Positions 1 through 64,000 of a stretch of 64,000 nucleotides of DNA are shown one piece after another. A program made the position numbers and the translations under genes. Where the stretch lies: NCBI GenBank assembly GCA_030693205.1, contig JAUYBG010000010.1:2059-66058 (forward strand), written 5' to 3'. The notes under the pieces are model-generated. The model had not been told where the DNA came from. It was given only the letters and a program-made list of their open reading frames with translations, and ran no database searches. Positions within the stretch are counted from its first letter, which is position 1. Each line of letters opens with the position of its first letter. The stretch comes from a bacterium (GTDB lineage: Bacteria > Patescibacteriota > Minisyncoccia > JAHIHE01).

Positions 1-1033
1 ACCGATTTTTTCCATAGAGGTGTCTACTGAGGCAGGAACTGGTCACAATGCATTTCAAAGATTCGCAAGATTAGCCGCTTCTGTGGAAAATAATGTACCA
101 GCATTTTATATTTACCCAGAAGCAGCAATAATTACAAGACAAAATACTCCTCCGTCTTGGGATAAAATAAATCCGCTAGTTTTTAAAGCGTTAGATGATG
201 TAATGTCTATTTATAAGATTCCAGCACTTTTGTATTACTTCCCGTCTGATTTTCGAGGAAATATTAACAATGCAGCGACATCGCCAAACTTACGCACAAA
301 GGGATTGAGGTTTGATTTAAACCGTCAATTTGCAGGAAGTCCTGACAGTACAGACTCTGAAATGCAGAAAATGTTTTTAGCTATAAATGAAATTATTGAG
401 GTTGTCGAAGATGACGGAGTTATAAATGGGCGTGAAAAATTGCTCAGCAAAAGAACACTTATAGATAGAAAGAATTTCATGCAAAATGAATATTCTAGTA
501 AGGGTGGTAATACAAATATGTCGCCACTTTCCGCAACAGTCAAAATTCCCACTCAGTACCTGCTGAATTATTTATCAGATTTTGAAAATAGCGATTATCA
601 AATAGGTGAATTATTGCGAAGTCGCCAAGAAACAATTGTTTACAAAATCGATGCCGCCTTTCGAGGCGACCCATATCCAGGTGCATTGGCAGCAATTGAT
701 TATTTGGCTTGTCGAGAAGGCAAATCTTTTGAAGAAAGGAAATATAATCTAGTGTTAGCATGGGGTGAATTTTCTATTGATGAACAAAATCAAACAATCG
801 TACTTGGCGGCACTAAGAGTGATGTAAATGACTTTGTAGATGCTGTAAAAGCTAGTGAAAATAAAAACTTACTAACAAAAAATTACTCGGATTTATTAAG
901 CTCGGAAATCCCTCGCTACTATATGCAAGTTAGATATGGTTCTACTTTTTCTAAAGTGAAACATGTAAGAGTATTCTCCTACTTTGCTGACGCAATCTTA
1001 TTTCCTAATGGATCATTATGGAGAGACGCATAA
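1..1033 (+). CDS. Hypothetical protein of at least 337 aa. The reading frame is open to the window start, so it may be 5'-truncated. It sits 5' of, and overlaps, a small nuclease gene.
   Basis: Long ORF (20..1033 in the track, first codon GTG) with no in-frame stop back to position 2. No recognisable catalytic motif. The region is AT-rich relative to the ribosomal genes. It overlaps the next ORF by 16 nt. Confidence 0.5.
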   Translation, partial: PIFSIEVSTEAGTGHNAFQRFARLAASVENNVPAFYIYPEAAIITRQNTPPSWDKINPLVFKALDDVMSIYKIPALLYYFPSDFRGNINNAATSPNLRTKGLRFDLNRQFAGSPDSTDSEMQKMFLAINEIIEVVEDDGVINGREKLLSKRTLIDRKNFMQNEYSSKGGNTNMSPLSATVKIPTQYLLNYLSDFENSDYQIGELLRSRQETIVYKIDAAFRGDPYPGALAAIDYLACREGKSFEERKYNLVLAWGEFSIDEQNQTIVLGGTKSDVNDFVDAVKASENKNLLTKNYSDLLSSEIPRYYMQVRYGSTFSKVKHVRVFSYFADAILFPNGSLWRDA

Positions 1034-1473
1034 GTGAAGAAAGTGTAACAAAAACAATTATTTCTTGGCTTGAGAAAAATGGCTGGAGCATTATCTGCTT
1101 TGATTTTCCACAAAGCGGAACAGGGAAAGTTTTGCATTCAAATAATCGTGCGGGGTTAAAAAATAAAGATTCAATAATTCCAGATATTGTTGCTATAAAA
1201 AATGGTGTCGTGATTTTTTGCGAAAATAAAGATAGGTTTTCTTTTTCCGACTTTCAGAAGGTAGAAAGTATAAAAAAAGAAAATAATTATTCGGACTCTA
1301 TAAATAAACTCCTTTCGTCTTATCAATACACTTCTATTTACTACGGAATCGGTTTGCCAATTACCCCTCAAAATAGAGAAAAAATAAACGAAAGCAGGAC
1401 ACAAGTTGATTTTGTTATTGAATCTAATGGTGGCAATACAAGAGTTGATTATCAAATTAAAAATATTTTTTAA
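1018..1473 (+). CDS. PD-(D/E)xK nuclease-fold protein resembling archaeal Holliday-junction resolvase Hjc or a restriction-endonuclease-like core
   Basis: The pattern E..V..L...GW.V.......SG......IIPDIVAIKNGVVIFCENK matches the Hjc/Mrr-type helix-strand-PD...ExK architecture (D67, E81, K83). It overlaps the upstream ORF by 16 nt, suggesting translational coupling. Confidence 0.5.
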   Translation: MERRISEESVTKTIISWLEKNGWSIICFDFPQSGTGKVLHSNNRAGLKNKDSIIPDIVAIKNGVVIFCENKDRFSFSDFQKVESIKKENNYSDSINKLLSSYQYTSIYYGIGLPITPQNREKINESRTQVDFVIESNGGNTRVDYQIKNIF

Positions 1474-1698
1474 TTTCCAATTTTTTCCTCCCGCCTCTTG
1501 CCAAAACTTTCCCTTTAGTGTATGATTAAAAAGTTGTTTCAGAAGAATCTGAATGTTTTGTTTTGACTCCGGGAAAAGATTGATTTTGGATGAAATTTTG
1601 AAGTGATTATTTCCTCAAAAACAACACAAAACTAGCCCATTTTTTTTATTTTGTCTGAAGCGAAACTGCGTATTTTTAGCGAAAATCGGGGTAGGGGC

Positions 1699-1725
1699 TT
1701 GACTAATTTCCGATACTGTTATAAT
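1699..1725 (+). promoter_or_regulatory. Sigma70-like promoter upstream of tuf (TTGACT, roughly 15-nt spacer, TATAAT)
   Basis: Near-consensus -35 and -10 hexamers about 55 nt upstream of the tuf start codon. Confidence 0.45.
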
Positions 1726-1778
1726 ATATTTAAATACAATATATAATTCATAATTATAAAACAAAATAATATAATACT

Positions 1779-2978
1779 ATGGCAGAAAAATTTGAAAGAG
1801 TAAAACCGCACGTTAATGTCGGAACTATCGGACATGTTGATCACGGCAAGACCACTTTGACCGCGGCAATTTTAAAAAATTTGACAGCAGCTGGAATGAA
1901 AGCGCAAAACAAAGGCGTGGAAGATTTGGATAAGGCTCCGGAATCAAAAGAGCGCGGCATTACTATTGCCACCGCTCACGTGGAATATGAAACCAATGCC
2001 AGACACTATGCGCACGTGGATTGTCCGGGACACGCAGACTATATTAAAAATATGATTACAGGCGCCGCCCAAATGGACGGAGCGATTTTGGTTGTCAGCG
2101 CGGTTGACGGCCCGATGCCACAAACTCGAGAACACATTTTGTTAGCTTATCAGGTTGGTGTTCCTCAGGTTGTGGTCTTTTTGAATAAAGTTGACCAGGT
2201 GGACGACAAAGAATTGGTTGATCTGGTGGAAGAAGAAGTCCGGGAATTGCTCACAAAATATCATTTTGCCGGCGATAAAGTCCGATTTATCCGCGGATCC
2301 GCTTTGCAAGCTCTGGAACACAGCTGCGGCAAGATAGATTGCCCGAAATGCGGTCCGGTCATGGAATTAATGAAAGCTTTGGACGAATCTATTCCTGAAC
2401 CGGTTCGAGATGTCGATAAGCCGTTATTGATGCCGATCGAAGATGTCTTTTCTATTGAAGGAAGAGGCACGGTCGTTACAGGAAGAATTGAAAGAGGCCG
2501 AGTGCATATTGGCGATGAAATCGAGATCGTTGGCTTGAAACCGACCACCAAGACTGTCGCTACCGGCATTGAAATGTTCAATAAATCCCTTGATGAAGGT
2601 TTGGCTGGCGATAACGCCGGAGTGCTTTTGCGCGGCACCAAAAAAGAAGATGTCGAGCGCGGACAAGTTTTGGCCAAGCCCGGATCGATCACTCCTCACA
2701 CCGAATTTGAAGGCGAAGTTTATATTTTGACCAAAGAAGAAGGCGGACGACATACTCCATTTTTCAACGGCTACAGACCTCAATTCTATATCAGGACCAC
2801 TGACGTCACTGGAGAAGCGACTTTGCCAAAAGGCACTGAAATGGTCATGCCTGGCGATACTGTCACAGTCACGGTGAAATTGATCTCCCCGGTCGCGCTG
2901 GAACAAGGAATGAGATTTGCGATTCGCGAAGGCGGACACACTGTCGGCGCCGGAGTAGTTACTAAAACAATCAAATAA
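1779..2978 (+). CDS. tuf: Elongation factor Tu
   Basis: [11 protein letters not shown]-loop, DCPGHADY and NKVDQVDD motifs, and full-length EF-Tu colinearity. A Cys-rich segment ([10 protein letters not shown]) lies in domain 1/2 linker region. Confidence 0.97.
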
Positions 2979-3082
2979 GAGCTCAGCCCTGCACTAAAAC
3001 TGCAGGGTTTAGAGTGTTTTTACGAGTGAAATCGTAATAATTAATAAAATAAAAAGAAAGTCTAAAAGATTTTTACATTAAA

Positions 3083-3451
3083 ATGACAACGACTGCCAAG
3101 AAAGATTCTGGAATAATCAATTCCTCTACAACTAAAGACGAAGAAGTTAAGCCAAGAATTAGAATTAAAATTAGAGCTTACGACAGTAAGATCATTGATG
3201 AGTCCGCAAAATTGATTGCTGAAACTGCCTTGCGCGGAGGCGCCGAGATCAGAGGACCATTGCCGCTTCCGACCGAAAAGAAGAAATACACTGTCAATAA
3301 ATCAACCTTCGTCCACAAGGATGCCAGAGAGCAGTTTGAGATCAGGGTTCACAAGAGATTGATCGATATTATCAATCCGACCCCGAGAATTATTGATTCA
3401 TTGACGAATTTGTCCTTATCAGCCGGAGTGGATATCGAGATCAAGATGTAA
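3083..3451 (+). CDS. rpsJ: 30S ribosomal protein S10 with a roughly 25-aa N-terminal extension
   Basis: RIRIKIRAYDSKIIDES...GPLPLPT...HKRLIDI consensus. Confidence 0.93.
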   Translation: MTTTAKKDSGIINSSTTKDEEVKPRIRIKIRAYDSKIIDESAKLIAETALRGGAEIRGPLPLPTEKKKYTVNKSTFVHKDAREQFEIRVHKRLIDIINPTPRIIDSLTNLSLSAGVDIEIKM

Positions 3452-3582
3452 TGTTTAGAGAGCGGAGAGTGGAAGGTAGAAAGTAGCAGAGTAAAGAAAT
3501 TTTAAAATTCAGTACGTGATGATTCAAGTCCCAGATTTTAATATAGATAGCGCGGGATACTGAATTGGTCAGAAGTTAAAGA

Positions 3583-3632
3583 AACCGAGATTACGGTTTG
3601 TGCATAACTTACGACTCGGTTTTTGTTTTTGA
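3583..3632 (+). terminator. Intrinsic-terminator-like hairpin plus T-run between rpsJ and rplC. It may be a terminator or an attenuator.
   Basis: AACCGAG...CTCGGTT stem followed by TTTTTGTTTTT, in the 200-nt rpsJ-rplC gap. Confidence 0.4.
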
Positions 3633-3653
3633 AAAAGCATATAATAATAACAT

Positions 3654-4265
3654 ATGGTAAAATTCATTTTAGGAAAAAAACTCGGAATGGCAAGAGTGTT
3701 TGAAAAATCAGGAAAATCTGTTCCAGTGACTGTATTGGAAGCGGGTCCTTGTGTCATTTCGCAAATTAAGACTGAAGCGAAAGACGGATACAATGCCGTG
3801 CAGATCGGATTTGGCAAAGAAAAGAAAGTTTCAAAACCGAAAGCCGGACTTTTAAAAGGTTCGCATCTGGCTAAACATTTGAGAGAATTCGTAACCAAAG
3901 ATGTCGCTTCTTACAAAGTAGGTGATAAGATCGATGTTTCGATCTTTGCCGAGGGAGATATGGTAAAAGCCAGCGGCGTCACCAAAGCGAAAGGTTTTGC
4001 CGGCGTTATGAAAAGACATGGTTTTTCCGGCGGTCCCGCTTCTCACGGACAGAAACACAGCGCCAGAGAAAGAGGCTCAGTCGGTCCGAGGTTTCCGGAA
4101 CACGTCGTCAAGGGAGTCCGAATGCCGGGTCGGATGGGCGGAGTGCGCTCGACAGTCATCAATTTGCCGGTATTATCGATTGACAAAGAAAATAATTTGA
4201 TCGCTCTGAAAGGCGCGATTCCGGGCAACAAAGGAGCTTTGATCGAAGTAGTCAGCATTAAATAG
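3654..4265 (+). CDS. rplC: 50S ribosomal protein L3
   Basis: N-terminal L3 signature MVKFILGKKLGMARVF and conserved synteny. Confidence 0.95.
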   Translation: MVKFILGKKLGMARVFEKSGKSVPVTVLEAGPCVISQIKTEAKDGYNAVQIGFGKEKKVSKPKAGLLKGSHLAKHLREFVTKDVASYKVGDKIDVSIFAEGDMVKASGVTKAKGFAGVMKRHGFSGGPASHGQKHSARERGSVGPRFPEHVVKGVRMPGRMGGVRSTVINLPVLSIDKENNLIALKGAIPGNKGALIEVVSIK

Positions 4266-4282
4266 AACGGATAATTATACAT

Positions 4283-4912
4283 ATGATCAAGACTAATTTA
4301 TATAATCAAGAGGGAAAGGTAGTGGGAGAAATGGATCTGCCTGAGAATATTTTTGGACTGAAACCCAAGAAAGACTTGATGCACGAAGCGGTGGTCGCTC
4401 AAGAGGCGAATAGCCGGATAAAATACGCTCACACCAAGACCCGCGGAGAAGTACGCGGAGGCGGAAAAAAGCCATTTGCCCAGAAACACACGGGACAAGC
4501 CAGACAAGGTTCGATCAGGTCTCCGATTTGGAGGCATGGCGGAATAACTTTCGGTCCTACCGCTGACGCTTCCTATGGGAAAAAGATCAATTTGAAAAAG
4601 AAAAGATTGGCGTTGCATATGGCTCTGGCTTCCAAGCTGAACGATAAAGTCTTGTATATTATTGACGATCTGCGCCTTGCCGATGCCAAGACAAAAACTT
4701 TCGCTAAGATCCTGAAAAATCTCGGCGTAGCCAAGACTGCTTTGATCGCGCTGCCCAAGACGGATAAAAATGTCTATTTGGCCAGCCGCAATATTCCCGG
4801 AATAAAATCTATCCTAATCGGATCTTTGAATATAGTGGACGTATTGCGATACAAGAACTTGATAATGCCGAAAGAATCGATAGCCGCAATCGAGAAAACA
4901 TTTAAGATATAA
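4283..4912 (+). CDS. rplD: 50S ribosomal protein L4
   Basis: L4 motif AHTKTRGEVRGGGKKPFAQKHTGQAR and synteny. Confidence 0.95.
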   Translation: MIKTNLYNQEGKVVGEMDLPENIFGLKPKKDLMHEAVVAQEANSRIKYAHTKTRGEVRGGGKKPFAQKHTGQARQGSIRSPIWRHGGITFGPTADASYGKKINLKKKRLALHMALASKLNDKVLYIIDDLRLADAKTKTFAKILKNLGVAKTALIALPKTDKNVYLASRNIPGIKSILIGSLNIVDVLRYKNLIMPKESIAAIEKTFKI

Positions 4913-4928
4913 AATTCATTAAAAGCAT

Positions 4929-5327
4929 ATGACAATTCTTGATAAAGTTAAAAACATCGCCAAAAAACCGGAAGCGGAAAAGGCTGCAAAAGTTGAAAAG
5001 AAAAACGCCGGAAAGGATTTTAAGAAGAACAAGATATCGAAAGATAAGATCAGCGCGATTATTTTTGAGCCGCTTTTCACGGAAAAAATTTCCAATTTGA
5101 TGCCGTTGAATAAATATGCTTTCAAAGTGGCGAACGGAGCCAATAAGATTGAAGTGAAAAAAGCGATCGAAGGGCTTTATGAAGTGAATGTGACGAGCGT
5201 TAATATGATAAAAACCTCAGCTAAGCCGAAAAGAGTCGGAAGACGGGAAATGGTCAAGCCGGGATTTAAGAAAGCGATCGTGACGCTAAAAGCGGGCGAA
5301 AGCATCGAGCCGGCAAAGACCAAGTAA
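4929..5327 (+). CDS. rplW: 50S ribosomal protein L23 with a Lys-rich N-terminal extension
   Basis: Core sequence IFEPLFTEKISNL...KVANGANKIEVKKAIEGLY. Confidence 0.92.
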   Translation: MTILDKVKNIAKKPEAEKAAKVEKKNAGKDFKKNKISKDKISAIIFEPLFTEKISNLMPLNKYAFKVANGANKIEVKKAIEGLYEVNVTSVNMIKTSAKPKRVGRREMVKPGFKKAIVTLKAGESIEPAKTK

Positions 5328-5360
5328 AAAGTTTTAAAATTTTATTCACAGAGAAAGAAT

Positions 5361-6185
5361 ATGGCAATAATAGAATATAAACCAACAACCGCCGGAAGAA
5401 GAGGCGCGTCAGTGGTAAAAAATGATTTCGTAACGACAGCCAGGCCTGAAAAATCCTTGACGCTTGGTCACGCAAAAAAATCAGGACGGGCCAAAGGCAA
5501 GATCTCGACGCGGCACAAGGGCGGCGGAGCAAAAAGATTGTACAGGATCATTGATTTCGGACAGGATAAGGTCAATATTCCGGCCCGGGTCGCTTCGATC
5601 GAATATGATCCGAACCGCTCGGCTTATATCGCGCTTTTGAATTACAAAGACGGCGAAAAAAGATATATTTTGGCCCCGGAAGGATTGAGAGCGAATGATG
5701 AAGTTATCGCTTCGGCCAATGCTCCGGTAAAAACCGGCAACAGATTGATTTTGAAAAATATTCCGGTTGGCACCAATATACACAACATCGAACTGACTCC
5801 GGGAAAAGGCGGGCAGATCGTCCGCACGGCAGGCGCTTTGGCCATAGTAAGAGCCAAGGAAGGCGGCTATGTGCATCTCGGTTTTCCTTCAGGCGAAATA
5901 AGAATGCTCTCGGAATTATGCTGGGCTTCGGTCGGACAGATAGGCAAGGCGGAATTTCGGATGAGAAATTTGGGAAAGGCCGGAAAATCCCGATGGCTGG
6001 GCAAACGCCCGGGCGTGCGAGGTTCGGCGATGAATCCGGTTGACCATCCGCACGGCGGAGGCGAAGGACGCCAGCCGATCGGTTTGAAGCATCCGAAAAC
6101 TCCCTGGGGAAAGATCGCGATGGGAAAGAAAACTAGAAATAAGAAAAAATTATCAGAAAAATTTATTATTAAACACAGAAGATAA
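5361..6185 (+). CDS. rplB: 50S ribosomal protein L2
   Basis: [14 protein letters not shown] start, and the GRNxxGxITxRHKGGG-like [11 protein letters not shown] and [13 protein letters not shown] motifs. Confidence 0.96.
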
Positions 6186-6195
6186 AATAATTTAT

Positions 6196-6558
6196 ATGTC
6201 AAGAAGCACTAAAAAAGGTCCTTTTGTGGACGAAAAATTGATAAAGAAGATCGAGAAGCTGAAGATCGGCGACAAGACGGTTATTAAGACTTGGAGCAGA
6301 GATTCGACGGTTATTCCTCAAATGATCGGTTTTACGTTTGGCGTGCATAACGGCAAGACGCACATTCCTGTGCTGGTGACGGAAGATATGGTAGGCCACA
6401 AATTGGGCGAATTTTCTCTGACGCGCAAGTTTAGCCGGCACGGCGGAAGAATGCAGAGAGAACTCGAAGCGGCTGCCAAGGCGGCTGAAGCGGCCAAAAC
6501 CGCTCCGGCGGGCGCCGCAGCTCCGGCGGCCAAAGCTGCTGAACCGGTCAAGAAATAA
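6196..6558 (+). CDS. rpsS: 30S ribosomal protein S19 with an Ala/Lys-rich C-terminal tail
   Basis: [10 protein letters not shown]...[13 protein letters not shown] core. The tail reads [29 protein letters not shown]. Confidence 0.94.
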
Positions 6559-6592
6559 TAATTAAAGCAATATAAATTAGAAATTTTAAAAT

Positions 6593-7036
6593 ATGCCAGT
6601 AAAAGTTTACCTAAAAAATTTAAGAACAGCTCCCCGCAAAGTCCGGTTGGTTGCCGATCTCATCAGAGGATTAAGAGTTGATGAAGCGATGGAACAATTG
6701 AAATATATTCCCAAAAGAGCGGCTGTGCCTGTAATGAAACTCCTGGAATCGGCAGTGGCGGCGGCGGAGAATGATTTTAAAATGAAAAAAGAAGATCTGT
6801 TTATTTCAAAAATAACCGTTGATGACGGCGCGACCCTGAAAAGATCCATGCCGCACGCGATGGGCCGGGCTTTCCCGATATTGAAAAGAACGAGCACTGT
6901 CACTATCGAGCTCGATAAAAAAGCCGTAGAGCTGGAAGCGCTGGAAGAAAAAAAATCGGAAGAATCTCGGGAAGTTTTGGCAGGGGAAGCGAAAGAAGAA
7001 GCGCTGAAAAAAAGAAAAAGTAAAAAACAAGAATAA
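6593..7036 (+). CDS. rplV: 50S ribosomal protein L22 with a charged C-terminal extension
   Basis: Sequence LRTAPRKVRLVADLIRG...AMEQLKYIPKRAA. Confidence 0.93.
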   Translation: MPVKVYLKNLRTAPRKVRLVADLIRGLRVDEAMEQLKYIPKRAAVPVMKLLESAVAAAENDFKMKKEDLFISKITVDDGATLKRSMPHAMGRAFPILKRTSTVTIELDKKAVELEALEEKKSEESREVLAGEAKEEALKKRKSKKQE

Positions 7037-7057
7037 TTAATCCATTTTAAACTTGCT

Positions 7058-7750
7058 ATGGGACACAAAGTAAATCCGTTATTATTTAGACTAGGCTACA
7101 CTGTCAATTGGACGAGCCGCTGGTTTGGCGACAAAAACTTTCCGGAACTTCTGAAAGAAGATTTTGGCATTCGAAAGATCCTTATGGAAAATTTGAAAAA
7201 AGCGGCAGTGGAAAAAATTATCATCGACAGGGCGTCTAACGTTGTCACGATCTCCATTCTTTCCGCGAGGCCCGGAGTCATAATCGGACGGGGCGGAACC
7301 GGCATCGAGGATCTGAGAAAAATGCTGAAAACGAAGCTTGGATTGAAAAAAGAAGTTAAACTTGATGTGCTCGAAGTGAAAGATCCGGAATCCAGCGCGG
7401 CGATCATCGGGCAGGAAATTGCCAGTCAGATCGAGCGGAGGATCGGCTGGAAAAGAGCCCTGAAAAGAATGCTGGAAACGGTAATCAGCAAAAAAGGAGT
7501 TCAGGGAATAAAGATCGCGATCTCCGGGCGGCTTGATGGGGCGGAAATGGGCAGGCGAGAATGGCTCGCCAAAGGAAAAATTCCCTTGCACACGCTTCGA
7601 AGCAATATTGATTTTACCAGAGCGACGGCTTTTACGACTTATGGCGCGGTAGGGATAAAAGTTTGGGTGTATAAGGGCGAAGTGTTTGACGAAAAAGCGG
7701 AGGCGAAAAAAAGCAAAAAAATAAATAGTACTTCTACTCCAATTAAATAG
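7058..7750 (+). CDS. rpsC: 30S ribosomal protein S3
   Basis: [23 protein letters not shown] start and KH-domain region. Confidence 0.95.
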
Positions 7751-7776
7751 TTCAGTACAAGCAAATAAAACTAAAT

Positions 7777-8199
7777 ATGTTGATTCCAAAAAAAGTAAAA
7801 CACAGAAAACAGCAAAAAGGCAGACGGAGATTTTCCGGCGTGGCCAGCCGCGGCACTGATCTGAATTTTGGCAGCTACGGAATTAAAGCTCTCGAGACTT
7901 CGTGGGTTTCCGCCAGGCAGCTCGAAGCGGTAAGAAGGGTTTTGACCAGATACACCAAGCGCGGCGGAAAAATATGGATCAGGGTTTTTCCCGATAAGCC
8001 GATAACGGTCAAAGGATCAGAAGTTCCGATGGGCGGAGGAAAAGGCTCTACTGATCATTTTGTGGTCGCTATCAAGCCAGGAAGAGTTTTGTTTGAGATC
8101 GACGGCGTAACCAGAGAGGAAGCCCGGGAATCGATGAGGCTTGCTTCGCACAAACTTCCCATTAAAGTGAAATTTATTGAAAAGCAGCACGCTAACTAA
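7777..8199 (+). CDS. rplP: 50S ribosomal protein L16
   Basis: [18 protein letters not shown] start and synteny. Confidence 0.95.
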
Positions 8200-8218
8200 T
8201 ACTTTATAAACCAAGATC

Positions 8219-8419
8219 ATGAAAGCCAAAGAATTAAAATTAAAAACAATCGAGGAATTAAAAAAGATCATTGCTGAAACGAGAGAAAATACTTTATCTT
8301 TGAATATGGAAAGAGCCAACAGGAAGCTGAAAAAAGTATCGCAGTTCAAGAAAAACAGGCAGTTGATCGCGAGAATTCTAACGATCATCGGAGAAAAAGA
8401 AAAAACAATAAAGCAATAA
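8219..8419 (+). CDS. rpmC: 50S ribosomal protein L29
   Basis: Sequence MKAKELKLKTIEELKK...LSLNMERA, 66 aa. Confidence 0.9.
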   Translation: MKAKELKLKTIEELKKIIAETRENTLSLNMERANRKLKKVSQFKKNRQLIARILTIIGEKEKTIKQ

Positions 8420-8460
8420 TTTAAAAACAAGAGATTTAAAATTTCAATTTAAACAAAATC

Positions 8461-8748
8461 ATGGAAAAAAAAGTCAATAAAACAATTTCTAAAGAAGGAA
8501 ATGAAAAAAAGAAAAGTATCCGCCATTTGGTCGGAACAGTGGTCAGCGCCAAGATGCAGAAAACGGTAGTTGTGGCTGTTGATAAATTGAAATTGCATGA
8601 AAAGTATCGAAAGCAATATAAAGTAACCAAGAAATACAAGGCGCATGACGAGAAAGGCGAATACAAAGCCGGAGACAGGGTGATCATTCAGGAGACGAAG
8701 CCGATGAGCAAAGAAAAACGCTGGATAGTGATAGGTAAAGCAAAGTAA
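8461..8748 (+). CDS. rpsQ: 30S ribosomal protein S17
   Basis: Sequence GTVVSAKMQKTVVVAVD...KYKAHDE..GDRVIIQETKPMSK. Confidence 0.93.
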   Translation: MEKKVNKTISKEGNEKKKSIRHLVGTVVSAKMQKTVVVAVDKLKLHEKYRKQYKVTKKYKAHDEKGEYKAGDRVIIQETKPMSKEKRWIVIGKAK

Positions 8749-8771
8749 TTTATAAATAAGACAATAGAAAT

Positions 8772-9140
8772 ATGATCCAAGTATTAACAAATTTAAAAGT
8801 TGCAGACAATAGCGGAGCCAAGATAATCCGATGTTTTAGGATTTTGGGCGGAACGCGCCACCGCTACGCCAAGATCGGCGATATTGTCGTTGCTTCGGTC
8901 AGGCAGGGAGATCCGAAAGGCGTGGTAAAAGAGCATGAAGTCGTGAAAGCGGTGATTGTCAGGCAGAAAAAAGCTTTGCGCCGGACAGACGGCACTTATA
9001 TCAGATTTGACGACAACGCGGCAGTGATCATCGACGAGAACAAAGAACCCCGGGGATCGAGAATTTTTGGTCCGGTTGGAAGAGAATTGAAAGAAAAAGG
9101 CTTTAGTAAAATTATTTCCTTGGCTTCCGAGGTATTGTAA
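8772..9140 (+). CDS. rplN: 50S ribosomal protein L14
   Basis: [17 protein letters not shown] start. Confidence 0.96.
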
Positions 9141-9162
9141 TAAATTATATCCGAATAAAAAT

Positions 9163-9471
9163 ATGAAGATCAAAAAGAATGACAACGTATTGGTGATAAA
9201 AGGAAAAGACAGGAACAAGACCGGTAAGGTTGTTGGAATTTTGCCTGAAAAAGGAAAAGCTGTCGTCGGCGGATTGAATATGATCAAGCGCCACCAGAAG
9301 CCGAAAAGAAGCGGACAAAAAGGCCAGATTTTAAGCGTTGAAGCTCCTATAAGGATCGAGAATCTTATGGTGATCTGCCCGAAATGCGGCAAGCCGGCCA
9401 GAGTAGGATACAAGAAGCTGGAAAACGGAGAAAAAGTCAGGATTTGCAAAAAATGTAATCAAGAAATTTAA
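9163..9471 (+). CDS. rplX: 50S ribosomal protein L24 with a C-terminal CxxC...CxxC zinc ribbon
   Basis: KOW-like N-terminus KIKKNDNVLVIKGKDRNKTGKV, and a C-terminal CPKCG...CKKC. Confidence 0.93.
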   Translation: MKIKKNDNVLVIKGKDRNKTGKVVGILPEKGKAVVGGLNMIKRHQKPKRSGQKGQILSVEAPIRIENLMVICPKCGKPARVGYKKLENGEKVRICKKCNQEI

Positions 9472-9497
9472 AATAAACCAGTTATCAGTTTAAATAT

Positions 9498-10040
9498 ATG
9501 TCAAGATTAAAAGAAAAATTTATAAAAGAAGTCATCCCGGCTATGAAAAAAGAGTTCGGTTATAAGAACGACATGGCTGTGCCGCGCATGAAAAAAGCGG
9601 TTATTAACGCCGGAGTAGGCAAGTCTTTAGATAATAAGAAGCTTTTGGATCAGATAGTGTTTGATATCGCCGCGATCACCGGACAGAAGCCCGTGTTGAA
9701 GCTGGCCAAAAAATCAATTTCGAGTTTTAAGATCAGAGAAGGAATTCCTGTTGGCGTGGCAGTGACGCTCAGAGGCGAAAAAATGTATGAATTTATCGAC
9801 AAGCTTATCAATATCGCTTTGCCCCGGGTTCGTGATTTTCGCGGATTGCCGGACAATTCTTTTGATGGACGAGGCAATTTTTCCTTGGGAATTCGCGAGC
9901 ATTATGTTTTTCCTGAAATTAACGCCGATGTGACCTCGAGTATTTTTGGATTGCAAGTGACGGTAGTGACCGACGCGAAAAGCGACAAAGAAGCAAAGAG
10001 TTTATTAATTCATTTGGGTTTTCCCATTAAAAAAGAGTAA
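9498..10040 (+). CDS. rplE: 50S ribosomal protein L5
   Basis: [24 protein letters not shown] start and synteny. Confidence 0.95.
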
Positions 10041-10048
10041 AAAATATT

Positions 10049-10234
10049 ATGCCAAGAAAAGCCTTAGTTGTAAAAGCATTAAAAAAACCTAAGTATATGA
10101 CCCGCACGATCAGGCGCTGCTGGAAATGCGGACGCAAGCGCGCTTTTATGCGAGATTTTGGACTTTGCAGGATTTGCTTCAGGGAAATGGCTTCGATCGG
10201 AGAGATACCTGGCGTAAAAAAATCTTCGTGGTAA
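10049..10234 (+). CDS. rpsZ: 30S ribosomal protein S14 type Z (zinc-binding)
   Basis: 61 aa with a [20 protein letters not shown] zinc ribbon. Confidence 0.93.
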
Positions 10235-10276
10235 TTTAAATATTAAGAGAATCAAATTTACATTTAATTATATATT

Positions 10277-10669
10277 ATGACAGATCCAATAGCCGATTTA
10301 TTAACAAGAATTAGAAACGCTCAACGCGCCGGTAAAGAAAAAACCGTAATTGAGCCCGCCTCCAACATAAAACTGGATATTTTAAAGATATTCAAAAAGG
10401 AAGGGTATTTGGAGAAAATCGGCGTAAAGAGCGTTGACAATAAATCTTTTGTTGAGGTTGGCTTGAAATATGTAAACAATAAGCCCGCTTTTTCCGGCGT
10501 GGTGCGAGTGAGCCGGCCCGGGCAAAGAGTTTATGTCAAGAAAGACAAGGTGCCGTATGTGCTTCAGGGATTCGGATTGGCGATCATTTCCACCTCCAAA
10601 GGATTGATGACTGACAAAGAAGCGCGAAAACAAGGACTGGGCGGAGAATTAATTTGTAAAATTTGGTAA
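10277..10669 (+). CDS. rpsH: 30S ribosomal protein S8
   Basis: MTDPIADLLTRIRNAQ start. Confidence 0.95.
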   Translation: MTDPIADLLTRIRNAQRAGKEKTVIEPASNIKLDILKIFKKEGYLEKIGVKSVDNKSFVEVGLKYVNNKPAFSGVVRVSRPGQRVYVKKDKVPYVLQGFGLAIISTSKGLMTDKEARKQGLGGELICKIW

Positions 10670-10687
10670 AAATCTAATTAAAATATT

Positions 10688-11236
10688 ATGTCTAAAATCG
10701 GTAAAAAACCAATTATTATTCCGGATGGCGTCACGGTAAAAGTGACCGGCAAGGAAGTTCACGTAAAGGGTTCGAAAGGCGAGCTGTCTTTGATAGTTGA
10801 TGGCGCTATTAATATTGAAATGAAAGACAAAGAGATGGTTCTTTCCATCGGAGAAAGCACTAAAGAAAATAAATCAATTTGGGGAACTACCAGAATGCTG
10901 ATCGCCAATATGATAAAGGGTGTCACGGAAGGTTTTGAAAAACGCCTCGAGATCCAGGGAATTGGTTTTAAAGCGGCTTTGCAAGGCAAGAACAAGGTAA
11001 TTTTGAGTGTCGGATTTACGCACCCGGTGGAATTTACCGCGCCGGAAGGCGTGGAATTCAAACTTGAAAAGAATTTCATCATAGTTTCCGGCATTGATAA
11101 GCAAAAAGTCGGGCAGATCACGGCGGAGATAAGAGCTTCCAAGCCGCCTGAACCGTATTTGGGAAAAGGGATTCGCTATGTCGGCGAGGTTGTAAAGAGA
11201 AAAGCGGGAAAGAAAGTCGTATCAGCAGCGAAGTAA
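10688..11236 (+). CDS. rplF: 50S ribosomal protein L6
   Basis: [17 protein letters not shown] start with the two-domain L6 pattern. Confidence 0.94.
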
Positions 11237-11270
11237 AATTAAAATTAAAAATTTAGAATTATTTAAGAAT

Positions 11271-11669
11271 ATGTCAAAAGAAAATGTAAGTTTTAAAAAA
11301 TTGAAGAAAGACGCCCGCCATTTGAAAATAAGGGCAAAAATCAAAGGAACAGCCGAAGTTCCGAGATTGGCCGTGTTCAGAAGCAATGCTCATATTTACG
11401 CGCAATTGATCGATGACGAGAGCGGCAAGACTTTATTGAGCGTTTCGGACAAAGAAATAAAAACAGCTCGAGCTAAATCTTCCGGCAAGGACGATAAGGG
11501 TGAAAACGGCAGAAGGATCGCTGTCGCCAAGCAGGTGGGTTTATTGGCGGCCGAGAAAGCAAAAAAGGCCAAGATCGAGAAAGTTGTTTTCGACAGAGGC
11601 GGATTTAAATATCATGGAAGGATAAAATCAATTGCCGAAGGCGCCAGAGAAGGCGGAATGAAGTTCTAG
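11271..11669 (+). CDS. rplR: 50S ribosomal protein L18
   Basis: [18 protein letters not shown] core. Confidence 0.92.
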
Positions 11670-11736
11670 ACGGTAATTTATCAAGTTGGATAAAGTAAAA
11701 TTTTATAAAAAAGTATTATTCATAAAAATTTCAAGA

Positions 11737-11800
11737 ATTATGATTTATGATTAAAGATTTAAGAATAATTCGTAAATCATAAATCTTAAATCGTAAATCA
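11737..11800. repeat. GATTTA/TAAATC inverted-repeat hairpin element, copy 1 of 5, in the rplR-rpsE spacer
   Basis: tgatttatgattaaagatttaag...cgtaaatcataaatcttaaatcgtaaatc. The arms are reverse complements (gatttatgattta / taaatcataaatc). Confidence 0.6.
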
Positions 11801-11806
11801 AACAAT

Positions 11807-12352
11807 ATGGTTTTTAGAGACAAAAGAGAAAAAAGCGAATATGATCAAAAACTTCTGGAAGCTAGCCGCGTGGCTCGCGTGGTTAAAGGCGGAAAGCGCT
11901 TCAGTTTCAGGGCTTTGGTGATCATCGGAAACCGGAAAGGAAAAGTTGCAGTCGGAGTCGCTAAAGGCGCTGATCTTACCGATGCTACCCAGAAATCCGT
12001 GACCAATGCCAAAAAATCGATCATTGTCGTGCCGATTACGAATGGCAGCATTCCTCATGAAGTTTATCAGAAATATGGAGCAAGTATGGTTTTGATAAAA
12101 CCGGCTCCCAAAGGAAGCGGTATTATTGCCGGCGGAGCGGTTCGCACGATTTTGGAATTAGCCGGAGTGGCAAATGCTTCCGGTAAAATACTCGGCTCTA
12201 CTAATAAGCTGAATTGCGCGCGAGCGACAATAATCGCATTGGGAAAATTTAAGTCCAATACTCGCCCTGTCAATATGCAAGCCAAGAAAATCGCGGAAGC
12301 GCCGGCAAAAGAGGCAAAAGGCGTAACGGAAGAAAAAGCTAAAAGCAAATAA
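11807..12352 (+). CDS. rpsE: 30S ribosomal protein S5
   Basis: RVARVVKGGKRFSFRALVIIGN...GAGVIAGG pattern. It is followed directly by rplO, so there is no L30 gene. Confidence 0.94.
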   Translation: MVFRDKREKSEYDQKLLEASRVARVVKGGKRFSFRALVIIGNRKGKVAVGVAKGADLTDATQKSVTNAKKSIIVVPITNGSIPHEVYQKYGASMVLIKPAPKGSGIIAGGAVRTILELAGVANASGKILGSTNKLNCARATIIALGKFKSNTRPVNMQAKKIAEAPAKEAKGVTEEKAKSK

Positions 12353-12398
12353 TAAATAATATTATAGTTAAATTTTTGAGAAAGATAAGTTAAACTTT

Positions 12399-12821
12399 AT
12401 GCAAATTCACGAACTTACATTAAGCAAAAAAAGAAAAAGAGGGCAAAGAGTCGGCCGAGGCGGCAAGCGCGGCATTTATTCAGGCCGCGGCAATAAAGGC
12501 CAAAAAGCCCGAACAAATCACCGATTGAAATTAAAGAGGATCGGCTCCGGTTTGGCGCGCCATGTGCCGAAATTAGGCGGGTTTGTCAGTCTTAGCCCCC
12601 GATCAACCGCAGTTGATATTAAGAGATTAGAGGAAAAATTTTCCAACGGCGAATTGGTCACTCCTGTTTCGCTGAAAGCCAAGGGGATCATTAAGTCCAT
12701 TAAAAACCCCGTGAAAATCGTCGGAAATACCACACTTACTAAAAAATTTACAGTTAAAGATTGTCTGACAACCGTTTCTTCTAAAAAAAGCATAGAAAAA
12801 GCCGGGGGAATAATAAAATAA
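12399..12821 (+). CDS. rplO: 50S ribosomal protein L15
   Basis: MQIHELTLSKKRKRGQRVGRGGKRG start. Confidence 0.94.
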   Translation: MQIHELTLSKKRKRGQRVGRGGKRGIYSGRGNKGQKARTNHRLKLKRIGSGLARHVPKLGGFVSLSPRSTAVDIKRLEEKFSNGELVTPVSLKAKGIIKSIKNPVKIVGNTTLTKKFTVKDCLTTVSSKKSIEKAGGIIK

Positions 12822-12827
12822 TTATCA

Positions 12828-12935
12828 ATTTTCAATTTACAATGAATTTTCAATGAAATAATTTTCAAACAAAAGGTTTAAAAATTAAAGAATTAAAAAT
12901 TTAATAAAAATTAGAAATTAGAAATTGAAAATTTA
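12828..12935. repeat. AT-rich imperfect palindrome in the rplO-secY spacer (aattttcaattt / aaattgaaaatt arms)
   Basis: Arms are reverse complements, as seen in the sequence. Confidence 0.45.
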
Positions 12936-12942
12936 AATCCAT

Positions 12943-14214
12943 ATGTTTGATAAAATTTTAAAGATTTTTCAAATAAAAGAGCTTCGCAATAAGATTCTGT
13001 ATGTCCTGGGGATAATGATCGTTTTTCGGTTGGCTTCGCATTTTCCCGTACCGGGAGTCGATACTGAAAAATTGCGGGCTTTTTTTGAGAATAACCAGCT
13101 TTTTGGCTTGCTTAATTTATTTTCCGGAGGCGGACTTTCAAGCCTTTCAATCGTAATGCTTGGAGTGGGTCCGTATATCACCAGTTCCATTATTATGCAG
13201 CTTTTGACAATGATCTTCCCTTCTTTTAAGGAAATGTATCACGAGGGTGGAGAAGCGGGAAGGCAAAAATTTAATCAATATTCAAGAATTTTGACAGTGC
13301 CGTTGGCTTTGCTCCAGGGATATGGAATGATAAAATTATTTCAGAATCAGGGAGTTCTTGATATTATGAGCAATCAGACGATGATCTATACCTTGGTTGT
13401 GATTACCGCTGGAACAATATTTTTAATGTGGCTGGGAGAATTGATCACTGAACAAGGCATTGGAAATGGCATATCTTTGATAATTTTCGCCGGAATTGTT
13501 TCGCAAATGCCGGAAACAGCGATAGGGAAGCTTACTTTAATGGACGCGAGTCAGATCCCGGGATATATAATATTCTTGGTTTTTTCGGTATTAGTTGTCG
13601 CCAGCGTCGTTTTGGCCAACGAAGCCCAGAGAAATCTTCCCGTTTCTTACGCCAAAAGGGTGCGGGGCGGAAAAATGTACGGCGGGGTGAATACTTATTT
13701 GCCGCTGAAGGTAAATTCTGCCGGAATGATCCCGATAATTTTCGCGATGTCGATAATGCTTTTTCCCGGCATGATCGGTTCTTTTTTGGTTACATCCAAA
13801 TATCCCGCGGTCGCATCCGCCGCCGTTTACATTGTTGCATTGTTTGAAAATCAAACTTTTTATGGAGCGATGTATTTTATCATGGTAGTGTTGTTCACAT
13901 TTTTCTATACGGCGGTAGTTTTCGAACCGCATACGGTCAGCGAGAATTTGCAAAAACAAGGCGGTTTTATCCCGGGGATCAGGCCGGGAAATCCGACCAA
14001 GGAATATTTATCCTACGTGATCAACAGGATCACTTTGGCCGGCGCGGTTTTCTTGGGATTGATAGCGGTTTTGCCGTTTATCGGGCAAGCGTTCACGGGG
14101 GATACCAGCTTAGTATTGGGAGGCGCGGCGGTATTGATCGTCGTTGGCGTGGTGCTTGATACGGTCCGCCAGATCGAAGCGCAGATCGTAACCAAAGATT
14201 ACGAACAGTATTAA
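12943..14214 (+). CDS. secY: Preprotein translocase subunit SecY
   Basis: 423 aa with 10 TM segments, LRNKILYVLGIMIVFRL start and a GIGNG motif region. Confidence 0.95.
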   Translation: MFDKILKIFQIKELRNKILYVLGIMIVFRLASHFPVPGVDTEKLRAFFENNQLFGLLNLFSGGGLSSLSIVMLGVGPYITSSIIMQLLTMIFPSFKEMYHEGGEAGRQKFNQYSRILTVPLALLQGYGMIKLFQNQGVLDIMSNQTMIYTLVVITAGTIFLMWLGELITEQGIGNGISLIIFAGIVSQMPETAIGKLTLMDASQIPGYIIFLVFSVLVVASVVLANEAQRNLPVSYAKRVRGGKMYGGVNTYLPLKVNSAGMIPIIFAMSIMLFPGMIGSFLVTSKYPAVASAAVYIVALFENQTFYGAMYFIMVVLFTFFYTAVVFEPHTVSENLQKQGGFIPGIRPGNPTKEYLSYVINRITLAGAVFLGLIAVLPFIGQAFTGDTSLVLGGAAVLIVVGVVLDTVRQIEAQIVTKDYEQY

Positions 14215-14305
14215 ACGCAAGTTCAATAAAACCGTAAAAATATAAAGTTTTTATCAGGTTATTTAAAATTTTAATTTTATAATCTTAGGGATTTTATAAA
14301 ATCTT

Positions 14306-14977
14306 ATGTCTCCATTTGTTATTACTATTATCGGTCCTCCGGGTTCGGGCAAGGGCACGCAAGGAAAAGTCGTTGCTCAAAAATATAATTTAAATCACAT
14401 CGGTGTTGGAGATCTCGTAAGACAGTTGATCGTTCTTGATACGCCGCTAGGCAAAAAAGCAAAAGATAATTATGATAAAGGAGTTCCCCAGCCGGATGAA
14501 ATTATTATTCAGGCTGTTAAGGAAAAAATAGAAAAAATGTCCGCGAGTCAGCGGAAAAAAGGTTTTCTTTTTGATACCTTTTTGTCTTTTAATCAGGCGA
14601 AAGCGTTCGATGAAGTTTTAAAAAATTATGATTTGCCGGGAAGTTTAGCTATTTATTTGAATATTAGCGCCGATACTGTCATTGAAAGAACCGAGAAACG
14701 GCTCATTTGTTCAAAATGCGGCGCTGTTTTTTTGTCCAAAGATCCGGCTTATAATACTGGGAAGTGTGACAAGTGCGGCGGGGATCTGATGGTCCGAAGC
14801 GATGATAAGCCCGAAGTGGTGCGTCGAAGGATTGAAGAATATAAATCAAGAATGCTGGATCTGAAAAAATATTATCAGGACAGAAAAAGGCTGATCGTCA
14901 TTAATGGCGAGCCTGCAATTGAGGAAATTCACAAGGATATTATTAAAAAGATAAATGAATTTCACAAAACCAAATAA
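14306..14977 (+). CDS. adk: Adenylate kinase with a Zn-lid type LID domain
   Basis: GPPGSGKGTQ P-loop, CSKCG...CDKCGG lid and RRRIEEY. Confidence 0.9.
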   Translation: MSPFVITIIGPPGSGKGTQGKVVAQKYNLNHIGVGDLVRQLIVLDTPLGKKAKDNYDKGVPQPDEIIIQAVKEKIEKMSASQRKKGFLFDTFLSFNQAKAFDEVLKNYDLPGSLAIYLNISADTVIERTEKRLICSKCGAVFLSKDPAYNTGKCDKCGGDLMVRSDDKPEVVRRRIEEYKSRMLDLKKYYQDRKRLIVINGEPAIEEIHKDIIKKINEFHKTK

Positions 14978-15623
14978 TTTGATCATTTTAGGCCCTTCCG
15001 GCTCGGGCAAGGGAACTCAAGCTGAACTTTTAGCGCGGAAATTTGATCTGAAAATGGTGGATGGCGGAGAATATTTAAGAAGCATTCTGGCCTCAAAAAG
15101 CGGTGCTTTTAAAAAATTGGCGGAAAAAATGAACAAAGGCAATCTGGCTCCTACTGATATAATCAGAGATTGGATAAAGAAGCAGGTTTTCGGAAAACCT
15201 ATCAGCCGCGGATTGATCTTTAGCGGACAGCCCAGGATGATCGGCGAGGCAAAACTGACATTGAAATGGTTTCGGGAAAGCAAGCGGGGAGTGCCAGTAG
15301 TGATCTTTTTAAAAGTTTCAGCGCGAGAAGTGCTGAAGCGTCTGGCAAAAAGATATATTTGCGAAAAATGCAAAAAAGTATATACTTTAAATGAATTTCC
15401 CAAGAAGCCTTGCGGAGCTTGCGGAGGAAAAATTATCAAGCGCGCCGACGATACGCCGAAATTGATACGGAACAGATTGGCATATTTTCGCGAACAGGTG
15501 GCGAAAACTTTGGAATTTTTTAAGAAAAAAGGAATTTTGATCGAGATAAACGGCGAGCAAGGAGTAGCTTTAGTAAATCGGGAAATACTAAAGAAAATTA
15601 GCGATCATTTCCGTCGTAATTAA
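14955..15623 (+). CDS. Second adenylate-kinase-family paralogue with a Zn lid, overlapping adk by 23 nt
   Basis: GPSGSGKGTQ P-loop, CEKCKKVY...CGACGG lid, and RADDTPKLIRNRLAYF. Confidence 0.85.
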   Translation: MNFTKPNNLIILGPSGSGKGTQAELLARKFDLKMVDGGEYLRSILASKSGAFKKLAEKMNKGNLAPTDIIRDWIKKQVFGKPISRGLIFSGQPRMIGEAKLTLKWFRESKRGVPVVIFLKVSAREVLKRLAKRYICEKCKKVYTLNEFPKKPCGACGGKIIKRADDTPKLIRNRLAYFREQVAKTLEFFKKKGILIEINGEQGVALVNREILKKISDHFRRN

Positions 15624-15637
15624 TTTGAAAGGTATGC

Positions 15638-15710
15638 AAGATTTATGATTAACGATTTAAGATTTATGAGTAAGGCTCGAACTATAGCCGTATTCTTAAA
15701 TCATAAATCA
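15638..15710. repeat. GATTTA/TAAATC inverted-repeat hairpin element, copy 2, in the adk2-map spacer
   Basis: aagatttatgattaacgatttaagatttatgag ... ttcttaaatcataaatca. Confidence 0.6.
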
Positions 15711-15717
15711 AAATATC

Positions 15718-16491
15718 GTGATTTATATCAAAACTCCCCAAGAGATCGCTTTGATCCGTGAAGGCGGGAAAATCCTCGCGCAAATATTGGAGGATCTGGG
15801 TCAGTCGGTAAAGCCGGGAATGAAAACAATTGAACTGGATAGGCTTGCTGAAAGCCTTGTTTTTAAATATGGCGCGGCGGCGGCTTTTAAAAATTATAAG
15901 CCCGATTTTAATCATGACGGCCAGGGTGGTTTTCCGGCGAGCGTTTGCGTGTCGGTGAATGAAGAAGTGGTGCATGGAATTCCGGGAGAACGGGTGTTGC
16001 AGGAAGGCGATATCGTGAGTTTGGATATGGGAGTTTTGTACAAAGGTTATTTTACGGATGCGGCGATCACGGTTGGCGTGGGAAAAATTTCGCCAGAGGC
16101 CCAGAAATTAATCGCGGTGACAAAAAGATCCCTGGAGCTAGCGATTGAGAAAACCAAGATTGGCAATCATTTGGGCGATATCGGTTTCGCGGTGCAATCT
16201 TACGCGGAAAAAAACGGTTTTTCAATAGTGCGGGATCTGGTGGGGCATGGAGTGGGAAAATTTATCCACGAAGAGCCGGAGATCCCTAATTTTGGCAAGC
16301 CGGGCACGGGGTTAGAAATAAAAGAGGGAATGGTTTTGGCTTTTGAGCCGATGGTAAATGTTGGCGGTTATAAAGTTAAAACTCTGGTTGATGGCTGGAC
16401 TTATACGACTTGCGATAAAAGTCTTTCGGCGCATTTCGAGCATACGGTGGCGGTGACGAAAAACGAAGCGGAAGTGCTGACGAGGCTATAA
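15718..16491 (+). CDS. map: Methionine aminopeptidase type I
   Basis: GTG start, metal-ligand context FTDAAITVGVG...HGVGKFIHEEP...FEPMVN. Confidence 0.93.
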   Translation: MIYIKTPQEIALIREGGKILAQILEDLGQSVKPGMKTIELDRLAESLVFKYGAAAAFKNYKPDFNHDGQGGFPASVCVSVNEEVVHGIPGERVLQEGDIVSLDMGVLYKGYFTDAAITVGVGKISPEAQKLIAVTKRSLELAIEKTKIGNHLGDIGFAVQSYAEKNGFSIVRDLVGHGVGKFIHEEPEIPNFGKPGTGLEIKEGMVLAFEPMVNVGGYKVKTLVDGWTYTTCDKSLSAHFEHTVAVTKNEAEVLTRL

Positions 16492-16544
16492 TTTATTGAC
16501 AAAAAACGCAACAATAGTTAAGCTATGGCTAGGAGGAATGATGA

Positions 16545-16922
16545 ATGGCTGAAAATAATGGGAATTCGGAAAGGTGTTTAGGGCCGATACCCCACACTGA
16601 AAATATTGAAAAATTAAATTCAGCAATTGTCGCGCTTAACGGATGCCGCGGTAAAAAGCTTAAAAACGCGCTTGCCAAGGTCGAGGGATTCAGCGATATT
16701 CGTGTCGCCAAAGATATTGTCGTGTACGGTATCAAGTATTGGCGAACGATTTCTTTTCTAAAAAAAGAAGGAGATTGCGTAAATATTTCGATTCCCTACG
16801 ATAATGGTTCCGGCTTGGAAAGGCCGATCGCTATTTTCAAAGACAGTATCGTCGGCATTGATACTGTTGAAGCGCTTGTCGGAAGAATTTCCGAAGAATT
16901 AACCAAAGAAAATCAAATTTAA
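16545..16922 (+). CDS. Hypothetical protein (125 aa)
   Basis: ORF with reasonable codon usage. No known motif. It lies where infA, rpmJ and rpsM would normally follow map. Confidence 0.55.
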   Translation: MAENNGNSERCLGPIPHTENIEKLNSAIVALNGCRGKKLKNALAKVEGFSDIRVAKDIVVYGIKYWRTISFLKKEGDCVNISIPYDNGSGLERPIAIFKDSIVGIDTVEALVGRISEELTKENQI

Positions 16923-17018
16923 GGGCATAAACCGCCCTTTATTTTTTTGCATTGACTTTTAGCCAAGTTATGTTTAGTATGTATTTAATCGATTGCTCTT
17001 TAAAGCAAGGAGGAAGAA

Positions 17019-17732
17019 ATGAAAAGAATATGCTTAAAGGTAAAAAGTCTGCGGTTAGTTTCCCTTAAAAGCGATTTAGGGGAAGAAAAAACAGTACGGG
17101 CGACGCTAGAACTTGGTAATGCGCTTAATATCGCGGGCGTTCAAGCCGGATACGAAAAGGAAGGCGGATCATTCCATCAAAACTTGTCTATGGCATCGCT
17201 AAGATTGATGGACACCCCCTTTCTACACAGAAAAGAGAAAGAGAAAAACACGCCGTTGCATTTGCTTGAAGAGATCATATGCGAAGCAATTTGGTTTTTC
17301 TTCAAACAAAACGAGGTGCGAATGCGCGATCTATTGGGACAGAAATTAGACGATTTCGATCTCGAAGAGTTTTTTCCGGAATGGAATGATCGCGAATTGG
17401 CAATACCGGTTGAGTTTATCAAGCTGAGTAAGTTTGATTGCCGCCACCAAAACGGAGACGTAAGCGCTGACATTCAGCTCGGGCATCACTTTATCGTTTG
17501 GGGTGTAAAAATATATGACGGAAGGGGCGTTTTTGAACTTTTTGATGAAAACATCAGAAGCAGGGAATTAAGGAAAGTCATCCGTGAAATGATAAAAAGG
17601 AATGCGGAATTGCAAGAGCACGTCAAATATCTTTCCAAGCACGGAATTAGCGATATGGGCGAAGAAGTATTTATTGACAAAACCGAAGGGTGCGATCCCA
17701 AAAGCTTGCCGCCGCCAGTAAGCTTTTGTTGA
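17019..17732 (+). CDS. Hypothetical protein (237 aa)
   Basis: ORF preceded by a GGAGGA SD and its own promoter-like TTGACT..TAGTAT. A terminator lies downstream. Confidence 0.55.
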   Translation: MKRICLKVKSLRLVSLKSDLGEEKTVRATLELGNALNIAGVQAGYEKEGGSFHQNLSMASLRLMDTPFLHRKEKEKNTPLHLLEEIICEAIWFFFKQNEVRMRDLLGQKLDDFDLEEFFPEWNDRELAIPVEFIKLSKFDCRHQNGDVSADIQLGHHFIVWGVKIYDGRGVFELFDENIRSRELRKVIREMIKRNAELQEHVKYLSKHGISDMGEEVFIDKTEGCDPKSLPPPVSFC

Positions 17733-17747
17733 AGAATTAAAATATAA

Positions 17748-17790
17748 AACCAGTTGAGCCTCAAACTCGCTGGTTATTTTTTTGTTTTTT
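17748..17790 (+). terminator. Rho-independent terminator
   Basis: AACCAG ttgagcctcaaactcg CTGGTT followed by a T-run. Confidence 0.6.
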
Positions 17791-17845
17791 TATTCTTGAT
17801 TTAATGCCAAAAATGGCATAGAATCAATTAAAGTAATAGAATTTT

Positions 17846-18049
17846 ATGATTCCTTATCAGACAAAAATTAAAAAACTTCCCGGCACAAGTTATAACGAAC
17901 CAAGTGCAAGGGAAAATCCAAATAAAAGGAATGAGACCTTTTATCGTTTTGCCGGTTTAACCAAAGATAAGGAAATATTTTACGCGCAAGTCAAGGAAGA
18001 TAAAAAGAACGGCAGAAAATATTTTATGTCTTGTTTCTCGCCCGAATAA
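17846..18049 (+). CDS. Small hypothetical ORF (67 aa)
   Basis: ORF only. A promoter-like extended -10 lies upstream. Confidence 0.25.
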   Translation: MIPYQTKIKKLPGTSYNEPSARENPNKRNETFYRFAGLTKDKEIFYAQVKEDKKNGRKYFMSCFSPE

Positions 18050-18187
18050 CCGTAATAAAAAAATCCCCCGCCCATGTGGAGTGTATAAACTCCTGGCCGA
18101 GGATCCTATAGTTAATATACTACTGACTAGGTACCTTGTCAATGGCTTGATAGCTTTCTGTGGATAAAATGCATCTTTTATAGCCCT

Positions 18188-18213
18188 GCCCGCCCTTTGG
18201 CGGGCTTGCTTTT
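18188..18213 (+). terminator. GC-rich hairpin terminator
   Basis: GCCCGCC cttt GGCGGGC followed by ttgctttt. Confidence 0.5.
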
Positions 18214-18396
18214 AGCTTAAAAAGGGCATAGAATTAATTAAAGTGAATTAAAGGATTTTGGGGGTGAGAATTTGGGGTAAATATGCATAAAAGGAGGATA
18301 AAAGCCTCTTTTTTGTATCTTTTACTCTTGCGTAAAATTTATTTTAATATACAATTACTGTAAGCGTAAATCAATAAAACAGCCTGTTCTAAAAAT

Positions 18397-18687
18397 ATGA
18401 GTTTTATAGAAATTAATATAAATAATTCTTTTAATAAAAAAGAAAATCACGAAGTGGGAAAAAGTAGTATTCCTAATAAGTTTCCGATTCTAAATCAAAA
18501 TTTTAACAAAGTGAATACTGAAACTAATTCTCTGAGTGCAGTTTCTGTTACAAACAGTGCTTCGAGCGAATTAGTTAATAATTGGTTGAAGGGTATAAAA
18601 CCATCTATTATGAGAGATGTGCTTGTTGGAGCTACCAGTGCCACAATAGGTGCGATTATTACTTATTTAATTTTAGGTATCAAATAA
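18397..18687 (+). CDS. Hypothetical tail-anchored membrane protein (96 aa), AT-rich
   Basis: C-terminal hydrophobic helix VLVGATSATIGAIITYLILGI. The region is about 28% GC. Confidence 0.45.
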   Translation: MSFIEININNSFNKKENHEVGKSSIPNKFPILNQNFNKVNTETNSLSAVSVTNSASSELVNNWLKGIKPSIMRDVLVGATSATIGAIITYLILGIK

Positions 18688-18695
18688 TTAAAAGT

Positions 18696-19388
18696 ATGAA
18701 AAAAGAAATTAAAAAAATTCAAACAGCTATTTTTTATAAAAATTTCCAACTGGGAAATACCTACGATAAATCAAAAATTCTTCTAGAATTGAGAGAAAAA
18801 GTTGGAAGTATATTTGACGGCGAACCAATAATGTTTCCTATACCATTTGGTACGCCACCAGAAATTCCGAGAATTATTTTAAATAGTAAAGATGGAATTT
18901 ATTCATGCCATGTAGCGTTAGATAGAACCTATGTTTTTTATAACGCAACCGAAAATTTAGAAAACATAGATAGAGTATTAAGTAAACAAAAGGATAATTC
19001 TTTAAAATTATTTGATTTTTTAAAATCTAAAAATTCTATTATAAATAGGGTTGGTTTTATAATAGAATTTGAAATTACGATAGATGATGAAAATGGATCT
19101 GAATATTTAAAGAAAGAATTTTTTTTAGATAGTAAATTTACAGATCCAAAAGAGTTAACATTTAGATATAATAAAGCGGATAAAACTAAAGGTGAGACAG
19201 GAATGAATAATTTAATTACAGTTTTAGGAAAAGCTGATAGAGTGGTAAAAGTACAGTTAGATATTAATAGTATTGCTGAAACAATGGATAACTCTGATTT
19301 TACAAAAGAAAATTTTACGGAAATTATTGATTATGCAATTATTAAAATCCCACCAATATTAGAAAAATTTCCAATTTTTGAATTATAA
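18696..19388 (+). CDS. Hypothetical protein (231 aa; start moved to MKKEIKK)
   Basis: The ORF-track start at 18582 overlaps the previous gene. An ATG at 18696 sits immediately after the upstream stop. Confidence 0.5.
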   Translation: MKKEIKKIQTAIFYKNFQLGNTYDKSKILLELREKVGSIFDGEPIMFPIPFGTPPEIPRIILNSKDGIYSCHVALDRTYVFYNATENLENIDRVLSKQKDNSLKLFDFLKSKNSIINRVGFIIEFEITIDDENGSEYLKKEFFLDSKFTDPKELTFRYNKADKTKGETGMNNLITVLGKADRVVKVQLDINSIAETMDNSDFTKENFTEIIDYAIIKIPPILEKFPIFEL

Positions 19389-19393
19389 ATTTT

Positions 19394-19921
19394 ATGTCTA
19401 GGAATAATAAAAATAAACTTAAGCAAATTAAATCGGTTGAGACTGCGCAGGAAAATTTAGGTTCTTCTGCCGAAACACCAAAATCAGAAATGACTACTGT
19501 ATTAGAATTAGCCTCATCGGTAAATAAACACGAAGAGAGAATTAAAAACTTGGAAAAGGATATAAATAATCCAGAATGGGTACAAAAATTAGTTCATTCA
19601 CAATTATCCCAATCTCATATTATAAAGTTTATATTAATTATTTTTTTGATAATTTTATTATTCTCAACTCTTCTTTTTTATATTTTAATAATTTTTAAAA
19701 TAAATAATTTGATTACCATTTTTGAGTATATTAAAAATGATAAAGTTTTAAATATTGATAGTAAATTAATGGATAGTTTTAATCAATTATTTTATGAAAC
19801 AAAGATAACGGTTAATTTTATTGCTTACATTTTAGGAGGTATTACGACTGTTGGTATTTTGGGAATATTATTAAAAAAATTATTAGAAAAATTTATTGAA
19901 AATCTATCTATTAAAAAGTAA
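19394..19921 (+). CDS. Hypothetical membrane protein (175 aa)
   Basis: Two hydrophobic segments. AT-rich. Confidence 0.5.
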   Translation: MSRNNKNKLKQIKSVETAQENLGSSAETPKSEMTTVLELASSVNKHEERIKNLEKDINNPEWVQKLVHSQLSQSHIIKFILIIFLIILLFSTLLFYILIIFKINNLITIFEYIKNDKVLNIDSKLMDSFNQLFYETKITVNFIAYILGGITTVGILGILLKKLLEKFIENLSIKK

Positions 19922-19942
19922 TAATTAAATAAAACAATTTTT

Positions 19943-20086
19943 ATGCAAACACAAAATCTAATCAAGCAAATTGAAAAAGCAAGAAATTCAAAGGTAATTA
20001 CTTATATCACTAGCGATAGGCAGGGTCCGATTCAAACGCCTCAAGAGCAAGTAATGTGGCGGGTGGTCGGGCAGGGGTGGAAATAA
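19943..20086 (+). pseudogene. Degenerate N+C-terminal remnant (47 codons) of the S49-like protease gene found at 25950..26975
   Basis: The first roughly 28 codons (MQTQNLIKQIEKARNSKVITYITSDRQG) and last roughly 19 codons (PIQTPQEQVMWRVVGQGWK) match the ends of the 341-aa ORF at 25950. By eye, nucleotide identity is about 92% and 82% respectively. Confidence 0.75.
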
Positions 20087-20109
20087 TTCGCGCATAAATA
20101 AATATCACC

Positions 20110-21153
20110 ATGAATCGCCAAAAATCAGAACTTTATTTTTTACTTATTCTCCTTGCGGGAATCTTTATCCTCGCCTTTTTTATTTTCAGTCCTTTTCTCT
20201 ATGCGTTGATCTTGGCAATTGTTTTTGCAATTGTTTTTGAATCACTGCATAAAAAATTACTTACTATGACGCGAGATAGAAAGAGCTTGTCGGCGTTTCT
20301 CGCTACTATCTCTGTTTTTACCGTTGTTGTTGCGCCTCTCGCGCTTTTAGGCATACAGATTTTTCAGGAAGCAACCGGGCTTTACTTTTCTCTCATTGAG
20401 AATGGCGGCGCAACCGATCTTTCTCGCATCGTGAATGACGCCATACAGAACCTTAAAAGATTTTCTCCTGTGCCGATAGAATTTTCCGTTGATGTTAATC
20501 AATATTTAAAGCAGGGATTAAGCTGGCTGCTCCAGCATCTTGGTCCGCTCTTTGCGAATATTGCTAAAGTAATGGTGGGCGTTTTTATATTTCTCATCGC
20601 TCTTTATTACTTGTTTAAAGATGGCTGCAAACTGAAAAGAGCTATCATCGCTTTAAGTCCTTTGCAAGACATTCACGATGAAGCGATTTTTAATAAACTT
20701 GCCTTGGTAATTAATTCCGTCGTCAAAGGGAGTCTCACGGTGGCGCTCGTTCAAGGCATACTGACCGCAGTCGGGTTTGCTATTTTCGGAGTTCCCAATG
20801 CGATTCTATGGGGCAGTGTTGCGGCAATAGCCGCGTTAATGCCCGGCATTGGAACATCGCTGGTGATCCTACCGGCTATTCTCTACTTATACTTTAGCGG
20901 AGAGACGCTTTTTGCGGCCGGTCTTTTTATTTGGGGAATGACAGCGGTGGGGCTTATTGATAATTTTTTAGGTCCTAAGCTGATTGGGCGCGGCACGCAT
21001 TCGCACCCCTTAATTATTTTCCTCTCGGTCATTGGCGGCATTGGATTTTTTGGACCCATTGGTCTCTTGCTGGGACCTCTCACTATAAGCCTGCTTTTTG
21101 CCCTTTTGGATATTTATTCCTCTTTGACAAGGAAAGAAAAATCTATAATGTGA
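20110..21153 (+). CDS. AI-2E family (UPF0118, PerM/YhhT-like) transporter
   Basis: 347 aa with 7-8 TM segments in the characteristic AI-2E arrangement (GSLTVALVQGILTAVGF...PLIIFLSVIGG). Confidence 0.75.
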   Translation: MNRQKSELYFLLILLAGIFILAFFIFSPFLYALILAIVFAIVFESLHKKLLTMTRDRKSLSAFLATISVFTVVVAPLALLGIQIFQEATGLYFSLIENGGATDLSRIVNDAIQNLKRFSPVPIEFSVDVNQYLKQGLSWLLQHLGPLFANIAKVMVGVFIFLIALYYLFKDGCKLKRAIIALSPLQDIHDEAIFNKLALVINSVVKGSLTVALVQGILTAVGFAIFGVPNAILWGSVAAIAALMPGIGTSLVILPAILYLYFSGETLFAAGLFIWGMTAVGLIDNFLGPKLIGRGTHSHPLIIFLSVIGGIGFFGPIGLLLGPLTISLLFALLDIYSSLTRKEKSIM

Positions 21154-21457
21154 ATCTACGATTAAAAAATATGCTTCCCGACAAACAAAGTAAAATTAAA
21201 AGAGTAATCTTTATCAGCATTATTATTTTGCTTCTTCTGTCACTTGTTTTGCCTTTAGCGGTTGGTTATTAAAAATAAGGATGAAAGCTGGAGAGGAAAA
21301 CCGCCGGCGTAATTTTTATTGATTTATTAAAGAAACATTGCTATAATTGGCAGCGAGAGAGAAATGGAAAAAGCTACTGCTTTTACATTTCGAACGAGCG
21401 AACCAATTATATTGTATTCAGTTATATAATTGCTCTATAATTATTTAATATTAACCT

Positions 21458-24193
21458 ATGAATATTTCAAAATACCTTATGCAGTTCTCCTTTGTCGGGA
21501 TTTTTGCCACCTTTATCCTTTTCTCAAGCATTATCGCCTTAGTTACTGATTGGTGGTGGTTTTCTGAAGTGAGCCATACGCAAATTTTTATTAAATCTCT
21601 AACCGCTAAAATAGCGCTGTTTTCGGCAGCGGGGATTTTTACCGCCATTTTTTTGCTTGCCAACTTCTCTTTGGCGCTTCGCTCGAAAATTTCTTGGACA
21701 GCAATGTTGCCGGAGTCGTTGATCGGCCAGCCGGTGAATGTGGATAATCGCATTGTTAAAAGATCAGCCGTTATTTTTAGTTTGGCAATCGCGTTCTTTT
21801 TCGGACTGGTAGCCGCGGCTAATTGGCAGGATGTTTTAAAATTTATTTCCGGCGCGGCTTTTGGCTCGTCAGACCCCATCTTTAATAAAGACATCGGATT
21901 TTATATTTTTTCTCTTCCGGTCTTTCAGACGGGGTTAGGCCTAATAAAATTTCTCGTTTTGTTATCGCTCGCCGGCTGCGCGATCATATATTTTTTGCGG
22001 GGCAGCCTTAATGTTGCAAATTTGCGATTACTTAAGCAATTGCAAATTGAACGCGGGGCTAGAATCCATCTTGGCATCTTGCTTGTAATTTTTCTCGGAA
22101 CCATTGCCGCCGGTGTCTATCTTTCCCGCTTCGAACTGCTCACAAGCCAAAGCGGCTTAGTTTTTGGCGCGATGTATACAGACACAACCGTGAGAATATT
22201 TATGCTTTGGATTTCAATAACTGCGGTGGCGCTTGCGGCAGTTTCGGCCGCCTTTTGGGCATGGAAAGGAAATTTGTCGCTGCTTGTCGGAGCAGTTTCT
22301 TTGTATGTTGTCGTAGGATTCGCCGGAGCGATAATTCCGTCTCTTGTTCAAAAACTGGCAGTTGCTCCCAATGAGCTCGTGAAAGAAACGCCGTTTATTA
22401 AGCATAATATCGCCGCTACCCGTCAGGGGTTTGCGCTTGATAAAATAGAGGAGCGGGAAATCTCGGGAGATAAACCCATCACCGCGGCTGATATCGCGAA
22501 CAATAATCTCACGGTCAAAAATGTGCGGCTTTGGGATAGAAAACCCCTTCTGTCAACTTTTTCCCAGATACAAGAAATCAGAACCTATTACGAGTTTGCC
22601 GAAGTTGATAATGATCGTTATATCATAGACGGAGAAATTCGCCAGATCATGCTTTCTCCGCGCGAGCTCGCTTCAGCCAGTCTGCCGAATAGAAATTGGA
22701 TTAACGAACGGCTCACCTTTACGCATGGATATGGCGTGGCGGCCGGACCGGTGAACCAAGTTACCCCAGAAGGCTTGCCGGTTTTGTTTGTTAAGGACTT
22801 GCCGCCCAAGTCGGATGTGAAAGAGCTTGAAATTACGCGTCCGGAAATCTACTTCGGCGAGCTTTCAAACGATTATGTCATTACCAAAACAAAATCCCGC
22901 GAGTTTGATTATCCCAAGGGCGAAGAAAATGTCTACGCGACATATGAGGGCAAGGGCGGGGTGGAGATAAACTCGTTTTTAAGGCGTGTCTTTTACGCAG
23001 TGAAATTCCAGTCGCTTAAACTGCTTTTGTCCAACGACATAACCAGCGAAAGCCGTATTTTGTATTACCGCACTATTGCCGAGAGGGTTGCCAAAATCGC
23101 CCCGTTTTTAGTATTTGATAGAGACCCCTATATTGTCATTGCCGACGGCAAGGTGTATTGGATCGTCGACGCCTATACCACGAGTGACCGTTATCCTTAC
23201 TCGGAACCTATACGGTTAAATGGCGGAAAGATAAACTATATCAGAAACTCGGTAAAGGCGGTGGTTGACGCGTATAATGGCAGTGTTGTTTTCTATCAGG
23301 CGGATGCAGAGGATCCGATTATAAAAACATATGCCAATATTTTCCCCGGAACATTCAAACCAATGTCAGAAATGCCGGAGAGCTTGGTTTCTCATTTGCG
23401 TTACCCCGAAGATATTTTTACTCTGCAGACTGCCGCGTATTCGGTCTATCACATGGATGATCCGCAGATTTTTTACAACAAGGAAGATCAGTGGGAGATT
23501 CCGGCCATTGCGGCAGAAGGAGAAGGGGCGTCACGCGCAGGTGGAATTCCGCCGATGCAACCGAGGCATATTATCATGAAGTTGCCCGGAGATAAAAAAG
23601 AAGAATATGTTTTGATGTTGCCTTTTACTCCACGGGCAAAAGACAATTTGTCTGCATGGATAGTCGCTAGGAACGACGGAGAAAGCTACGGTAAATTGTT
23701 AGTCTATCGTTTTCCTAAGGACAAGCTCGTGTTCGGACCCAAACAGATCATAGGCCGAATTAATCAAGACTCCGAGATTAGCCAGCAGATCTCGCTTTGG
23801 AGCCAAGGCGGGTCGCAAGTAATCCAAGGTCCGCTTTTGGTCATCCCGATTGAAGAATCGCTTTTGTATGTGCGCCCGCTCTATCTCAAGGCTGAAGCCG
23901 GAAAAATTCCGGAGTTAAAACGAGTGGTGGTGGCGTATGAAAATAAAATTGCCATGGAAGAAACGCTGGAAGAAGGATTAGTGAAAATCTTTGGCAGCGG
24001 AGCGGGAGTACGACCACAGGGAACCGCGACAGCAAAACCATCCGCTTCAAGCAGAATACCATCTCAAGATATTCAGGAGCGCATACAAAGAGCATTGGGA
24101 ACATATGAAGAGGCGCTTCGAGCGCAAAGGGATGGCGATTGGGCGCGCTATGGCGAAGCCATCAGACGATTGGGAGATATTCTTAAGCAATAA
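21458..24193 (+). CDS. UPF0182-family large membrane protein (911 aa)
   Basis: N-terminal multi-TM region with a TDWWWFSEV motif and a large C-terminal soluble region. Size and architecture are typical of UPF0182. Confidence 0.6.
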   Translation: MNISKYLMQFSFVGIFATFILFSSIIALVTDWWWFSEVSHTQIFIKSLTAKIALFSAAGIFTAIFLLANFSLALRSKISWTAMLPESLIGQPVNVDNRIVKRSAVIFSLAIAFFFGLVAAANWQDVLKFISGAAFGSSDPIFNKDIGFYIFSLPVFQTGLGLIKFLVLLSLAGCAIIYFLRGSLNVANLRLLKQLQIERGARIHLGILLVIFLGTIAAGVYLSRFELLTSQSGLVFGAMYTDTTVRIFMLWISITAVALAAVSAAFWAWKGNLSLLVGAVSLYVVVGFAGAIIPSLVQKLAVAPNELVKETPFIKHNIAATRQGFALDKIEEREISGDKPITAADIANNNLTVKNVRLWDRKPLLSTFSQIQEIRTYYEFAEVDNDRYIIDGEIRQIMLSPRELASASLPNRNWINERLTFTHGYGVAAGPVNQVTPEGLPVLFVKDLPPKSDVKELEITRPEIYFGELSNDYVITKTKSREFDYPKGEENVYATYEGKGGVEINSFLRRVFYAVKFQSLKLLLSNDITSESRILYYRTIAERVAKIAPFLVFDRDPYIVIADGKVYWIVDAYTTSDRYPYSEPIRLNGGKINYIRNSVKAVVDAYNGSVVFYQADAEDPIIKTYANIFPGTFKPMSEMPESLVSHLRYPEDIFTLQTAAYSVYHMDDPQIFYNKEDQWEIPAIAAEGEGASRAGGIPPMQPRHIIMKLPGDKKEEYVLMLPFTPRAKDNLSAWIVARNDGESYGKLLVYRFPKDKLVFGPKQIIGRINQDSEISQQISLWSQGGSQVIQGPLLVIPIEESLLYVRPLYLKAEAGKIPELKRVVVAYENKIAMEETLEEGLVKIFGSGAGVRPQGTATAKPSASSRIPSQDIQERIQRALGTYEEALRAQRDGDWARYGEAIRRLGDILKQ

Positions 24194-24255
24194 AAGATTA
24201 TTAAGCCAAAAATGATAAACTAAAGTTATAGGTAATCCAAAAAGAGGGAATTATT

Positions 24256-25722
24256 ATGATTATGCCAAACCTTAAGCAATTACTTAAAACGCTTAATCTA
24301 AAGCAACAAGCTTATGTAAATTTGAATTTGCCCGATTCTAAAAATGGAGAATATCTTCTTGCCGCTTTTCATTTAGTATCCGGGGGAAAGTTAAACATTC
24401 TGCAGGCGGCGGCGGAAATTGCCGCAGAATCTTCCACCGGCACAACTTTCAAAGTAAACACGGAAACTTCCTTTTCCAGAGAAATGAACGCGCTCGTTTA
24501 TCAGCTTGATCTAAAAAGAAACCTTGTTTGGGTTGCCTATCCCTGGAGACTTTTTGACAGAAGAGGAAATGTGCAGAATATCTTAACCTATATTGCTGGA
24601 AATATTCTTGGAATGAAAGAAGTGAGCGCTTTAAAATTATTAGATGTCTGGTTCCCTCCGGCAATGCTTGAACAGTATGATGGTCCAAGCTATACTCTTG
24701 ATGATATGCGAAAATATTTGAATGTCTATGGCAGGCCGATTTTAGGAACAATCATAAAACCCAAAATGGGATTAACCTCGGCGGAATACGCGGAAGCCGC
24801 TTATGATTTTTGGTCCGGTGGCGGAGATTTTGTCAAGAACGATGAGCCTCAGGCGGACCAGGACTTCTGTCCATACGATAAAATGGTAAAGCATGTAAAG
24901 GAAGCGATGGACAAAGCCGTCAAAGAAACCGGAAGGAAAAAAGTCCATTCGTTTAATGTTTCGGCGGCTGATTTTGACACAATGATCAAAAGGTGCGAGA
25001 TGATTAGAAATGCCGGTTTTGAACCGGGAAGTTACGCGTTTTTAATTGATGGCATTACGGCGGGATGGATGGCAGTACAGACATTAAGAAGAAGATATCC
25101 CGATGTATTCATTCATTTTCACCGGGCGGGACACGGCGGTTATACCAGACCGGAAAACCCAATAGGATTTACAGTATTGGTTTTATCTAAATTTGCAAGA
25201 TTGGCGGGAGCTTCAGGAATTCACACAGGAACAGCCGGCGTGGGAAAAATGAAAGGAAGTCCGGAAGAAGATGTTGTTGCCGCGCGCAATATTTTGCGTT
25301 TTAAAAGCAAAGGGCATTTCTTTGAACAAGAATGGGCGACAATACCCGAAACGGACAAAGATGCCATAAATCTTGTTCATAAAGATATTGCTCACAGGGT
25401 TATTTTAGAAGATGATAGCTGGAGAGGCATGAAGAAATGTTGCCCGATTATTTCCGGGGGTTTAGATCCGACATTGCTAAAGCCGTTTATTGATGTGATG
25501 GGAAATATAGATTTTATTACAACAATGGGCGCGGGATGCCACGCGCATCCAAAAGGAACCGCTGCCGGAGCAAAAGCATTAGTTCAAGCGTGCGAGGCCT
25601 ATAAAAAAGGGATTGATATTAAAAAATATGCCAAAAAACACAAGGAACTGGCAGAAGCTATAAGGTTTTTCTCAAAGGGGAGAGAAGAAATAAAACAAGC
25701 AAGGAATACGGAAAGGAGTTAG
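24256..25722 (+). CDS. rbcL: RuBisCO large-subunit-like protein, form II/III type
   Basis: IIKPKMGLT (catalytic Lys region), GGGDFVKNDE, IHFHRAGHG and GTAGVGKMKG motifs. Confidence 0.88.
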   Translation: MIMPNLKQLLKTLNLKQQAYVNLNLPDSKNGEYLLAAFHLVSGGKLNILQAAAEIAAESSTGTTFKVNTETSFSREMNALVYQLDLKRNLVWVAYPWRLFDRRGNVQNILTYIAGNILGMKEVSALKLLDVWFPPAMLEQYDGPSYTLDDMRKYLNVYGRPILGTIIKPKMGLTSAEYAEAAYDFWSGGGDFVKNDEPQADQDFCPYDKMVKHVKEAMDKAVKETGRKKVHSFNVSAADFDTMIKRCEMIRNAGFEPGSYAFLIDGITAGWMAVQTLRRRYPDVFIHFHRAGHGGYTRPENPIGFTVLVLSKFARLAGASGIHTGTAGVGKMKGSPEEDVVAARNILRFKSKGHFFEQEWATIPETDKDAINLVHKDIAHRVILEDDSWRGMKKCCPIISGGLDPTLLKPFIDVMGNIDFITTMGAGCHAHPKGTAAGAKALVQACEAYKKGIDIKKYAKKHKELAEAIRFFSKGREEIKQARNTERS

Positions 25723-25949
25723 TTTGGCAGTTATCCTTCTTCGGCCGATTATATCAAAAGTACCCTCCTAATTTTATAAAAAAATCGTGAAATGCCATCA
25801 GATTTGGCATGGATTATTTACAAATCCAAATACTGCATTATTTAGATTACATTCGTTAGAAGTTTTACCACCTACACTTCTGAGAACAGAAGAAATATTA
25901 AAAAAATAGAACAAAAAAAAATTTTAAAATTAATTCAAAAACAATTCTT

Positions 25950-26975
25950 ATGCAAACACAAAACCTAATCAAGCAAATTGAGAAATCAAGAAATTCAAAA
26001 GTAATTACTTATATCACTAGTGACAGGCAGGGGCCGGTGAATGCCCGGATTGCCATGGATATAATTCCGATTGTCAGCGCGCAATTACGGAAGATCGGAC
26101 GAGTGCCGAAGATAGATCTATTTTTATACAGCTCCGGCGGAGATACGATGGTGCCGTGGCGATTGGTTTCAATGATCCGCGAATATTGCGATACTTTTAG
26201 CGTTTTAATTCCTTATAAATCCCATAGCGCCGCGACAATGATCTCGCTCGGAGCGGATGAAATTGTAATGACGGATCTGGCGGAGCTCTCACCGATTGAT
26301 CCTTCGACAGCCAATGTTTTTAATCCTACTGATCCGGCGAACCCGCAAAGCAAAATTCCCATTTCCGTGGAAGACGTGATGGCATATTTTGACCTCGCGA
26401 AAAGCAAGTTTGGCATCAAAAGCGATGCGGAACTGGCAAAAATATTCAATAAATTCGTGGAAGCCAATCCGCAAATTCATCCTCTCGCGCTTGGCAATGT
26501 CAACCGCATTCATAACTTGATCCGGATGCTGGCCAAAAGTTTATTGAAAAGCCACAAGAAAAGAATGACCGATAATGAGATTGCCACGATCGTGGATTAT
26601 TTCACGGAGAAACTTTATTCCCATCAATATTTTATCGGCCGGCGCGAAGCGAAAGATGACTTGGGTTTGAAAAATGTCGTTAATGCCGACAGCGATCTCG
26701 CGAAATTGATGTCGGAACTTTACGAAGAATACAAAAAAGAAATGGGTTTGGGCGCGAACTGGAACGCCGAAGCGGAGCTGGGCGATGGCAGGGCGATAAA
26801 TACTAAAACCTATAAACTGGCTTGCATTGAAAATACCGATGAATCGAATTATTTTGAGCTTATTTTGGAATACCGGAAAGGCCAGGTAAATATTGTCCAG
26901 CAAACTCCGCAAGGCCCGATCCAAGTGCCGCAAGAGCAGGTGATGTGGCGAGTAGTAGGGCAAGGGTGGAAATAA
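25950..26975 (+). CDS. S49 / SDH-family (ClpP-fold) serine-peptidase-like protein
   Basis: LYSSGGDTMVPWRLVSMIREY...SHSAATMISLGADEIVMTDLAELSPIDP matches the SppA/SDH Ser-protease core. Confidence 0.65.
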   Translation: MQTQNLIKQIEKSRNSKVITYITSDRQGPVNARIAMDIIPIVSAQLRKIGRVPKIDLFLYSSGGDTMVPWRLVSMIREYCDTFSVLIPYKSHSAATMISLGADEIVMTDLAELSPIDPSTANVFNPTDPANPQSKIPISVEDVMAYFDLAKSKFGIKSDAELAKIFNKFVEANPQIHPLALGNVNRIHNLIRMLAKSLLKSHKKRMTDNEIATIVDYFTEKLYSHQYFIGRREAKDDLGLKNVVNADSDLAKLMSELYEEYKKEMGLGANWNAEAELGDGRAINTKTYKLACIENTDESNYFELILEYRKGQVNIVQQTPQGPIQVPQEQVMWRVVGQGWK

Positions 26976-27126
26976 ATTATAAGTTATCAAGTTATAAAGT
27001 AGAAAGTTATAAAGTTAAAAATAAGGTAAAAAATAGCCGGCGGAAAATTAAATTCGTCGGTTATTACGGTTTCTACATAAGGTATTCGGCGGAGCCGAAA
27101 CTTATCGTAAAATACCCACCCTGATA

Positions 27127-27163
27127 CCCCGCAGTAAAGCTGCGGGGTTGGGTTTATTTTTTT
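27127..27163 (+). terminator. Rho-independent terminator
   Basis: CCCCGCAG taaag CTGCGGGG followed by ttgggtttattttttt. Confidence 0.65.
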
Positions 27164-27426
27164 ATAAAAAGAAAAAAGAAGGTTTTAAATTATTTAATTT
27201 AAATTGCCTTCTTTGCGAGTTTTGTTTTTTAATAAGGGTGCAGTGATTATAAATCGTCAGTAGGGATTGGGGAGTGGGGGTTAATGGGCTTCGTTGCCCT
27301 ATAAAAAAAGTTTCTGAATATTCTATCTATGCTTGCCTTAATTGGCTTGCCTTACTGACGACAAATAAAGTATAAATTATTAATTGTTATTTGTCAAGAG
27401 AGGAACATTTATGTTAAGATGTAGTT

Positions 27427-28308
27427 ATGAATAAAGATTGTTACGTGATTTTTGCAAAAACTAATCATAATTTTATGCCTAAAAAAATTTTTATCACCAA
27501 TATTCAGGGCGAGAAAGAATTGTTTTCGCTCGGGAAAGTTTTCAGGAGCGCCAAAAGAGTGGGCGCTTCGGATCAGGAAGCGAAAAAAATTTCTACTGCT
27601 ATCGAGCAAGGGGCGTATTCCGGAATGAAAACCACGGAGATTTTTACGAAAGTGAGAGAAATGCTCGAGAAAAAAGACTTGAAGGCAGTTATGCGGTTTA
27701 ATCTCCGGGAAGCGATGAGAAAACTCGGTCCGACCGGGTATTCGTTTGAAAAATACGCGGGAGAGGTTTTCAAAAGCATGGGCTACAAGGTTAGTCTGAA
27801 TTTATTTATTCCGGGAAAATGCGTGACCTACGAAATTGATTTTTTGGCGGAAAAAGACGATTTTATTTATATCGGCGAATGCAAATACCACAAATTGCCG
27901 GAAGGAAAAGTGGATCTGCAGATAGCTCTTGCCAATTGCGCGCGGTTTCATGATATATTGGCGGCGGGAAAATTCGAAGGCAAAAAAGTAAAATCTATCT
28001 TGGTCACGAATACGAAACTTACCACTGAAGCGATAAAATTTTCCGAATGCAAGGGCATAGATCTTTTGGGCTGGCGGTATCCGGCGGAGCAGGGCCTCGA
28101 GTACTTGATCGAAAGCAGGAATCTCTATCCACTGACCATTTTACCGTCATTTTCCGGAAGATTGTCGGAATCTCTCTCTGCCCAAAAAACAATGCTGGTA
28201 AAAAATATATTGGAAATGAAGGATGCCGATTTTCCAGAGAAAAAAGAATTTTACGCCGAGGGATTCGATGCTTTGGTAAAAGAGGCGGAGATTCTTTTAA
28301 AAAAGTAA
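27427..28308 (+). CDS. ATP-cone domain fused to an Mrr-like PD-(D/E)xK restriction-endonuclease domain
   Basis: The N-terminus has an NrdR-type ATP-cone pattern (KIFITNIQGEKELFSLGKVFRSAKRVG...AKKISTAIEQ). The C-terminus has GYSFEKYAGEVFKSMGY...EIDFLAEKDDFIYIGECKYH (D-x-E-C-K). Confidence 0.65.
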   Translation: MNKDCYVIFAKTNHNFMPKKIFITNIQGEKELFSLGKVFRSAKRVGASDQEAKKISTAIEQGAYSGMKTTEIFTKVREMLEKKDLKAVMRFNLREAMRKLGPTGYSFEKYAGEVFKSMGYKVSLNLFIPGKCVTYEIDFLAEKDDFIYIGECKYHKLPEGKVDLQIALANCARFHDILAAGKFEGKKVKSILVTNTKLTTEAIKFSECKGIDLLGWRYPAEQGLEYLIESRNLYPLTILPSFSGRLSESLSAQKTMLVKNILEMKDADFPEKKEFYAEGFDALVKEAEILLKK

Positions 28309-28323
28309 AAAGAGAAAAAATAT

Positions 28324-29262
28324 ATGATCTTGATTGTCGGAGCGACTGGCTATATTGGCAGGCGCGTTTTGAAAATTTTAGCCGAGAAAAATATTCCTAT
28401 CAGATGTTTGATAAGAAAACCCACTATTCAAAAATTGGATGTTCTTGGGCTTGTAAAAGCGGAAAATAAAAATATCAGTTATGTCACAGGCAACGCGTTG
28501 GATTATGATTCGCTTTTAGCGGCCACGAAAGGCGTGAAAATCGTTTATTATTTTATCCATCATATGGACAGCAGCATTTCCGGCGGAGGGGAGAGATTTG
28601 ACAAACTTGATCGGCTGGCGGCGGAAAATATGGCGCGCGCTTGCCGCGAGAACAAAGTGCAGAGGATCATTTATCTTGGGGCAATATGCGACCCAAAAGA
28701 AAAATTATCTCTGCATCTTAAAAGCAGGAAAGAAGTGGAAGATATTATTTCCAAAAGCGGCGTTGATTATACGATTTTTCGGGCTTCGGTTATTATCGGA
28801 CGCGGAGCGGCCGCATTTGATCTTATTGACAGTATGGTAAAAAAAATTCCCATTATCCCGATCATTGATTCGGATGCGACTAAAGTACAGCCGATATTTT
28901 ATAAAGACGTGATAAAATATTTAGTCGATTGTCTTGATAAAAAAGCCACTATAAACAAGAGTTTTGATATTGGAGGCAAGGATGTTTTGAGTTATGAAGA
29001 AATTGTCAGACAATACGCGAAAGAATTAAAAATTAAAAGATATTATTTCAGAATTAAAGGAAATTGGCGCCGGCTTGTGGCCAAGGGTTTAAGCATTATA
29101 TCTCCGGTTAACGCGAATGTGGTCTATTGGCTAACCGAATCTTTGCGCAACACTATGGTGGCGAATCCGGATGATGCGGAGAAATTAAAAAAGATCTTTG
29201 GTTTTGAGCCGCGGGGGTTCAAGGAAAGCATCGGAAAAATTTTAAATGAAATTTCCACATAA
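28324..29262 (+). CDS. NAD(P)-binding Rossmann-fold protein (NmrA / atypical SDR-like)
   Basis: MILIVGATGYIGRRV glycine-rich start. Confidence 0.7.
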   Translation: MILIVGATGYIGRRVLKILAEKNIPIRCLIRKPTIQKLDVLGLVKAENKNISYVTGNALDYDSLLAATKGVKIVYYFIHHMDSSISGGGERFDKLDRLAAENMARACRENKVQRIIYLGAICDPKEKLSLHLKSRKEVEDIISKSGVDYTIFRASVIIGRGAAAFDLIDSMVKKIPIIPIIDSDATKVQPIFYKDVIKYLVDCLDKKATINKSFDIGGKDVLSYEEIVRQYAKELKIKRYYFRIKGNWRRLVAKGLSIISPVNANVVYWLTESLRNTMVANPDDAEKLKKIFGFEPRGFKESIGKILNEIST

Positions 29263-29272
29263 AAACTAGAAC

Positions 29273-29767
29273 ATGAGAAAATATTATAAATTTTTTATCG
29301 TAATAACATTGTTTTTTGCTGTCGTGATTTTATTTTTTGCGAGCTATAAACCGGCATTGGCTCCGGAAAATCCGGAAAGCGTTTTTAGAGAGCTGAAGAT
29401 CAATGGAAAAATAATCAACGCGGAAATCGCGGATACGCCTGAAAAACAAGTCAGAGGGCTTTCCGGCAGAAAAAATCTTTCCGAAAATCAAGGCATGCTT
29501 TTTATTTTTAATACTTCCGATCATCATTCTTTTTGGATGAAAGATATGAATTTCAGTTTAGATTTTATTTGGATAAGCGGGGATGAAATTATGGAAATAA
29601 CTCGAAATGTAAAACCGGAAGATTATCAGCCCGCTTCGACTTCGGCGAATCGAGGCGAGCCACCCAGATCACTTATTTCGAAAAGCAAAGTTGATAAAGT
29701 TTTAGAGGTTAATGCTGGTGTAGCGGACAGTTTAAGTATTAAAGAAGGGGATAAGATAAAATTTTAA
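29273..29767 (+). CDS. DUF192-family protein with N-terminal signal/TM
   Basis: Sequence MLFIFNTSDHHSFWMKDMNFSLDFIWI, and its size. Confidence 0.6.
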   Translation: MRKYYKFFIVITLFFAVVILFFASYKPALAPENPESVFRELKINGKIINAEIADTPEKQVRGLSGRKNLSENQGMLFIFNTSDHHSFWMKDMNFSLDFIWISGDEIMEITRNVKPEDYQPASTSANRGEPPRSLISKSKVDKVLEVNAGVADSLSIKEGDKIKF

Positions 29768-29838
29768 TTTAGATTTTCTCAGCCATATCATCAAAATTAC
29801 GATTTGTCAAGCGCGGGTTAAAATGCTAAAATGAATTT

Positions 29839-30240
29839 ATGTCTAAGATCCTAGCCATTGATTATGGAGAAAAAAGAGTGGGGCTGGCCACGGCCATTGA
29901 GGAGCTGAAAGTAGCTTTGCCTTTTGGCATTATTGAAAACAAAGGGTATCTTGATCTGGTGCCGGAAATTATGGAAATTTGCCGGAAAGAAATGGTAACT
30001 AGAATTGTAGTGGGTATTCCCGCGGGTTTAAGCGGAAAACCGACCGAGCAAACCATAAAAACCAAAAAATTTATTGAGATATTGAGGGAAAAAACAGGCA
30101 TTCCGGTAGAGGAACAAAGTGAAATTTTCACTTCACACGAAGCGAGAGGCATATTCAAAGATGCCGGAGTCAAAAAGAAGAGAATTGATGAATCTGCGGC
30201 GGTTCTAATCCTGGCGGATTATCTGGAAAGGCGGGGATAA
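29839..30240 (+). CDS. ruvX: Putative pre-16S rRNA nuclease / Holliday-junction-resolvase-like YqgF
   Basis: ILAIDYGEKRVGLA...RIVVGIP. Confidence 0.85.
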   Translation: MSKILAIDYGEKRVGLATAIEELKVALPFGIIENKGYLDLVPEIMEICRKEMVTRIVVGIPAGLSGKPTEQTIKTKKFIEILREKTGIPVEEQSEIFTSHEARGIFKDAGVKKKRIDESAAVLILADYLERRG

Positions 30241-30280
30241 CCCGCCTTTTATAGTTTTGATAAATGTGGTATAATAAGGC

Positions 30281-30345
30281 AGGATTTAAGATTTATGATT
30301 TACGAATATTTTTTTACTTTTTCTTAAATCTTAAATCATAAATCA
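30281..30345. repeat. GATTTA/TAAATC inverted-repeat hairpin element, copy 3
   Basis: ggatttaagatttatgatttacg ... cttaaatcttaaatcataaatc. Confidence 0.6.
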
Positions 30346-30375
30346 AAAACATATTTTAATTAATTAAACCAGCTT

Positions 30376-31125
30376 ATGGATAATGAAACCGATAATTTAA
30401 AAAACAGCGTTTATCTCTCTGTCATTGTTCCCGCCTATAATGAAGAAAGTCGAATTAAAAAAACATTAGAATCAATTGCCGCATTTTTATCGCGGCAAAA
30501 TTATCTGGCAGAGGTTTTAGTGGTTTGCGACGGGTCTATCGATAAGACTGCCGAAATTTCAAAATTATTTTCTGAGAAAATTTATAATCTTAGAGTTATA
30601 GAGAATAAAGAAAATCACGGCAAGGGATATGTAACGAGGCAGGGCATGCTTGAGGCGCGCGGCGCGTTTCGTGTTTTTATGGATGCTGACAATGCCACTT
30701 CGCTGGATCAAGTTGACAGATTTTTACCTTTTTTTAAAGAAGGATACGATGTGGTGATCGGCGACAGAGATCTGAAAGAAAGCAAAATCGCGGTTCATCA
30801 ATCGCGCCTTAAAGAGCTCCTGGGTGATTTTGGAAATTTTTTGATACAAATACTGGCAGTGCCCGGCATAGAGGATACCCAGTGCGGGTTCAAGGTTTTT
30901 AGCAAAAAAGCTTCCGAAGAAATATTTAAGAAGATGACCATCGATAGATGGGGCTTTGATATTGAAGCTTTGGCGCTGGCTCTCAAACTTGGCTATAAAA
31001 TTAAAACTGTGCCGATTGTCTGGGTTAACGATCCTAATTCCAAAGTAAATTTTAGCGGGTATATTAATACTTTTGTGGAATTAGCCAGGATAAAATGGAA
31101 TTTAATGACGGGAAAATATAACTAA
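30376..31125 (+). CDS. Family-2 glycosyltransferase (dolichyl/polyprenyl-phosphate hexosyltransferase-like)
   Basis: LSVIVPAYNEE, DGS.D.T and DAD motifs. Confidence 0.8.
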   Translation: MDNETDNLKNSVYLSVIVPAYNEESRIKKTLESIAAFLSRQNYLAEVLVVCDGSIDKTAEISKLFSEKIYNLRVIENKENHGKGYVTRQGMLEARGAFRVFMDADNATSLDQVDRFLPFFKEGYDVVIGDRDLKESKIAVHQSRLKELLGDFGNFLIQILAVPGIEDTQCGFKVFSKKASEEIFKKMTIDRWGFDIEALALALKLGYKIKTVPIVWVNDPNSKVNFSGYINTFVELARIKWNLMTGKYN

Positions 31126-31130
31126 TTCAA

Positions 31131-31205
31131 GTGATTTAAGATTAAAGATTTACGATTTAAGAATAATCAAAGATTCATAAATCATAAATCATAATTCATA
31201 AATCT
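31131..31205. repeat. GATTTA/TAAATC inverted-repeat hairpin element, copy 4
   Basis: gtgatttaagattaaagatttacgatttaag ... cataaatcataaatcataattcataaatc. Confidence 0.6.
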
Positions 31206-31209
31206 TTTT

Positions 31210-32202
31210 ATGTCTTCTTTATCTGAAATTCGCCAGGATCTAGTTAGCGGCGCGTGGGTTGTGATCGCCACCGGACGCGCTAAACGCCCCGACGATTTTA
31301 AGAACAAAAAAGATCAAAAACCCAACGAAAACGGGGGCGAATGTTTTTTTTGCGATATGTCAAAACAGGCCAAACCGGTTTTGGTTTACGAAAAGTCGAA
31401 AGGGGACTGGACAGTAGCGGTCGTGCCCAATAAATACCCGGCTTTTGATTACTCGAAGAAACTGGATAGGCGGACCGAAGGGCCTTTTTCAGTAGTCAAT
31501 GGCGTCGGATATCACGAAGTTATAATTACGCGAGATCACGCAAAGCACATTGCACTTATGAGCACGGTTCAGGTTATGGAAATAATAAACGCTTATCAGG
31601 AGCGATACTTGAATTTAATGAATAAGAGATTTGTGGATTATATTTCTATTTTTCACAATCATGGCAAAGAAGCGGGAGCGTCGGTCAATCATCCCCATTC
31701 GCAACTGATCGCTATGCCGGTCATTGATCCGGATGTTTACCGGAGCTTGAACGGCTCTGATAATTATTGGCATCAGAACAAAGAATGCGTTCATTGCGTA
31801 ATGATCGATTGGGAAAAAGAAAATAAAAAAAGAGTTATATTTGAAAATAAAGATTTTATCGCGTTTTGTCCTTTTGCCTCGCGGAGCGCTTTTGAAGCGC
31901 GGATCTACCCCAAATTTCACGCGCCGTATTTTGAGAGAATTACTCCGGCCGGCAAGATCCAGCTTGCGGAAGCGCTAAGGATAGTTTTGGCAAAGATCAA
32001 TATAGGGCTGGATAATCCGCCGTATAATTTTTTCTTGCATACCGCGCCTTGCGACGGCAAAGATTATCCTCATTATCATTGGCATTTTGAAATTATGCCG
32101 AAAACTTCCATTTGGGCCGGTTTTGAACTAAGCACCGGAATCGAAATTTCCACTATTGAGCCGGAAAAAGCGGCTGAGTTTTTAAGAGAGCAAAAAGTTT
32201 AG
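31210..32202 (+). CDS. GalT-family (HIT superfamily) nucleotidyltransferase, galactose-1-phosphate uridylyltransferase-like
   Basis: HPHSQLIAMP (HxHxQ), Cys/His zinc site CFFC..., and length. Confidence 0.75.
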   Translation: MSSLSEIRQDLVSGAWVVIATGRAKRPDDFKNKKDQKPNENGGECFFCDMSKQAKPVLVYEKSKGDWTVAVVPNKYPAFDYSKKLDRRTEGPFSVVNGVGYHEVIITRDHAKHIALMSTVQVMEIINAYQERYLNLMNKRFVDYISIFHNHGKEAGASVNHPHSQLIAMPVIDPDVYRSLNGSDNYWHQNKECVHCVMIDWEKENKKRVIFENKDFIAFCPFASRSAFEARIYPKFHAPYFERITPAGKIQLAEALRIVLAKINIGLDNPPYNFFLHTAPCDGKDYPHYHWHFEIMPKTSIWAGFELSTGIEISTIEPEKAAEFLREQKV

Positions 32203-32214
32203 TAGATCAAAATC

Positions 32215-32339
32215 ACTGCATTTGTCATTCCGAACTTGTTTCGGAATCTATAATAGTATCTGTAGCGCTCAATAGAATCAATAAAAATATAAACGAGTAT
32301 TAAAGATCCTGAAATAAATTCAGGATGACAAAATAAATT
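32215..32339 (+). promoter_or_regulatory. Structured 5' leader of tpiA: an outer TTTGTCAT/ATGACAAA stem enclosing two hairpins and ending 7 nt before the ATG
   Basis: The inverted repeats are seen directly in the sequence (cattccgaa/ttcggaatc and cctgaa/ttcagg). Confidence 0.35.
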
Positions 32340-33107
32340 ATGACCGATCGAAAAATCATTATTGCCAATTGGAAAATGAATCCGGAAACTTTTAGCGAAG
32401 CCAGGGAGCTTTTTAATGCTATAAAAAAAGAAACGAGAAAGACGGAAAACGCGGAAGTGATCATTGCTTCTCCCGCGCTTTGGCTTCCGCAATTGAAGAT
32501 CAATGATGGCGATAATATAAGCATTGGAGCGCAAAATATGCATTGGGAGGAAAAAGGCGCTTATACCGGAGAAATTTCCCCGGTAATGCTTAAAGACGCG
32601 ATGGTGAAATACGTAATTGTCGGGCATTCGGAAAGAAGAATGTATTTTGGGGAAACTGACAATACGATAAACGCAAAAATTTTAGCGGCTTTTAAAAATA
32701 AACTGATACCGATCTTGTGCATTGGCGAAAAACTTGAAGAAAAAAACGAAGAAAAGACTCAGGATGTTATTAAAAAACAGATAAATGACGCTTTCGCCAA
32801 TATTACGGAAAACGAAGTTGAGGCGAATAAAATTTTTATTGTTTATGAGCCGATTTGGGCGATAGGAAGCGGCTTAATTCCGACTTTTGATGATATTTTA
32901 AGCTCCAAATTGCTGATCAAAAAAATGCTTGCTGGTTTTTATAGCCGGCAGGTTGCCGATAAGGTTCCAATTTTATATGGAGGAAGCGTCAGCAGCCAGA
33001 ACGCGAAGGATATTATCAATAAAGGCAATATGGATGGTTTGCTGGTAGGAGGATCAAGCATTAAAGCAAATGAGTTCATAAATATAATAAAAGCGGTGTC
33101 AAATTAA
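32340..33107 (+). CDS. tpiA: Triosephosphate isomerase
   Basis: IIANWKMN, VGHSERR, EPIWAIGSG and YGGSV motifs. Confidence 0.95.
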   Translation: MTDRKIIIANWKMNPETFSEARELFNAIKKETRKTENAEVIIASPALWLPQLKINDGDNISIGAQNMHWEEKGAYTGEISPVMLKDAMVKYVIVGHSERRMYFGETDNTINAKILAAFKNKLIPILCIGEKLEEKNEEKTQDVIKKQINDAFANITENEVEANKIFIVYEPIWAIGSGLIPTFDDILSSKLLIKKMLAGFYSRQVADKVPILYGGSVSSQNAKDIINKGNMDGLLVGGSSIKANEFINIIKAVSN

Positions 33108-33108
33108 A

Positions 33109-33210
33109 TAAAAATTAAAAGTGAAAAATTAAAAACGATAGATAAAAATTAAAAATTTTAGATTTTAAATTATCATTTTTAGTTTTTCGTTTTAAATTTT
33201 TCATTTATAT
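33109..33210. repeat. AT-rich imperfect palindrome in the tpiA-fba spacer
   Basis: The left arm gaaaaattaaaaacga is mirrored by tcgttttaaatttttc. Confidence 0.4.
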
Positions 33211-34071
33211 ATGTTTTTTCCCGCAAAAAAATTACTGCTTGATGCCAGGCGGCGCGGTTACGCGATTGGCGCTTTTAATACCGGAAATCTCGAAATAACT
33301 CAGGCAATAATCAATGCCGCAGTGGCGAAAAAATCGCCGATAATTATTAATGTCTCGGAAGCGGCCATTGAATACGCCGGACTCGATGCTATCGTTTCCA
33401 TTATAAGATCTTTGGGCGCTGATAGAGAGGCGAAAAAAATACCGATGGCGATCCAGGTTGATCATGGAAAAAAGATCGAGAGATTTCCCGATTATATTAA
33501 AGCCGGATTTACCGCGCTGATGATGGATGCCTCAAGGCTTTCTTACGAAGAAAATGTTTCTTTGACCGCAAAGACGGTAAAATTGGCGCATAAACATAAA
33601 GTTAGCGCGCAAGGCGAGCTGGGCGCTGTGCCTTATAAAGGCGAAGAAGCGAAATTCAATGTTTGGGAAAAAGCGATGACTGATCCAGAGCAGGCGAAAG
33701 AATTCGTGAAAAAGACGGGAGTGGATTATCTGGCGGTGGCGATCGGCAATGCTCATGGTTTTTACAAAGAGCGGGAAGATCTGGATTTTATTCGTTTGAA
33801 AAAAATATTTCAGCTTGTCAAAATTCCTTTGGTGCTTCATGGCGCATCGGATTTTCCGGATATCAAGATAAAAGACGCAATTCGGAGAGGGGTGGCATTG
33901 TTCCATATCGATACGGATATACGAGTGGCTTTTAGTTTTGCCATAAAAGAATATTTGGGAAAAAATCCGGCCGAATACGATCCCAGGAAGATCTTGGCTT
34001 TTGCCAGGAAAAAAACCCAAGACGCGGTCGAGAAAAAAATGGAAGTTTTCGGCAGCGCGGGAAAAGCGTGA
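33211..34071 (+). CDS. fba: Class II fructose-bisphosphate aldolase
   Basis: GYAIGAFN and metal-ligand His residues in QVDHG and LHGASDF. Confidence 0.9.
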   Translation: MFFPAKKLLLDARRRGYAIGAFNTGNLEITQAIINAAVAKKSPIIINVSEAAIEYAGLDAIVSIIRSLGADREAKKIPMAIQVDHGKKIERFPDYIKAGFTALMMDASRLSYEENVSLTAKTVKLAHKHKVSAQGELGAVPYKGEEAKFNVWEKAMTDPEQAKEFVKKTGVDYLAVAIGNAHGFYKEREDLDFIRLKKIFQLVKIPLVLHGASDFPDIKIKDAIRRGVALFHIDTDIRVAFSFAIKEYLGKNPAEYDPRKILAFARKKTQDAVEKKMEVFGSAGKA

Positions 34072-34105
34072 TCTTTGGCGGATAATTTTATTAATGTAAT
34101 TTTTT

Positions 34106-34543
34106 ATGTTCTTCCTCGATTTTTTCCGCCGCTTGAAAGACAAGCACGGACAAAAAGTTTCATTTCTTATTTTAGTGTCTTTTCTGTTCGCTTTCGTGGT
34201 GGCGAGAGTATATGCTTTGGTTGCTGCGCCAATTTTGGAAATAGGAGGAGTTCATATTCATCATTTGAATTTTGGCATCAGTTTATTGGCCATTTCCGGT
34301 TTGCTTGGATTTTATTTCTCCAATTCCAGATGGCGGAATAAAATAATCACTTTATATGGTATTGGCCTGGGGCTCACATTCGATGAGTTTGGCATGTGGC
34401 TTCATCTGGAAGATCACTACTGGACGCGCGTCAGCTATGATGCGATTATAATTATTTCTCTTATTTTATTGAATGCCATATTTTTTGGCGAACGCTGGTT
34501 ACGGATTTTGAAATATATTTTTTCCGGAGCAAAAAATAAATAA
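34106..34543 (+). CDS. Hypothetical membrane protein (4 TM)
   Basis: Hydrophobic segments only. No motif. Confidence 0.45.
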   Translation: MFFLDFFRRLKDKHGQKVSFLILVSFLFAFVVARVYALVAAPILEIGGVHIHHLNFGISLLAISGLLGFYFSNSRWRNKIITLYGIGLGLTFDEFGMWLHLEDHYWTRVSYDAIIIISLILLNAIFFGERWLRILKYIFSGAKNK

Positions 34544-34567
34544 TTTTATAAAAAAATTTGAGAGGGG

Positions 34568-35248
34568 GTGACGATAATGTTGGCTTATGAAAATATAAAT
34601 ATCGAAGTGGCAACCGCAATTTGGGATAAAATGGTCGCTTTTTTTCTTAATTTGGCGCTGGTTTTCGGAATAATAATTTTTGGTTGGATTATTGCGGTGA
34701 TCGTCGGAAGAATTGTCCGTCAAATTCTAAAAGCTATCAACATTGACAGTCTTTTGGTTGCAAGCGGATTGAAAGAAAGGTTTGAAAAATCCGGCATAAA
34801 AATGAGCTTGGTCAGGATTGGCGAAGATGCGGCCAAATGGATAATAATTTTGCTGACCGTTACTATCGCGACTGAATCCGTTGGATTGGGACAGGTTTCA
34901 AGTTTTTTGAACAATATCCTGAATTATATTCCGAATATAATAATTGCGGTAATAATTTTGGGTATTGGCATTTTGATAGCGGAGTTTTCTTACCGAATTG
35001 TCAGCGGCAGCTTCAAGACCGCGGCGTTCGGTTCGCCGAAAATTTTTGGCGAAATGGCCAAATGGGCGATAATAATCTTTGCGCTTCTAATCGCGCTTGA
35101 CCAATTGGGTTTGCAGCTGGAGTTTGTTAAGATCTTGTTTACCGGAATGGTGGCGATGATCGCTATTGCCGGAGGCATTGCTTTCGGTTTAGGCGGAAGA
35201 GATATGGCTAAGGGAATTTTAGAAAAAACCAGAGAGAGAATGAAGTAA
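34568..35248 (+). CDS. Membrane protein with repeated conserved-TM-helix units, resembling the N-terminal module of MscS-like proteins
   Basis: Internal repeats of a roughly 55-aa hydrophobic unit. Confidence 0.45.
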   Translation: MTIMLAYENINIEVATAIWDKMVAFFLNLALVFGIIIFGWIIAVIVGRIVRQILKAINIDSLLVASGLKERFEKSGIKMSLVRIGEDAAKWIIILLTVTIATESVGLGQVSSFLNNILNYIPNIIIAVIILGIGILIAEFSYRIVSGSFKTAAFGSPKIFGEMAKWAIIIFALLIALDQLGLQLEFVKILFTGMVAMIAIAGGIAFGLGGRDMAKGILEKTRERMK

Positions 35249-35478
35249 GATTATCATAGCTTGTGTTGCGCGTTAAATTATGCCTGATAATAAAGGCGGA
35301 GTATTTTGTATTTTTTAGGTTATATTTTTAATGTGGATAACACGCGTAAAAATATTTTCTTAAACATTGTCTTGTAATATTAAGCAATTTCAATTCTTAA
35401 CTATGTTTGGCAATCTATTGCGTTAGATAACCTCTTTTTAAAGATAGATACGCAAAATGCTTCTGCCTGCCAAAGGTC

Positions 35479-35544
35479 TTGACAAGGTTATTGGATATGC
35501 TAGTATATATGGGACTTGACAAGATAATTTGATGTGGTAATATA
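35479..35544 (+). promoter_or_regulatory. Tandem sigma70-like promoters upstream of the 23S rRNA
   Basis: TTGACA-N16-TAGTAT (35479..35506) and TTGACA-N16-TAATAT (35516..35543). Confidence 0.55.
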
Positions 35545-36349
35545 AATAGGCATTTAGAGAGAAAAACCATCATTAAACTAATTATTAGGGACAGAGACGG
35601 AAACTTTTATTTTATAAATTATTTTATGGAATATTTAACGACAACCTACCAGGAAAGGAAGCGCAAAAGTTAAACGTCATTATTTTAGTTTTATTAATTG
35701 CCCGCTTCCAAGAGAAAGACGGGTTTTTTAGTTAAAAAAAATAAATTTGTGTGAAAATTGCAGTACATTAAAAATAATGTATCGCAATTTCTACACAACA
35801 GTTTGGGTAGAAAGTTCGCTTACAATTTATATTTATTATAGTCTTAAATCGTCAAGAGGATATTTATTTGCTCTGATCTGCCAATTTGGCGGAACAATGC
35901 GGGTAAGATATTCTAAAGTAAACAACCCCGAACCAATCTGCCAGCGAGCAGATGCTACGGGGTAAAAATCTTCAAAACTAGTAATCGCTGATTGCTAGTT
36001 AAAGTAAAAATGAAAAACTCATACTAAGAGTATATGGTGGATGCCTTGACATAAAAAGTCGATGAAGGACGTGGTGTAACTACGAAAAGCCTCGGTGAGC
36101 CGTTAACAGGCCGTGACCCGGGGGTATCCGAATGGGGAAACCCTTCTGAGTAAACCTCAGAAATTATTATCTGAATTAAGTAGGGTAATAAAGAGAACCT
36201 AGGGAAGTGAAACATCTCAGTACCTAGAGGAAAAGAAAAAAATGTTAATATTGATAACGGTGGCAGACATTATTTATTTAATGCCTACATCGGTATCGGT
36301 ATTATTTATTCCCTGAGTAGTGGCGAGCGAAATGGGAAAAGCCTAAACC

Positions 36350-36592
36350 TCTCGATGCGTGACATCGGAATTTTCAAGCACCAATTTTCAAGCACCAAAC
36401 AAAATTTAAATAACCAAAATTCAAAACTCCAAACAAATTGGAATTTAGAAAATTGGGATTTGGAATTTGATTGGGATTTGGAATTTGGGATTTGGAGCTT
36501 CCGCTGTTGCGCAGCGGGTGGTGTTGCAAGGTGGGTGCGTTATCGGAGTAATCCGGTACAGAGCTAACTAAATGTAATTTGATTAGTCAAAT
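36350..36592 (+). repeat. Roughly 220-nt expansion segment with tandem repeats inside the 23S 5' domain
   Basis: It lies between the conserved GAGCCTAAACC and TTCCTGGAAAGGACG. It contains ttttcaagcacca repeated twice and gggatttggaattt-like units repeated three times. Confidence 0.7.
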
Positions 36593-36762
36593 GTTCCTGG
36601 AAAGGACGACCAAAGAGGGTGATAGTCCCGTAGATGAAAATCATTACATGCTCTGAGTATCTATTCTTAAGTACCATAGGGCCAGAGAAACCCTATGGGA
36701 ATCCGGCAGTACTACTAACTTTGTCGCAAGACAAACTGCCAAGGCTAAATACTTTTTATGAT

Positions 36763-36799
<37 letters not shown>

Positions 36800-38252
36800 T
36801 AGCCCGTTTAGGGCAGTGAAATAGAAACTGAAATCATATACTTACAACGAGTGGGAGCCTTGCTTCGGCAGGGTGACCGCGTGCTTTTTGCAGAACGAAC
36901 CAACGAGTTTGCTAGGTATTGCAAGTCTAAGCTCTTCGGAGCGGAGGCGTAGTGAAAGCGAGGGTTAAATACCCGTTTAGCAATACTTACAAGACCCGAA
37001 ACCAGGTGAGCTAGCCATGAGCAGGATGAACCTCAACGAAAGTTGAGGGGAGGTCCGAACCCATTAGCCGTGCAATACTATGGGATGACTTGTGGTTAGG
37101 GATGAAATTTCAATCGAACTTGGTAATAGCTGGTTCTCTCCGAAATAGCTATAGGGCTAGCGTCCTTTGTTCCACTTTGGGGGTAGAGCACTGAATGGAC
37201 ACGGCTGGACTTTTGTCTACCTTGTCCAAACAAACTCCGAATACCAAAGTGCCAGAGAAGGGCAGTCAGAACGTGAGGGCTAAGCTTCACGCTCAAAAGG
37301 GGAACAGCCCAGATCGTCGTCTAAGGTCCCTAAATCTATGCTAAGTGATTTTAAGGAAGTGAGGTTTCTTAAACAGCTAGGAAGTTGGCTTAGAAGCAGC
37401 CATCTTTTAAAGAGTGCGTAACAGCTCACTAGTCTACTGAAATCTTGCGCCGAAAATGTCCGGGGCTAAGCATAGTACCGAAGACACGGGTTGTCATGTC
37501 CTCCGGGATGTGGCAGCGGTAGGAGAGCGTTCCATACGCAGTGAAGTCTGAGCGCGAGTAAAGATGGAGTGTATGGAAGTGAGAATGTTGGTATGAGTAA
37601 CATGAATTATGGTGAGAAACCATAACACCGAAAGCTTAAGGTTTCCTGGGCAACGAAAATCAACCCAGGGTTAGTCGGTCCTAAGGCGAGGTCGAAAGAC
37701 GTAGTCGATGGATAGCTGGTTAATATTCCAGCACTACTATATGTCATGATATGGAAGGACGCAATGTGGGAGGTTGGGCACATTATTGGATTTGTGTCAA
37801 TATCTTGTAGGCTGATTCGCGAGGCAAATCCCGTGGATCTTTGAAAGCAATTTCATAAAAGCCGAGAGATGTTGGAACTTCTGCCTAAGGGCGGGAGAAC
37901 CTAACTGGGGTCATGTTGCCAAGAAAATTTTCTAATTTATCATATAGTAACCGTACCGCAATCCGACACAGGTGAGCAGGCATCAGCGTGCCAAGGTGTA
38001 CGGGAGAACTCTTGTTAAGGAATTCGGCAAAACAACGGCCGTAACTTCGGGATAAGGCCTGCCTATCGCAAGATAGGCTGCAATAAAAGAAATCAGGGCG
38101 ACTGTTTAACAAAAACACAGGTCTATGCTAACCCGCAAGGGGATGTATATGGGCCGACGCTTGTCCAGTGTCAGAACGTTAAGGTTGGAAGTGAAAGCTT
38201 TCGGCTGAAGCGCTGATGAACGACAGCGGTAACTATAACCGTTCTAAGGTAG

Positions 38253-38630
38253 TGGATTTACTTAAGGAAGTGAATTCACTAGGATTGGAACGGCTATAGG
38301 GAGAACAGTCAAGGAAAAAAAGTAGCTGCCCATTTCTGTAAAAAGAAATGTCCATTTGGCCATATGCTGGAAACTCTGGTGAATCTGATGTTACTATGGT
38401 ATAATACGCACATAGACAATATGAGAAAATATTATGCCGAGTAAAAATACATTCAGTGCAGACAATCAGCAGGAAAGGCCAGAAATATTATAATATTTCT
38501 GGAATCCTCAGAGATCAAACGCCAAAACCATTGATAGAAAGATGGTAAGATATGACCCTATCTCTATGGCGACATAGAGGGATATCAACAAATATCCATT
38601 TCGTTTAATGACGGAATAAAAACAAATGAG
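38253..38630 (+). other. Roughly 378-nt insertion in 23S rRNA at the conserved GGUAG|CGAAAUUCC site. It is a candidate ORF-less group I intron or an intervening sequence.
   Basis: The conserved flanks are contiguous in typical 23S rRNAs. The insert is AT-rich with no long ORF. Confidence 0.6.
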
Positions 38631-39191
38631 CGAAATTCCTTGTCACTTAATTAGTGACGTGCATGAATAGCGGAACGACCCTGGTACTGTCTCAACAAGT
38701 GACCCGGTGAAATCGCATTAACAGTGAAGATGCTGTTTACCTGCAGCTAGACGAAAAGACCCTATGAAGCTTTACTATAACTTGGTATTGAGCCAAATTT
38801 TGAAATGCTTAGAATAGGTGGGAGACTTCGATCCTTAATCTCCGGATTAAGGGGAGTCGCAATATGAAATACCACTCTTTTTACAATTTTGTTCTAACCT
38901 CATACCGTAATCCGGTATAGGAACAGTGCCTGGCGGGTAGTTTGACTGGGGCGGTTGCCTCCTAAAAAGTAACGGAGGCGTTTAAAGGTCGGCTAGGCGC
39001 GGATGGAAATCGCGCTGATAGCGCAAAAGCATAAGCCGGCTTTACTGTGAGACTGACGGGTCGAACAGTTGCGAAAGCAGAATTTAGTGATCCGATGTGT
39101 CCATGTAGGTGGCACAAAGCTCAACGGATAAAAGCTACTCTAGGGATAACAGGCTAGTCCAGTCCAAGCGTCCATAGCGACGACTGGGTTC

Positions 39192-39227
<36 letters not shown>

Positions 39228-39775
39228 AAGAAGCTCCCAAGGGTTTGGCTGTTCGCCAACTAAAGCGGTACGTGAGCTGGGTTCAAACCGTCGTGAGACA
39301 GGTTGGACTCCTATCTACTGCAGGCGTAGATACTTGCGAGAACTCTTTTCTAGTACGAGAGGACCGAAAAGAACGAACCTCTGGTGCACCAATTGTCATG
39401 CCAATGGCATAGTTGGGTAGCTAAGTTCGGACGAGATAAACGCTGAAAGCATATAAGCGTGAAACTCATCTCAAGATTAGGTATCATAGATTCCAGAGAG
39501 ATGATCTGGTAAAATTCTGTCGCAAGACAGAACTGATAGGGTGCAGGTGTAAGTGTAGCAATACATTCAGCCGAGCACTACTAATGAATCATTGGAGTTT
39601 TTCATAACTTACTTTAACCGGCAATTAGCGGGTGTTATGAGAAGATAATGTTTATGATTGATTTGAATACTATATAAATATAAATTTAAGGGAATACGAA
39701 TTTTAGGTATTTACCCCGTTAAATAAAATTTTAATAAATTTTGGATTGTTTTTTTTACAATTCATTTAATAGGGG

Positions 39776-39804
39776 TTGACATTTTATAAAATTAGTGATA
39801 TTGT
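39776..39804 (+). promoter_or_regulatory. Promoter (TTGACA-N17-TATTGT) inside the 23S-5S spacer
   Basis: Consensus -35 and a reasonable -10 about 35 nt upstream of an ATG. Confidence 0.45.
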
Positions 39805-39839
39805 TATTCAGTAAATCATTAATATATAAAAATAAAATC

Positions 39840-40181
39840 ATGGATTCAGAAAAATTTGTTCCAGAAGAAGCAAAAGAGGAATATAGAACAATTAAAATTG
39901 GTGGAAAAGAAGTTAAAATTAAAAAACCAAAAAGACCAGAAGTTGTAGAAGCGGAAGAAAAAGAACAAGGTGAGCCTTCAGAAACAGAGGTTATACCGGA
40001 GCCAGGTTGGGAAAACTATGGAAAAGATACAGCGAAGCGATTGAGTGATGAAGTTTCAGATTCGGCAGGAGAGCGTCTTATTGATTTTGATAAGTTGGAT
40101 GATAACAAAGATAACGAAAAAACTCCTAAGACGGCAAAAGAAGCGATTGAATTATTAAAGAAAAGCAAAGAAGCAAAATAA
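39840..40181 (+). CDS. Small acidic/Lys-rich protein (113 aa) encoded between the 23S and 5S rRNA genes
   Basis: ORF with a low-complexity E/K-rich sequence and its own promoter. The ORF-track start at 39795 was trimmed to MDSEKF. Confidence 0.45.
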   Translation: MDSEKFVPEEAKEEYRTIKIGGKEVKIKKPKRPEVVEAEEKEQGEPSETEVIPEPGWENYGKDTAKRLSDEVSDSAGERLIDFDKLDDNKDNEKTPKTAKEAIELLKKSKEAK

Positions 40182-40303
40182 GATTTGTTTTAAAATTATT
40201 TCATTGAAAATTGATTGTAAATTGAAAATTGAGATTTGTCTGGCTATGCCAGATCCCGCGTAGCGGGAAAAATTAACAACCTCAGTCCTAAAGGACTGGA
40301 ATT

Positions 40304-40421
40304 TGCCCCGGTGCTATAATGGCGGTAATGTACCACCTCTTCCCATTCCGAACAGAGTCGTGAAAGTTACCAGCGCCGATGGTAGTTGGTTTACCAGCGA
40401 GAGTAGGCCAGTGCCGGGGCA
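40304..40421 (+). rRNA. rrf: 5S rRNA
   Basis: TGCCCCGGTG...CCATTCCGAAC...GCGCCGATGGTAG...GAGAGTAGG...CCGGGGCA. Confidence 0.9.
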
Positions 40422-40431
40422 TTATCACTAA

Positions 40432-40457
40432 ACCCCACCGAAAGGTGGGGTTTTTGC
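40432..40457 (+). terminator. Rho-independent terminator after the 5S rRNA
   Basis: CCCCACC gaaa GGTGGGG followed by ttttt. Confidence 0.7.
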
Positions 40458-40671
40458 TTGCCCCACACCAATTCTTTAGTTAAAATTCACATAAAAAAAT
40501 AAAGCAAGCCGGAGGCGATTCCGCGAGAACATTTTTTGTTTATAAATAAACTCTATTCGGAATTTGGTGCAGGGTGCATGGAGCTTGACTTTTTTCTATA
40601 ATAAGATAAGATTATTAAACGATTGAAAAATCGTCAGGAGGAATAAAAATGAACAATAAGGAGGTGTTGTT

Positions 40672-41190
40672 TTGAGCTGTTCTTCTTCACACGCAAGAGA
40701 TGTGAAACAAAAGCTAGATCTGGATTTACCTTTTCCAATAGGCGCACATTGGCAATCATACAAAAAAGATCAAGCGAAAAAGGATGAAGATGTCAACAAT
40801 AGGATATTTGTCGTTTACTCTATAAGTACAGAACGATTATCCGATATTAAAGACTTGACTAGAAAGCGAGATGGTAAATATGGGCGAAAAGCGCATTTAA
40901 TAGTTGTTCTAAAAATAAACAAAATTGGTTTAGGAAATATTTTGCAAGCAATTATTTTTGTGAAATCAGTTATTTTAGTCAAAGACATTGAATGGGTTGA
41001 TGTTGGTGAAAAGATATTGAGATGTCTCGCTGATACTTTAAATAGCGCAGAAAAATCCGATTATGGCATTAAAAAATGGCATTTCAACAAGGATAATATA
41101 ATCCTTGTTGCCCCATCAAAACTTATTCAGCATAATATTACTGAAAAAATAAAAGAATGTATGCAAAAAATCGCGTCGAATGGTAAATAA
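40672..41190 (+). CDS. Hypothetical protein (172 aa), TTG start with a strong AAGGAGG SD
   Basis: ORF plus SD. No recognisable motif. Confidence 0.5.
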   Translation: MSCSSSHARDVKQKLDLDLPFPIGAHWQSYKKDQAKKDEDVNNRIFVVYSISTERLSDIKDLTRKRDGKYGRKAHLIVVLKINKIGLGNILQAIIFVKSVILVKDIEWVDVGEKILRCLADTLNSAEKSDYGIKKWHFNKDNIILVAPSKLIQHNITEKIKECMQKIASNGK

Positions 41191-41361
41191 TATTTAGAAG
41201 GGAAAAATCCCTTTTTTTTTGCTCAAGAAGAAAGAAATCGCCCCATTTTTTTATAGATCAATATTTCAGCGTTTTTCTTTGACAAATTTTTATATATCGA
41301 GTAATATAAAATCAATGGAGGAATGAACCCTTCAATTTTTTAAAAAAAGAGGTGAAAGAAA

Positions 41362-41997
41362 TTGAGGAAGGACGAAAATTTTGTGGACTACGGAAAGTAT
41401 CTTAAGTGCAGTATACCCAGATTTTGGAGAATACTTCAGGAGGAAAGAGTTAAGGGAACGATAAAGACTTGGCATCATGTATTTACCGGAAAATTAAAAA
41501 AAGGGGCATGGACGAAAAGAAACTGGAGTAAAAATCGGCTTGAGGAAGAGTTTAAAGATCACGGACTGGATATGGATGAGGGCGCGTATTTAGCCGCTTC
41601 AATACACTGTGTTCTTAATCAATTGCTTCGTAATAGTTCTCCGCCGGCAATTTTTGCAAACTTAAATTGTATTTTTGACAGTACATTTATTGATCGGAGT
41701 ACGAAGGAATATTTTACGAAACTTGTATTGTATGTTGTGGAAGAGAAATTAGAACGGCGGATTCTGAATAGAGAATACCTCAGTCTGGAAAAAATAAATG
41801 AATTTGTTGAAAGCGTAAGCCGAAAATCTCTTGTGATCCATATGGATGTTAACGATGGTAACAAAAGAAATACTGAATATATAATGTCTTTATTCAACGT
41901 AACAAGAGAAGATATTGTCCATTTTCTTAATAGGAACTTTCTTCCAAAAGACTGGCCAAAATACCCCGAAGAATTATGGGACTTATATTTGCGATAA
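41362..41997 (+). CDS. Hypothetical protein (211 aa)
   Basis: ORF with no known motif. Confidence 0.5.
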   Translation: MRKDENFVDYGKYLKCSIPRFWRILQEERVKGTIKTWHHVFTGKLKKGAWTKRNWSKNRLEEEFKDHGLDMDEGAYLAASIHCVLNQLLRNSSPPAIFANLNCIFDSTFIDRSTKEYFTKLVLYVVEEKLERRILNREYLSLEKINEFVESVSRKSLVIHMDVNDGNKRNTEYIMSLFNVTREDIVHFLNRNFLPKDWPKYPEELWDLYLR

Positions 41998-42014
41998 GTC
42001 CTTTTTTTATTCAC

Positions 42015-42045
42015 CCCTTGACAAAATCCTATAGTGTGCTATACT
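42015..42045 (+). promoter_or_regulatory. Promoter TTGACA-N16-TATACT
   Basis: Consensus hexamers, followed by a roughly 370-nt untranslated region. Confidence 0.45.
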
Positions 42046-42421
42046 GGATAGTCATGAATTAACTATGCAAAAGGCGTACATTTCAACAGCAGTTGATCCG
42101 CCGCAGGGGCGGAAAAACTCATATAAGAGGAGAGACATTAATTTTGGCTTACCCTTCGATAAAACTCAGGGCAAGTTTAAAGCAAAATTAGGCTGTTAAC
42201 TAAAGGCGTACAGTCTGATATTCAGTAATTAATGAGTAAAATCGCTTTTAAGCGTATTAGGCATATATTATATTGATGGGCAGTTAAGAGATTTCCTCAA
42301 AATTGTAATTATTTATGAGATTGGGGTTATCTTTCAACTGCCTATTATTTTTTTCAAGTCTATATTTTTTGTAGATTTGGAAAAGCTTCTGAATCAAAGA
42401 TTCGGAGGTGGAAAATAAAAG

Positions 42422-42682
42422 GTGATCAAAATGGACATAATAGAATGGGTTCTTGGAGCCGGACCAAAATGGAATATGCTTTTTGGCATAATTGTGGCTC
42501 TGCTCGGAGCATATGTGGCGATAAATGCCACAACAAGCTCGGTGAATTTATTCACCAAGGGGATAGATCAAGTGATAGGGTTGGCTATCGTAGGGCTCGG
42601 TTGCGCATATGCCGTAATATGGCATTACGAACAGCGCGAACAGCGCCAAGCTGCCAGACCAATAACGTCAAGCAGCCGCTAA
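42422..42682 (+). CDS. Small two-TM membrane protein (86 aa)
   Basis: Two hydrophobic helices. Confidence 0.45.
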   Translation: MIKMDIIEWVLGAGPKWNMLFGIIVALLGAYVAINATTSSVNLFTKGIDQVIGLAIVGLGCAYAVIWHYEQREQRQAARPITSSSR

Positions 42683-42769
42683 TCCCGCCAATCATTGATC
42701 CATTTCTTCTTTTTTTCTAAACCGTAACAGCAGTTATGCAGAATCTTGCCGTAGAGCAGAGATAAAAAG

Positions 42770-43798
42770 TTGGGGTTTAGAAAAAGGAAGAAAAATATTT
42801 CGGATAAAAATTTTTTAATCATCAAAACCTTTAGAAAAAACAATTATTTAAAGGTTTTTTTGATGTTCGATAATTTTTTGCTTTATGGAAGTATATTTGC
42901 TATAATTCAAACAAAGATATTTTTTATCATTAACCTTTTATATATGACCTTTTTTGGCAGAATTTTTCGCAAATTATTGTTTGGAGGAGTTTTTTTGTTT
43001 TTTATCGCCGGATCTTCGTACTATATTTATCAGGTATATTTTCCTACTTTGCCAAGCTGTAGCGATAATATTCAAAACCAGGATGAGGCCGGTGTTGATT
43101 GCGGCGGAATATGCGAAAACGAATGCCCTCCGTCTCCTCCGCCAGCCGATACCAAACCGATCGATGTGGCTTGGACCAGAGTGATCAATAGCGATGTCGG
43201 CGCGTATGACTTAGTGGCGAAAATAATCAATCCCAATTTATATTGGGGTGTTGCCGAGTTTAAGTATGATTTTATCGCGCGAGACAGCAATGGTACTGTG
43301 GTAATTGAACGAAGCGGAACGTCGTATCTTCTTCCCAATGGTTACGATTATTTAATCATTCCTTCCGTAAAAACAGATAAAATTCCCGTAAATCCGGCGG
43401 AATTGAATATTATAAAAGAAGGCCAGAAATGGGCCAGTGTCAGTTCGGTCTATAATAATTTATCGCTGTCGCTTCCTTTCAGGGGAAAAACATATACCGC
43501 CAAAGGCGAGAATGGTCTTCCTGTGGTTTCCGCAATTTTGACCAACGCCACCACTTTTGATTTTGATAAAATTGATATTAAGGTCGTTCTTTTTGACGAA
43601 AACAATGAACCGATGGGGGTGAATGTTTCGGATCGCCGAACAATGCGTTCCGGGGAAGAACAGAGTTTACGTTTATTTTGGAATACCGCGTTTCAAAAAG
43701 AAGTTTTTAATCAGGATTTTAAAGCCACGACAAACGTATTTGATTCGCAGAATTTCATGAGCCGTTTTGGCACCGGCGAAAAAATTCGCGAGTATTGA
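42770..43798 (+). CDS. Hypothetical membrane-anchored extracytoplasmic protein. The true start may be 42944 (MTFFGRIF).
   Basis: N-terminal TM then a roughly 280-aa domain. Located upstream of ftsW/rodA. Confidence 0.5.
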   Translation: MGFRKRKKNISDKNFLIIKTFRKNNYLKVFLMFDNFLLYGSIFAIIQTKIFFIINLLYMTFFGRIFRKLLFGGVFLFFIAGSSYYIYQVYFPTLPSCSDNIQNQDEAGVDCGGICENECPPSPPPADTKPIDVAWTRVINSDVGAYDLVAKIINPNLYWGVAEFKYDFIARDSNGTVVIERSGTSYLLPNGYDYLIIPSVKTDKIPVNPAELNIIKEGQKWASVSSVYNNLSLSLPFRGKTYTAKGENGLPVVSAILTNATTFDFDKIDIKVVLFDENNEPMGVNVSDRRTMRSGEEQSLRLFWNTAFQKEVFNQDFKATTNVFDSQNFMSRFGTGEKIREY

Positions 43799-43810
43799 TA
43801 ATTCAAGGCT

Positions 43811-44950
43811 TTGAAAAATTTATTTAATATGAACATAGGATCTATAAAAAACATAGACTGGTTTTTGTGCGCTCTGGTGATTATATTGGTTGTTTTCGGG
43901 CTGGCGGCTATTTATTCTACCTCTTTTGACAGCGCGAAAATCGTAAATTTCGAAAAGCAGGCAATTTTTTCCGTTATCGGCTTTATTTTAATGGCGGCAA
44001 TTATTTTAACGGTGGATTACCGGATGCTGAGGATCTATAGCGGAATTCTGTATTTGGGAGCGGTGTTATTCTTAATTTTAATAATCGCGACCGCTTCCAG
44101 TATCAGGGGAGTTTATAGCTGGTTTGATTTTGGAAGTTTTAGCCTTCAGCCGACGGAATTCATTAAAATAATTTTAGTGGTAAGTCTGGCTAAATATTTT
44201 TCAACCAGGGATATCGGCGATTTCAAACACGTGATCATTTCCAGCATTTACGCCGGGATTTTTATAATACTTATTGTCTTGCAGCCTGACGTAGGAATGG
44301 CGGCGATTTTTGTGATCATATGGGTTTCAATGAGTGTGGCTGCCGGATTAAAATTCAGGCATTTTGTTATTTTGGCACTGGCATTGATAATTTCGGGAGC
44401 TTTTTCCTGGGGTTACGTTTTTAAGGATTATCAAAAAGACCGCATCTTTATTTTTATAGATCCTTACAAAGATCCCCAGAAGAGAGGATACAATATTATC
44501 CAGTCAAAGATCGCGATCGGATCCGGAGGCTTATTGGGAAAAGGATTCGGCCGCGGCACTCAGAGCCAGCTTAATTTTTTGCCGGAAAAATATTCTGATT
44601 TTATTTTTGCGGCCTTGGCCGAGGAATCCGGATTTTTGGGAGTGACAATGCTTTTTATAATTTTTGCTTTTATTTTCCGGCAAATATTTTCCGTGATCAA
44701 AAAGATCAACGACTCTTTCGGCAAGTTATTGATCTTCGGCAGCGGGGTGATGATCTTCAGCGGTTTTTTCATAAACATAGCTTCAAACCTCGGCCTTTTG
44801 CCCGTGACGGGGATTCCTTTGCCTTTCATAAGCTACGGAGGAAGCTCTCTAGTCGCCACTTTGATGACCATAGGGCTGATCCAGAGCGTGATTGTCAGAA
44901 ATGAAGAATCATACAAAATCAAAGACGATATAATTGACAGCTATCACTAA
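43811..44950 (+). CDS. ftsW: SEDS-family peptidoglycan glycosyltransferase (FtsW/RodA)
   Basis: 10 TM segments and GSGGLLGKGFGRGTQSQLNFLPEKYSDFIFAALAEESGFLG. Confidence 0.9.
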   Translation: MKNLFNMNIGSIKNIDWFLCALVIILVVFGLAAIYSTSFDSAKIVNFEKQAIFSVIGFILMAAIILTVDYRMLRIYSGILYLGAVLFLILIIATASSIRGVYSWFDFGSFSLQPTEFIKIILVVSLAKYFSTRDIGDFKHVIISSIYAGIFIILIVLQPDVGMAAIFVIIWVSMSVAAGLKFRHFVILALALIISGAFSWGYVFKDYQKDRIFIFIDPYKDPQKRGYNIIQSKIAIGSGGLLGKGFGRGTQSQLNFLPEKYSDFIFAALAEESGFLGVTMLFIIFAFIFRQIFSVIKKINDSFGKLLIFGSGVMIFSGFFINIASNLGLLPVTGIPLPFISYGGSSLVATLMTIGLIQSVIVRNEESYKIKDDIIDSYH

Positions 44951-45163
44951 AAGTGTTAACATATTAATTACAAGCCGTCTAAAGATTGATTAAAGGGTTT
45001 TTAAAGCGGCTTTTCGTGATTTTAGCTATTTAGGTCTATTTTACCCCAGTCGCCAATTACCCGATATTTAAGCGAGTTAATCGGAACAATCATTTTGAAA
45101 AATACGTTTGAATGTCTTGAATATTGAATTATGGCAACGGGGTAAACGTAATACAAAAATATT

Positions 45164-45493
45164 ATGGAAAGATTTTATCCTAATTTAGATTTAAAATTTT
45201 TCGCCAATTGTCCTCTTTGCAATAAGCAGTATAATCCCAAGGAAATAAGGATTATAGACAAAAAAGAAGGGCTAATCGTCCTATATTTTATTTGCTCGCA
45301 CTGTAAAAGCGCTGTTATATCTTCCATTAGCGCCGGAGCTTTGGGAATAATGGCGGTTAGCATGATCACGGATCTAAGCGCGGCGGAAGTCGACATGATC
45401 AAGAGCGAAGAGACAATATCGTCAGATGATATTCTGGCCATTTATAATTCTTTTAAAAATCGATCAGTCAAGCAAAATTCACAGAAATTATAA
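45164..45493 (+). CDS. Hypothetical zinc-ribbon protein (CxxC...CxxC) with a hydrophobic segment
   Basis: CPLCNK...CSHCKS. Confidence 0.45.
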   Translation: MERFYPNLDLKFFANCPLCNKQYNPKEIRIIDKKEGLIVLYFICSHCKSAVISSISAGALGIMAVSMITDLSAAEVDMIKSEETISSDDILAIYNSFKNRSVKQNSQKL

Positions 45494-45535
45494 AAACCCC
45501 GATCAATATTGATTAATAATAATTAAAAACATCAT

Positions 45536-46246
45536 ATGGAAAATTTTGTCCTGGAGGCGACATCAAGGGATGTCAAAAGTAAAAGCAAGAAATCAGCGAA
45601 CAAGGAAAAAGTAATACCGGCGGTTGTTTATGGGCATGGTTTGAAAACCCAGTCAATAACGATTCCTCTCGTTAGTTTTGAAAAGATCTTTAAGAAAGCC
45701 GGAACTAATACCATTGTTTCGCTTAAACTGGATTCTGATAAAAAACAGGTTTTGATTTATGATTATCAGCAAGACCCGGTCAGCGATCAATTTATCCATG
45801 TGGATTTTTATGCCATCAAGATGGATGAAAAGATCGAAGCGACTATTCCATTGAAGTTTATCGGAATATCTCTCGCGGTTAAAGATAAAGGCGGAGTGCT
45901 GGTCAAGAACATGGAAGATGTCAAGGTCAAATGTTTGCCCGCGGATCTGCCTCACGAAATAGAAGTGGATCTGTCCGTTTTGAATTCATTTGAAGACAGG
46001 ATCAGGATTTCAGACCTGAAGATCGGAGCCGGAGTGGAAATCCTGGTTGATGACAAGAAGCAGGTTGTGGCCAACGCGATTTTACCCAAAGAAGAAAAAG
46101 AAGAAGAAGTGGCAGGCAAGCCCGAGGAAAACGTCCAGGCGGTGGAAGGGATCAAGCCCAAGGAAGGTGAAGTCGTCGCGGAAGGCAGCAAGAAAGAGAA
46201 GAAGGAAGGGCAAAGAGAGGTCAAAAAAGAGCCAAAGAAGAAATAA
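45536..46246 (+). CDS. rplY: 50S ribosomal protein L25 / general stress protein Ctc with a K/E-rich C-terminal tail
   Basis: Sequence KVIPAVVYGHG...IHVDFYAI... with a two-domain Ctc-form length. Confidence 0.85.
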   Translation: MENFVLEATSRDVKSKSKKSANKEKVIPAVVYGHGLKTQSITIPLVSFEKIFKKAGTNTIVSLKLDSDKKQVLIYDYQQDPVSDQFIHVDFYAIKMDEKIEATIPLKFIGISLAVKDKGGVLVKNMEDVKVKCLPADLPHEIEVDLSVLNSFEDRIRISDLKIGAGVEILVDDKKQVVANAILPKEEKEEEVAGKPEENVQAVEGIKPKEGEVVAEGSKKEKKEGQREVKKEPKKK

Positions 46247-46259
46247 ATTAGCGAGTTTT

Positions 46260-47615
46260 ATGTTAAAAAAATATTTTTTTTATATATTTTTTAGCAGATT
46301 AAACAAAAAAGTAATTGCAAGCGCCGCAATCGCTTTTTTGTTTTTGTTTTTTTCGGTTTCAGCGCCAGCAGCAAAAGGCGCGACCACTGCCGAGCAGCAA
46401 GCCGCGCTTGATGATAAGAAAGCCCAGCTCGAAGAGCAAATTGCCAACTTAAGAAAAGAAATAGAAAATTACAAGGTGGATATCGGCCAGAAAGAAAGCG
46501 AGAAAAAAACCATTACCAAAGAAGTAAATCTATTGACCAAAAAAATTAACGCTTTAAAGCTGGAGATCAACAGCACGGAAATCGAGATCGAGAAGATCGG
46601 CTATGACATCAAATCAACGGAAGAAAAAATATCAGCTAACGAGCAAAATCTGGCCAAACAAAAAGAATTTTTAAAAGAATTAATACGTTCGATCTATATG
46701 TCGCAAGATAAATCGCTGGTGGAAGTTTTATTGGGATATAGCCAGCTGTCTGATTTTTTAAGCGAGTTTCACAGGCTGGAAAAGATCAATGGTAATGTCA
46801 AAAATACGATCGAAAGCATTAAGCTTGCCAAGCAAGAATTGGAAAAAGACAAAGGAGAACTGCTTGACGTGCAGGAAGAGAAAAATAATTTATTGGTTTT
46901 GAGGGAGAATCAAAAACAGGATGTGCAAGTTAATAAAAACGAGAGGCAGCAGATTTTAAATTTGACGGTTAAGGAACAAAAAGCGCTTCAAGAGCAGCTT
47001 TCCAAAGGCGAAAAATTATTACCGGCGATGATCGCTCAATTAAGGTCTTTGCAAATTGCCGGGCAGGTGATCAACGCTGATACGGCTATTGCGGTGGCAA
47101 AATTTATTTCAAGCGTTACAGGAGTAAGAGCGGCTTTTGTTCTTGGCGTTTTAAAAGTTGAGACGAATTTGGGATCCAATCTAGGCAGCGGTTATTATAA
47201 GACGGATATGAGCCCGAAGCAGCATCCGACTTTTTTGGAAATAATAAATGAACTTGGTTTGCCGGATAACGTGCCGGTAAGCAGGAAGCCGGTAGGTTAT
47301 ACGGGCTGGGGAGGAGCCATGGGGCCGGCGCAAATGATGCCGACGACCTGGCTTGGCTATAAGTCGGGAGTTACGGCCATTACAGGGAATAACCCTCCTA
47401 ATCCCTGGAATATTAGCGATGCGGTAGCTGCTATGGCTTTATATGTTTTAAAAACTCCGGGAGTCATTAATCACGATTATAATGCCGAATATGAAGCGGC
47501 GGCGAGATATTTTGCCGGAAGCAACTGGAAAAAGTATACTTGGTATGCTCAGAATTCCAGCGGAACGGGAGTTATGGATTGGGCGGCAAGATACGAGGAA
47601 TTGCTGAAAGGATAA
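46260..47615 (+). CDS. Secreted coiled-coil protein with a C-terminal lytic-transglycosylase-like (MltB/Slt family) domain
   Basis: N-terminal signal/TM, a roughly 250-aa heptad-rich region and GWGGAMGPAQMMPTTW in the C-terminal domain. The ORF-track start at 46047 is a spurious upstream extension. Confidence 0.6.
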   Translation: MLKKYFFYIFFSRLNKKVIASAAIAFLFLFFSVSAPAAKGATTAEQQAALDDKKAQLEEQIANLRKEIENYKVDIGQKESEKKTITKEVNLLTKKINALKLEINSTEIEIEKIGYDIKSTEEKISANEQNLAKQKEFLKELIRSIYMSQDKSLVEVLLGYSQLSDFLSEFHRLEKINGNVKNTIESIKLAKQELEKDKGELLDVQEEKNNLLVLRENQKQDVQVNKNERQQILNLTVKEQKALQEQLSKGEKLLPAMIAQLRSLQIAGQVINADTAIAVAKFISSVTGVRAAFVLGVLKVETNLGSNLGSGYYKTDMSPKQHPTFLEIINELGLPDNVPVSRKPVGYTGWGGAMGPAQMMPTTWLGYKSGVTAITGNNPPNPWNISDAVAAMALYVLKTPGVINHDYNAEYEAAARYFAGSNWKKYTWYAQNSSGTGVMDWAARYEELLKG

Positions 47616-47732
47616 AATATAGATTAAAATATTTACAATCTAAAAGCCCTGCTTTTTTGCAGGGCTTTTAGATTGTTTTTTCCTCCATAAAGTTTTATTT
47701 TTAGAGAGTGCGTTGCATATTTAAATTTTATT

Positions 47733-48311
47733 TTAATTTAAATTTTTTACCAAGGGAACATATTTTGACAAATTTTCAATTTGTTTTTGATTCAATCCTT
47801 TCGCTTTTTCAATGCCTTGTTTGATCAAGTCGTTGCTGAATTCCACTTTTTCGCCTACCGCCAATACCTTGCTTCCAATTTTCTTTTTTAGATAATCTTC
47901 GGCGTAAATTTTTTGTTCGGCGCTTAAATTTTCTTGAGTGCTTCCCAAATATTCTTTAACCGCTCTTCTGGCCAAATGGGTGACTCCTTCTGATTTTGCC
48001 GCGATTTGCACGCTGGCGTTTTCATTTGTGCTGGCAATTGTTGCATCCGATTTTTTAGCTTGCGCCGTATTATCCGCGTTCTTTTCGGTGGTTTGAGTTT
48101 TTTCTTCCGGTTTATTTTGTTCGGATTCTTTGGATTGTTCCGCCTGCGGAGTCGGGGTTGGGGTTGCTTTGTTTTCCGTGGAAGATTTGTTGTCGGACCA
48201 TGAAGAGTTCAGGGCGATAGCCAGGATTATTACCCCGACTATCAGTAAGCGCCAGTTTTGTTCGATAGTTTTAGTCAGAGTTGCAATTATTCCTTCTTTT
48301 TCTTCGCTCAT
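47733..48311 (-). CDS. Hypothetical membrane-anchored protein with a Thr/Pro/Gln-rich linker
   Basis: ORF with N-terminal TM. Confidence 0.5.
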   Translation of the reverse strand: MSEEKEGIIATLTKTIEQNWRLLIVGVIILAIALNSSWSDNKSSTENKATPTPTPQAEQSKESEQNKPEEKTQTTEKNADNTAQAKKSDATIASTNENASVQIAAKSEGVTHLARRAVKEYLGSTQENLSAEQKIYAEDYLKKKIGSKVLAVGEKVEFSNDLIKQGIEKAKGLNQKQIENLSKYVPLVKNLN

Positions 48312-48350
48312 TTATTTTCACCGCCTTTCTGTTTAGTTTTTTTAATTATT

Positions 48351-49301
48351 TCAAGCATCAATTTTAATTTTAGCGATTCTGTTTAATCCGCGCAAATCTT
48401 TTATAACAGTAATTTTATGTTTTGGCAAGTATTTTTTAGCTGAATTTTTTATTGCCGGAATTTGCCGCGGGTCGGATTCTAGGTAAATTTTGGCGTTTTT
48501 CGCCAGATATTCAGGTGATTGGCGGAAAAAATCTGTAAAACATTTTAATCCATCAGCGCCGGCCAGCAAAGCATTTTTTGGTTCATACTTGATTGTGTAA
48601 AATTCCGGCGATTGCCCGCTGTTTTTAAGACGCTTGTAATAATCTTTTCTTACATAGGGTAAATTAGCCAGTAAAAAATCTATTTTTGTGTTTTTCGGCA
48701 GCGCCTTCAGTAGATTGCCTTTTTTAAAAATAATATTTTTTTCACAATTATGATTTTTGGCGTTTTTTCTGGCTATGCGTAAAGCAGAAGAGGAAATATC
48801 AGTGGCGTAAATTTTTGCGTTTTCGATCTGTCCCGCATTTTTTAGGCTTTTTGCGATTGCGATAGCGATCGCGCCGGATCCGGTGCCAATATCCACGATT
48901 GTGGTCTTTTTCATTTTGGCGGTTTCAACGAGAATTTCTTTCAGGCTTTCTTCGACCATTATTTCGGTTTCTGGCCGGGGGATAAGGACGTTTTTATCGA
49001 CATGAAATTCCAAGCCAAAAAATTCCTTTTTTCCGATTATATAAGCGATAGGTTCAAATTTTCCGCGGCGCTTGATAAAGCTATTAAATTTAATTTCTTG
49101 CGGTTTAGAAAGAGCGTAGTCGTTGTGTGCATAGAGCCAAGTCCGGTCGTTTCTGAATGATTTTGGCTTATTTTTGGATTTATTTAAGGTATATAACAGC
49201 AGTATTTCCGCATCAAGAGAGGATAATGTGACATTTTTATCGTTCAGTATTTTGGTGCCGATTTGGAGTGATTCTTTGATGGTCATTTTTAAATTTTTCA
49301 A
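48351..49301 (-). CDS. prmC: Release-factor glutamine N5-methyltransferase
   Basis: IVDIGTGSGAIAIA SAM motif, NLPYV (NPPY-type) and a position directly downstream of prfA. Confidence 0.88.
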   Translation of the reverse strand: MKNLKMTIKESLQIGTKILNDKNVTLSSLDAEILLLYTLNKSKNKPKSFRNDRTWLYAHNDYALSKPQEIKFNSFIKRRGKFEPIAYIIGKKEFFGLEFHVDKNVLIPRPETEIMVEESLKEILVETAKMKKTTIVDIGTGSGAIAIAIAKSLKNAGQIENAKIYATDISSSALRIARKNAKNHNCEKNIIFKKGNLLKALPKNTKIDFLLANLPYVRKDYYKRLKNSGQSPEFYTIKYEPKNALLAGADGLKCFTDFFRQSPEYLAKNAKIYLESDPRQIPAIKNSAKKYLPKHKITVIKDLRGLNRIAKIKIDA

Positions 49302-49488
49302 TATTCAACAATAATCTAACTTTTTAAAAATCAACCCGCAGGCAACTAACAAAGCATTCTTTATTATAAAATGTTTAAGTCGCTGAGGACTGAGTGAGGT
49401 TAGTAATAACAAACAACTTGAATAAAAGTAACTTCCGAACGTATTTTTAAGAAGTTAGATTATTGTTATTTCCTTCGGCGATTTAATC

Positions 49489-50553
49489 TTACTTTTTCTT
49501 TTCCAGTTCTTTTCTCAAAGCATCAACAATATTTTCAATATGCCCTTCCAGGATTTTGTCGAGATCTTGCCAGCTTTGCTTGATGCGGTGATCGGTGACT
49601 CGATTTTGGGCGAAATTGTAGGTTCGGATCTTTTCACTGCGGTCGGCCGTGCCGATCTGCTCTTTTCTCATCGCCCGATCCTCAATTTCTTTTTTTTCTA
49701 TTTCCGCGGCAAGCAGACGGCTTCGCAAAACATTCAGAGCTTTTTCTTTGTTCTTGTGCTGGGATTTCTCGTCCTGGCATTTCACTACCAGTCCGGTGGG
49801 CAAGTGAGTAACTCTAATGGCGGATTCGGTTTTATTGACGTTTTGTCCGCCCGGACCGCCGGAACGGAATACGTCGAATTTCAAATCTTGAGGCCGGATG
49901 ACGACATCGGCTTCTTCGGCGTGCGGCAAAACCGCCACCGAAGCGGTGGAAGTATGGATTCGACCGGCTTTTTCAGTGGTGGGAATGCGCTGAACGCGAT
50001 GAACTCCGCTTTCGTATTTCATATAGCGATAGACATTTTCGCCGTTGATTTCAAAAGTGACGTCTTTGAATCCACCGCTGGCCGAAGCGCTGGAATCGAT
50101 CAATATCGGCTGCCAGCCGTTTTTTTCGGCATATTTGGTGTACATTCGGAATAAGTCAGCGGCAAAAAGCGCCGCTTCTTCGCCGCCGGTACCGGCTCGG
50201 ATCTCGACGATGGTGTCTCGGCTGTCGCGTGGGTCAGGCGGATTGATTTCGTCGGTCACTTCCGGTTCTAATTTATTTAGTTCTTTTTGAAGTTTTTTCA
50301 ACTCGTCTTCGGTCATTTTGATCAGGTCGTTGTCTTTTTCGGTTTTCAGGATTTCTTCGTTTTCTCGGATTTCGGTTTTGACTTTGGCCAATCGTTCCAT
50401 TTTTTTGATAGTTTCAGTGAGTTTTTTTTGTTTTTTCATCAGTTTCTGGGTTCTCTGGATATCAGAAAAAATCTCAGGGTTGCTGAGTTCAACGGTTAAT
50501 TTCTCGTATTCTGTTTTGAAGTTTTTTAAGACTTCGTCGTATTGAACTTCCAT
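49489..50553 (-). CDS. prfA: Peptide chain release factor 1
   Basis: GGQNVNKTESAIR (GGQ) and RIPTTEKAGRIHTS (PxT-type codon-recognition region, here PTT). Confidence 0.93.
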   Translation of the reverse strand: MEVQYDEVLKNFKTEYEKLTVELSNPEIFSDIQRTQKLMKKQKKLTETIKKMERLAKVKTEIRENEEILKTEKDNDLIKMTEDELKKLQKELNKLEPEVTDEINPPDPRDSRDTIVEIRAGTGGEEAALFAADLFRMYTKYAEKNGWQPILIDSSASASGGFKDVTFEINGENVYRYMKYESGVHRVQRIPTTEKAGRIHTSTASVAVLPHAEEADVVIRPQDLKFDVFRSGGPGGQNVNKTESAIRVTHLPTGLVVKCQDEKSQHKNKEKALNVLRSRLLAAEIEKKEIEDRAMRKEQIGTADRSEKIRTYNFAQNRVTDHRIKQSWQDLDKILEGHIENIVDALRKELEKKK

Positions 50554-50565
50554 GGTATTTTTGAT

Positions 50566-50670
50566 TTGTGCGATACTTGTTTGTCATTGCGAGGAGCCGA
50601 AGCGACGAAGCAATCTAAATTTAAGATTTGAGATTGCCACGCTCCTTTTAGTCGCTCGCAATGACAGACG
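50566..50670 (-). promoter_or_regulatory. Long nested hairpin in the prfA 5' leader
   Basis: 12-bp perfect arms TTGTCATTGCGAG / CTCGCAATGACA enclosing nested GCGAC/GTCGC and GCAATCT/AGATTGC stems. Confidence 0.4.
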
Positions 50671-50865
50671 AGGGCTTTTTAGCGCAAAAAATAGCATTGA
50701 ATATTTCGTTGTTCTATGCTATGTTTAATAGCGACAAGTAGTATTGTTATATCATAATTTGGCGAGGAAGACAAGTTTAAATGATATATAAAGATATTTT
50801 CGCATAATGACGAGTTAGGCGAAATTCATTTTTGGCCTAAACAAAATAATAAATAACTAAACACT

Positions 50866-51309
50866 ATGATTATCATTCACATCCTAATATCAATAGTATT
50901 CTACTTTATTTTAATGTATCTAAGCATAAATCTGTTAGGGCTGCTCGCGAGAGGATTCTTTACCAATCCAGAAATCGATAAATTAAAAACTGAAACTAAA
51001 CATGATTTTATTAAAGAGGAAATTAAAAAATCTGAACGTGCCGATAAATTGCTTAATGTAATCGCGTTTTTGGCAATTATTGGTTATCTTTATGCCACAT
51101 TTCATTTTTGGAATATAGGAGTTACTGCTGTTGCATTAGTATTGATGTTAGTAAGACTCCCTGCTTTGCTTTGGGAAATAAAAACAGGGCAACATCTTAA
51201 TCGTGTTGCTTCAGCTTTATCGATGCCCAAAAACGCTTTATATTACATCACCACTTTTTTAACTTTCGCAGCCCTACCAGCTTTATATTATTCCTTGTAT
51301 CGTTTTTAA
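50866..51309 (+). CDS. Hypothetical membrane protein (147 aa, 4 TM), AT-rich
   Basis: Hydrophobic helices. Low GC. Confidence 0.5.
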   Translation: MIIIHILISIVFYFILMYLSINLLGLLARGFFTNPEIDKLKTETKHDFIKEEIKKSERADKLLNVIAFLAIIGYLYATFHFWNIGVTAVALVLMLVRLPALLWEIKTGQHLNRVASALSMPKNALYYITTFLTFAALPALYYSLYRF

Positions 51310-51315
51310 AATAAA

Positions 51316-51909
51316 ATGATAATTTATTACAATAGTAAAGAAGAAAAATTACTTAAACAGCTCGAAAAAATGCACAGCAGTTCACAAAAAATTAACCTTA
51401 ACAATTCTATTGGTGAACTTAAATGTATTTTACTAGATAAGCCACATTATTTAACGAGTGTTCAAGTGAACAGGGACGGACTGCTCGGTTCATTAAGAAG
51501 GATTGAATGCGCTTATCGTTGGTGTGAAAAAGCGCCGTTAAATTACGAAGGATCTGACAAAAGAGAAGCGTTAACATTAGTTTTTTTTCATAATTCAAAA
51601 TGTTTCATAGAAATTTTAAAAAAGTGTTTTATAAAATTTAGTTCAAATAAAAAAAATAAAAAAGTATTTCATGAAATTACAACAATAAGAGATCTTTTTG
51701 CTCATTCATACGAAAAAGATTTTTTTGGAAAGAAAACTTTTATAAGAATTAATATTAATCATCAGTTTAACAAAGGTCTTTTTGAGTTAGAAGTTTTTAA
51801 TTTTGATACTTCAAAAAAAATATATGGGATATTTTTTTCTCTTTCAGTTTTTTTATCAGAGATAGAGGAATTAGTTAAAGAATTAATTAATCATATAAAG
51901 AAAAATTAG
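51316..51909 (+). CDS. Hypothetical protein (197 aa), AT-rich
   Basis: ORF only. Confidence 0.45.
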   Translation: MIIYYNSKEEKLLKQLEKMHSSSQKINLNNSIGELKCILLDKPHYLTSVQVNRDGLLGSLRRIECAYRWCEKAPLNYEGSDKREALTLVFFHNSKCFIEILKKCFIKFSSNKKNKKVFHEITTIRDLFAHSYEKDFFGKKTFIRININHQFNKGLFELEVFNFDTSKKIYGIFFSLSVFLSEIEELVKELINHIKKN

Positions 51910-51929
51910 ATGAGTTAATAAAGTCTATT

Positions 51930-52763
51930 ATGAACATAAAAACCCAAACCGCAAAAATCGCGATTTTTCAAAAAAAAGAAATTCGTAAAGTTATTTATAA
52001 AAACGAATGGTGGTTTGTAATTACTGATATTATTGTAGCGTTGACTGATTCTATTCAGCCGGAAGGATATATAAAAGATATGCGCCGCCGAGACGAAGAA
52101 CTTTCCAAAGGGTGGGGGCAAATTGCCACCCCCCTTAAGATACTTACAAAAGGCGGTTTGCAAAATATGAATTGCGCCAATACTGAAGGTATTTTCCGCA
52201 TAATTCAATCAATTCCTTCCCCTAAAGCCGAGCCATTCAAGCGTTGGCTGGCCAGAGTCGGTTATGAACGGGTAAAAGAAATCGAAGATCCGGAACTGGC
52301 CACCAAAAGAACCCGCGCGCTTTATAAAGCCAAAGGATATTCCAATGCATGGATCGAGAAAAGAATGCGCGGCATCGAAGTCCGCGAAACTTTGACCGAT
52401 GAATGGAACAAGCGGGGCGTAAAAGAAGGGCAGGAATACGCGATTTTAACCGCTGAAATTTCCCAAGCGGCTTTTGGAATGACGCCAAGCGAATACCAGA
52501 AATTCAAAGGCTTAAAAAGAGAGAATTTGCGGGATCATATGGATGATTTGGAATTGATATTTACCATGCTTGGCGAAGCTTCAACCACTGAAATCGCCAA
52601 GAATAAAAACGCTCAAGGTTTTGTCGAAAATAAAGTTGCCGCCATAAAAGGTGGAAGCGTGGCTGGCAAAGCGCGAAAAGATTTGGAGAAAAAAAGCGGC
52701 AAAAAAGTTTCAACTAAAGAAAATTATTTATTAAAAGCGGAAGATAAAAAAAGATTAAAATAA
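51930..52763 (+). CDS. Bro-N domain protein (phage antirepressor-like) with a KilA-C/DinD-like C-terminal region
   Basis: Matches Bro-N: NEWWFVITDIIVAL... resembles the PWFVAKDVAEAL-type segment, and KAEPFKRWLARV resembles EAKAFKRWV... Confidence 0.65.
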   Translation: MNIKTQTAKIAIFQKKEIRKVIYKNEWWFVITDIIVALTDSIQPEGYIKDMRRRDEELSKGWGQIATPLKILTKGGLQNMNCANTEGIFRIIQSIPSPKAEPFKRWLARVGYERVKEIEDPELATKRTRALYKAKGYSNAWIEKRMRGIEVRETLTDEWNKRGVKEGQEYAILTAEISQAAFGMTPSEYQKFKGLKRENLRDHMDDLELIFTMLGEASTTEIAKNKNAQGFVENKVAAIKGGSVAGKARKDLEKKSGKKVSTKENYLLKAEDKKRLK

Positions 52764-52824
52764 ACCAAAACAAAAATCGAGGTTTAACCCTCGATTTTAA
52801 AATATCTATATAAATTTTATGCGG

Positions 52825-53142
52825 TTAGACTTTCGCTTCAGTAACCGGTTCGGTTTTAGCTTTCGCAACTTCCGGTTTTTTAGCTTCAACTTTTTCAGCT
52901 TTCTTGCCGGTTTTTGCTTTTTTGGCTTTCGCTACTTTTGGTTTTTTCTTAGCCATTAATTTCTGGAATCTTTCAACTCGTCCGGTAGTATCAATGAGTT
53001 TCTTCTTGCCGGTATAGAACGGATGGCAAGATGAGCAAATTTCCACCAAAAGTTCCGGTTTGGTCGACATGGTTTCGAAGCTCGCTCCGCAAGCGCATTT
53101 TGCTATTGATTTGATATACTTAGGATGAATTTTCGGTTTCAT
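52825..53142 (-). CDS. rpmE: 50S ribosomal protein L31 (zinc-binding form) with a Lys/Ala-rich C-terminal tail
   Basis: MKPKIHPKY...CACG...[11 protein letters not shown]. Start trimmed from the ORF-track 53193 to the MKPKIHP ATG. Confidence 0.88.
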
Positions 53143-53341
53143 AGAAATAGGTCTTAATTTAAATAGATTATAACAATAAAAGCATTCTAGCACGGAATAA
53201 GATTCTTGACAAGAGGGAGGTGATAAGCTATTATATGTATATTGTAAATTATTAATTTTTAACGATTAACCCATAGCTTAGATACGATATAGCTATTTTC
53301 ATATACTATATGTACTATCCTGAAATACAGCGATAGAAAGG

Positions 53342-54034
53342 GTGGGTAGAAAGAAAAAACTTATGGAAATGTTAAAAGCGGGAGTTCATTTTGGACACAA
53401 GACTACGAAATGGAGTCCGAAAATGGCGCCTTTTATTTTTGGCGTGAGAAACGATACTCATATTATCGATTTGGAAAAAACCATTATTAAGCTCAATGAA
53501 GCTCTGGTTTTTGTCAAAAAACTTGCAAAAAACAACGGCGTAATTATTTTTGTGGGAACAAAAAAGCAGGCAAAAGCCTATATCAAAGAAGTTGCCATAA
53601 AGGCGAATATGCCTTATGTTGCTGACCGCTGGATCGGCGGCTTGTTGACCAATTTTTCGATAATTTCCAAACAGATCAGGCTAATGGAGCAATTGGAAGC
53701 GGATATGAAAAGCGGCGCTTTGGATAAATATACCAAGAAAGAAAGAGTGATGATAGAAAAGAAAATAAAAAAATTAAACCAGAAATTCGGCGGATTGAGA
53801 TTGCTCAAGAAATTGCCGGACGCGGTATTTGTGACCGATATCAACGAAGACAGGATTGCGGTCAATGAAGCGAGGGATAAAAATATTCCGATCATTGCCT
53901 TGGCTGATACAAACGTGGATCCCGGTTTAGTAACTTATCCGATCCCGGCCAATGACGACGCGCTGAGTTCGATCAAAGTGATCGTGAATAAGATCGTGGA
54001 AGAATATGAAGCCAACAAGCCGGCAAAAAAGTAA
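53342..54034 (+). CDS. rpsB: 30S ribosomal protein S2. The true start may be the downstream MEMLKAG.
   Basis: MLKAGVHFGHKTTKWSPKM...ADRWIGGLLTNF. Confidence 0.93.
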   Translation: MGRKKKLMEMLKAGVHFGHKTTKWSPKMAPFIFGVRNDTHIIDLEKTIIKLNEALVFVKKLAKNNGVIIFVGTKKQAKAYIKEVAIKANMPYVADRWIGGLLTNFSIISKQIRLMEQLEADMKSGALDKYTKKERVMIEKKIKKLNQKFGGLRLLKKLPDAVFVTDINEDRIAVNEARDKNIPIIALADTNVDPGLVTYPIPANDDALSSIKVIVNKIVEEYEANKPAKK

Positions 54035-54054
54035 AATAAATTTTACGGATATTT

Positions 54055-54140
54055 TTTGATTTAAGATTTACGATTTAAGATTTACGAATGAATGAATTAA
54101 TTATATTCATAAATTATAAATCATATTTCATAAATCGTTT
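54055..54140. repeat. GATTTA/TAAATC inverted-repeat hairpin element, copy 5, in the rpsB-tsf spacer
   Basis: tgatttaagatttacgatttaagatttacgaatg ... cataaattataaatcatatttcataaatcg. Confidence 0.6.
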
Positions 54141-54146
54141 ACAATC

Positions 54147-54737
54147 ATGGAAGACGCAAAAAAATTAAAAGAATTAAGAGCGGAGACGGGCGCGAGCATT
54201 TTGGATTGCCGAAACGTGCTCTCGGAAATGAAAGGCGATATGGAAAAAGCGAAAAAGATCCTGGCTGAAAAAGGAAAGAGCAAGATCGGCAAAAAAGCCG
54301 GACGCGCGACGGGAGAAGGCGTGATCACTTCGTATATTCACAGCAACAAAAAGATCGGGGCTCTGGTGGAGCTTAGTTGTGAGACCGATTTTGTGGCTAA
54401 CAATGAACAGTTCTTGCAATTGGCTCATGATATCGCGATGCATATTGCCGCGTCCGAACCTCTGTGCGTGGATAATCCGGAAGCGGATCCCGCGATCGCC
54501 AAGATGATCGAGGAAGAAAGAAAAAAAGCCATGGAAGAATTCAAAAGCAAGCCTAAGGCAATGATCGAGAATATTGTCGCCGGAAAGATCAAGAAATTTT
54601 CTGACAGCATAACCTTGGTCAAGCAACCATATATCAAAGATCCGGAAAAAACGATCGGCGATCTTCTCGGAGAAGCGATAGCGAAATTGGGAGAGAATGT
54701 CAAAGTCAAAAGATTTTGCAAATTCAAAATTGATTAA
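54147..54737 (+). CDS. tsf: Elongation factor Ts (short form)
   Basis: LRAETGASILDCRNVL UBA-like N-terminus, and ALVELSCETDFVA. Confidence 0.92.
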   Translation: MEDAKKLKELRAETGASILDCRNVLSEMKGDMEKAKKILAEKGKSKIGKKAGRATGEGVITSYIHSNKKIGALVELSCETDFVANNEQFLQLAHDIAMHIAASEPLCVDNPEADPAIAKMIEEERKKAMEEFKSKPKAMIENIVAGKIKKFSDSITLVKQPYIKDPEKTIGDLLGEAIAKLGENVKVKRFCKFKID

Positions 54738-54784
54738 ATAGATTTAATGATTTCGAGAAAGGCGATTACCCTTTATCGGGTTAT

Positions 54785-55609
54785 TTGTTTTTTATGATCG
54801 GACGAATTAAAATATATCCTTGGGAAAAAGAGATCGAGATCGATTTGGGCAATTGCAATCTGAAAAAAGGCGATTACGTGATCATTAAGAACGCTGAAAC
54901 GGAAGATGAAATGGAGGCGGTGCAGATCTTGGACGCGAAAGAAAGCGCGGATAGCGCTTCGAGACTGTCGAAATCAGCCGTTATGGTTAAAATTGCGGCC
55001 GCCAGCGATATTAGCGCGGTGAACAATTATAATTCAAAAAAAGAGGAAGCGCTGAACTTTGCCAAAAAACAAGCGAAAAAAAATGATCTGGACATCAAAT
55101 TTATCGATGTTCAGTATAATTATGACGGTTCGCGGATCACGTTCGGATTTGTCGCTTCGCAAAGAATTGATTTCAGGGAGCTGGTGAAATCTCTCTCAAG
55201 GCATTTTCAGAAATCGATCAAGATGGTGCAGGTCGGATCTCGCGACGAAGCCAGGAATTTCGGAGGAGTGGGCGGATGCGGAAGGCGATTATGCTGCGCG
55301 AGTTTTTTGAAAAAAATAGAAAGTGTCACTCTGAATGACGCGAAAATTCAGCGCATGGATCAGCGCGGCTCGGCTCGGCTCAGCGGGATTTGTGGAAGGT
55401 TGAAGTGCTGTCTGGCCTTTGAATCGAAAACCTACGAAGAGCTGAACGCGAGTATGCCTTTTATGAACAAAGAAGTGGAAACGAGAAAAGGCAAAGGAAA
55501 AGTGGTCGATATCTATGTTCTTGAGAAGAGAGTAAAAGTTCTACATGCCGACGGCACTTATGATTTTTTTGAAATCGACGAGGTCAAATTAATTGAAAAA
55601 AAGAAGTAA
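54785..55609 (+). CDS. PSP1-domain protein (RicT/YaaT-like)
   Basis: C-terminal Cys motifs GGCGRRLCCASF and CGRLKCCLAFE typical of the PSP1 C-terminal domain. Confidence 0.75.
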   Translation: MFFMIGRIKIYPWEKEIEIDLGNCNLKKGDYVIIKNAETEDEMEAVQILDAKESADSASRLSKSAVMVKIAAASDISAVNNYNSKKEEALNFAKKQAKKNDLDIKFIDVQYNYDGSRITFGFVASQRIDFRELVKSLSRHFQKSIKMVQVGSRDEARNFGGVGGCGRRLCCASFLKKIESVTLNDAKIQRMDQRGSARLSGICGRLKCCLAFESKTYEELNASMPFMNKEVETRKGKGKVVDIYVLEKRVKVLHADGTYDFFEIDEVKLIEKKK

Positions 55610-55617
55610 TTTAGCTT

Positions 55618-56346
55618 ATGATCTACGATGTTTTTTTGCCATTTATAATAATTTTTTCTATTTTCAGCATCATCATAATTTTGGCGCGGAAAATACCGGA
55701 TATTTCTCTGGAGACCGAACCGAAAAAAGACTGGCTTAGCGAGAAAGCGAAAAAGCAGCACAGAACGACGGTTATATTCTGCCGGGCGCTGTCGATCTCA
55801 GAAAAAACTTTGAGGCAATTGAGAATACATATTCTGAAGCTGGACGCTAAAATTTTCAGCTTGATCCAGTATTTGCGAAAAAAATCCGCGAAAAAACTGG
55901 AAGACCTCAATACGCTGTCCTATAAAACTTTCACTCCTGCGGTTGAGAAGAAGGCGGATAAGCCTCAATTTTCGCCGAAGCCGGCAGTTCAAGTCGTCGA
56001 AAGGGATATTTTGCCGGTAGCTCCGGCGCAGGCAGCACCTCTTGTCGTTAAAACTTCAGTTCCGCCGAAAAATACGTCGAAAACCGATAAGGCGCTCGGA
56101 TACGCTAATAAGATCTCAGCAAAACTTCAGTATAAAATAGAGGAAAGAAAGCTGTTGCATATTATCGCCAAGAGCCCTAAAAATGCCGAAAACTATAAAA
56201 AACTGGGGATGCTTTATTATAAGAATGAAAATTATCTAGATACTGAAGCGGCTTTTATCGAATATTTAAAATTAAATCCTTCCGATGGTGAAATCAGGAA
56301 AATAATGGAAAAAGTTGCTCATAAAAATAGGGAAAAAAAATCTTGA
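55618..56346 (+). CDS. Membrane-anchored protein with a C-terminal TPR-like repeat
   Basis: N-terminal TM. NYKKLGMLYYKNENYLDTEAAFIEYLKLNPSD resembles a TPR unit. Confidence 0.5.
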   Translation: MIYDVFLPFIIIFSIFSIIIILARKIPDISLETEPKKDWLSEKAKKQHRTTVIFCRALSISEKTLRQLRIHILKLDAKIFSLIQYLRKKSAKKLEDLNTLSYKTFTPAVEKKADKPQFSPKPAVQVVERDILPVAPAQAAPLVVKTSVPPKNTSKTDKALGYANKISAKLQYKIEERKLLHIIAKSPKNAENYKKLGMLYYKNENYLDTEAAFIEYLKLNPSDGEIRKIMEKVAHKNREKKS

Positions 56347-56486
56347 TCTCGGTTTGAATGTTTGTGTTTATGCCGATGTAGCTTCCTCCTTCGCTTGGAT
56401 ATTAATCCGAGCTTCGGAAGGATAAGCAGTGAAATTAATAAAATTATTAGCACTTCGTAGCTCTGGTTATTACCAGAGAGAAGTAG

Positions 56487-56558
56487 TGCCGATGTAGCTC
56501 AGTGGTAGAGCAACTGTTTTGTAAACAGTAGGTCGTCGGTTCAAATCCGACCATCGGC
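56487..56558 (+). tRNA. tRNA-Thr (anticodon TGT)
   Basis: Cloverleaf folded by hand. GCCGATG acceptor, GCTC/GAGC D-stem, ACTGT/ACAGT anticodon stem with loop TTTGTAA, and GTCGG-TTCAAAT-CCGAC T-arm. No encoded CCA. Confidence 0.85.
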
Positions 56559-56560
56559 TC

Positions 56561-56643
56561 CGGGCGGATACCGAAGTAGTCAAACGGGGCAGACTGTAAA
56601 TCTGCTGACCTAGGTCTTCGATGGTGCAAATCCATCTCCGCCC
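56561..56643 (+). tRNA. tRNA-Tyr (anticodon GTA) with a long variable arm
   Basis: GGGCGGA acceptor, anticodon loop CTGTAAA, long variable arm, and GATGG-TGCAAAT-CCATC T-arm. Confidence 0.85.
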
Positions 56644-56676
56644 ACAGATAGATTTTGGTTATTGAAAGCATAGTAG

Positions 56677-56749
56677 TGCCGTTGTAGCTCAGTTGGCAGA
56701 GCAATTCCTTGGTAAGGAGTAGGTCTCGGGTTCGAGTCCCGACAACGGC
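56677..56749 (+). tRNA. tRNA-Thr (anticodon GGT)
   Basis: GCCGTTG acceptor, anticodon loop TTGGTAA, and TCGGG-TTCGAGT-CCCGA T-arm. Confidence 0.85.
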
Positions 56750-56937
56750 TCAAGAAAATACTGCCTTCCGGGGCAGTATTTAAAATTTATGGCAATCTTT
56801 AAAACGGACGAAAAGTCATTGATGAATTCGAAATAAGCTAAGATAAGGGAAAATATGGAATTTGCCGCGTAACCCTTGATAAAATATTTAGTTTGTGGTA
56901 AAGTTAAGATAATAATAGCTATTGAACAAAACTCTTA

Positions 56938-57543
56938 ATGGGCGGCGCCAAAGAGGGTTTTCTGTTTTGGCATAGAAAATTTAAAAAAGGAAAATGCACA
57001 CCGCGAATCGTTCCAAATAATTTAATGAAGAACTTTTTAATAAAAATTATCGCAGTTTCAATTATTGGATCTTTGGCGGGAGGGTCGCTGTTTTATCTTT
57101 GGAAAAATAAATACGCATTTTCCAAAGATCAGATCATAATCGAAGAAGACCTGAGCAATAAAATTGAAAAAAAAGATTCGCAAAAAATGGAAGACGACAA
57201 GAAAATTTCCGACGGAATAGCCGCGATAATCAATTATGTGGAAAAGAATATTAACAAGATTTCTCCTGAAAAGCCGGCCAGCGGATTAACTTGGCGTTCC
57301 GTGAAAATTTGGTTTATCGATGATAAGAATTTTTATGTGGATTACAATGATGAAGTACTGAATGCCAGAAGAGTCTTGATGTCCCAATCAGTTTCGGGAC
57401 CGGCGGCGGAGTATAAGGTTCTGGGATTTTTTATTCCGGGGGAAAATGGCTGGATATTGAAATCAGGCAAAGATATCGGAGGGGCGACATCTCTTAAATT
57501 ATACGAGAAGAACGAGACAAGCAGCGAATGGATAATTAAATAA
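56938..57543 (+). CDS. Hypothetical membrane-anchored protein. The likely start is 57025 (MKNFLIK).
   Basis: ORF with an N-terminal TM after the internal Met. Confidence 0.45.
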   Translation: MGGAKEGFLFWHRKFKKGKCTPRIVPNNLMKNFLIKIIAVSIIGSLAGGSLFYLWKNKYAFSKDQIIIEEDLSNKIEKKDSQKMEDDKKISDGIAAIINYVEKNINKISPEKPASGLTWRSVKIWFIDDKNFYVDYNDEVLNARRVLMSQSVSGPAAEYKVLGFFIPGENGWILKSGKDIGGATSLKLYEKNETSSEWIIK

Positions 57544-57559
57544 TTATTAAATAAAGATT

Positions 57560-57715
57560 ATGTCACAAGAAAGACTAACAAAGATGAAATGCACGGTTTG
57601 CAAAAAAATCGGATATTTTACTTTTAAAAGCAAAGAAGCGGCGAAAGAAAAATTAGAATTGAACAAGTTCTGCAAATTTTGCCGAAAACATACTCCGCAC
57701 AAAGAATCCAAGTAA
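57560..57715 (+). CDS. rpmG: 50S ribosomal protein L33 (51 aa, zinc ribbon). It is absent from the ORF track because it is shorter than 60 aa.
   Basis: Translation MSQERLTKMKCTVCKKIGYFTFKSKEAAKEKLELNKFCKFCRKHTPHKESK has the CxxC...CxxC motif and sits in the classic rpmG-tRNA-Trp-secE-nusG context. Confidence 0.8.
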   Translation: MSQERLTKMKCTVCKKIGYFTFKSKEAAKEKLELNKFCKFCRKHTPHKESK

Positions 57716-57752
57716 TTTCGTTTGGCGCTAAAAAGGTTTACGCAACCTTTTT

Positions 57753-57823
57753 AGGAGTGTAATTCAGTGGCAGAATGCCGGTCTCCAAAACCGGATACGG
57801 GGGTTCGATTCCCTCCACTCCTG
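57753..57823 (+). tRNA. tRNA-Trp (anticodon CCA)
   Basis: AGGAGTG acceptor, CCGGT-CTCCAAA-ACCGG anticodon arm, and GGGGG-TTCGATT-CCCTC T-arm. Confidence 0.85.
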
Positions 57824-57925
57824 CTAGAAAAAAAAGGGGGGGGGTGAGGGAGAGAACTGGGAAAGGGATCGGCAAACCAAGAAGATAATTTTTTATCAAC
57901 TAAATAGCGCGGTCTAATTAAATAT

Positions 57926-58645
57926 ATGGCAGAGAAATTAAAAAATATTCCAAACCATATTGCTTTTATACCTGATGGCAACCGCCGATGGGCCGCGAAT
58001 CATATGATGGAAGTTTGGAAAGGGCACGATAAAGGAACTTCAGTCGTTAAAGAGATGATCAAAGAAGCGGTCAGGATGAAAATTCCACATTTTTCTTTTT
58101 GGGGTTCTTCTCTGGACAATATTGCCAAGCGCTCAAAAGAAGAAGTTTCATATTTGTTTAAAATATTTAAAAATAATTTTACAGACCTGGCAAAAGACAA
58201 AGACATCCATCAGAACAAGATCAGGGTGAATGTTTTCGGCCGATGGCGTGAATTGTTTCCCGAAGATGTTAAGAAAGCGATTGAACACGCGATAGAGGTG
58301 ACCAAAGAATACAATGAACATTTTTTTAATGTTTTTCTGGCATATAGCGGAATTGATGAAATGGAAGAGGCGGTCAGAAAAATATCGGAAGAAGCGATAA
58401 AAAATCCGAAAATAAAAATTACGGTTGAAACGATTAAAAACTATCTTTTTACCAGGCAATTGCCGAAGGTTGATTATTTGATACGAACCGGAGGAGATCC
58501 TCATTTGTCGGGGGGGTTTATGATGTGGGAAACTGCGGACACTCAGTTGTATTTTTTGGATAAATATTGGCCGGATTTTACGGTGGAAGATTTTCGCACG
58601 GCGATTGAGGAATATGGCAGGCGGCAAAGAAAATTTGGCGCATAA
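57926..58645 (+). CDS. uppS: Undecaprenyl-diphosphate synthase (cis-prenyltransferase)
   Basis: HIAFIPDGNRRWA and the conserved cis-IPPS regions. Confidence 0.9.
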   Translation: MAEKLKNIPNHIAFIPDGNRRWAANHMMEVWKGHDKGTSVVKEMIKEAVRMKIPHFSFWGSSLDNIAKRSKEEVSYLFKIFKNNFTDLAKDKDIHQNKIRVNVFGRWRELFPEDVKKAIEHAIEVTKEYNEHFFNVFLAYSGIDEMEEAVRKISEEAIKNPKIKITVETIKNYLFTRQLPKVDYLIRTGGDPHLSGGFMMWETADTQLYFLDKYWPDFTVEDFRTAIEEYGRRQRKFGA

Positions 58646-58661
58646 ATATTTTAACGACCAT

Positions 58662-59288
58662 ATGAACTCATCAAAACAATTAATTGATGATCTGATCAAT
58701 GAAGGGTATCTTATGACCCCGCGCATCATTGATGCGTTTAGAAAAATAGATCGCGCGGATTTCGTGCCGGAAGAATCAAAGTCGGAAGCTTATGTTAATG
58801 CCCCTTTGCCTATCGGATACGGACAGACGATCTCTCAGCCACTGACAGTGGCTTTTATGTTGGAATTGTTAAAACCGGAAAAAGGGGATAAAATACTGGA
58901 TATCGGTTCGGGATCCGGCTGGCAGACCGCGCTTTTGGCCGAGATTGTGGGCGCAAGCGGCCAGGTATTCGGACTTGAGATCATCAAAGCGCTTAAAGAA
59001 TTCGGGAAAAAAAACGTTGCCAAGTATGGTTTTATCGAAAAAGGAATCGCAAAGATCATTCCCGTTAATGGCTCCATAGGATTCGAAAAAGAAGCGCCTT
59101 TTGACAAGATCATCGTCGGAGCTATGTCATCCATCGCGCCCAAAACTTTTTTGGGGCAACTGAAGATCGGAGGCCGTCTCGTGATACCATACGCGGGGAG
59201 CGTGTGGCTTCTCGTAAAAAAATCGGAAAAAGAATTTGAAGAATATGAATATCCGGGATTCGTTTTTGTGCCGCTAGTTGCTAAGTAA
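58662..59288 (+). CDS. pcm: Protein-L-isoaspartate O-methyltransferase
   Basis: ISQPLTVAFMLELL, ILDIGSGSGWQTA and VGA motifs. Start moved to the first ATG after the uppS stop. Confidence 0.85.
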   Translation: MNSSKQLIDDLINEGYLMTPRIIDAFRKIDRADFVPEESKSEAYVNAPLPIGYGQTISQPLTVAFMLELLKPEKGDKILDIGSGSGWQTALLAEIVGASGQVFGLEIIKALKEFGKKNVAKYGFIEKGIAKIIPVNGSIGFEKEAPFDKIIVGAMSSIAPKTFLGQLKIGGRLVIPYAGSVWLLVKKSEKEFEEYEYPGFVFVPLVAK

Positions 59289-59315
59289 TTTAAGGATTTT
59301 GCTTTATTATTCATT

Positions 59316-60347
59316 ATGTCTATACAGAAAATTAATTTTATTATAATAATTTTATTATTTGCTTCGGCGGCAATAACTGCCGGCATGTATTTTTATGTCG
59401 CGGATCAAGTTGAAAAGCCCGTCGAGAAAATAGGTTTTTACAGGAATTTTATAATTTCAACAGGCGAAAGCGCCAGGCAAATCGGCGAGAATTTAGCCAA
59501 GGAAGGCCTTATCAAAGATTCTTTTTATTTTAAATTCTATCTTTGGAAATCGGGACTGAAAAGTTCGATCAAGGCCGGCGAGTATAATTTGTCTTCGGCG
59601 ATGAACATTCCCGGAATCGTGGATATCATTTCAAAAGGAAAAATTGTCGAGAAGGAAGCCACCGTTTTTATCCCTGAAGGGCTTACCAGCGCGGAAATAG
59701 AAGAAATTTTTGTTGAAAATGATTTATTAAAAAAAGGCCAGCTTGAAGAGGCTGTACAGGAAAAAAATTTAAAAAGGTATTATAAATATGATTTTTTGCT
59801 TGATAAGCCGAAAGGCGCGAGCTTGGAAGGATATCTTTTTCCCGATACTTACATTTTTTACAAAAAAACGACTTCGGAGGAAATTATCGAAAAAATCCTT
59901 AATAATTTTGACAAGAAAGTTGATTTGGAAATGCGAGCCGAAATAGCCAGGCAGGGCAAAACAATTTTTGAAGTCTTGACTCTCGCTTCGATCGTACAGG
60001 AAGAGGCCAACGGCGCCAGCGATATGAAGATTGTCGCGGGGATTTTTCAAAATCGCCTGGCTATGGGGAAAGCCCTGGAAGCCGATTCAACAATAAACTT
60101 TATTACCAAAAAGAATATGTCTCAGGCGCTTTATTCGGATCTGGAAATTTCTTCGCCGTATAATACTTACAAAAATATCGGATTGCCTCCGGGACCCATA
60201 GATAATCCCGGACTTGATGCGGTAAGAGCCGTAATTTGGCCGAAAAAGACTTCTTATCTGTATTTTTTGCACGCTCCGGACGGAAAGGCTTATTATGGCA
60301 ATACTTATGAGGAACATTTAAAAAATCGGGCAAAATATCTTAATTAA
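59316..60347 (+). CDS. mltG: Endolytic murein transglycosylase MltG (YceG-like)
   Basis: N-terminal TM, LASIVQEEA and GLPPGPI signature motifs. Confidence 0.88.
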   Translation: MSIQKINFIIIILLFASAAITAGMYFYVADQVEKPVEKIGFYRNFIISTGESARQIGENLAKEGLIKDSFYFKFYLWKSGLKSSIKAGEYNLSSAMNIPGIVDIISKGKIVEKEATVFIPEGLTSAEIEEIFVENDLLKKGQLEEAVQEKNLKRYYKYDFLLDKPKGASLEGYLFPDTYIFYKKTTSEEIIEKILNNFDKKVDLEMRAEIARQGKTIFEVLTLASIVQEEANGASDMKIVAGIFQNRLAMGKALEADSTINFITKKNMSQALYSDLEISSPYNTYKNIGLPPGPIDNPGLDAVRAVIWPKKTSYLYFLHAPDGKAYYGNTYEEHLKNRAKYLN

Positions 60348-60361
60348 AATAACGCGGAAAA

Positions 60362-61003
60362 ATGCTTAAGTCGGTAAATAAAATTATTAAAGTTTTAGTG
60401 CTCGGAGACGCTTTTTTGAATAGCGGCTGGGGTTTGATAGCGCCTGTTTTTGCGATTTATATAATTCAAAATATCAAGGGAGGGGATATAATGGTGGCAG
60501 GTTTTGCCGCAGCGGTTTATTGGATCGTGAAAAGCATTATTCAGATGCCATTCGCGAAATATCTCGACAGGAACCATGGAGAAAAGGATGATTTTTATGC
60601 GGTATTTTTTGGCTTATTGCTGGTCAGCTTGGTTCCTTTGGGCTATATGGTTTCGACGCTGCCATGGCACATATACGCGTTTCAAATTTTGTACGCGATC
60701 GGGATGGCATTGGTGGTTCCTGCCTGGTTCGGGCTTTATACCAGGCATATTGATAAAGGGAAAGAAGCGTATGAATGGAGCGTTTATAGCACTTCTTTTG
60801 GTTTTATAGCGGGGATTTCCGGCGCTATTGGCGGAGTGATCGCGGCGGCGATCGGATTCAAGATTATTTTTTTACTGATCAGCTTTTTTACGATTATGGC
60901 GGCGACCATTTTTTATTCCCTTCGCGACGAGATCACAGCGGTTCATATTCATAATACCAGTGTAAAAGCGGTCGATGTGCCAGCTGAAAAATTGCGTTTT
61001 TAG
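60362..61003 (+). CDS. Hypothetical six-TM membrane protein (MFS-half-like)
   Basis: Six hydrophobic helices. Confidence 0.45.
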   Translation: MLKSVNKIIKVLVLGDAFLNSGWGLIAPVFAIYIIQNIKGGDIMVAGFAAAVYWIVKSIIQMPFAKYLDRNHGEKDDFYAVFFGLLLVSLVPLGYMVSTLPWHIYAFQILYAIGMALVVPAWFGLYTRHIDKGKEAYEWSVYSTSFGFIAGISGAIGGVIAAAIGFKIIFLLISFFTIMAATIFYSLRDEITAVHIHNTSVKAVDVPAEKLRF

Positions 61004-61175
61004 GCTCTTAATTTATCATAAAACTCTTTATATTAAAGGTTGTTTGACAGGGTTGACATTAAATTGGCAATGAAGTATAATGGATTTAGATATAAAGTAA
61101 AACCCAAGCGAGGGTTTTTTAAAATCCCCCAGCTTTATAGTGGTTAGTTTGAGTCAGTAATGTAAAAAGAAACAT

Positions 61176-61373
61176 ATGAATATTATAGAAAAACCGATTA
61201 ATTTTTTTAAGGAAGTAAAAATAGAGCTTACTAAAGTAACCTTTCTTTCAAGAGAGGACCTGATCAAGAATACCATGTCCGTTATTTTGGTCAGTATCGC
61301 ATTTTCTATTTTTTTAGGCGGAGTGGATTATATTTTTATGTATTTAATCAAGACGTTTTTATTGAAAATTTAA
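61176..61373 (+). CDS. secE: Preprotein translocase subunit SecE
   Basis: 65 aa with a single C-terminal TM, located immediately upstream of nusG. Confidence 0.85.
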   Translation: MNIIEKPINFFKEVKIELTKVTFLSREDLIKNTMSVILVSIAFSIFLGGVDYIFMYLIKTFLLKI

Positions 61374-61374
61374 T

Positions 61375-61917
61375 ATGTCAAAACAAGTACAACAAGGCAA
61401 GAATTGGTACGCGATCCATACTTATTCGGGTTATGAAGACAACGTGACGCGAAATTTAATGCAGCGCATTGAATCTATGGGTATGGAGGATAAGATCCTC
61501 AATGTATTAGTGCCAAAAGAAAAGAAGATAAAGATCAAAGCGGGAAAAAGAAAGATCATCGAAGAAAGAATTTTCCCCGGTTATGTTTTGGTGGAAATGA
61601 TCGTCACCGATGATTCTTGGTACGTGGTTAGGAACACGCCGAATGTTACCGGATTTGTCGGTTCGGGCACGACTCCTACCGCGGTTTCGCCGGAAGAAAT
61701 TGAAGTTATAAAAAAGAGAATGGGCGTTTCGGAACCTAAATACAAGATCGATGTGGCAAAAGACGATGCGGTAAAAATTGTCGATGGTCCTTTCAAGGGA
61801 TTTGACGGCAAGGTAAGCGAAGTGGACGAAGAAAAAGGAAAGATAAAAGTTTTGGTTTCTATGTTTGGCAGAGAAACACCGATCGAATTAGACTTTTTAC
61901 AAATTAAGAAAATATAA
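61375..61917 (+). CDS. nusG: Transcription termination/antitermination factor NusG
   Basis: NWYAIHTYSGYE NGN domain and a C-terminal KOW (VKIVDGPFKGFDGKV). Confidence 0.93.
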   Translation: MSKQVQQGKNWYAIHTYSGYEDNVTRNLMQRIESMGMEDKILNVLVPKEKKIKIKAGKRKIIEERIFPGYVLVEMIVTDDSWYVVRNTPNVTGFVGSGTTPTAVSPEEIEVIKKRMGVSEPKYKIDVAKDDAVKIVDGPFKGFDGKVSEVDEEKGKIKVLVSMFGRETPIELDFLQIKKI

Positions 61918-61926
61918 AATAAAAAT

Positions 61927-62355
61927 ATGGCAAAAGAAATAAAAACAAAAATCAAGCTTCAAATTCCGGCGATGAAAGCGACTCCGGCTCCTCCGGTTGG
62001 TCCGGCGCTCGGACAGCACGGGCTTAATATCCAGGATTTTTGCACGAAATTCAACGCCGCGACCAAAGCGATGGCCGGTGATATCGTTCCTGTTGAAATA
62101 ACCGTTTTTGTCGACAAAACTTATACTTTTATTCTTAAAACCCCTCCGGCCGCCGAATTGCTCAAAAAAGCCGCGGGAATAGAAAAAGGTTCCGGCGAGC
62201 CTAATAAGAAAAAAGTCGGGAAAGTGACAAACGAACAGATCAGAGAAATAGCGGAGAAAAAAATGAAAGATCTGAATGCCAATGATATTGAAGCCGCGAT
62301 GAAGATAATCAAAGGTACGGCGCGAAATATGGGAATAACAATTGCAGAAAAATAA
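61927..62355 (+). CDS. rplK: 50S ribosomal protein L11
   Basis: [24 protein letters not shown]. Confidence 0.95.
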
Positions 62356-62420
62356 ATAATATATTAATTTAATTTGTGGGAGTTTTTTTAAAAAACGTTC
62401 GTACCACGAAAGGAAAAAAT

Positions 62421-63113
62421 ATGGCTCGATCAAAAAGATACAAAAAACTAGAGAGTAAAGTCGATAAAACGAAAATTTACGATATTGATGAAGCTTTCAA
62501 GGCTTTAAAAGATTTAGCCAGCGCTAAATTCGATGAAGCGGTTGAAGTTCATGTTAAATTGGGAATTGACGCTTCGAAAGCCGATCAAGCGATCAGAGGA
62601 ATGGTCAGTTTGCCGAATGGAACGGGCAAGACAAAAAAAATCGCCGTATTCGCGGAAAGCGCGAAAGGCGAAGAGGCAAAAAAAGCCGGCGCTGATATAG
62701 TCGGCGGGGAAGATCTGATCGCGAAAATAAAACAAACGGGAAAGATCGAATTTGATATCGCGGTGGCCACTCCCGATATGATGAAAAAACTGGCTCCGAT
62801 CGCCAAAATTTTGGGTCCCAAAGGCTTGATGCCTTCGCCGAAAACGGAAACCGTGACTATGGATATCGCGAAAGTTGTCGGCGAGCTTAAAAAAGGCAAA
62901 GCCGAATTTCGTTCCGATGATTCGGGAAACGTGCATATTTCTATCGGGAAGATATCTTTTGATCCGGCAAAACTCAGGGAAAATTTCATTGAATTCTTGA
63001 GTACTTTGAAAAATACCCGGCCTGCCGCCACCAAAGGCGAATTTATCAAGGGAGCGGCGATCTCGACCACTATGGGTCCGTCTTTAAAAGTTAATTTTTC
63101 AGTAAAAAAATAA
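62421..63113 (+). CDS. rplA: 50S ribosomal protein L1 (start at MARSKRY)
   Basis: Sequence KRYKKLESKVDKTKIYDIDEAFKALKD...PDMMKKLAPIAKILGPKGLMPSPK. The ORF-track start at 62376 was trimmed. Confidence 0.92.
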   Translation: MARSKRYKKLESKVDKTKIYDIDEAFKALKDLASAKFDEAVEVHVKLGIDASKADQAIRGMVSLPNGTGKTKKIAVFAESAKGEEAKKAGADIVGGEDLIAKIKQTGKIEFDIAVATPDMMKKLAPIAKILGPKGLMPSPKTETVTMDIAKVVGELKKGKAEFRSDDSGNVHISIGKISFDPAKLRENFIEFLSTLKNTRPAATKGEFIKGAAISTTMGPSLKVNFSVKK

Positions 63114-63131
63114 ACTTAAAATAAACCCATT

Positions 63132-63527
63132 ATGTTTAAAATCAATTTAAAAAATGTTTTAAGGATTATATTGATAGGTTTGGGAATATTGCTGGTGATC
63201 ATTGCTCTTGGAGTTATCAGCTCGAGAGTCGCAAGTAAGGATAGCAATATAAAAATTGAATACACGATTAGTGATACAAGCAGCACGACGGTTTTTGAAG
63301 CTTTAAAAAGCCATACTGAAAAGAATAAAATTGAATTAACATATAATTATAACTTTCCGAAGCTTGGCGTTCTGGTTGATAGTATTGTCGGAATAAAAAG
63401 CGGTACGGATAATAAATATTGGCAGTATTATGTCAATGATAAACTGGGCGAGGTGGCGGCGGATAAGAAGGAAATAAAAGCGGGCGATAAGGTGGAATGG
63501 AAATTTGAAAAAGTGCCGGAATTCTAA
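63132..63527 (+). CDS. Hypothetical membrane-anchored small protein (131 aa)
   Basis: N-terminal TM plus a roughly 100-aa domain. It sits where rplJ/rplL would be expected. Confidence 0.45.
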   Translation: MFKINLKNVLRIILIGLGILLVIIALGVISSRVASKDSNIKIEYTISDTSSTTVFEALKSHTEKNKIELTYNYNFPKLGVLVDSIVGIKSGTDNKYWQYYVNDKLGEVAADKKEIKAGDKVEWKFEKVPEF

Positions 63528-63599
63528 TTTTGTTTAAAAATAGCTCTTAGGCAAATTTATTAAAACTAAATTTGTTTTTAAGCTGTTCTTAAATCGAGG

Positions 63600-63795
63600 C
63601 AAGGATAGCCGTGAATTGAGATATTGAGCGAGGAGAATCCAAATAAATGAGATTCGTTATCTTAATTTATGAATAGACTACAGATACTCGCATCTGAGGA
63701 AAATTTGAACCTTGAAAGGAAAGCGGTTGGATAATTATGCAATCAGGGAAAGCCATGAAACTGTGAGATAACAATATCCAACCGCCCATCTAATC
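63600..63795 (+). ncRNA. Candidate cis-regulatory structured RNA (riboswitch-like leader with partial TPP-aptamer-like motifs)
   Basis: CAGAT/ATCTG hairpin followed by CTGAGG, then GAACCTTGA, GGATAAT and AGGGAA in TPP-aptamer order. An 11-bp perfect stem GCGGTTGGATA / TATCCAACCGCC ends 10 nt before the downstream ATG. Confidence 0.3.
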
Positions 63796-64000
63796 TTATG
63801 AATAAATTAAACATAAAATATAGTTTAATCATTGGTTTGGGAATAATTATTTTTGGCGTGATTGCCAGATTTTTTTTGCTAAAATTCGTCGGTATTCCTA
63901 ATTTTGAGATCATTACCGCGCTTACTTTGGTCAGCGCTGTTTTTTTGGGCCGGGCGTGGGGAATTGTCGTGCCGCTTTCGATCATTGCCATAACTGATGT
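63796..64000 (+). CDS. 5' part of a polytopic membrane protein, possibly an ECF-type S component or vitamin transporter, truncated by the window end
   Basis: ATG at 63796. The translation MNKLNIKYSLIIGLGIIIFGVIARFFLLKFVGIPNFEIITALTLVSAVFLGRAWGIVVPLSIIAITD stays open to the window end. Confidence 0.4.

Follow-up and report, generated by a model that had tools for sequence, protein, structure and literature searches.

Gene content and edges of the prfA–rpmE islet

The prfA–rpmE gap of the window (the whole stretch of 64,000 nucleotides analysed here) is occupied by three ORFs, gA, gB and gC, which are encoded on the + strand with spacers of 6 and 20 nt and are flanked by conserved core genes on the opposite strand. 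The ORFs and the Pfam matches of the flanks confirm the arrangement described in an earlier note on this DNA, i.e., three genes between prfA and rpmE. The following features are assigned to the locus and its edges:

49489–50553, − strand: prfA (RF1), left flank, conserved core gene (Pfam PCRF 1.4e-69, RF-1 4.2e-43)
50572–50676, unstranded: GC-rich imperfect palindrome of ~105 nt in the prfA leader, at the left insertion edge (inverted repeat I9)
50784–50800, unstranded: left arm of a weak 17-nt inverted match around the three genes (I11)
50805–50865, + strand: conserved region upstream of gA that travels with gA, recognised by nucleotide similarity to other gA loci
50866–51309, + strand: gA, 147 aa, four predicted transmembrane (TM) segments, membrane-protein family without annotation
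51316–51909, + strand: gB, 197 aa, rare, putative divergent HEPN (ApeA-like) RNase
51930–52763, + strand: gC, 277 aa, DinD-like Bro-N protein, member of PDC-S13 / phrog_15286
51978–52253, + strand: Bro-N domain of gC (residues 17–108; Pfam PF02498, E 4.8e-13)
52773–52798, unstranded: hairpin terminator between the convergent gC and rpmE, with a 10-bp stem and a T-run on the − strand
52799–52815, unstranded: right arm of the weak 17-nt inverted match
52825–53142, − strand: rpmE (L31), right flank, conserved core gene (Pfam Ribosomal_L31 7.1e-28)

The wider flanks comprise prfA/prmC on one side and rpmE/rpsB/tsf on the other; in locus L105, the rpmE gene was called as 105 aa. The description of the islet as AT-rich holds for gA (32.4% GC) and gB (25.3%, the second lowest among the 70 ORFs of the window), but not for gC, which at 40.6% is close to the window mean of 39.7%.

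In related Patescibacteria, rpmE lies directly upstream of prfA-prmC, on the same strand and 100–400 bp from prfA (loci L015, L017, L018, L019, L024 and L032), and the 2.27 kb that keep rpmE and prfA apart in the window, with genes on the opposite strand, therefore constitute an insertion of 2.3 kb. This synteny sustains the earlier view of a non-core module placed between conserved translation genes. The same junction is filled otherwise in L016, by a PQ-loop gene and a 90-aa gene. The gA-gB-gC arrangement recurs only in L105, which is a 100% identical assembly, and no PrfA in the genome collection is more than 56% identical to that of the window. Elsewhere, homologs of gA, gB and gC are found in unrelated contexts, and this diversity leads us to reject the possibility that they are core genes of the lineage.

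The edges of the insertion carry repeats and hairpins. The palindrome in the prfA leader has a predicted RNA fold of −42.8 kcal/mol (z −4.87) and belongs to a dispersed repeat family with relatives in L171/L172 and L186, the L171/L172 copies following a gC homolog at a distance of 72 nt; an Rfam scan of 49–54.5 kb gave no match above threshold. A search for flanking direct repeats or att sites, as proposed in the earlier note, returned none around the islet (best direct match 12/15) and yielded only the weak inverted match at 50784–50800 and 52799–52815, in which 15/17 positions pair and which is equalled in 2 of 300 shuffles. Its reading as a terminal inverted repeat was dismissed, both arms being AT-rich and adjacent to a promoter or terminator; a weak promoter-like site for gA (50781–50808) overlaps the left arm. 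The hairpin at 52773–52798 most likely belongs to rpmE as its terminator, and is placed outside the gC unit because nucleotide homology to other gC loci stops at or before 52777.

The Bro-N protein gC and its relatives

The Bro-N assignment made for gC in the earlier note survives the profile search, in which gC scored 50 bits (cut-off 25.6) and covered profile positions 1–91 of 96. Much stronger is the match to the PADLOC single-gene phage-defence candidate (PDC) family PDC-S13, which extends from end to end (E 2e-112, 373 bits, residues 7–273 on profile positions 4–273 of 286), and the protein also belongs to phrog_15286 (1e-87). The C-terminal half matches only these two families and, weakly, DinD. 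A Pfam scan up to E = 1 returned Bro-N and a chance match to VHP and no ANT/KilAC domain, so that the designation of gC as a KilA-C-type protein is not supported; Pfam, PHROG, PADLOC and NCBIfam gave no sign of a nuclease domain or motif either. In an AlphaFold2 (AF2) model based on 40 close homologs (pLDDT 56), the Bro-N part (~80) is the sole confident part. The all-helical C-terminal half has a pLDDT below 50, and any activity ascribed to this half is therefore a guess. A Foldseek search of the model against the PDB gave nothing significant, and the top match, DdrC (E 0.05), is not trustworthy; PDB sequence and profile matches of gC and of the gB family (flavivirus NS5, coiled coils) were discarded as chance.

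Homologs of gC number >8000 and are common in chromosomes and plasmids; the best 120 of these >8000 are 76–87% identical to gC. Among the genes that the compared loci have in common with the window, gC is always the best conserved. Within the family, dN is 0.08–0.15 at a pS of 0.68–0.78, compared with a dN of 0.40 for prfA, and gC is thus under strong purifying selection. Since synonymous sites are saturated, recent horizontal transfer alone is rejected as the cause of this conservation.

The neighbourhoods of gC homologs are highly diverse, with 245 of 327 neighbours being singletons and no fixed partner. Homologs are embedded in CRISPR-Cas loci in the orders cas6e|gC|cas1|cas2 (L118 and L182), YhcG|gC|Fic|cas1|cas2 (L158) and cas4|gC|cas1b|cas2 (Arcobacter pACLO). 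Others adjoin EcoRI-MTase/GmrSD/Dcm (L004), AAA_21-RloB and nSTAND3 (L005), or type IIG, ResIII and RhuM genes; plasmid homologs adjoin ParB and IS66, and many homologs adjoin housekeeping genes (dnaN, pyk, MetRS, glycosyltransferases). PDCs are nominated by embedding in known defence systems, and the published set of 145 is expressly presented as candidates (Payne et al., bioRxiv 10.1101/2024.01.29.577857); our literature search found no paper that mentions PDC-S13. The presence of gC homologs in CRISPR-Cas and restriction-modification (R-M) loci agrees with the definition of a PDC; however, the copy in the window is located among ribosomal and translation genes, the islet being flanked by prfA and rpmE with no recognised defence system adjacent, and 'defence' is here a family label and not a function. 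On the basis of family membership and the context of its homologs, gC is a plausible phage-defence candidate.

The earlier note interpreted the islet as a prophage remnant. As a leftover of a prophage or satellite, gC would be a phage antirepressor accompanied by two morons (gA and gB), and would act, if at all, on a phage repressor. Bro-N is indeed typical of phage Ant/Bro proteins, and the weaker PHROG matches of gC are to anti-repressor families, by way of the Bro-N region (residues ~10–109). Full-length relatives occur in viral datasets (phrog_15286, and 13 IMG/VR contigs at 43–59% identity), gA and gB are low in GC, and tRNA genes are located 3.7 kb from the islet. However, neither integrase or recombinase genes nor phage structural or replication genes are found among the ORFs of 47–56.5 kb, and the islet, as described above, is not bordered by att repeats. 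The ANT/KilAC domain of phage Bro/Ant antirepressors, which have the N-terminal Bro-N in common with gC, is absent from gC, and the vicinity offers no prophage, repressor or immunity region as a partner; the antirepressor assignment is accordingly not supported. In addition, isolated phages practically lack the full-length family: among 50,697 phage records, the isolated phages that match gC are two Clostridioides phages, with the Bro-N domain alone, and matches beyond Bro-N are confined to four unannotated metagenomic fragments of 4.8–7.1 kb, two of which match >80% of gC. At least 80 gC homologs adjoin cellular, defence or plasmid genes and no prophages, and searches of the IMG/VR, phage and plasmid collections returned no relatives of gA or gB. 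Because no phage hallmark is present, the prophage origin is largely refuted, and we consider it very improbable.

DinD of E. coli (b3645, SOS-inducible) resembles gC in length (274 versus 277 aa), in the position of Bro-N (residues 10–105 versus 17–108) and in a helical C-terminal half, and a weak common C-terminal motif, KGLK..(L/I)xDHM..EL, is shared at 26% identity over 85 aa (BLASTP E 0.013). Several gC homologs carry the JGI label 'DNA-damage-inducible protein D'. DinD is, however, not the ortholog of gC, as the match to NCBIfam PRK11525 is limited to the C-terminal region and, at 16.7 bits (E 0.0035), stays below the cut-off of 242 bits, and hhalign gives a probability of 1.5%. A LexA/SOS context is not evident for gC. 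DinD reportedly inhibits RecA filaments; the literature found on DinD uses the protein only as an SOS reporter. On present evidence, an action on RecA filaments cannot be transferred from DinD to gC.

gA and gB and their association with gC

No family in Pfam, PHROG, PADLOC or NCBIfam accounts for gA. It has 176 homologs with identities of up to 89%, and conserved motifs are present across the family (alignment A6). The homologs are usually beside mobile-element genes, with serine recombinase, HNH with UvrD/PDDEXK, TraG/VirD4 and FtsK-like genes as neighbours. Similarity to gA loci in other contexts begins at 50805–50821, with 83–89% nucleotide identity.

gB is much rarer, with five close homologs and 41 cluster representatives in 1.84e9. 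The family shares a motif, mostly of the form R[ND]xxxH (R125-x4-H130 in gB), that fits the Rx4-6H motif of the HEPN superfamily; among 31 members, H130 and K134 are invariant and at least 90% have R125. Pfam HEPN_Apea is matched by 7 of the 31 members (best E 8e-4, under the curated threshold), and one member, P0279, has a C-terminal HEPN_AbiU2 domain; gB itself gave no match to curated HEPN families, and PADLOC returned only isolated weak matches. The AF2 model of gB (pLDDT 83) consists of a helical bundle and a small sheet. Fold searches against the PDB and BFVD gave nothing significant; the best HEPN toxin, 7ae8_B, was at rank 30 with a TM-score of 0.41–0.52. The helix-borne motif and the family matches, and possibly the predicted helical-bundle core, liken gB to HEPN toxins, ApeA and AbiU2, as do the hsdS (type I R-M) and RelB antitoxin genes next to its relatives, and suggest that gB is a putative divergent HEPN RNase. 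In contrast to HEPN toxins, gB adds a three-stranded sheet and a C-terminal helix and is not paired with an MNT-type antitoxin, and ApeA is much longer. Three contexts are available for gB, i.e., gA/gC in the window, an 82-aa TM protein with RelB in L106, and hsdS with a 254-aa protein in L107, and no conserved adjacent antitoxin is found across them.

These properties raise the possibility that gB and gC, and perhaps gA as well, together make up a single new abortive-infection system, in which gC would sense phage DNA or protein and free or activate the HEPN RNase gB, with gA as membrane anchor or effector. Such a system would be in agreement with the operon-like packing of the genes and with the HEPN-like motif in gB. 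The gB-gC junction (the spacer and the first 24 gC codons) is moreover retained with ~90% nucleotide identity in the independent contig L106, where a small membrane-protein gene likewise precedes gB. However, the >8000 homologs of gC are out of proportion to the ~41 clusters of gB, and neither gB nor gA is present at any of the ~90 gC loci inspected. In L107, the gB homolog occurs without gC, and gA homologs were beside neither gB nor gC in the other gA loci examined. In L106, gC breaks off after roughly 24 codons and the RelB gene comes next; since gB is intact there despite the destroyed gC, gB does not need gC. We therefore regard a single system as decidedly unlikely. The abortive-infection-like cassette proposed in the earlier note thus retains a plausible defence flavour, given the PDC-S13 membership of gC and the HEPN-like gB with its hsdS and RelB neighbours, but not its unity, the genes being separate elsewhere.

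Origin and possible role of the islet

Nucleotide homology to other loci stops at gene borders and delimits a gA unit (50805–51311) and a gC unit (51910–52777); a gB-gC unit (51304–52002) is 90% identical to L106. The gB-gC junction recurs once, in L106; otherwise, gA, gB and gC are separate and have different neighbours. We favour the view that the 2.3-kb islet at rpmE-prfA-prmC in this Patescibacteria (CPR) genome, which is placed near the Moraniibacteriota, is a mosaic, probably assembled from three independently mobile accessory genes and not one fixed system. As judged from family memberships and neighbourhoods, the genes are probably defence-related. In common with defence islands and hotspots, the islet places variable genes between core genes, with other cargo at the L016 junction and a toxin–antitoxin insertion that disrupts gC in L106, but it is tiny (2.3 kb, three genes) and has no recombinase, target-site duplication, tRNA/att site or canonical defence system.

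In this mosaic, the Bro-N domain of gC would bind DNA or nucleoprotein of an invading element, and the helical C-terminal domain (~170 aa) may oligomerise or act on a DNA-metabolism partner, by analogy with DinD and RecA filaments, with the result that replication or recombination of the phage or mobile element would be disturbed. gB, which probably arrived at the junction together with gC, would be a toxic or abortive-infection effector, i.e., a putative HEPN RNase, and gA a small 4-TM protein, found mostly at the edges of mobile elements. If the mosaic reading is correct, this CPR bacterium, which has a small genome and presumably depends on a host cell, would maintain a compact set of stand-alone immunity-type genes inside an essential translation operon.

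Alternatively, gC could be a selfish or regulatory gene of the mobilome, such as a transcription factor or a degenerate homing-endonuclease-like element, that invades intergenic sites, including those in cas and R-M operons, with gA and gB as unrelated cargo. Nucleotide similarity between loci reaches no more than ~20 nt beyond the gC ORF, which makes this ORF by itself the unit that moves; its insertion sites are highly diverse and include core operons. Bro-N is a DNA-binding module often fused to GIY-YIG/T5orf172 homing nucleases (PMC8096241), and the ParB and IS66 neighbours on plasmids would also be consistent with this explanation. However, gC has no detectable nuclease domain or motif, the very strong purifying selection on it, at saturated dS, points to a benefit for the host and not to a decaying selfish element, and the repeated site just upstream of cas1 in two CRISPR subtypes fits the guilt-by-embedding logic of validated systems. 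A purely mobilome-borne gC is for these reasons unlikely, and a mosaic of accessory genes remains the preferred reading.

A more far-reaching and quite improbable proposal is that the PDC-S13/DinD-like Bro-N family constitutes a widespread, extremely constrained single-gene immune or immune-regulatory module, placed repeatedly right upstream of cas1 in type I-E and type I-B systems and within core operons of CPR bacteria with tiny genomes, in which sensing of DNA or nucleoprotein by Bro-N would be coupled to the control of recombination or spacer acquisition, and to which the hitherto undescribed HEPN-like RNase gB would have been recruited as a partner in this lineage.

Current concepts are unchanged by the islet, which adds members and context to Bro-N proteins, HEPN toxins and defence islets, and with gB a rare HEPN-like family without annotation (~41 clusters) is recognised. 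Although it moves between unrelated sites, the PDC-S13/DinD-like family greatly exceeds release factor 1 in conservation, and with its members repeatedly nested between the CRISPR-Cas modules for interference and adaptation, it merits testing by experiment.

Insertion into the rpmE–prfA array

The nearest relatives of the window's PrfA, scanned in one genome per species, are Patescibacteria, mostly Moraniibacteriota, with just 50–56% identity. In the comparison loci L015, L017, L018, L019, L024 and L032 (Marinimicrobia), rpmE lies on the same strand as prfA and 100–400 bp upstream of it, prmC is usually next, and the opposite flank is formed by a divergent rpsB–tsf pair, just as it is in the window. 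Here, the array is broken by 2.27 kb of opposite-strand genes, gA, gB and gC, which are separated by spacers of 6 nt (gA–gB) and 20 nt (gB–gC).

Features of the islet and its borders (window coordinates)
49489–50553, minus strand: prfA, with PCRF and RF-1 domains
50866–51309, plus strand: gA, ORF of 147 aa
51316–51909, plus strand: gB, ORF of 197 aa
51930–52763, plus strand: gC, ORF of 277 aa
52773–52798: hairpin with T-run, between gC and rpmE, which converge here
52825–53142, minus strand: rpmE, with Ribosomal_L31 domain

The exact gA–gB–gC arrangement was found in L105 alone, an assembly of the same organism with 100% identity. With rpmE and prfA contiguous in relatives, the three genes are an insertion into the array, in agreement with the earlier note, which proposed an inserted, non-core module between translation genes. 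At the same junction, L020 carries a DUF1385 gene, probably an old operon member, and L016 a PQ-loop gene together with a 90-aa gene, on the opposite strand. The further suggestion of a prophage remnant with an antirepressor is very improbable: no integrase, phage genes or flanking direct repeats were found at the islet, and there is no phage hallmark in or beside it. The three genes are flanked by an inverted match (50784–50800/52799–52815; 15/17 positions, matched in only 2 of 300 shuffles), whose arms are AT-rich and adjoin promoter or terminator elements; it is given little weight.

The GC content is 39.7% for the window and 40.5 ± 5.3% (mean) for its 70 ORFs of at least 100 aa, compared with 32.4% for gA, 25.3% for gB (second lowest among the 70) and 40.6% for gC; the description of the whole island as AT-rich therefore fits the first two genes only. 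No paralogs of the three genes were found elsewhere in the window. A second adjacent AT-rich ORF pair, at 18582–19388 (268 aa, 25.9% GC) and 19394–19921 (175 aa, 22.3% GC), is the lowest in GC in the window, matches no Pfam family and may be another small foreign islet.

Conservation and mobility of the gC family

The Bro-N assignment of gC holds, with a Pfam match at residues 17–108 (E 4.8e-13). gC is better described by its full-length matches to PDC-S13, a PADLOC single-gene phage-defence candidate family (E 2e-112, residues 7–273), and to the PHROG family phrog_15286 (E 1e-87). No ANT/KilAC domain was found in gC, and the terms 'KilA-C-type' and 'antirepressor' are therefore unsupported. 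The architecture is that of Escherichia coli DinD (MG1655 sequence; 274 aa, Bro-N at 10–105), a DNA-damage-inducible protein that acts on RecA filaments. The C-terminal similarity between the two is marginal and centered on a KGLK..DHM..EL motif, and gC fails the DinD equivalog model widely (16.7 bits against a cut-off of 242); gC is thus DinD-like, but not DinD. In an AF2 model of gC the Bro-N part alone is confident, and PDB fold and sequence searches were uninformative.

The protein search with gC returned at least 8000 matches, the best 120 of which show 76–87% identity. Across all ~90 loci with a homolog, none of the genes in common with the window is nearly as well conserved as gC, the others having 31–56% identity. 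Compared with L001, L004, L005 and L199, gC (51930–52763) has a dN of 0.08–0.15 with synonymous sites saturated (pS 0.68–0.78), and therefore the family is under unusually strong purifying selection; the same saturation rules out recent transfer as the whole account of its conservation. PrfA has a dN of 0.40 at a divergence comparable to or greater than that of the gC comparison, so that gC evolves several times slower than release factor 1, which is unusual among accessory genes.

The family is also highly mobile, since nucleotide similarity among loci hugs the ORF, from ~20 nt before the start codon to within ~15 nt past the stop, and 245 of the 327 proteins neighboring gC homologs are singletons. 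Plasmid-borne homologs are found in Paracaedimonas (62% identity), Haliscomenobacter, Chlorohelix and Parabacteroides. Among 50,697 phage records, matches extending past the Bro-N domain are confined to four small metagenomic fragments, and IMG/VR holds 13 contigs with homologs (43–59% identity). Housekeeping neighbors include dnaN/MFS (L199), pyk/ppdk (L001, L004, L005), MetRS and glycosyltransferases. Restriction–modification (R-M) or CRISPR families account for about one-fifth of 88 scanned adjacent proteins, among them ResIII, type IIG enzymes, N6 and N4 methyltransferases, Cas1, Cas6e, RhuM and YhcG.

Defense-related contexts of gC homologs
L118 5071–8031 and L182 5220–8036: cas6e, gC, cas1, cas2 (type I-E)
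L158 4822–9143: YhcG, gC, Fic, cas1, cas2
Arcobacter cloacae pACLO (L190) 4497–7270: cas4, gC, cas1b, cas2 (type I-B)
L004: EcoRI-MTase, GmrSD, Dcm and HATPase downstream of gC
L005: AAA_21–RloB upstream of gC, 1583-aa nSTAND3 protein downstream

In L118, L182, L158 and pACLO the homolog lies within the CRISPR–Cas operon, just 5' of the adaptation genes, with Fic intervening in L158. PDC systems were nominated for their embedding in BREX, DISARM and type I R-M loci, and all 145 were published as untested candidates (10.1101/2024.01.29.577857). Our literature search found no paper naming PDC-S13, and we therefore infer a defense role of gC from context. The present loci carry this embedding-based argument over to CRISPR–Cas loci; the window copy itself adjoins no known defense system. 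Alternatively, gC could be a selfish or regulatory mobilome gene, which would fit its ORF-sized mobility, but is unlikely given the extreme purifying selection and the lack of a nuclease domain.

Several gC loci have features of their own. In the two unrelated genomes of L001 (5846–5974) and L004 (5846–5977), a 42–43-aa ORF overlaps the gC stop codon by 4 nt, one of the two with a weak DpnI match; it is absent at the window copy. In L012, from the Moraniibacteriota genome whose PrfA is closest to that of the window (56%), rpmE is missing from the 7 kb upstream of prfA, and two tandem gC paralogs (12264–14294; 65% and 44% identity to gC) lie 3.3 kb downstream of prmC, adjoining a TspO gene. In L166 (2740–5262), the gene right after a gC homolog (66%) encodes a class-I release factor (328 aa; PCRF and RF-1 domains) and is itself followed by a second gC fragment (48%); this second instance of gC beside a release-factor gene may be coincidence.

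The companion genes gA and gB

The gA product is a four-TM protein with 176 homologs (identity up to 89%) and conserved motifs LSxNLLGLxVRGLF, FHFWNIGV, RLPxLLWEIK and LPxLYYxLY, for which no known family was found. In the loci examined elsewhere, its homologs are never adjacent to gB or gC.

Neighbors of gA homologs
L196–L198: large serine recombinase, bordering a dnaX locus
L192–L195: HNH protein and UvrD/PDDEXK helicase-nuclease
L008: TraG/VirD4-like coupling protein
L007: FtsK-like ATPase
L009–L011: peptidase M20

Nucleotide identity with these loci is 76–89%, from ~50 nt upstream of the ATG to the stop codon, and gA is a mobile-element-associated membrane protein. In L196–L198 the recombinase (436 aa; 5497–6807 in L196) is back-to-back with the gA homolog, and a 1059-aa AAA_11/AAA_12/PLDc_2 helicase-nuclease comes next, directly after dnaX; this arrangement resembles the border of an integrated element.

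For gB, no family was found in Pfam, PHROGs, PADLOC or NCBIfam, and close homologs number only five; a profile search run exhaustively over 1.84 billion cluster representatives gave no more than 41 matches. In an alignment of 31 members, H130 and K134 are invariant and R125, F90, F91 and N93 nearly so, and the motif (I/V)R(N/D)xxxHxYEK corresponds to the Rx4-6H signature of HEPN RNases. Pfam HEPN_Apea is matched below threshold by 7 of the 31 (best E 8e-4), while any other family is matched by two members at most. The C-terminal extension of the 401-aa family member P0279 matches HEPN_AbiU2 (E 7.4e-5), and this protein would have a gB-like domain in tandem with a known abortive-infection HEPN domain. 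The scarce contexts are suggestive: in L107, a gB homolog begins 19 bp past the hsdS gene of a type I R-M system, and in L106 the gene after the homolog encodes a RelB antitoxin. The chances that gB is a HEPN-like RNase toxin are about even.

Three genes or one system

The islet is mostly three separate genes rather than one system, because breakpoints in nucleotide homology coincide with gene borders, the three are not found together elsewhere, and their family sizes are orders of magnitude apart. The one exception is the independent contig L106 (792–1830), which matches window 51304–52002 with ~90% nucleotide identity (gB dS 0.18), covering gB, the gB–gC spacer and the first ~24 gC codons, beyond which it switches abruptly to the RelB gene. 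Therefore, gB and gC entered this lineage together, and a toxin–antitoxin insertion later remodeled the region in L106, destroying gC and leaving gB intact, which counts against gC being needed to control gB. This junction is the only support for gB–gC(–gA) being one new abortive-infection system, a reading that is quite improbable. Sites of the L106 type behave like small defense or toxin–antitoxin accretion points.

On the basis of synteny, the separate gene contexts and the breakpoints at gene borders, we favor as the probable explanation a mosaic islet of independently mobile, probably defense-related genes. By analogy with DinD, the conserved helical C-terminal domain of gC might disturb invader recombination or replication, and gB, as a HEPN RNase, would arrest growth once activated. 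Through Bro-N, an established DNA-binding superfamily (PMC8096241), gC would bind invader DNA or nucleoprotein. The islet is an instance of kinds already known: its Bro-N gene is PDC-S13/DinD-like, its HEPN-like gene is divergent, and its membrane gene is of the mobile-element type. Two points may merit attention, namely the extreme degree to which the PDC-S13 family is conserved, together with its embedding close to cas1, and the rare family of gB.

The prfA leader contains a 105-nt GC-rich imperfect palindrome (50572–50676; GTCATTGCGAGGAGCCGAAGCGACGAAGCAATC ... GATTGCCACGC...GCTCGCAATGAC), 19 nt upstream of the start codon and present once in the window, with a predicted fold of −42.8 kcal/mol (z −4.87). 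Related copies occur in L186 and in L171/L172, there 72 nt past the end of a gC homolog, and L172 has a second copy 2 kb further on; the palindrome is reminiscent of dispersed REP/MITE-like elements that mark variable regions.

Follow-up and report, generated by a model that had tools for sequence, protein, structure and literature searches.

Genes flanking the spacer

The analysed stretch of DNA (64 kb, hereafter the window) belongs to an uncultured member of the Patescibacteria (CPR), the genome of which was assembled from a metagenome. Towards the 3' end of the window the gene order is secE-nusG-rplK-rplA-DUF4430, followed by a spacer of 270 nt and then by DUF6580. The promoter upstream of this cluster and the two genes that border the spacer are as follows.

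61053-61081, + strand: sigma-70-type promoter, TTGACA-17-TATAAT, with 12/12 consensus matches, upstream of secE
63132-63527, + strand: gene for a DUF4430 protein of 131 aa that has a membrane anchor or signal at its N-terminus; Pfam PF14478, E = 2.3e-17
63798-64000, + strand: 5' part of the DUF6580 gene, ATG at 63798, cut by the window end

The promoter at 61053-61081 probably drives secE-nusG-rplK-rplA-DUF4430 in the window genome. An initial annotation had described the region ahead of DUF6580 as the structured leader of a membrane gene. Because of the gene order, and because the promoter lies ahead of secE, this region is not the leader of an operon and is instead the intercistronic spacer between DUF4430 and DUF6580. 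DUF4430 starts 18 nt past rplA in the window. Compared to the closely related loci L016 (positions 710-890) and L017 (888-1068), ~97 nt are deleted from the window at 63090-63131, and with them the stop codon of rplA and its spacer to DUF4430. Through this deletion the rplA of the window gains a new C-terminus, KVNFSVKK*. The corresponding spacer in L016 and L017 has a promoter-like site, TTTACT-N17-TATAAT. With this promoter-bearing 97-nt spacer gone, DUF4430 in the window therefore probably rides on the r-protein transcript.

To obtain the full DUF6580 gene, we used an identical Logan contig, L014, which runs past the window end. The 67 aa encoded within the window matched the Pfam model of DUF6580 (PF20221) with E = 4e-6 and 27.5 bits, above the gathering score. 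The full 221 aa from L014 matched with E = 5.7e-33, and the model was also matched by all 25 of 25 relatives. The description of the downstream gene as encoding a polytopic membrane protein is thus borne out. Using the 67-aa fragment as the query, the homologue search returned no matches; the full-length L014 protein did yield homologues. The model for ECF S components, PF12822, was matched by one of the 25 DUF6580 members (E = 0.039), and this match is precomputed for two distant homologues. There was no sequence match for the DUF6580 protein in the PDB. A Foldseek search with an AF2 model (pLDDT 71) gave ThiT (4tkr_B) as the sole notable transporter-like match, and this was non-significant (probability 0.51, TM ~0.4, E = 1).

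Just past the window end, the DUF6580 gene has an in-frame insertion of ~38 aa (ESPAGGECGNLV...LLRRFASRNDS; L014 6979-7092). A palindromic element with CTCGCAATGACAG at its end encodes the insertion, and the corresponding loop of relatives has a different insertion or lacks one. A kindred palindrome (CTGTCATTGCGAGG...AGAATGACAG) occupies the DUF4430-DUF6580 spacer of L018 (1199-1362).

A Shine-Dalgarno (SD)-like motif at -18 to -4 was found for 6 of the 48 long ORFs in the window, and the upstream regions are A/U-rich and G-poor. This suggests that initiation is mostly SD-independent in window genes. Since SD use is this rare, an expression platform that works by sequestering an SD sequence is inapplicable here.

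Other genes of the window also have unusual features. Positions 60362-61003 encode an MFS_1-like protein of 213 aa, about half the normal MFS length, with ~6 TM helices. The 23S rRNA gene (36012-39605) spans 3594 nt compared to 2925 nt for the model, with insertions of 62, 158 and 22 nt and more, and the 5S rRNA gene (40307-40419) lies ~700 nt downstream of it. No 16S rRNA gene was found within the 64-kb window, so the rRNA genes seem unlinked.

Structure and conservation of the spacer

The 270-nt spacer consists of three hairpin modules, M1, M2 and M3, followed by a short unstructured stretch that runs up to the DUF6580 start codon.

63532-63593, + strand: hairpin M1, starting 4-6 nt past the DUF4430 stop; z = -4.75
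63594-63715, + strand: module M2; z = -2.64 on the + strand compared to -0.78 on the - strand
63594-63599 / 63710-63715, + strand: closing helix P1 of M2, with two pairs changed on both sides (compensatory)
63610-63671, + strand: inner AU-rich long hairpin of M2, enclosed by P1
63681-63696, + strand: inner small hairpin of M2, CAGAU/AUCUG, which is CAGAC/GUCUG in L035
63716-63722, + strand: A-rich linker between M2 and M3, AAGGAAA in the window and AAAAAA, AAAAA or AAAUGAAA in relatives
63723-63785, + strand: hairpin M3, which includes the previously noted 11-bp stem; z = -4.77
63786-63797, + strand: pre-start stretch, G-free, pyrimidine-rich and unstructured, with no Shine-Dalgarno sequence; G-poor in relatives too

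Folding of the whole spacer (a 283-nt region) gave z = -3.95, and none of 200 shuffles folded as well. This value, and that of -4.77 for the 3' hairpin, therefore indicate that the structure is real and above chance. The strings and hairpins reported in the initial annotation are all present. CAGAT is at 63681-63685, ATCTG at 63692-63696, CTGAGG at 63694-63699, GAACCTTGA at 63707-63715, GGATAAT at 63728-63734 and AGGGAA at 63745-63750, all as read from the sequence. The perfect 11-bp inverted repeat, GCGGTTGGATA (63723-63733) / TATCCAACCGC (63775-63785), is also present, but the gap between it and the ATG at 63798 is 12 nt and not 10 nt. The structured element extends to the left of 63600, since both M1 (63532-63593) and, at 63594-63599, the first strand of P1 lie upstream of that position.

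Twelve syntenic loci were fetched through DUF6580 homologues and their spacers were compared. The homologous modular element is present in the window and in L017, L020, L035, L036 and L037, and partial copies are present in L019 and L021. Relative to the window, the DUF6580 proteins of the element-bearing loci are ~64-71% identical and the DUF4430 proteins 37-92%. Across these relatives the hairpin tips have been replaced wholesale and the stem bases kept. The base of M1, UUUAAAAAYAGC / GCUGUUCUUAAA, is near-invariant in six loci, including an A.C mismatch that is conserved in five of the six sequences, and the apical part is variable. RNAalifold on a MAFFT alignment recovered M1 independently, with 23 pairs of which 4 were compensatory. 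M1 is separated from P1 by a linker of only 0-1 nt. In the window, L017, L035 and L037 the interior of P1 is a three-way junction of 83-125 nt, and in L020 and L036 it is no more than a 32-nt hairpin. The base of M3 is GCGGUUGRAUAAU / AUUAUYCAACCGC, and in L036 and L037 it is GGCUGARUAAU / AUURUUCAGCC. The tip of M3 (40-55 nt), which contains AGGGAA in the window, is hypervariable, and the tips of different relatives share almost nothing.

The comparison drew on six full and two partial sequences, several of them close kin. For M3, the alignment of seven sequences had 13 aligned pairs with 97.8% of the cells paired, and 4 of the 13 pairs were changed on both sides. They include a replacement of G-C by A-U between the sister sequences (window, L017) and of U-A by C-G in both L036 and L037. 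The M3 covariation score was 0.359 compared to 0.215 for shuffles, with none of 500 shuffles scoring as high, and the signal collapsed when the partners were slid by 1-3 columns. Wobble cells in M3 were exclusively G.U (8 G.U, no A.C), which fits selection acting on the sense-strand RNA. In M1 and P1, wobble and A.C-type cells were about equal in number, so this measure is informative for M3 only. The MFE values summed over six sequences were -117 kcal/mol on the + strand and -109 kcal/mol on the - strand for M1, -129 and -101 kcal/mol for M2, and -133 and -116 kcal/mol for M3. The structure is best read as sense-strand RNA. The proposal of a structured RNA 5' of the membrane gene is therefore upheld, as the structure is real, strand-specific and partly conserved.

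The remaining loci showed a range of spacer states. M3 is the sole module left in L019, where its 5' arm overlaps the DUF4430 stop; in L021 the 3' arm of M3 is at the contig start, and L038 has a remnant of 61 nt. In L016 the whole element is gone by a clean indel of ~262-265 nt within flanking DNA that is 88-96% identical, leaving 5 nt between the genes and an intact transporter gene. Since more distant relatives have the element, it was most simply lost in L016. In L001, L015 and L018 the gap is filled by unrelated long palindromes, and in L002, L006, L007 and L012 there is essentially no gap between the genes. The element is thus absent, truncated or replaced in L016, L019, L038, L001, L015, L018 and L002 with DUF6580 intact, and it is dispensable in close relatives. 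This repeated erosion implies that selection on the element is weak or conditional. A covariation analysis with the leaders of homologous transporters, as proposed in the initial annotation, gave a mixed outcome: five relatives share the modules and M3 covaries, but other relatives have no element or have unrelated palindromes in its place.

Several other identities for the spacer, or for parts of it, were considered and rejected. M3 contains GTTRRRY/RYYYAAC-like strings reminiscent of an attC site, but their order is wrong and L036 and L037 have lost them. A hammerhead core was suggested by CUGAGGA, which lacks stem II and is unconserved. No sigma-70-like promoter was called on the + strand within the spacer, and reading the -10-like GATAAT in M3 as a promoter would clash with the RNA-level covariation. 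Candidate leader peptides or uORFs (a 21-codon ORF at 63669 and a 9-codon ORF after GAGGAG) are unconserved beyond L017. A remnant of an L10 leader was rejected, with no rplJ or rplL nearby and no match to RF00557. Pairing of 63662-63675 with the start region at 63797-63810 (12/14) was not seen in other relatives.

Two further similarities were observed within the spacer. Positions 63659-63686 inside M2 (ATCTTAATTTATGAATAGACTACAGATA) are 75% identical over 28 nt to the DUF6580 start at 63788-63815 (ATCTAATCTTATGAATAAATTAAACATA), which could be the trace of an old gene-start duplication as part of the spacer arose, or AT-rich chance. Strong SD-like AGGAG(G) strings are present in variable tips of the spacer (window 63627-63640, L035 2340-2356, L036 1040-1056), and no conserved start codon follows them across these relatives.

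Known riboswitches and the vitamin context

The initial annotation had interpreted the short strings of the spacer as partial aptamer motifs of a divergent TPP (thiamine pyrophosphate) riboswitch. The resemblance consists of a few strings like CUGAGA, ACCUGAUC, GGAUAAU and AGGGA in the right order, within a three-way-junction-like fold that, as in RF00059, precedes a small vitamin-transporter-like membrane protein. A search of the whole window with Rfam (4227 families) at the gathering threshold detected only rRNA and tRNA. At E<=10, region 63400-64000 gave only noise (eukaryotic lncRNA, miRNA and snoRNA models) and neither a TPP nor a cobalamin match, and at E<=1 the spacers of L017, L020, L035, L036 and L037 gave no matches. 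As a positive control, the same scan detected RF00174 in L013, L004 and L012. The cmscan check that had been proposed with RF00059 and other riboswitch models thus returned no riboswitch match in the window, and RF00059 was unmatched at E<=10 in the window and at E<=1 in the five homologous spacers.

The strings themselves are either unconserved or located in helices with other partners. GGAUAAU forms the 5' side of the M3 helix (11-16 bp), pairs with a partner ~40 nt away with compensatory changes, and is not part of a P4/P5 hairpin or loop. GAACCUUGA carries the 3' strand of P1, the closing helix of M2. AGGGAA sits in the hairpin tip that is replaced in every relative. CUGAGG is found only in the window and L017, with CUGUGA at that place in L035, and the CAGAU arm is absent in L020 and L036. 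The conserved CUGAGA and ACCUGAUCUGGAUAAUGCCAGCG blocks of RF00059 were not retained in the homologues. Nor was an association with genes for thiamine synthesis or transport found, the neighbouring DUF6580 and DUF4430 being tied to cobalamin riboswitches elsewhere. The TPP-aptamer resemblance is thus no greater than chance, and with RF00059 unmatched, the strings otherwise paired or unconserved and a gene context of B12 rather than thiamine, the TPP reading is almost certainly wrong. The TPP call is a false positive, of a kind that short strings resembling an aptamer can produce in AT-rich leaders.

DUF4430 and DUF6580 occur in this order as a conserved gene pair. In L012, RF00174 (41.5 bits) lies ahead of an operon whose products are a toroid+DUF4430 protein of 590 aa, a protein of 204 aa, DUF4430 and DUF6580. 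In L013, RF00174 (90 bits) is located ~350 nt upstream of the DUF4430 gene with no long + strand ORF in between, and L004 also has RF00174 upstream (42 bits). The same families are therefore under cobalamin riboswitches in other Patescibacteria and in Firmicutes (L012, L004 and L013). Because DUF4430 and DUF6580 sit behind cobalamin riboswitches elsewhere, the relevant vitamin is B12 and not thiamine. This association in other taxa suggests that DUF4430 and DUF6580 are likely a B12 uptake pair, in which the DUF4430 product is probably a corrinoid-binding protein. The earlier view that a vitamin transporter lies downstream is accordingly retained as probable, but its assignment to thiamine is not, since the cobalamin riboswitches mark the gene context as B12. 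About 3.4 kb downstream of the gene pair, L014 (10747-12222) encodes a 491-aa protein with MtrA (a corrinoid-binding domain), thymidylate synthase and PterinBD-DUF4346 domains, which may be a B12-dependent enzyme.

The element in the window differs from the cobalamin riboswitches that control these families. The window and the homologous spacers had no covariance-model match to RF00174, and the window element has neither the B12 box nor the GGUGAAAAUCC...CAACUGUAA core seen in L004, as judged by comparing the cores by eye. The minimal forms of the element are also far too small and too variable. We next considered whether the element could be a new ligand-sensing RNA, perhaps for a corrinoid, that replaces the cobalamin riboswitch, with the bases of M1, P1 and M3 forming a pocket and the tips being decoration. 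A cobalamin riboswitch controls the gene pair in L012 and DUF4430 in L013, and the window has no known riboswitch. The helix bases are conserved in sequence with variable peripheral stems, M1 abuts P1, and an A-rich linker leads to M3, all of which would suit a sensor. However, the junction nucleotides of M2 are poorly conserved with only few invariant columns in the alignment, so that a generic riboswitch aptamer core was not found. M2 also differs in size, being a hairpin of 32 nt at its smallest and a three-way junction of 125 nt at its largest, M3 stands alone in L019, and all modules are gone in L016 at 88-96% flanking identity. Furthermore, inspection found no conserved alternative pairing, such as an anti-terminator or start-codon sequestration, and there is no U-tract behind the window M3. 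A ligand sensor is therefore very unlikely. The related proposal that M1, P1 and M3 make up an undescribed Patescibacteria-specific regulatory RNA class, whose control of DUF6580 would work through a sensed corrinoid or other small molecule or through a dedicated binding protein, is only slightly better placed and still quite improbable. If true, such a class would stand in for the cobalamin riboswitch by which DUF4430 and DUF6580 are controlled elsewhere.

Origin and predicted role of the element

A further explanation is that the spacer is the decaying, functionless remnant of an inserted palindromic (MITE-/PATE-like) element, the apparent compensatory changes of which would have arisen by palindrome correction (template switching). 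Close strains differ by presence or absence of the element, the clean indel is bounded by short repeats (CTAAT/TAA), and the element has eroded in several lineages (L019, L038). The lineage also has mobile palindromes, one of them in frame in the window's own DUF6580 and a kindred one in the L018 spacer. MITE-like CPR palindromes of the GTCATTGCGAG...CTCGCAATGAC type resemble the element in being hairpin-forming and indel-polymorphic and in occupying the same spacer in L018, but the window element is unrelated to them in sequence, single-copy and vertically inherited, with RNA-type covariation. No second copy of the spacer was found in the 64-kb window, where the one exact 13-mer match (6618-6630) lies inside a long coding-length ORF and forms no hairpin, and there are no terminal inverted repeats. 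The junction repeats of the L016 indel are ambiguous as a target-site duplication. A blastn search of the spacer against phage and plasmid collections gave no match. A metagenome pattern scan for the M3 arms (GCGGTTGRATAA...TATYCARCCGY) gave 13 matches, each of them in an unrelated GC-rich context with neither DUF4430 nor DUF6580 present, and a viral pattern scan for the M1 base gave chance matches, mostly within coding DNA. In addition, the element is held at the same locus across relatives with neighbouring proteins down to 37% identity, over which neutral DNA would not survive, and the wobbles of M3 are G.U only (8:0), as for selection on sense-strand RNA. A mobile remnant is thus unlikely, although less so than a sensor.

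We put the chance at about even that the spacer is a dispensable cis-acting mRNA structure without a ligand. Such an element would probably insulate the membrane gene from the highly expressed r-protein/DUF4430 transcript upstream, or tune its expression against that transcript. The hairpins would act in cis on the mRNA and uncouple the DUF4430 and DUF6580 cistrons. M1, located 4-6 nt past the DUF4430 stop, may weakly attenuate the abundant secE-nusG-rplKA-DUF4430 transcript and/or protect its 3' end. M2 and M3, which are stable and end 12-24 nt before the start codon, may limit or set the amount or translation of read-through DUF6580 mRNA. A stack of hairpins that starts right past the stop codon and ends at an SD-less, G-free start region would be well placed to attenuate read-through and to tune the membrane cistron, and we infer an attenuator/stabiliser mechanism of this kind. 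A terminator scan called neither M1 nor M3, and neither looks like a canonical intrinsic terminator: the base of M1 is A-tract/U-rich (UUCUUAAAU), although its stem is weak, and no U-tract follows M3 in the window. The canonical form in this genome is exemplified by a perfect 18-bp bidirectional intrinsic terminator between convergent genes at 47635-47676 (AAAAGCCCTGC...GCAGGGCTTTT), which has a GC-rich stem and a U-tract and from which M1 and M3 look different.

Hairpins between the gene for a binding protein and the genes for membrane components set differential expression in malEFG and hisJQMP. Like the REP/BIME hairpins of enterobacteria (malE-malF, hisJ-hisQ), the element in the window comprises stable sense-strand hairpins that begin just past the stop of a probable binding-protein gene and precede a gene for a membrane component, and it is likewise dispensable, strain-variable and, on this reading, without a ligand. 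In contrast to the REP/BIME hairpins, it is single-copy and locus-specific within the 64-kb window rather than a dispersed repeat family. It also consists of three distinct modules with conserved stem-base sequences, and its role here is predicted from sequence.

One feature does not fit this simple model. The bases of M1 (GCUGUUCUUAAAU) and M3 are near-invariant although the flanking proteins have strongly diverged. This conservation exceeds what the stability of a hairpin needs, which hints that a specific protein, RNA or ligand recognises these bases, and it is the strongest point left unexplained by the simple model. It would be accommodated by a protein-binding regulatory or processing site, in which a double-strand RNase or an RNA-binding repressor would read the conserved stem bases, with the A.C mismatch of M1 kept in five of six sequences and the tips free to vary. 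However, no candidate protein was identified, the element is dispensable in L016, and no similar site is present elsewhere in the 64-kb window. We regard such a protein site as rather improbable.

Together, these results describe a covarying sense-strand RNA structure that is absent from Rfam, had not been described before and has to date been seen in no more than a small clade of uncultured Patescibacteria. As a cis-acting structure without a ligand, it would probably have a modest regulatory role. Natural strains with the element (the window, L017) and without it (L016) provide a ready-made comparison. Because these organisms are unable to synthesise most cofactors, the control of their vitamin uptake is of interest.
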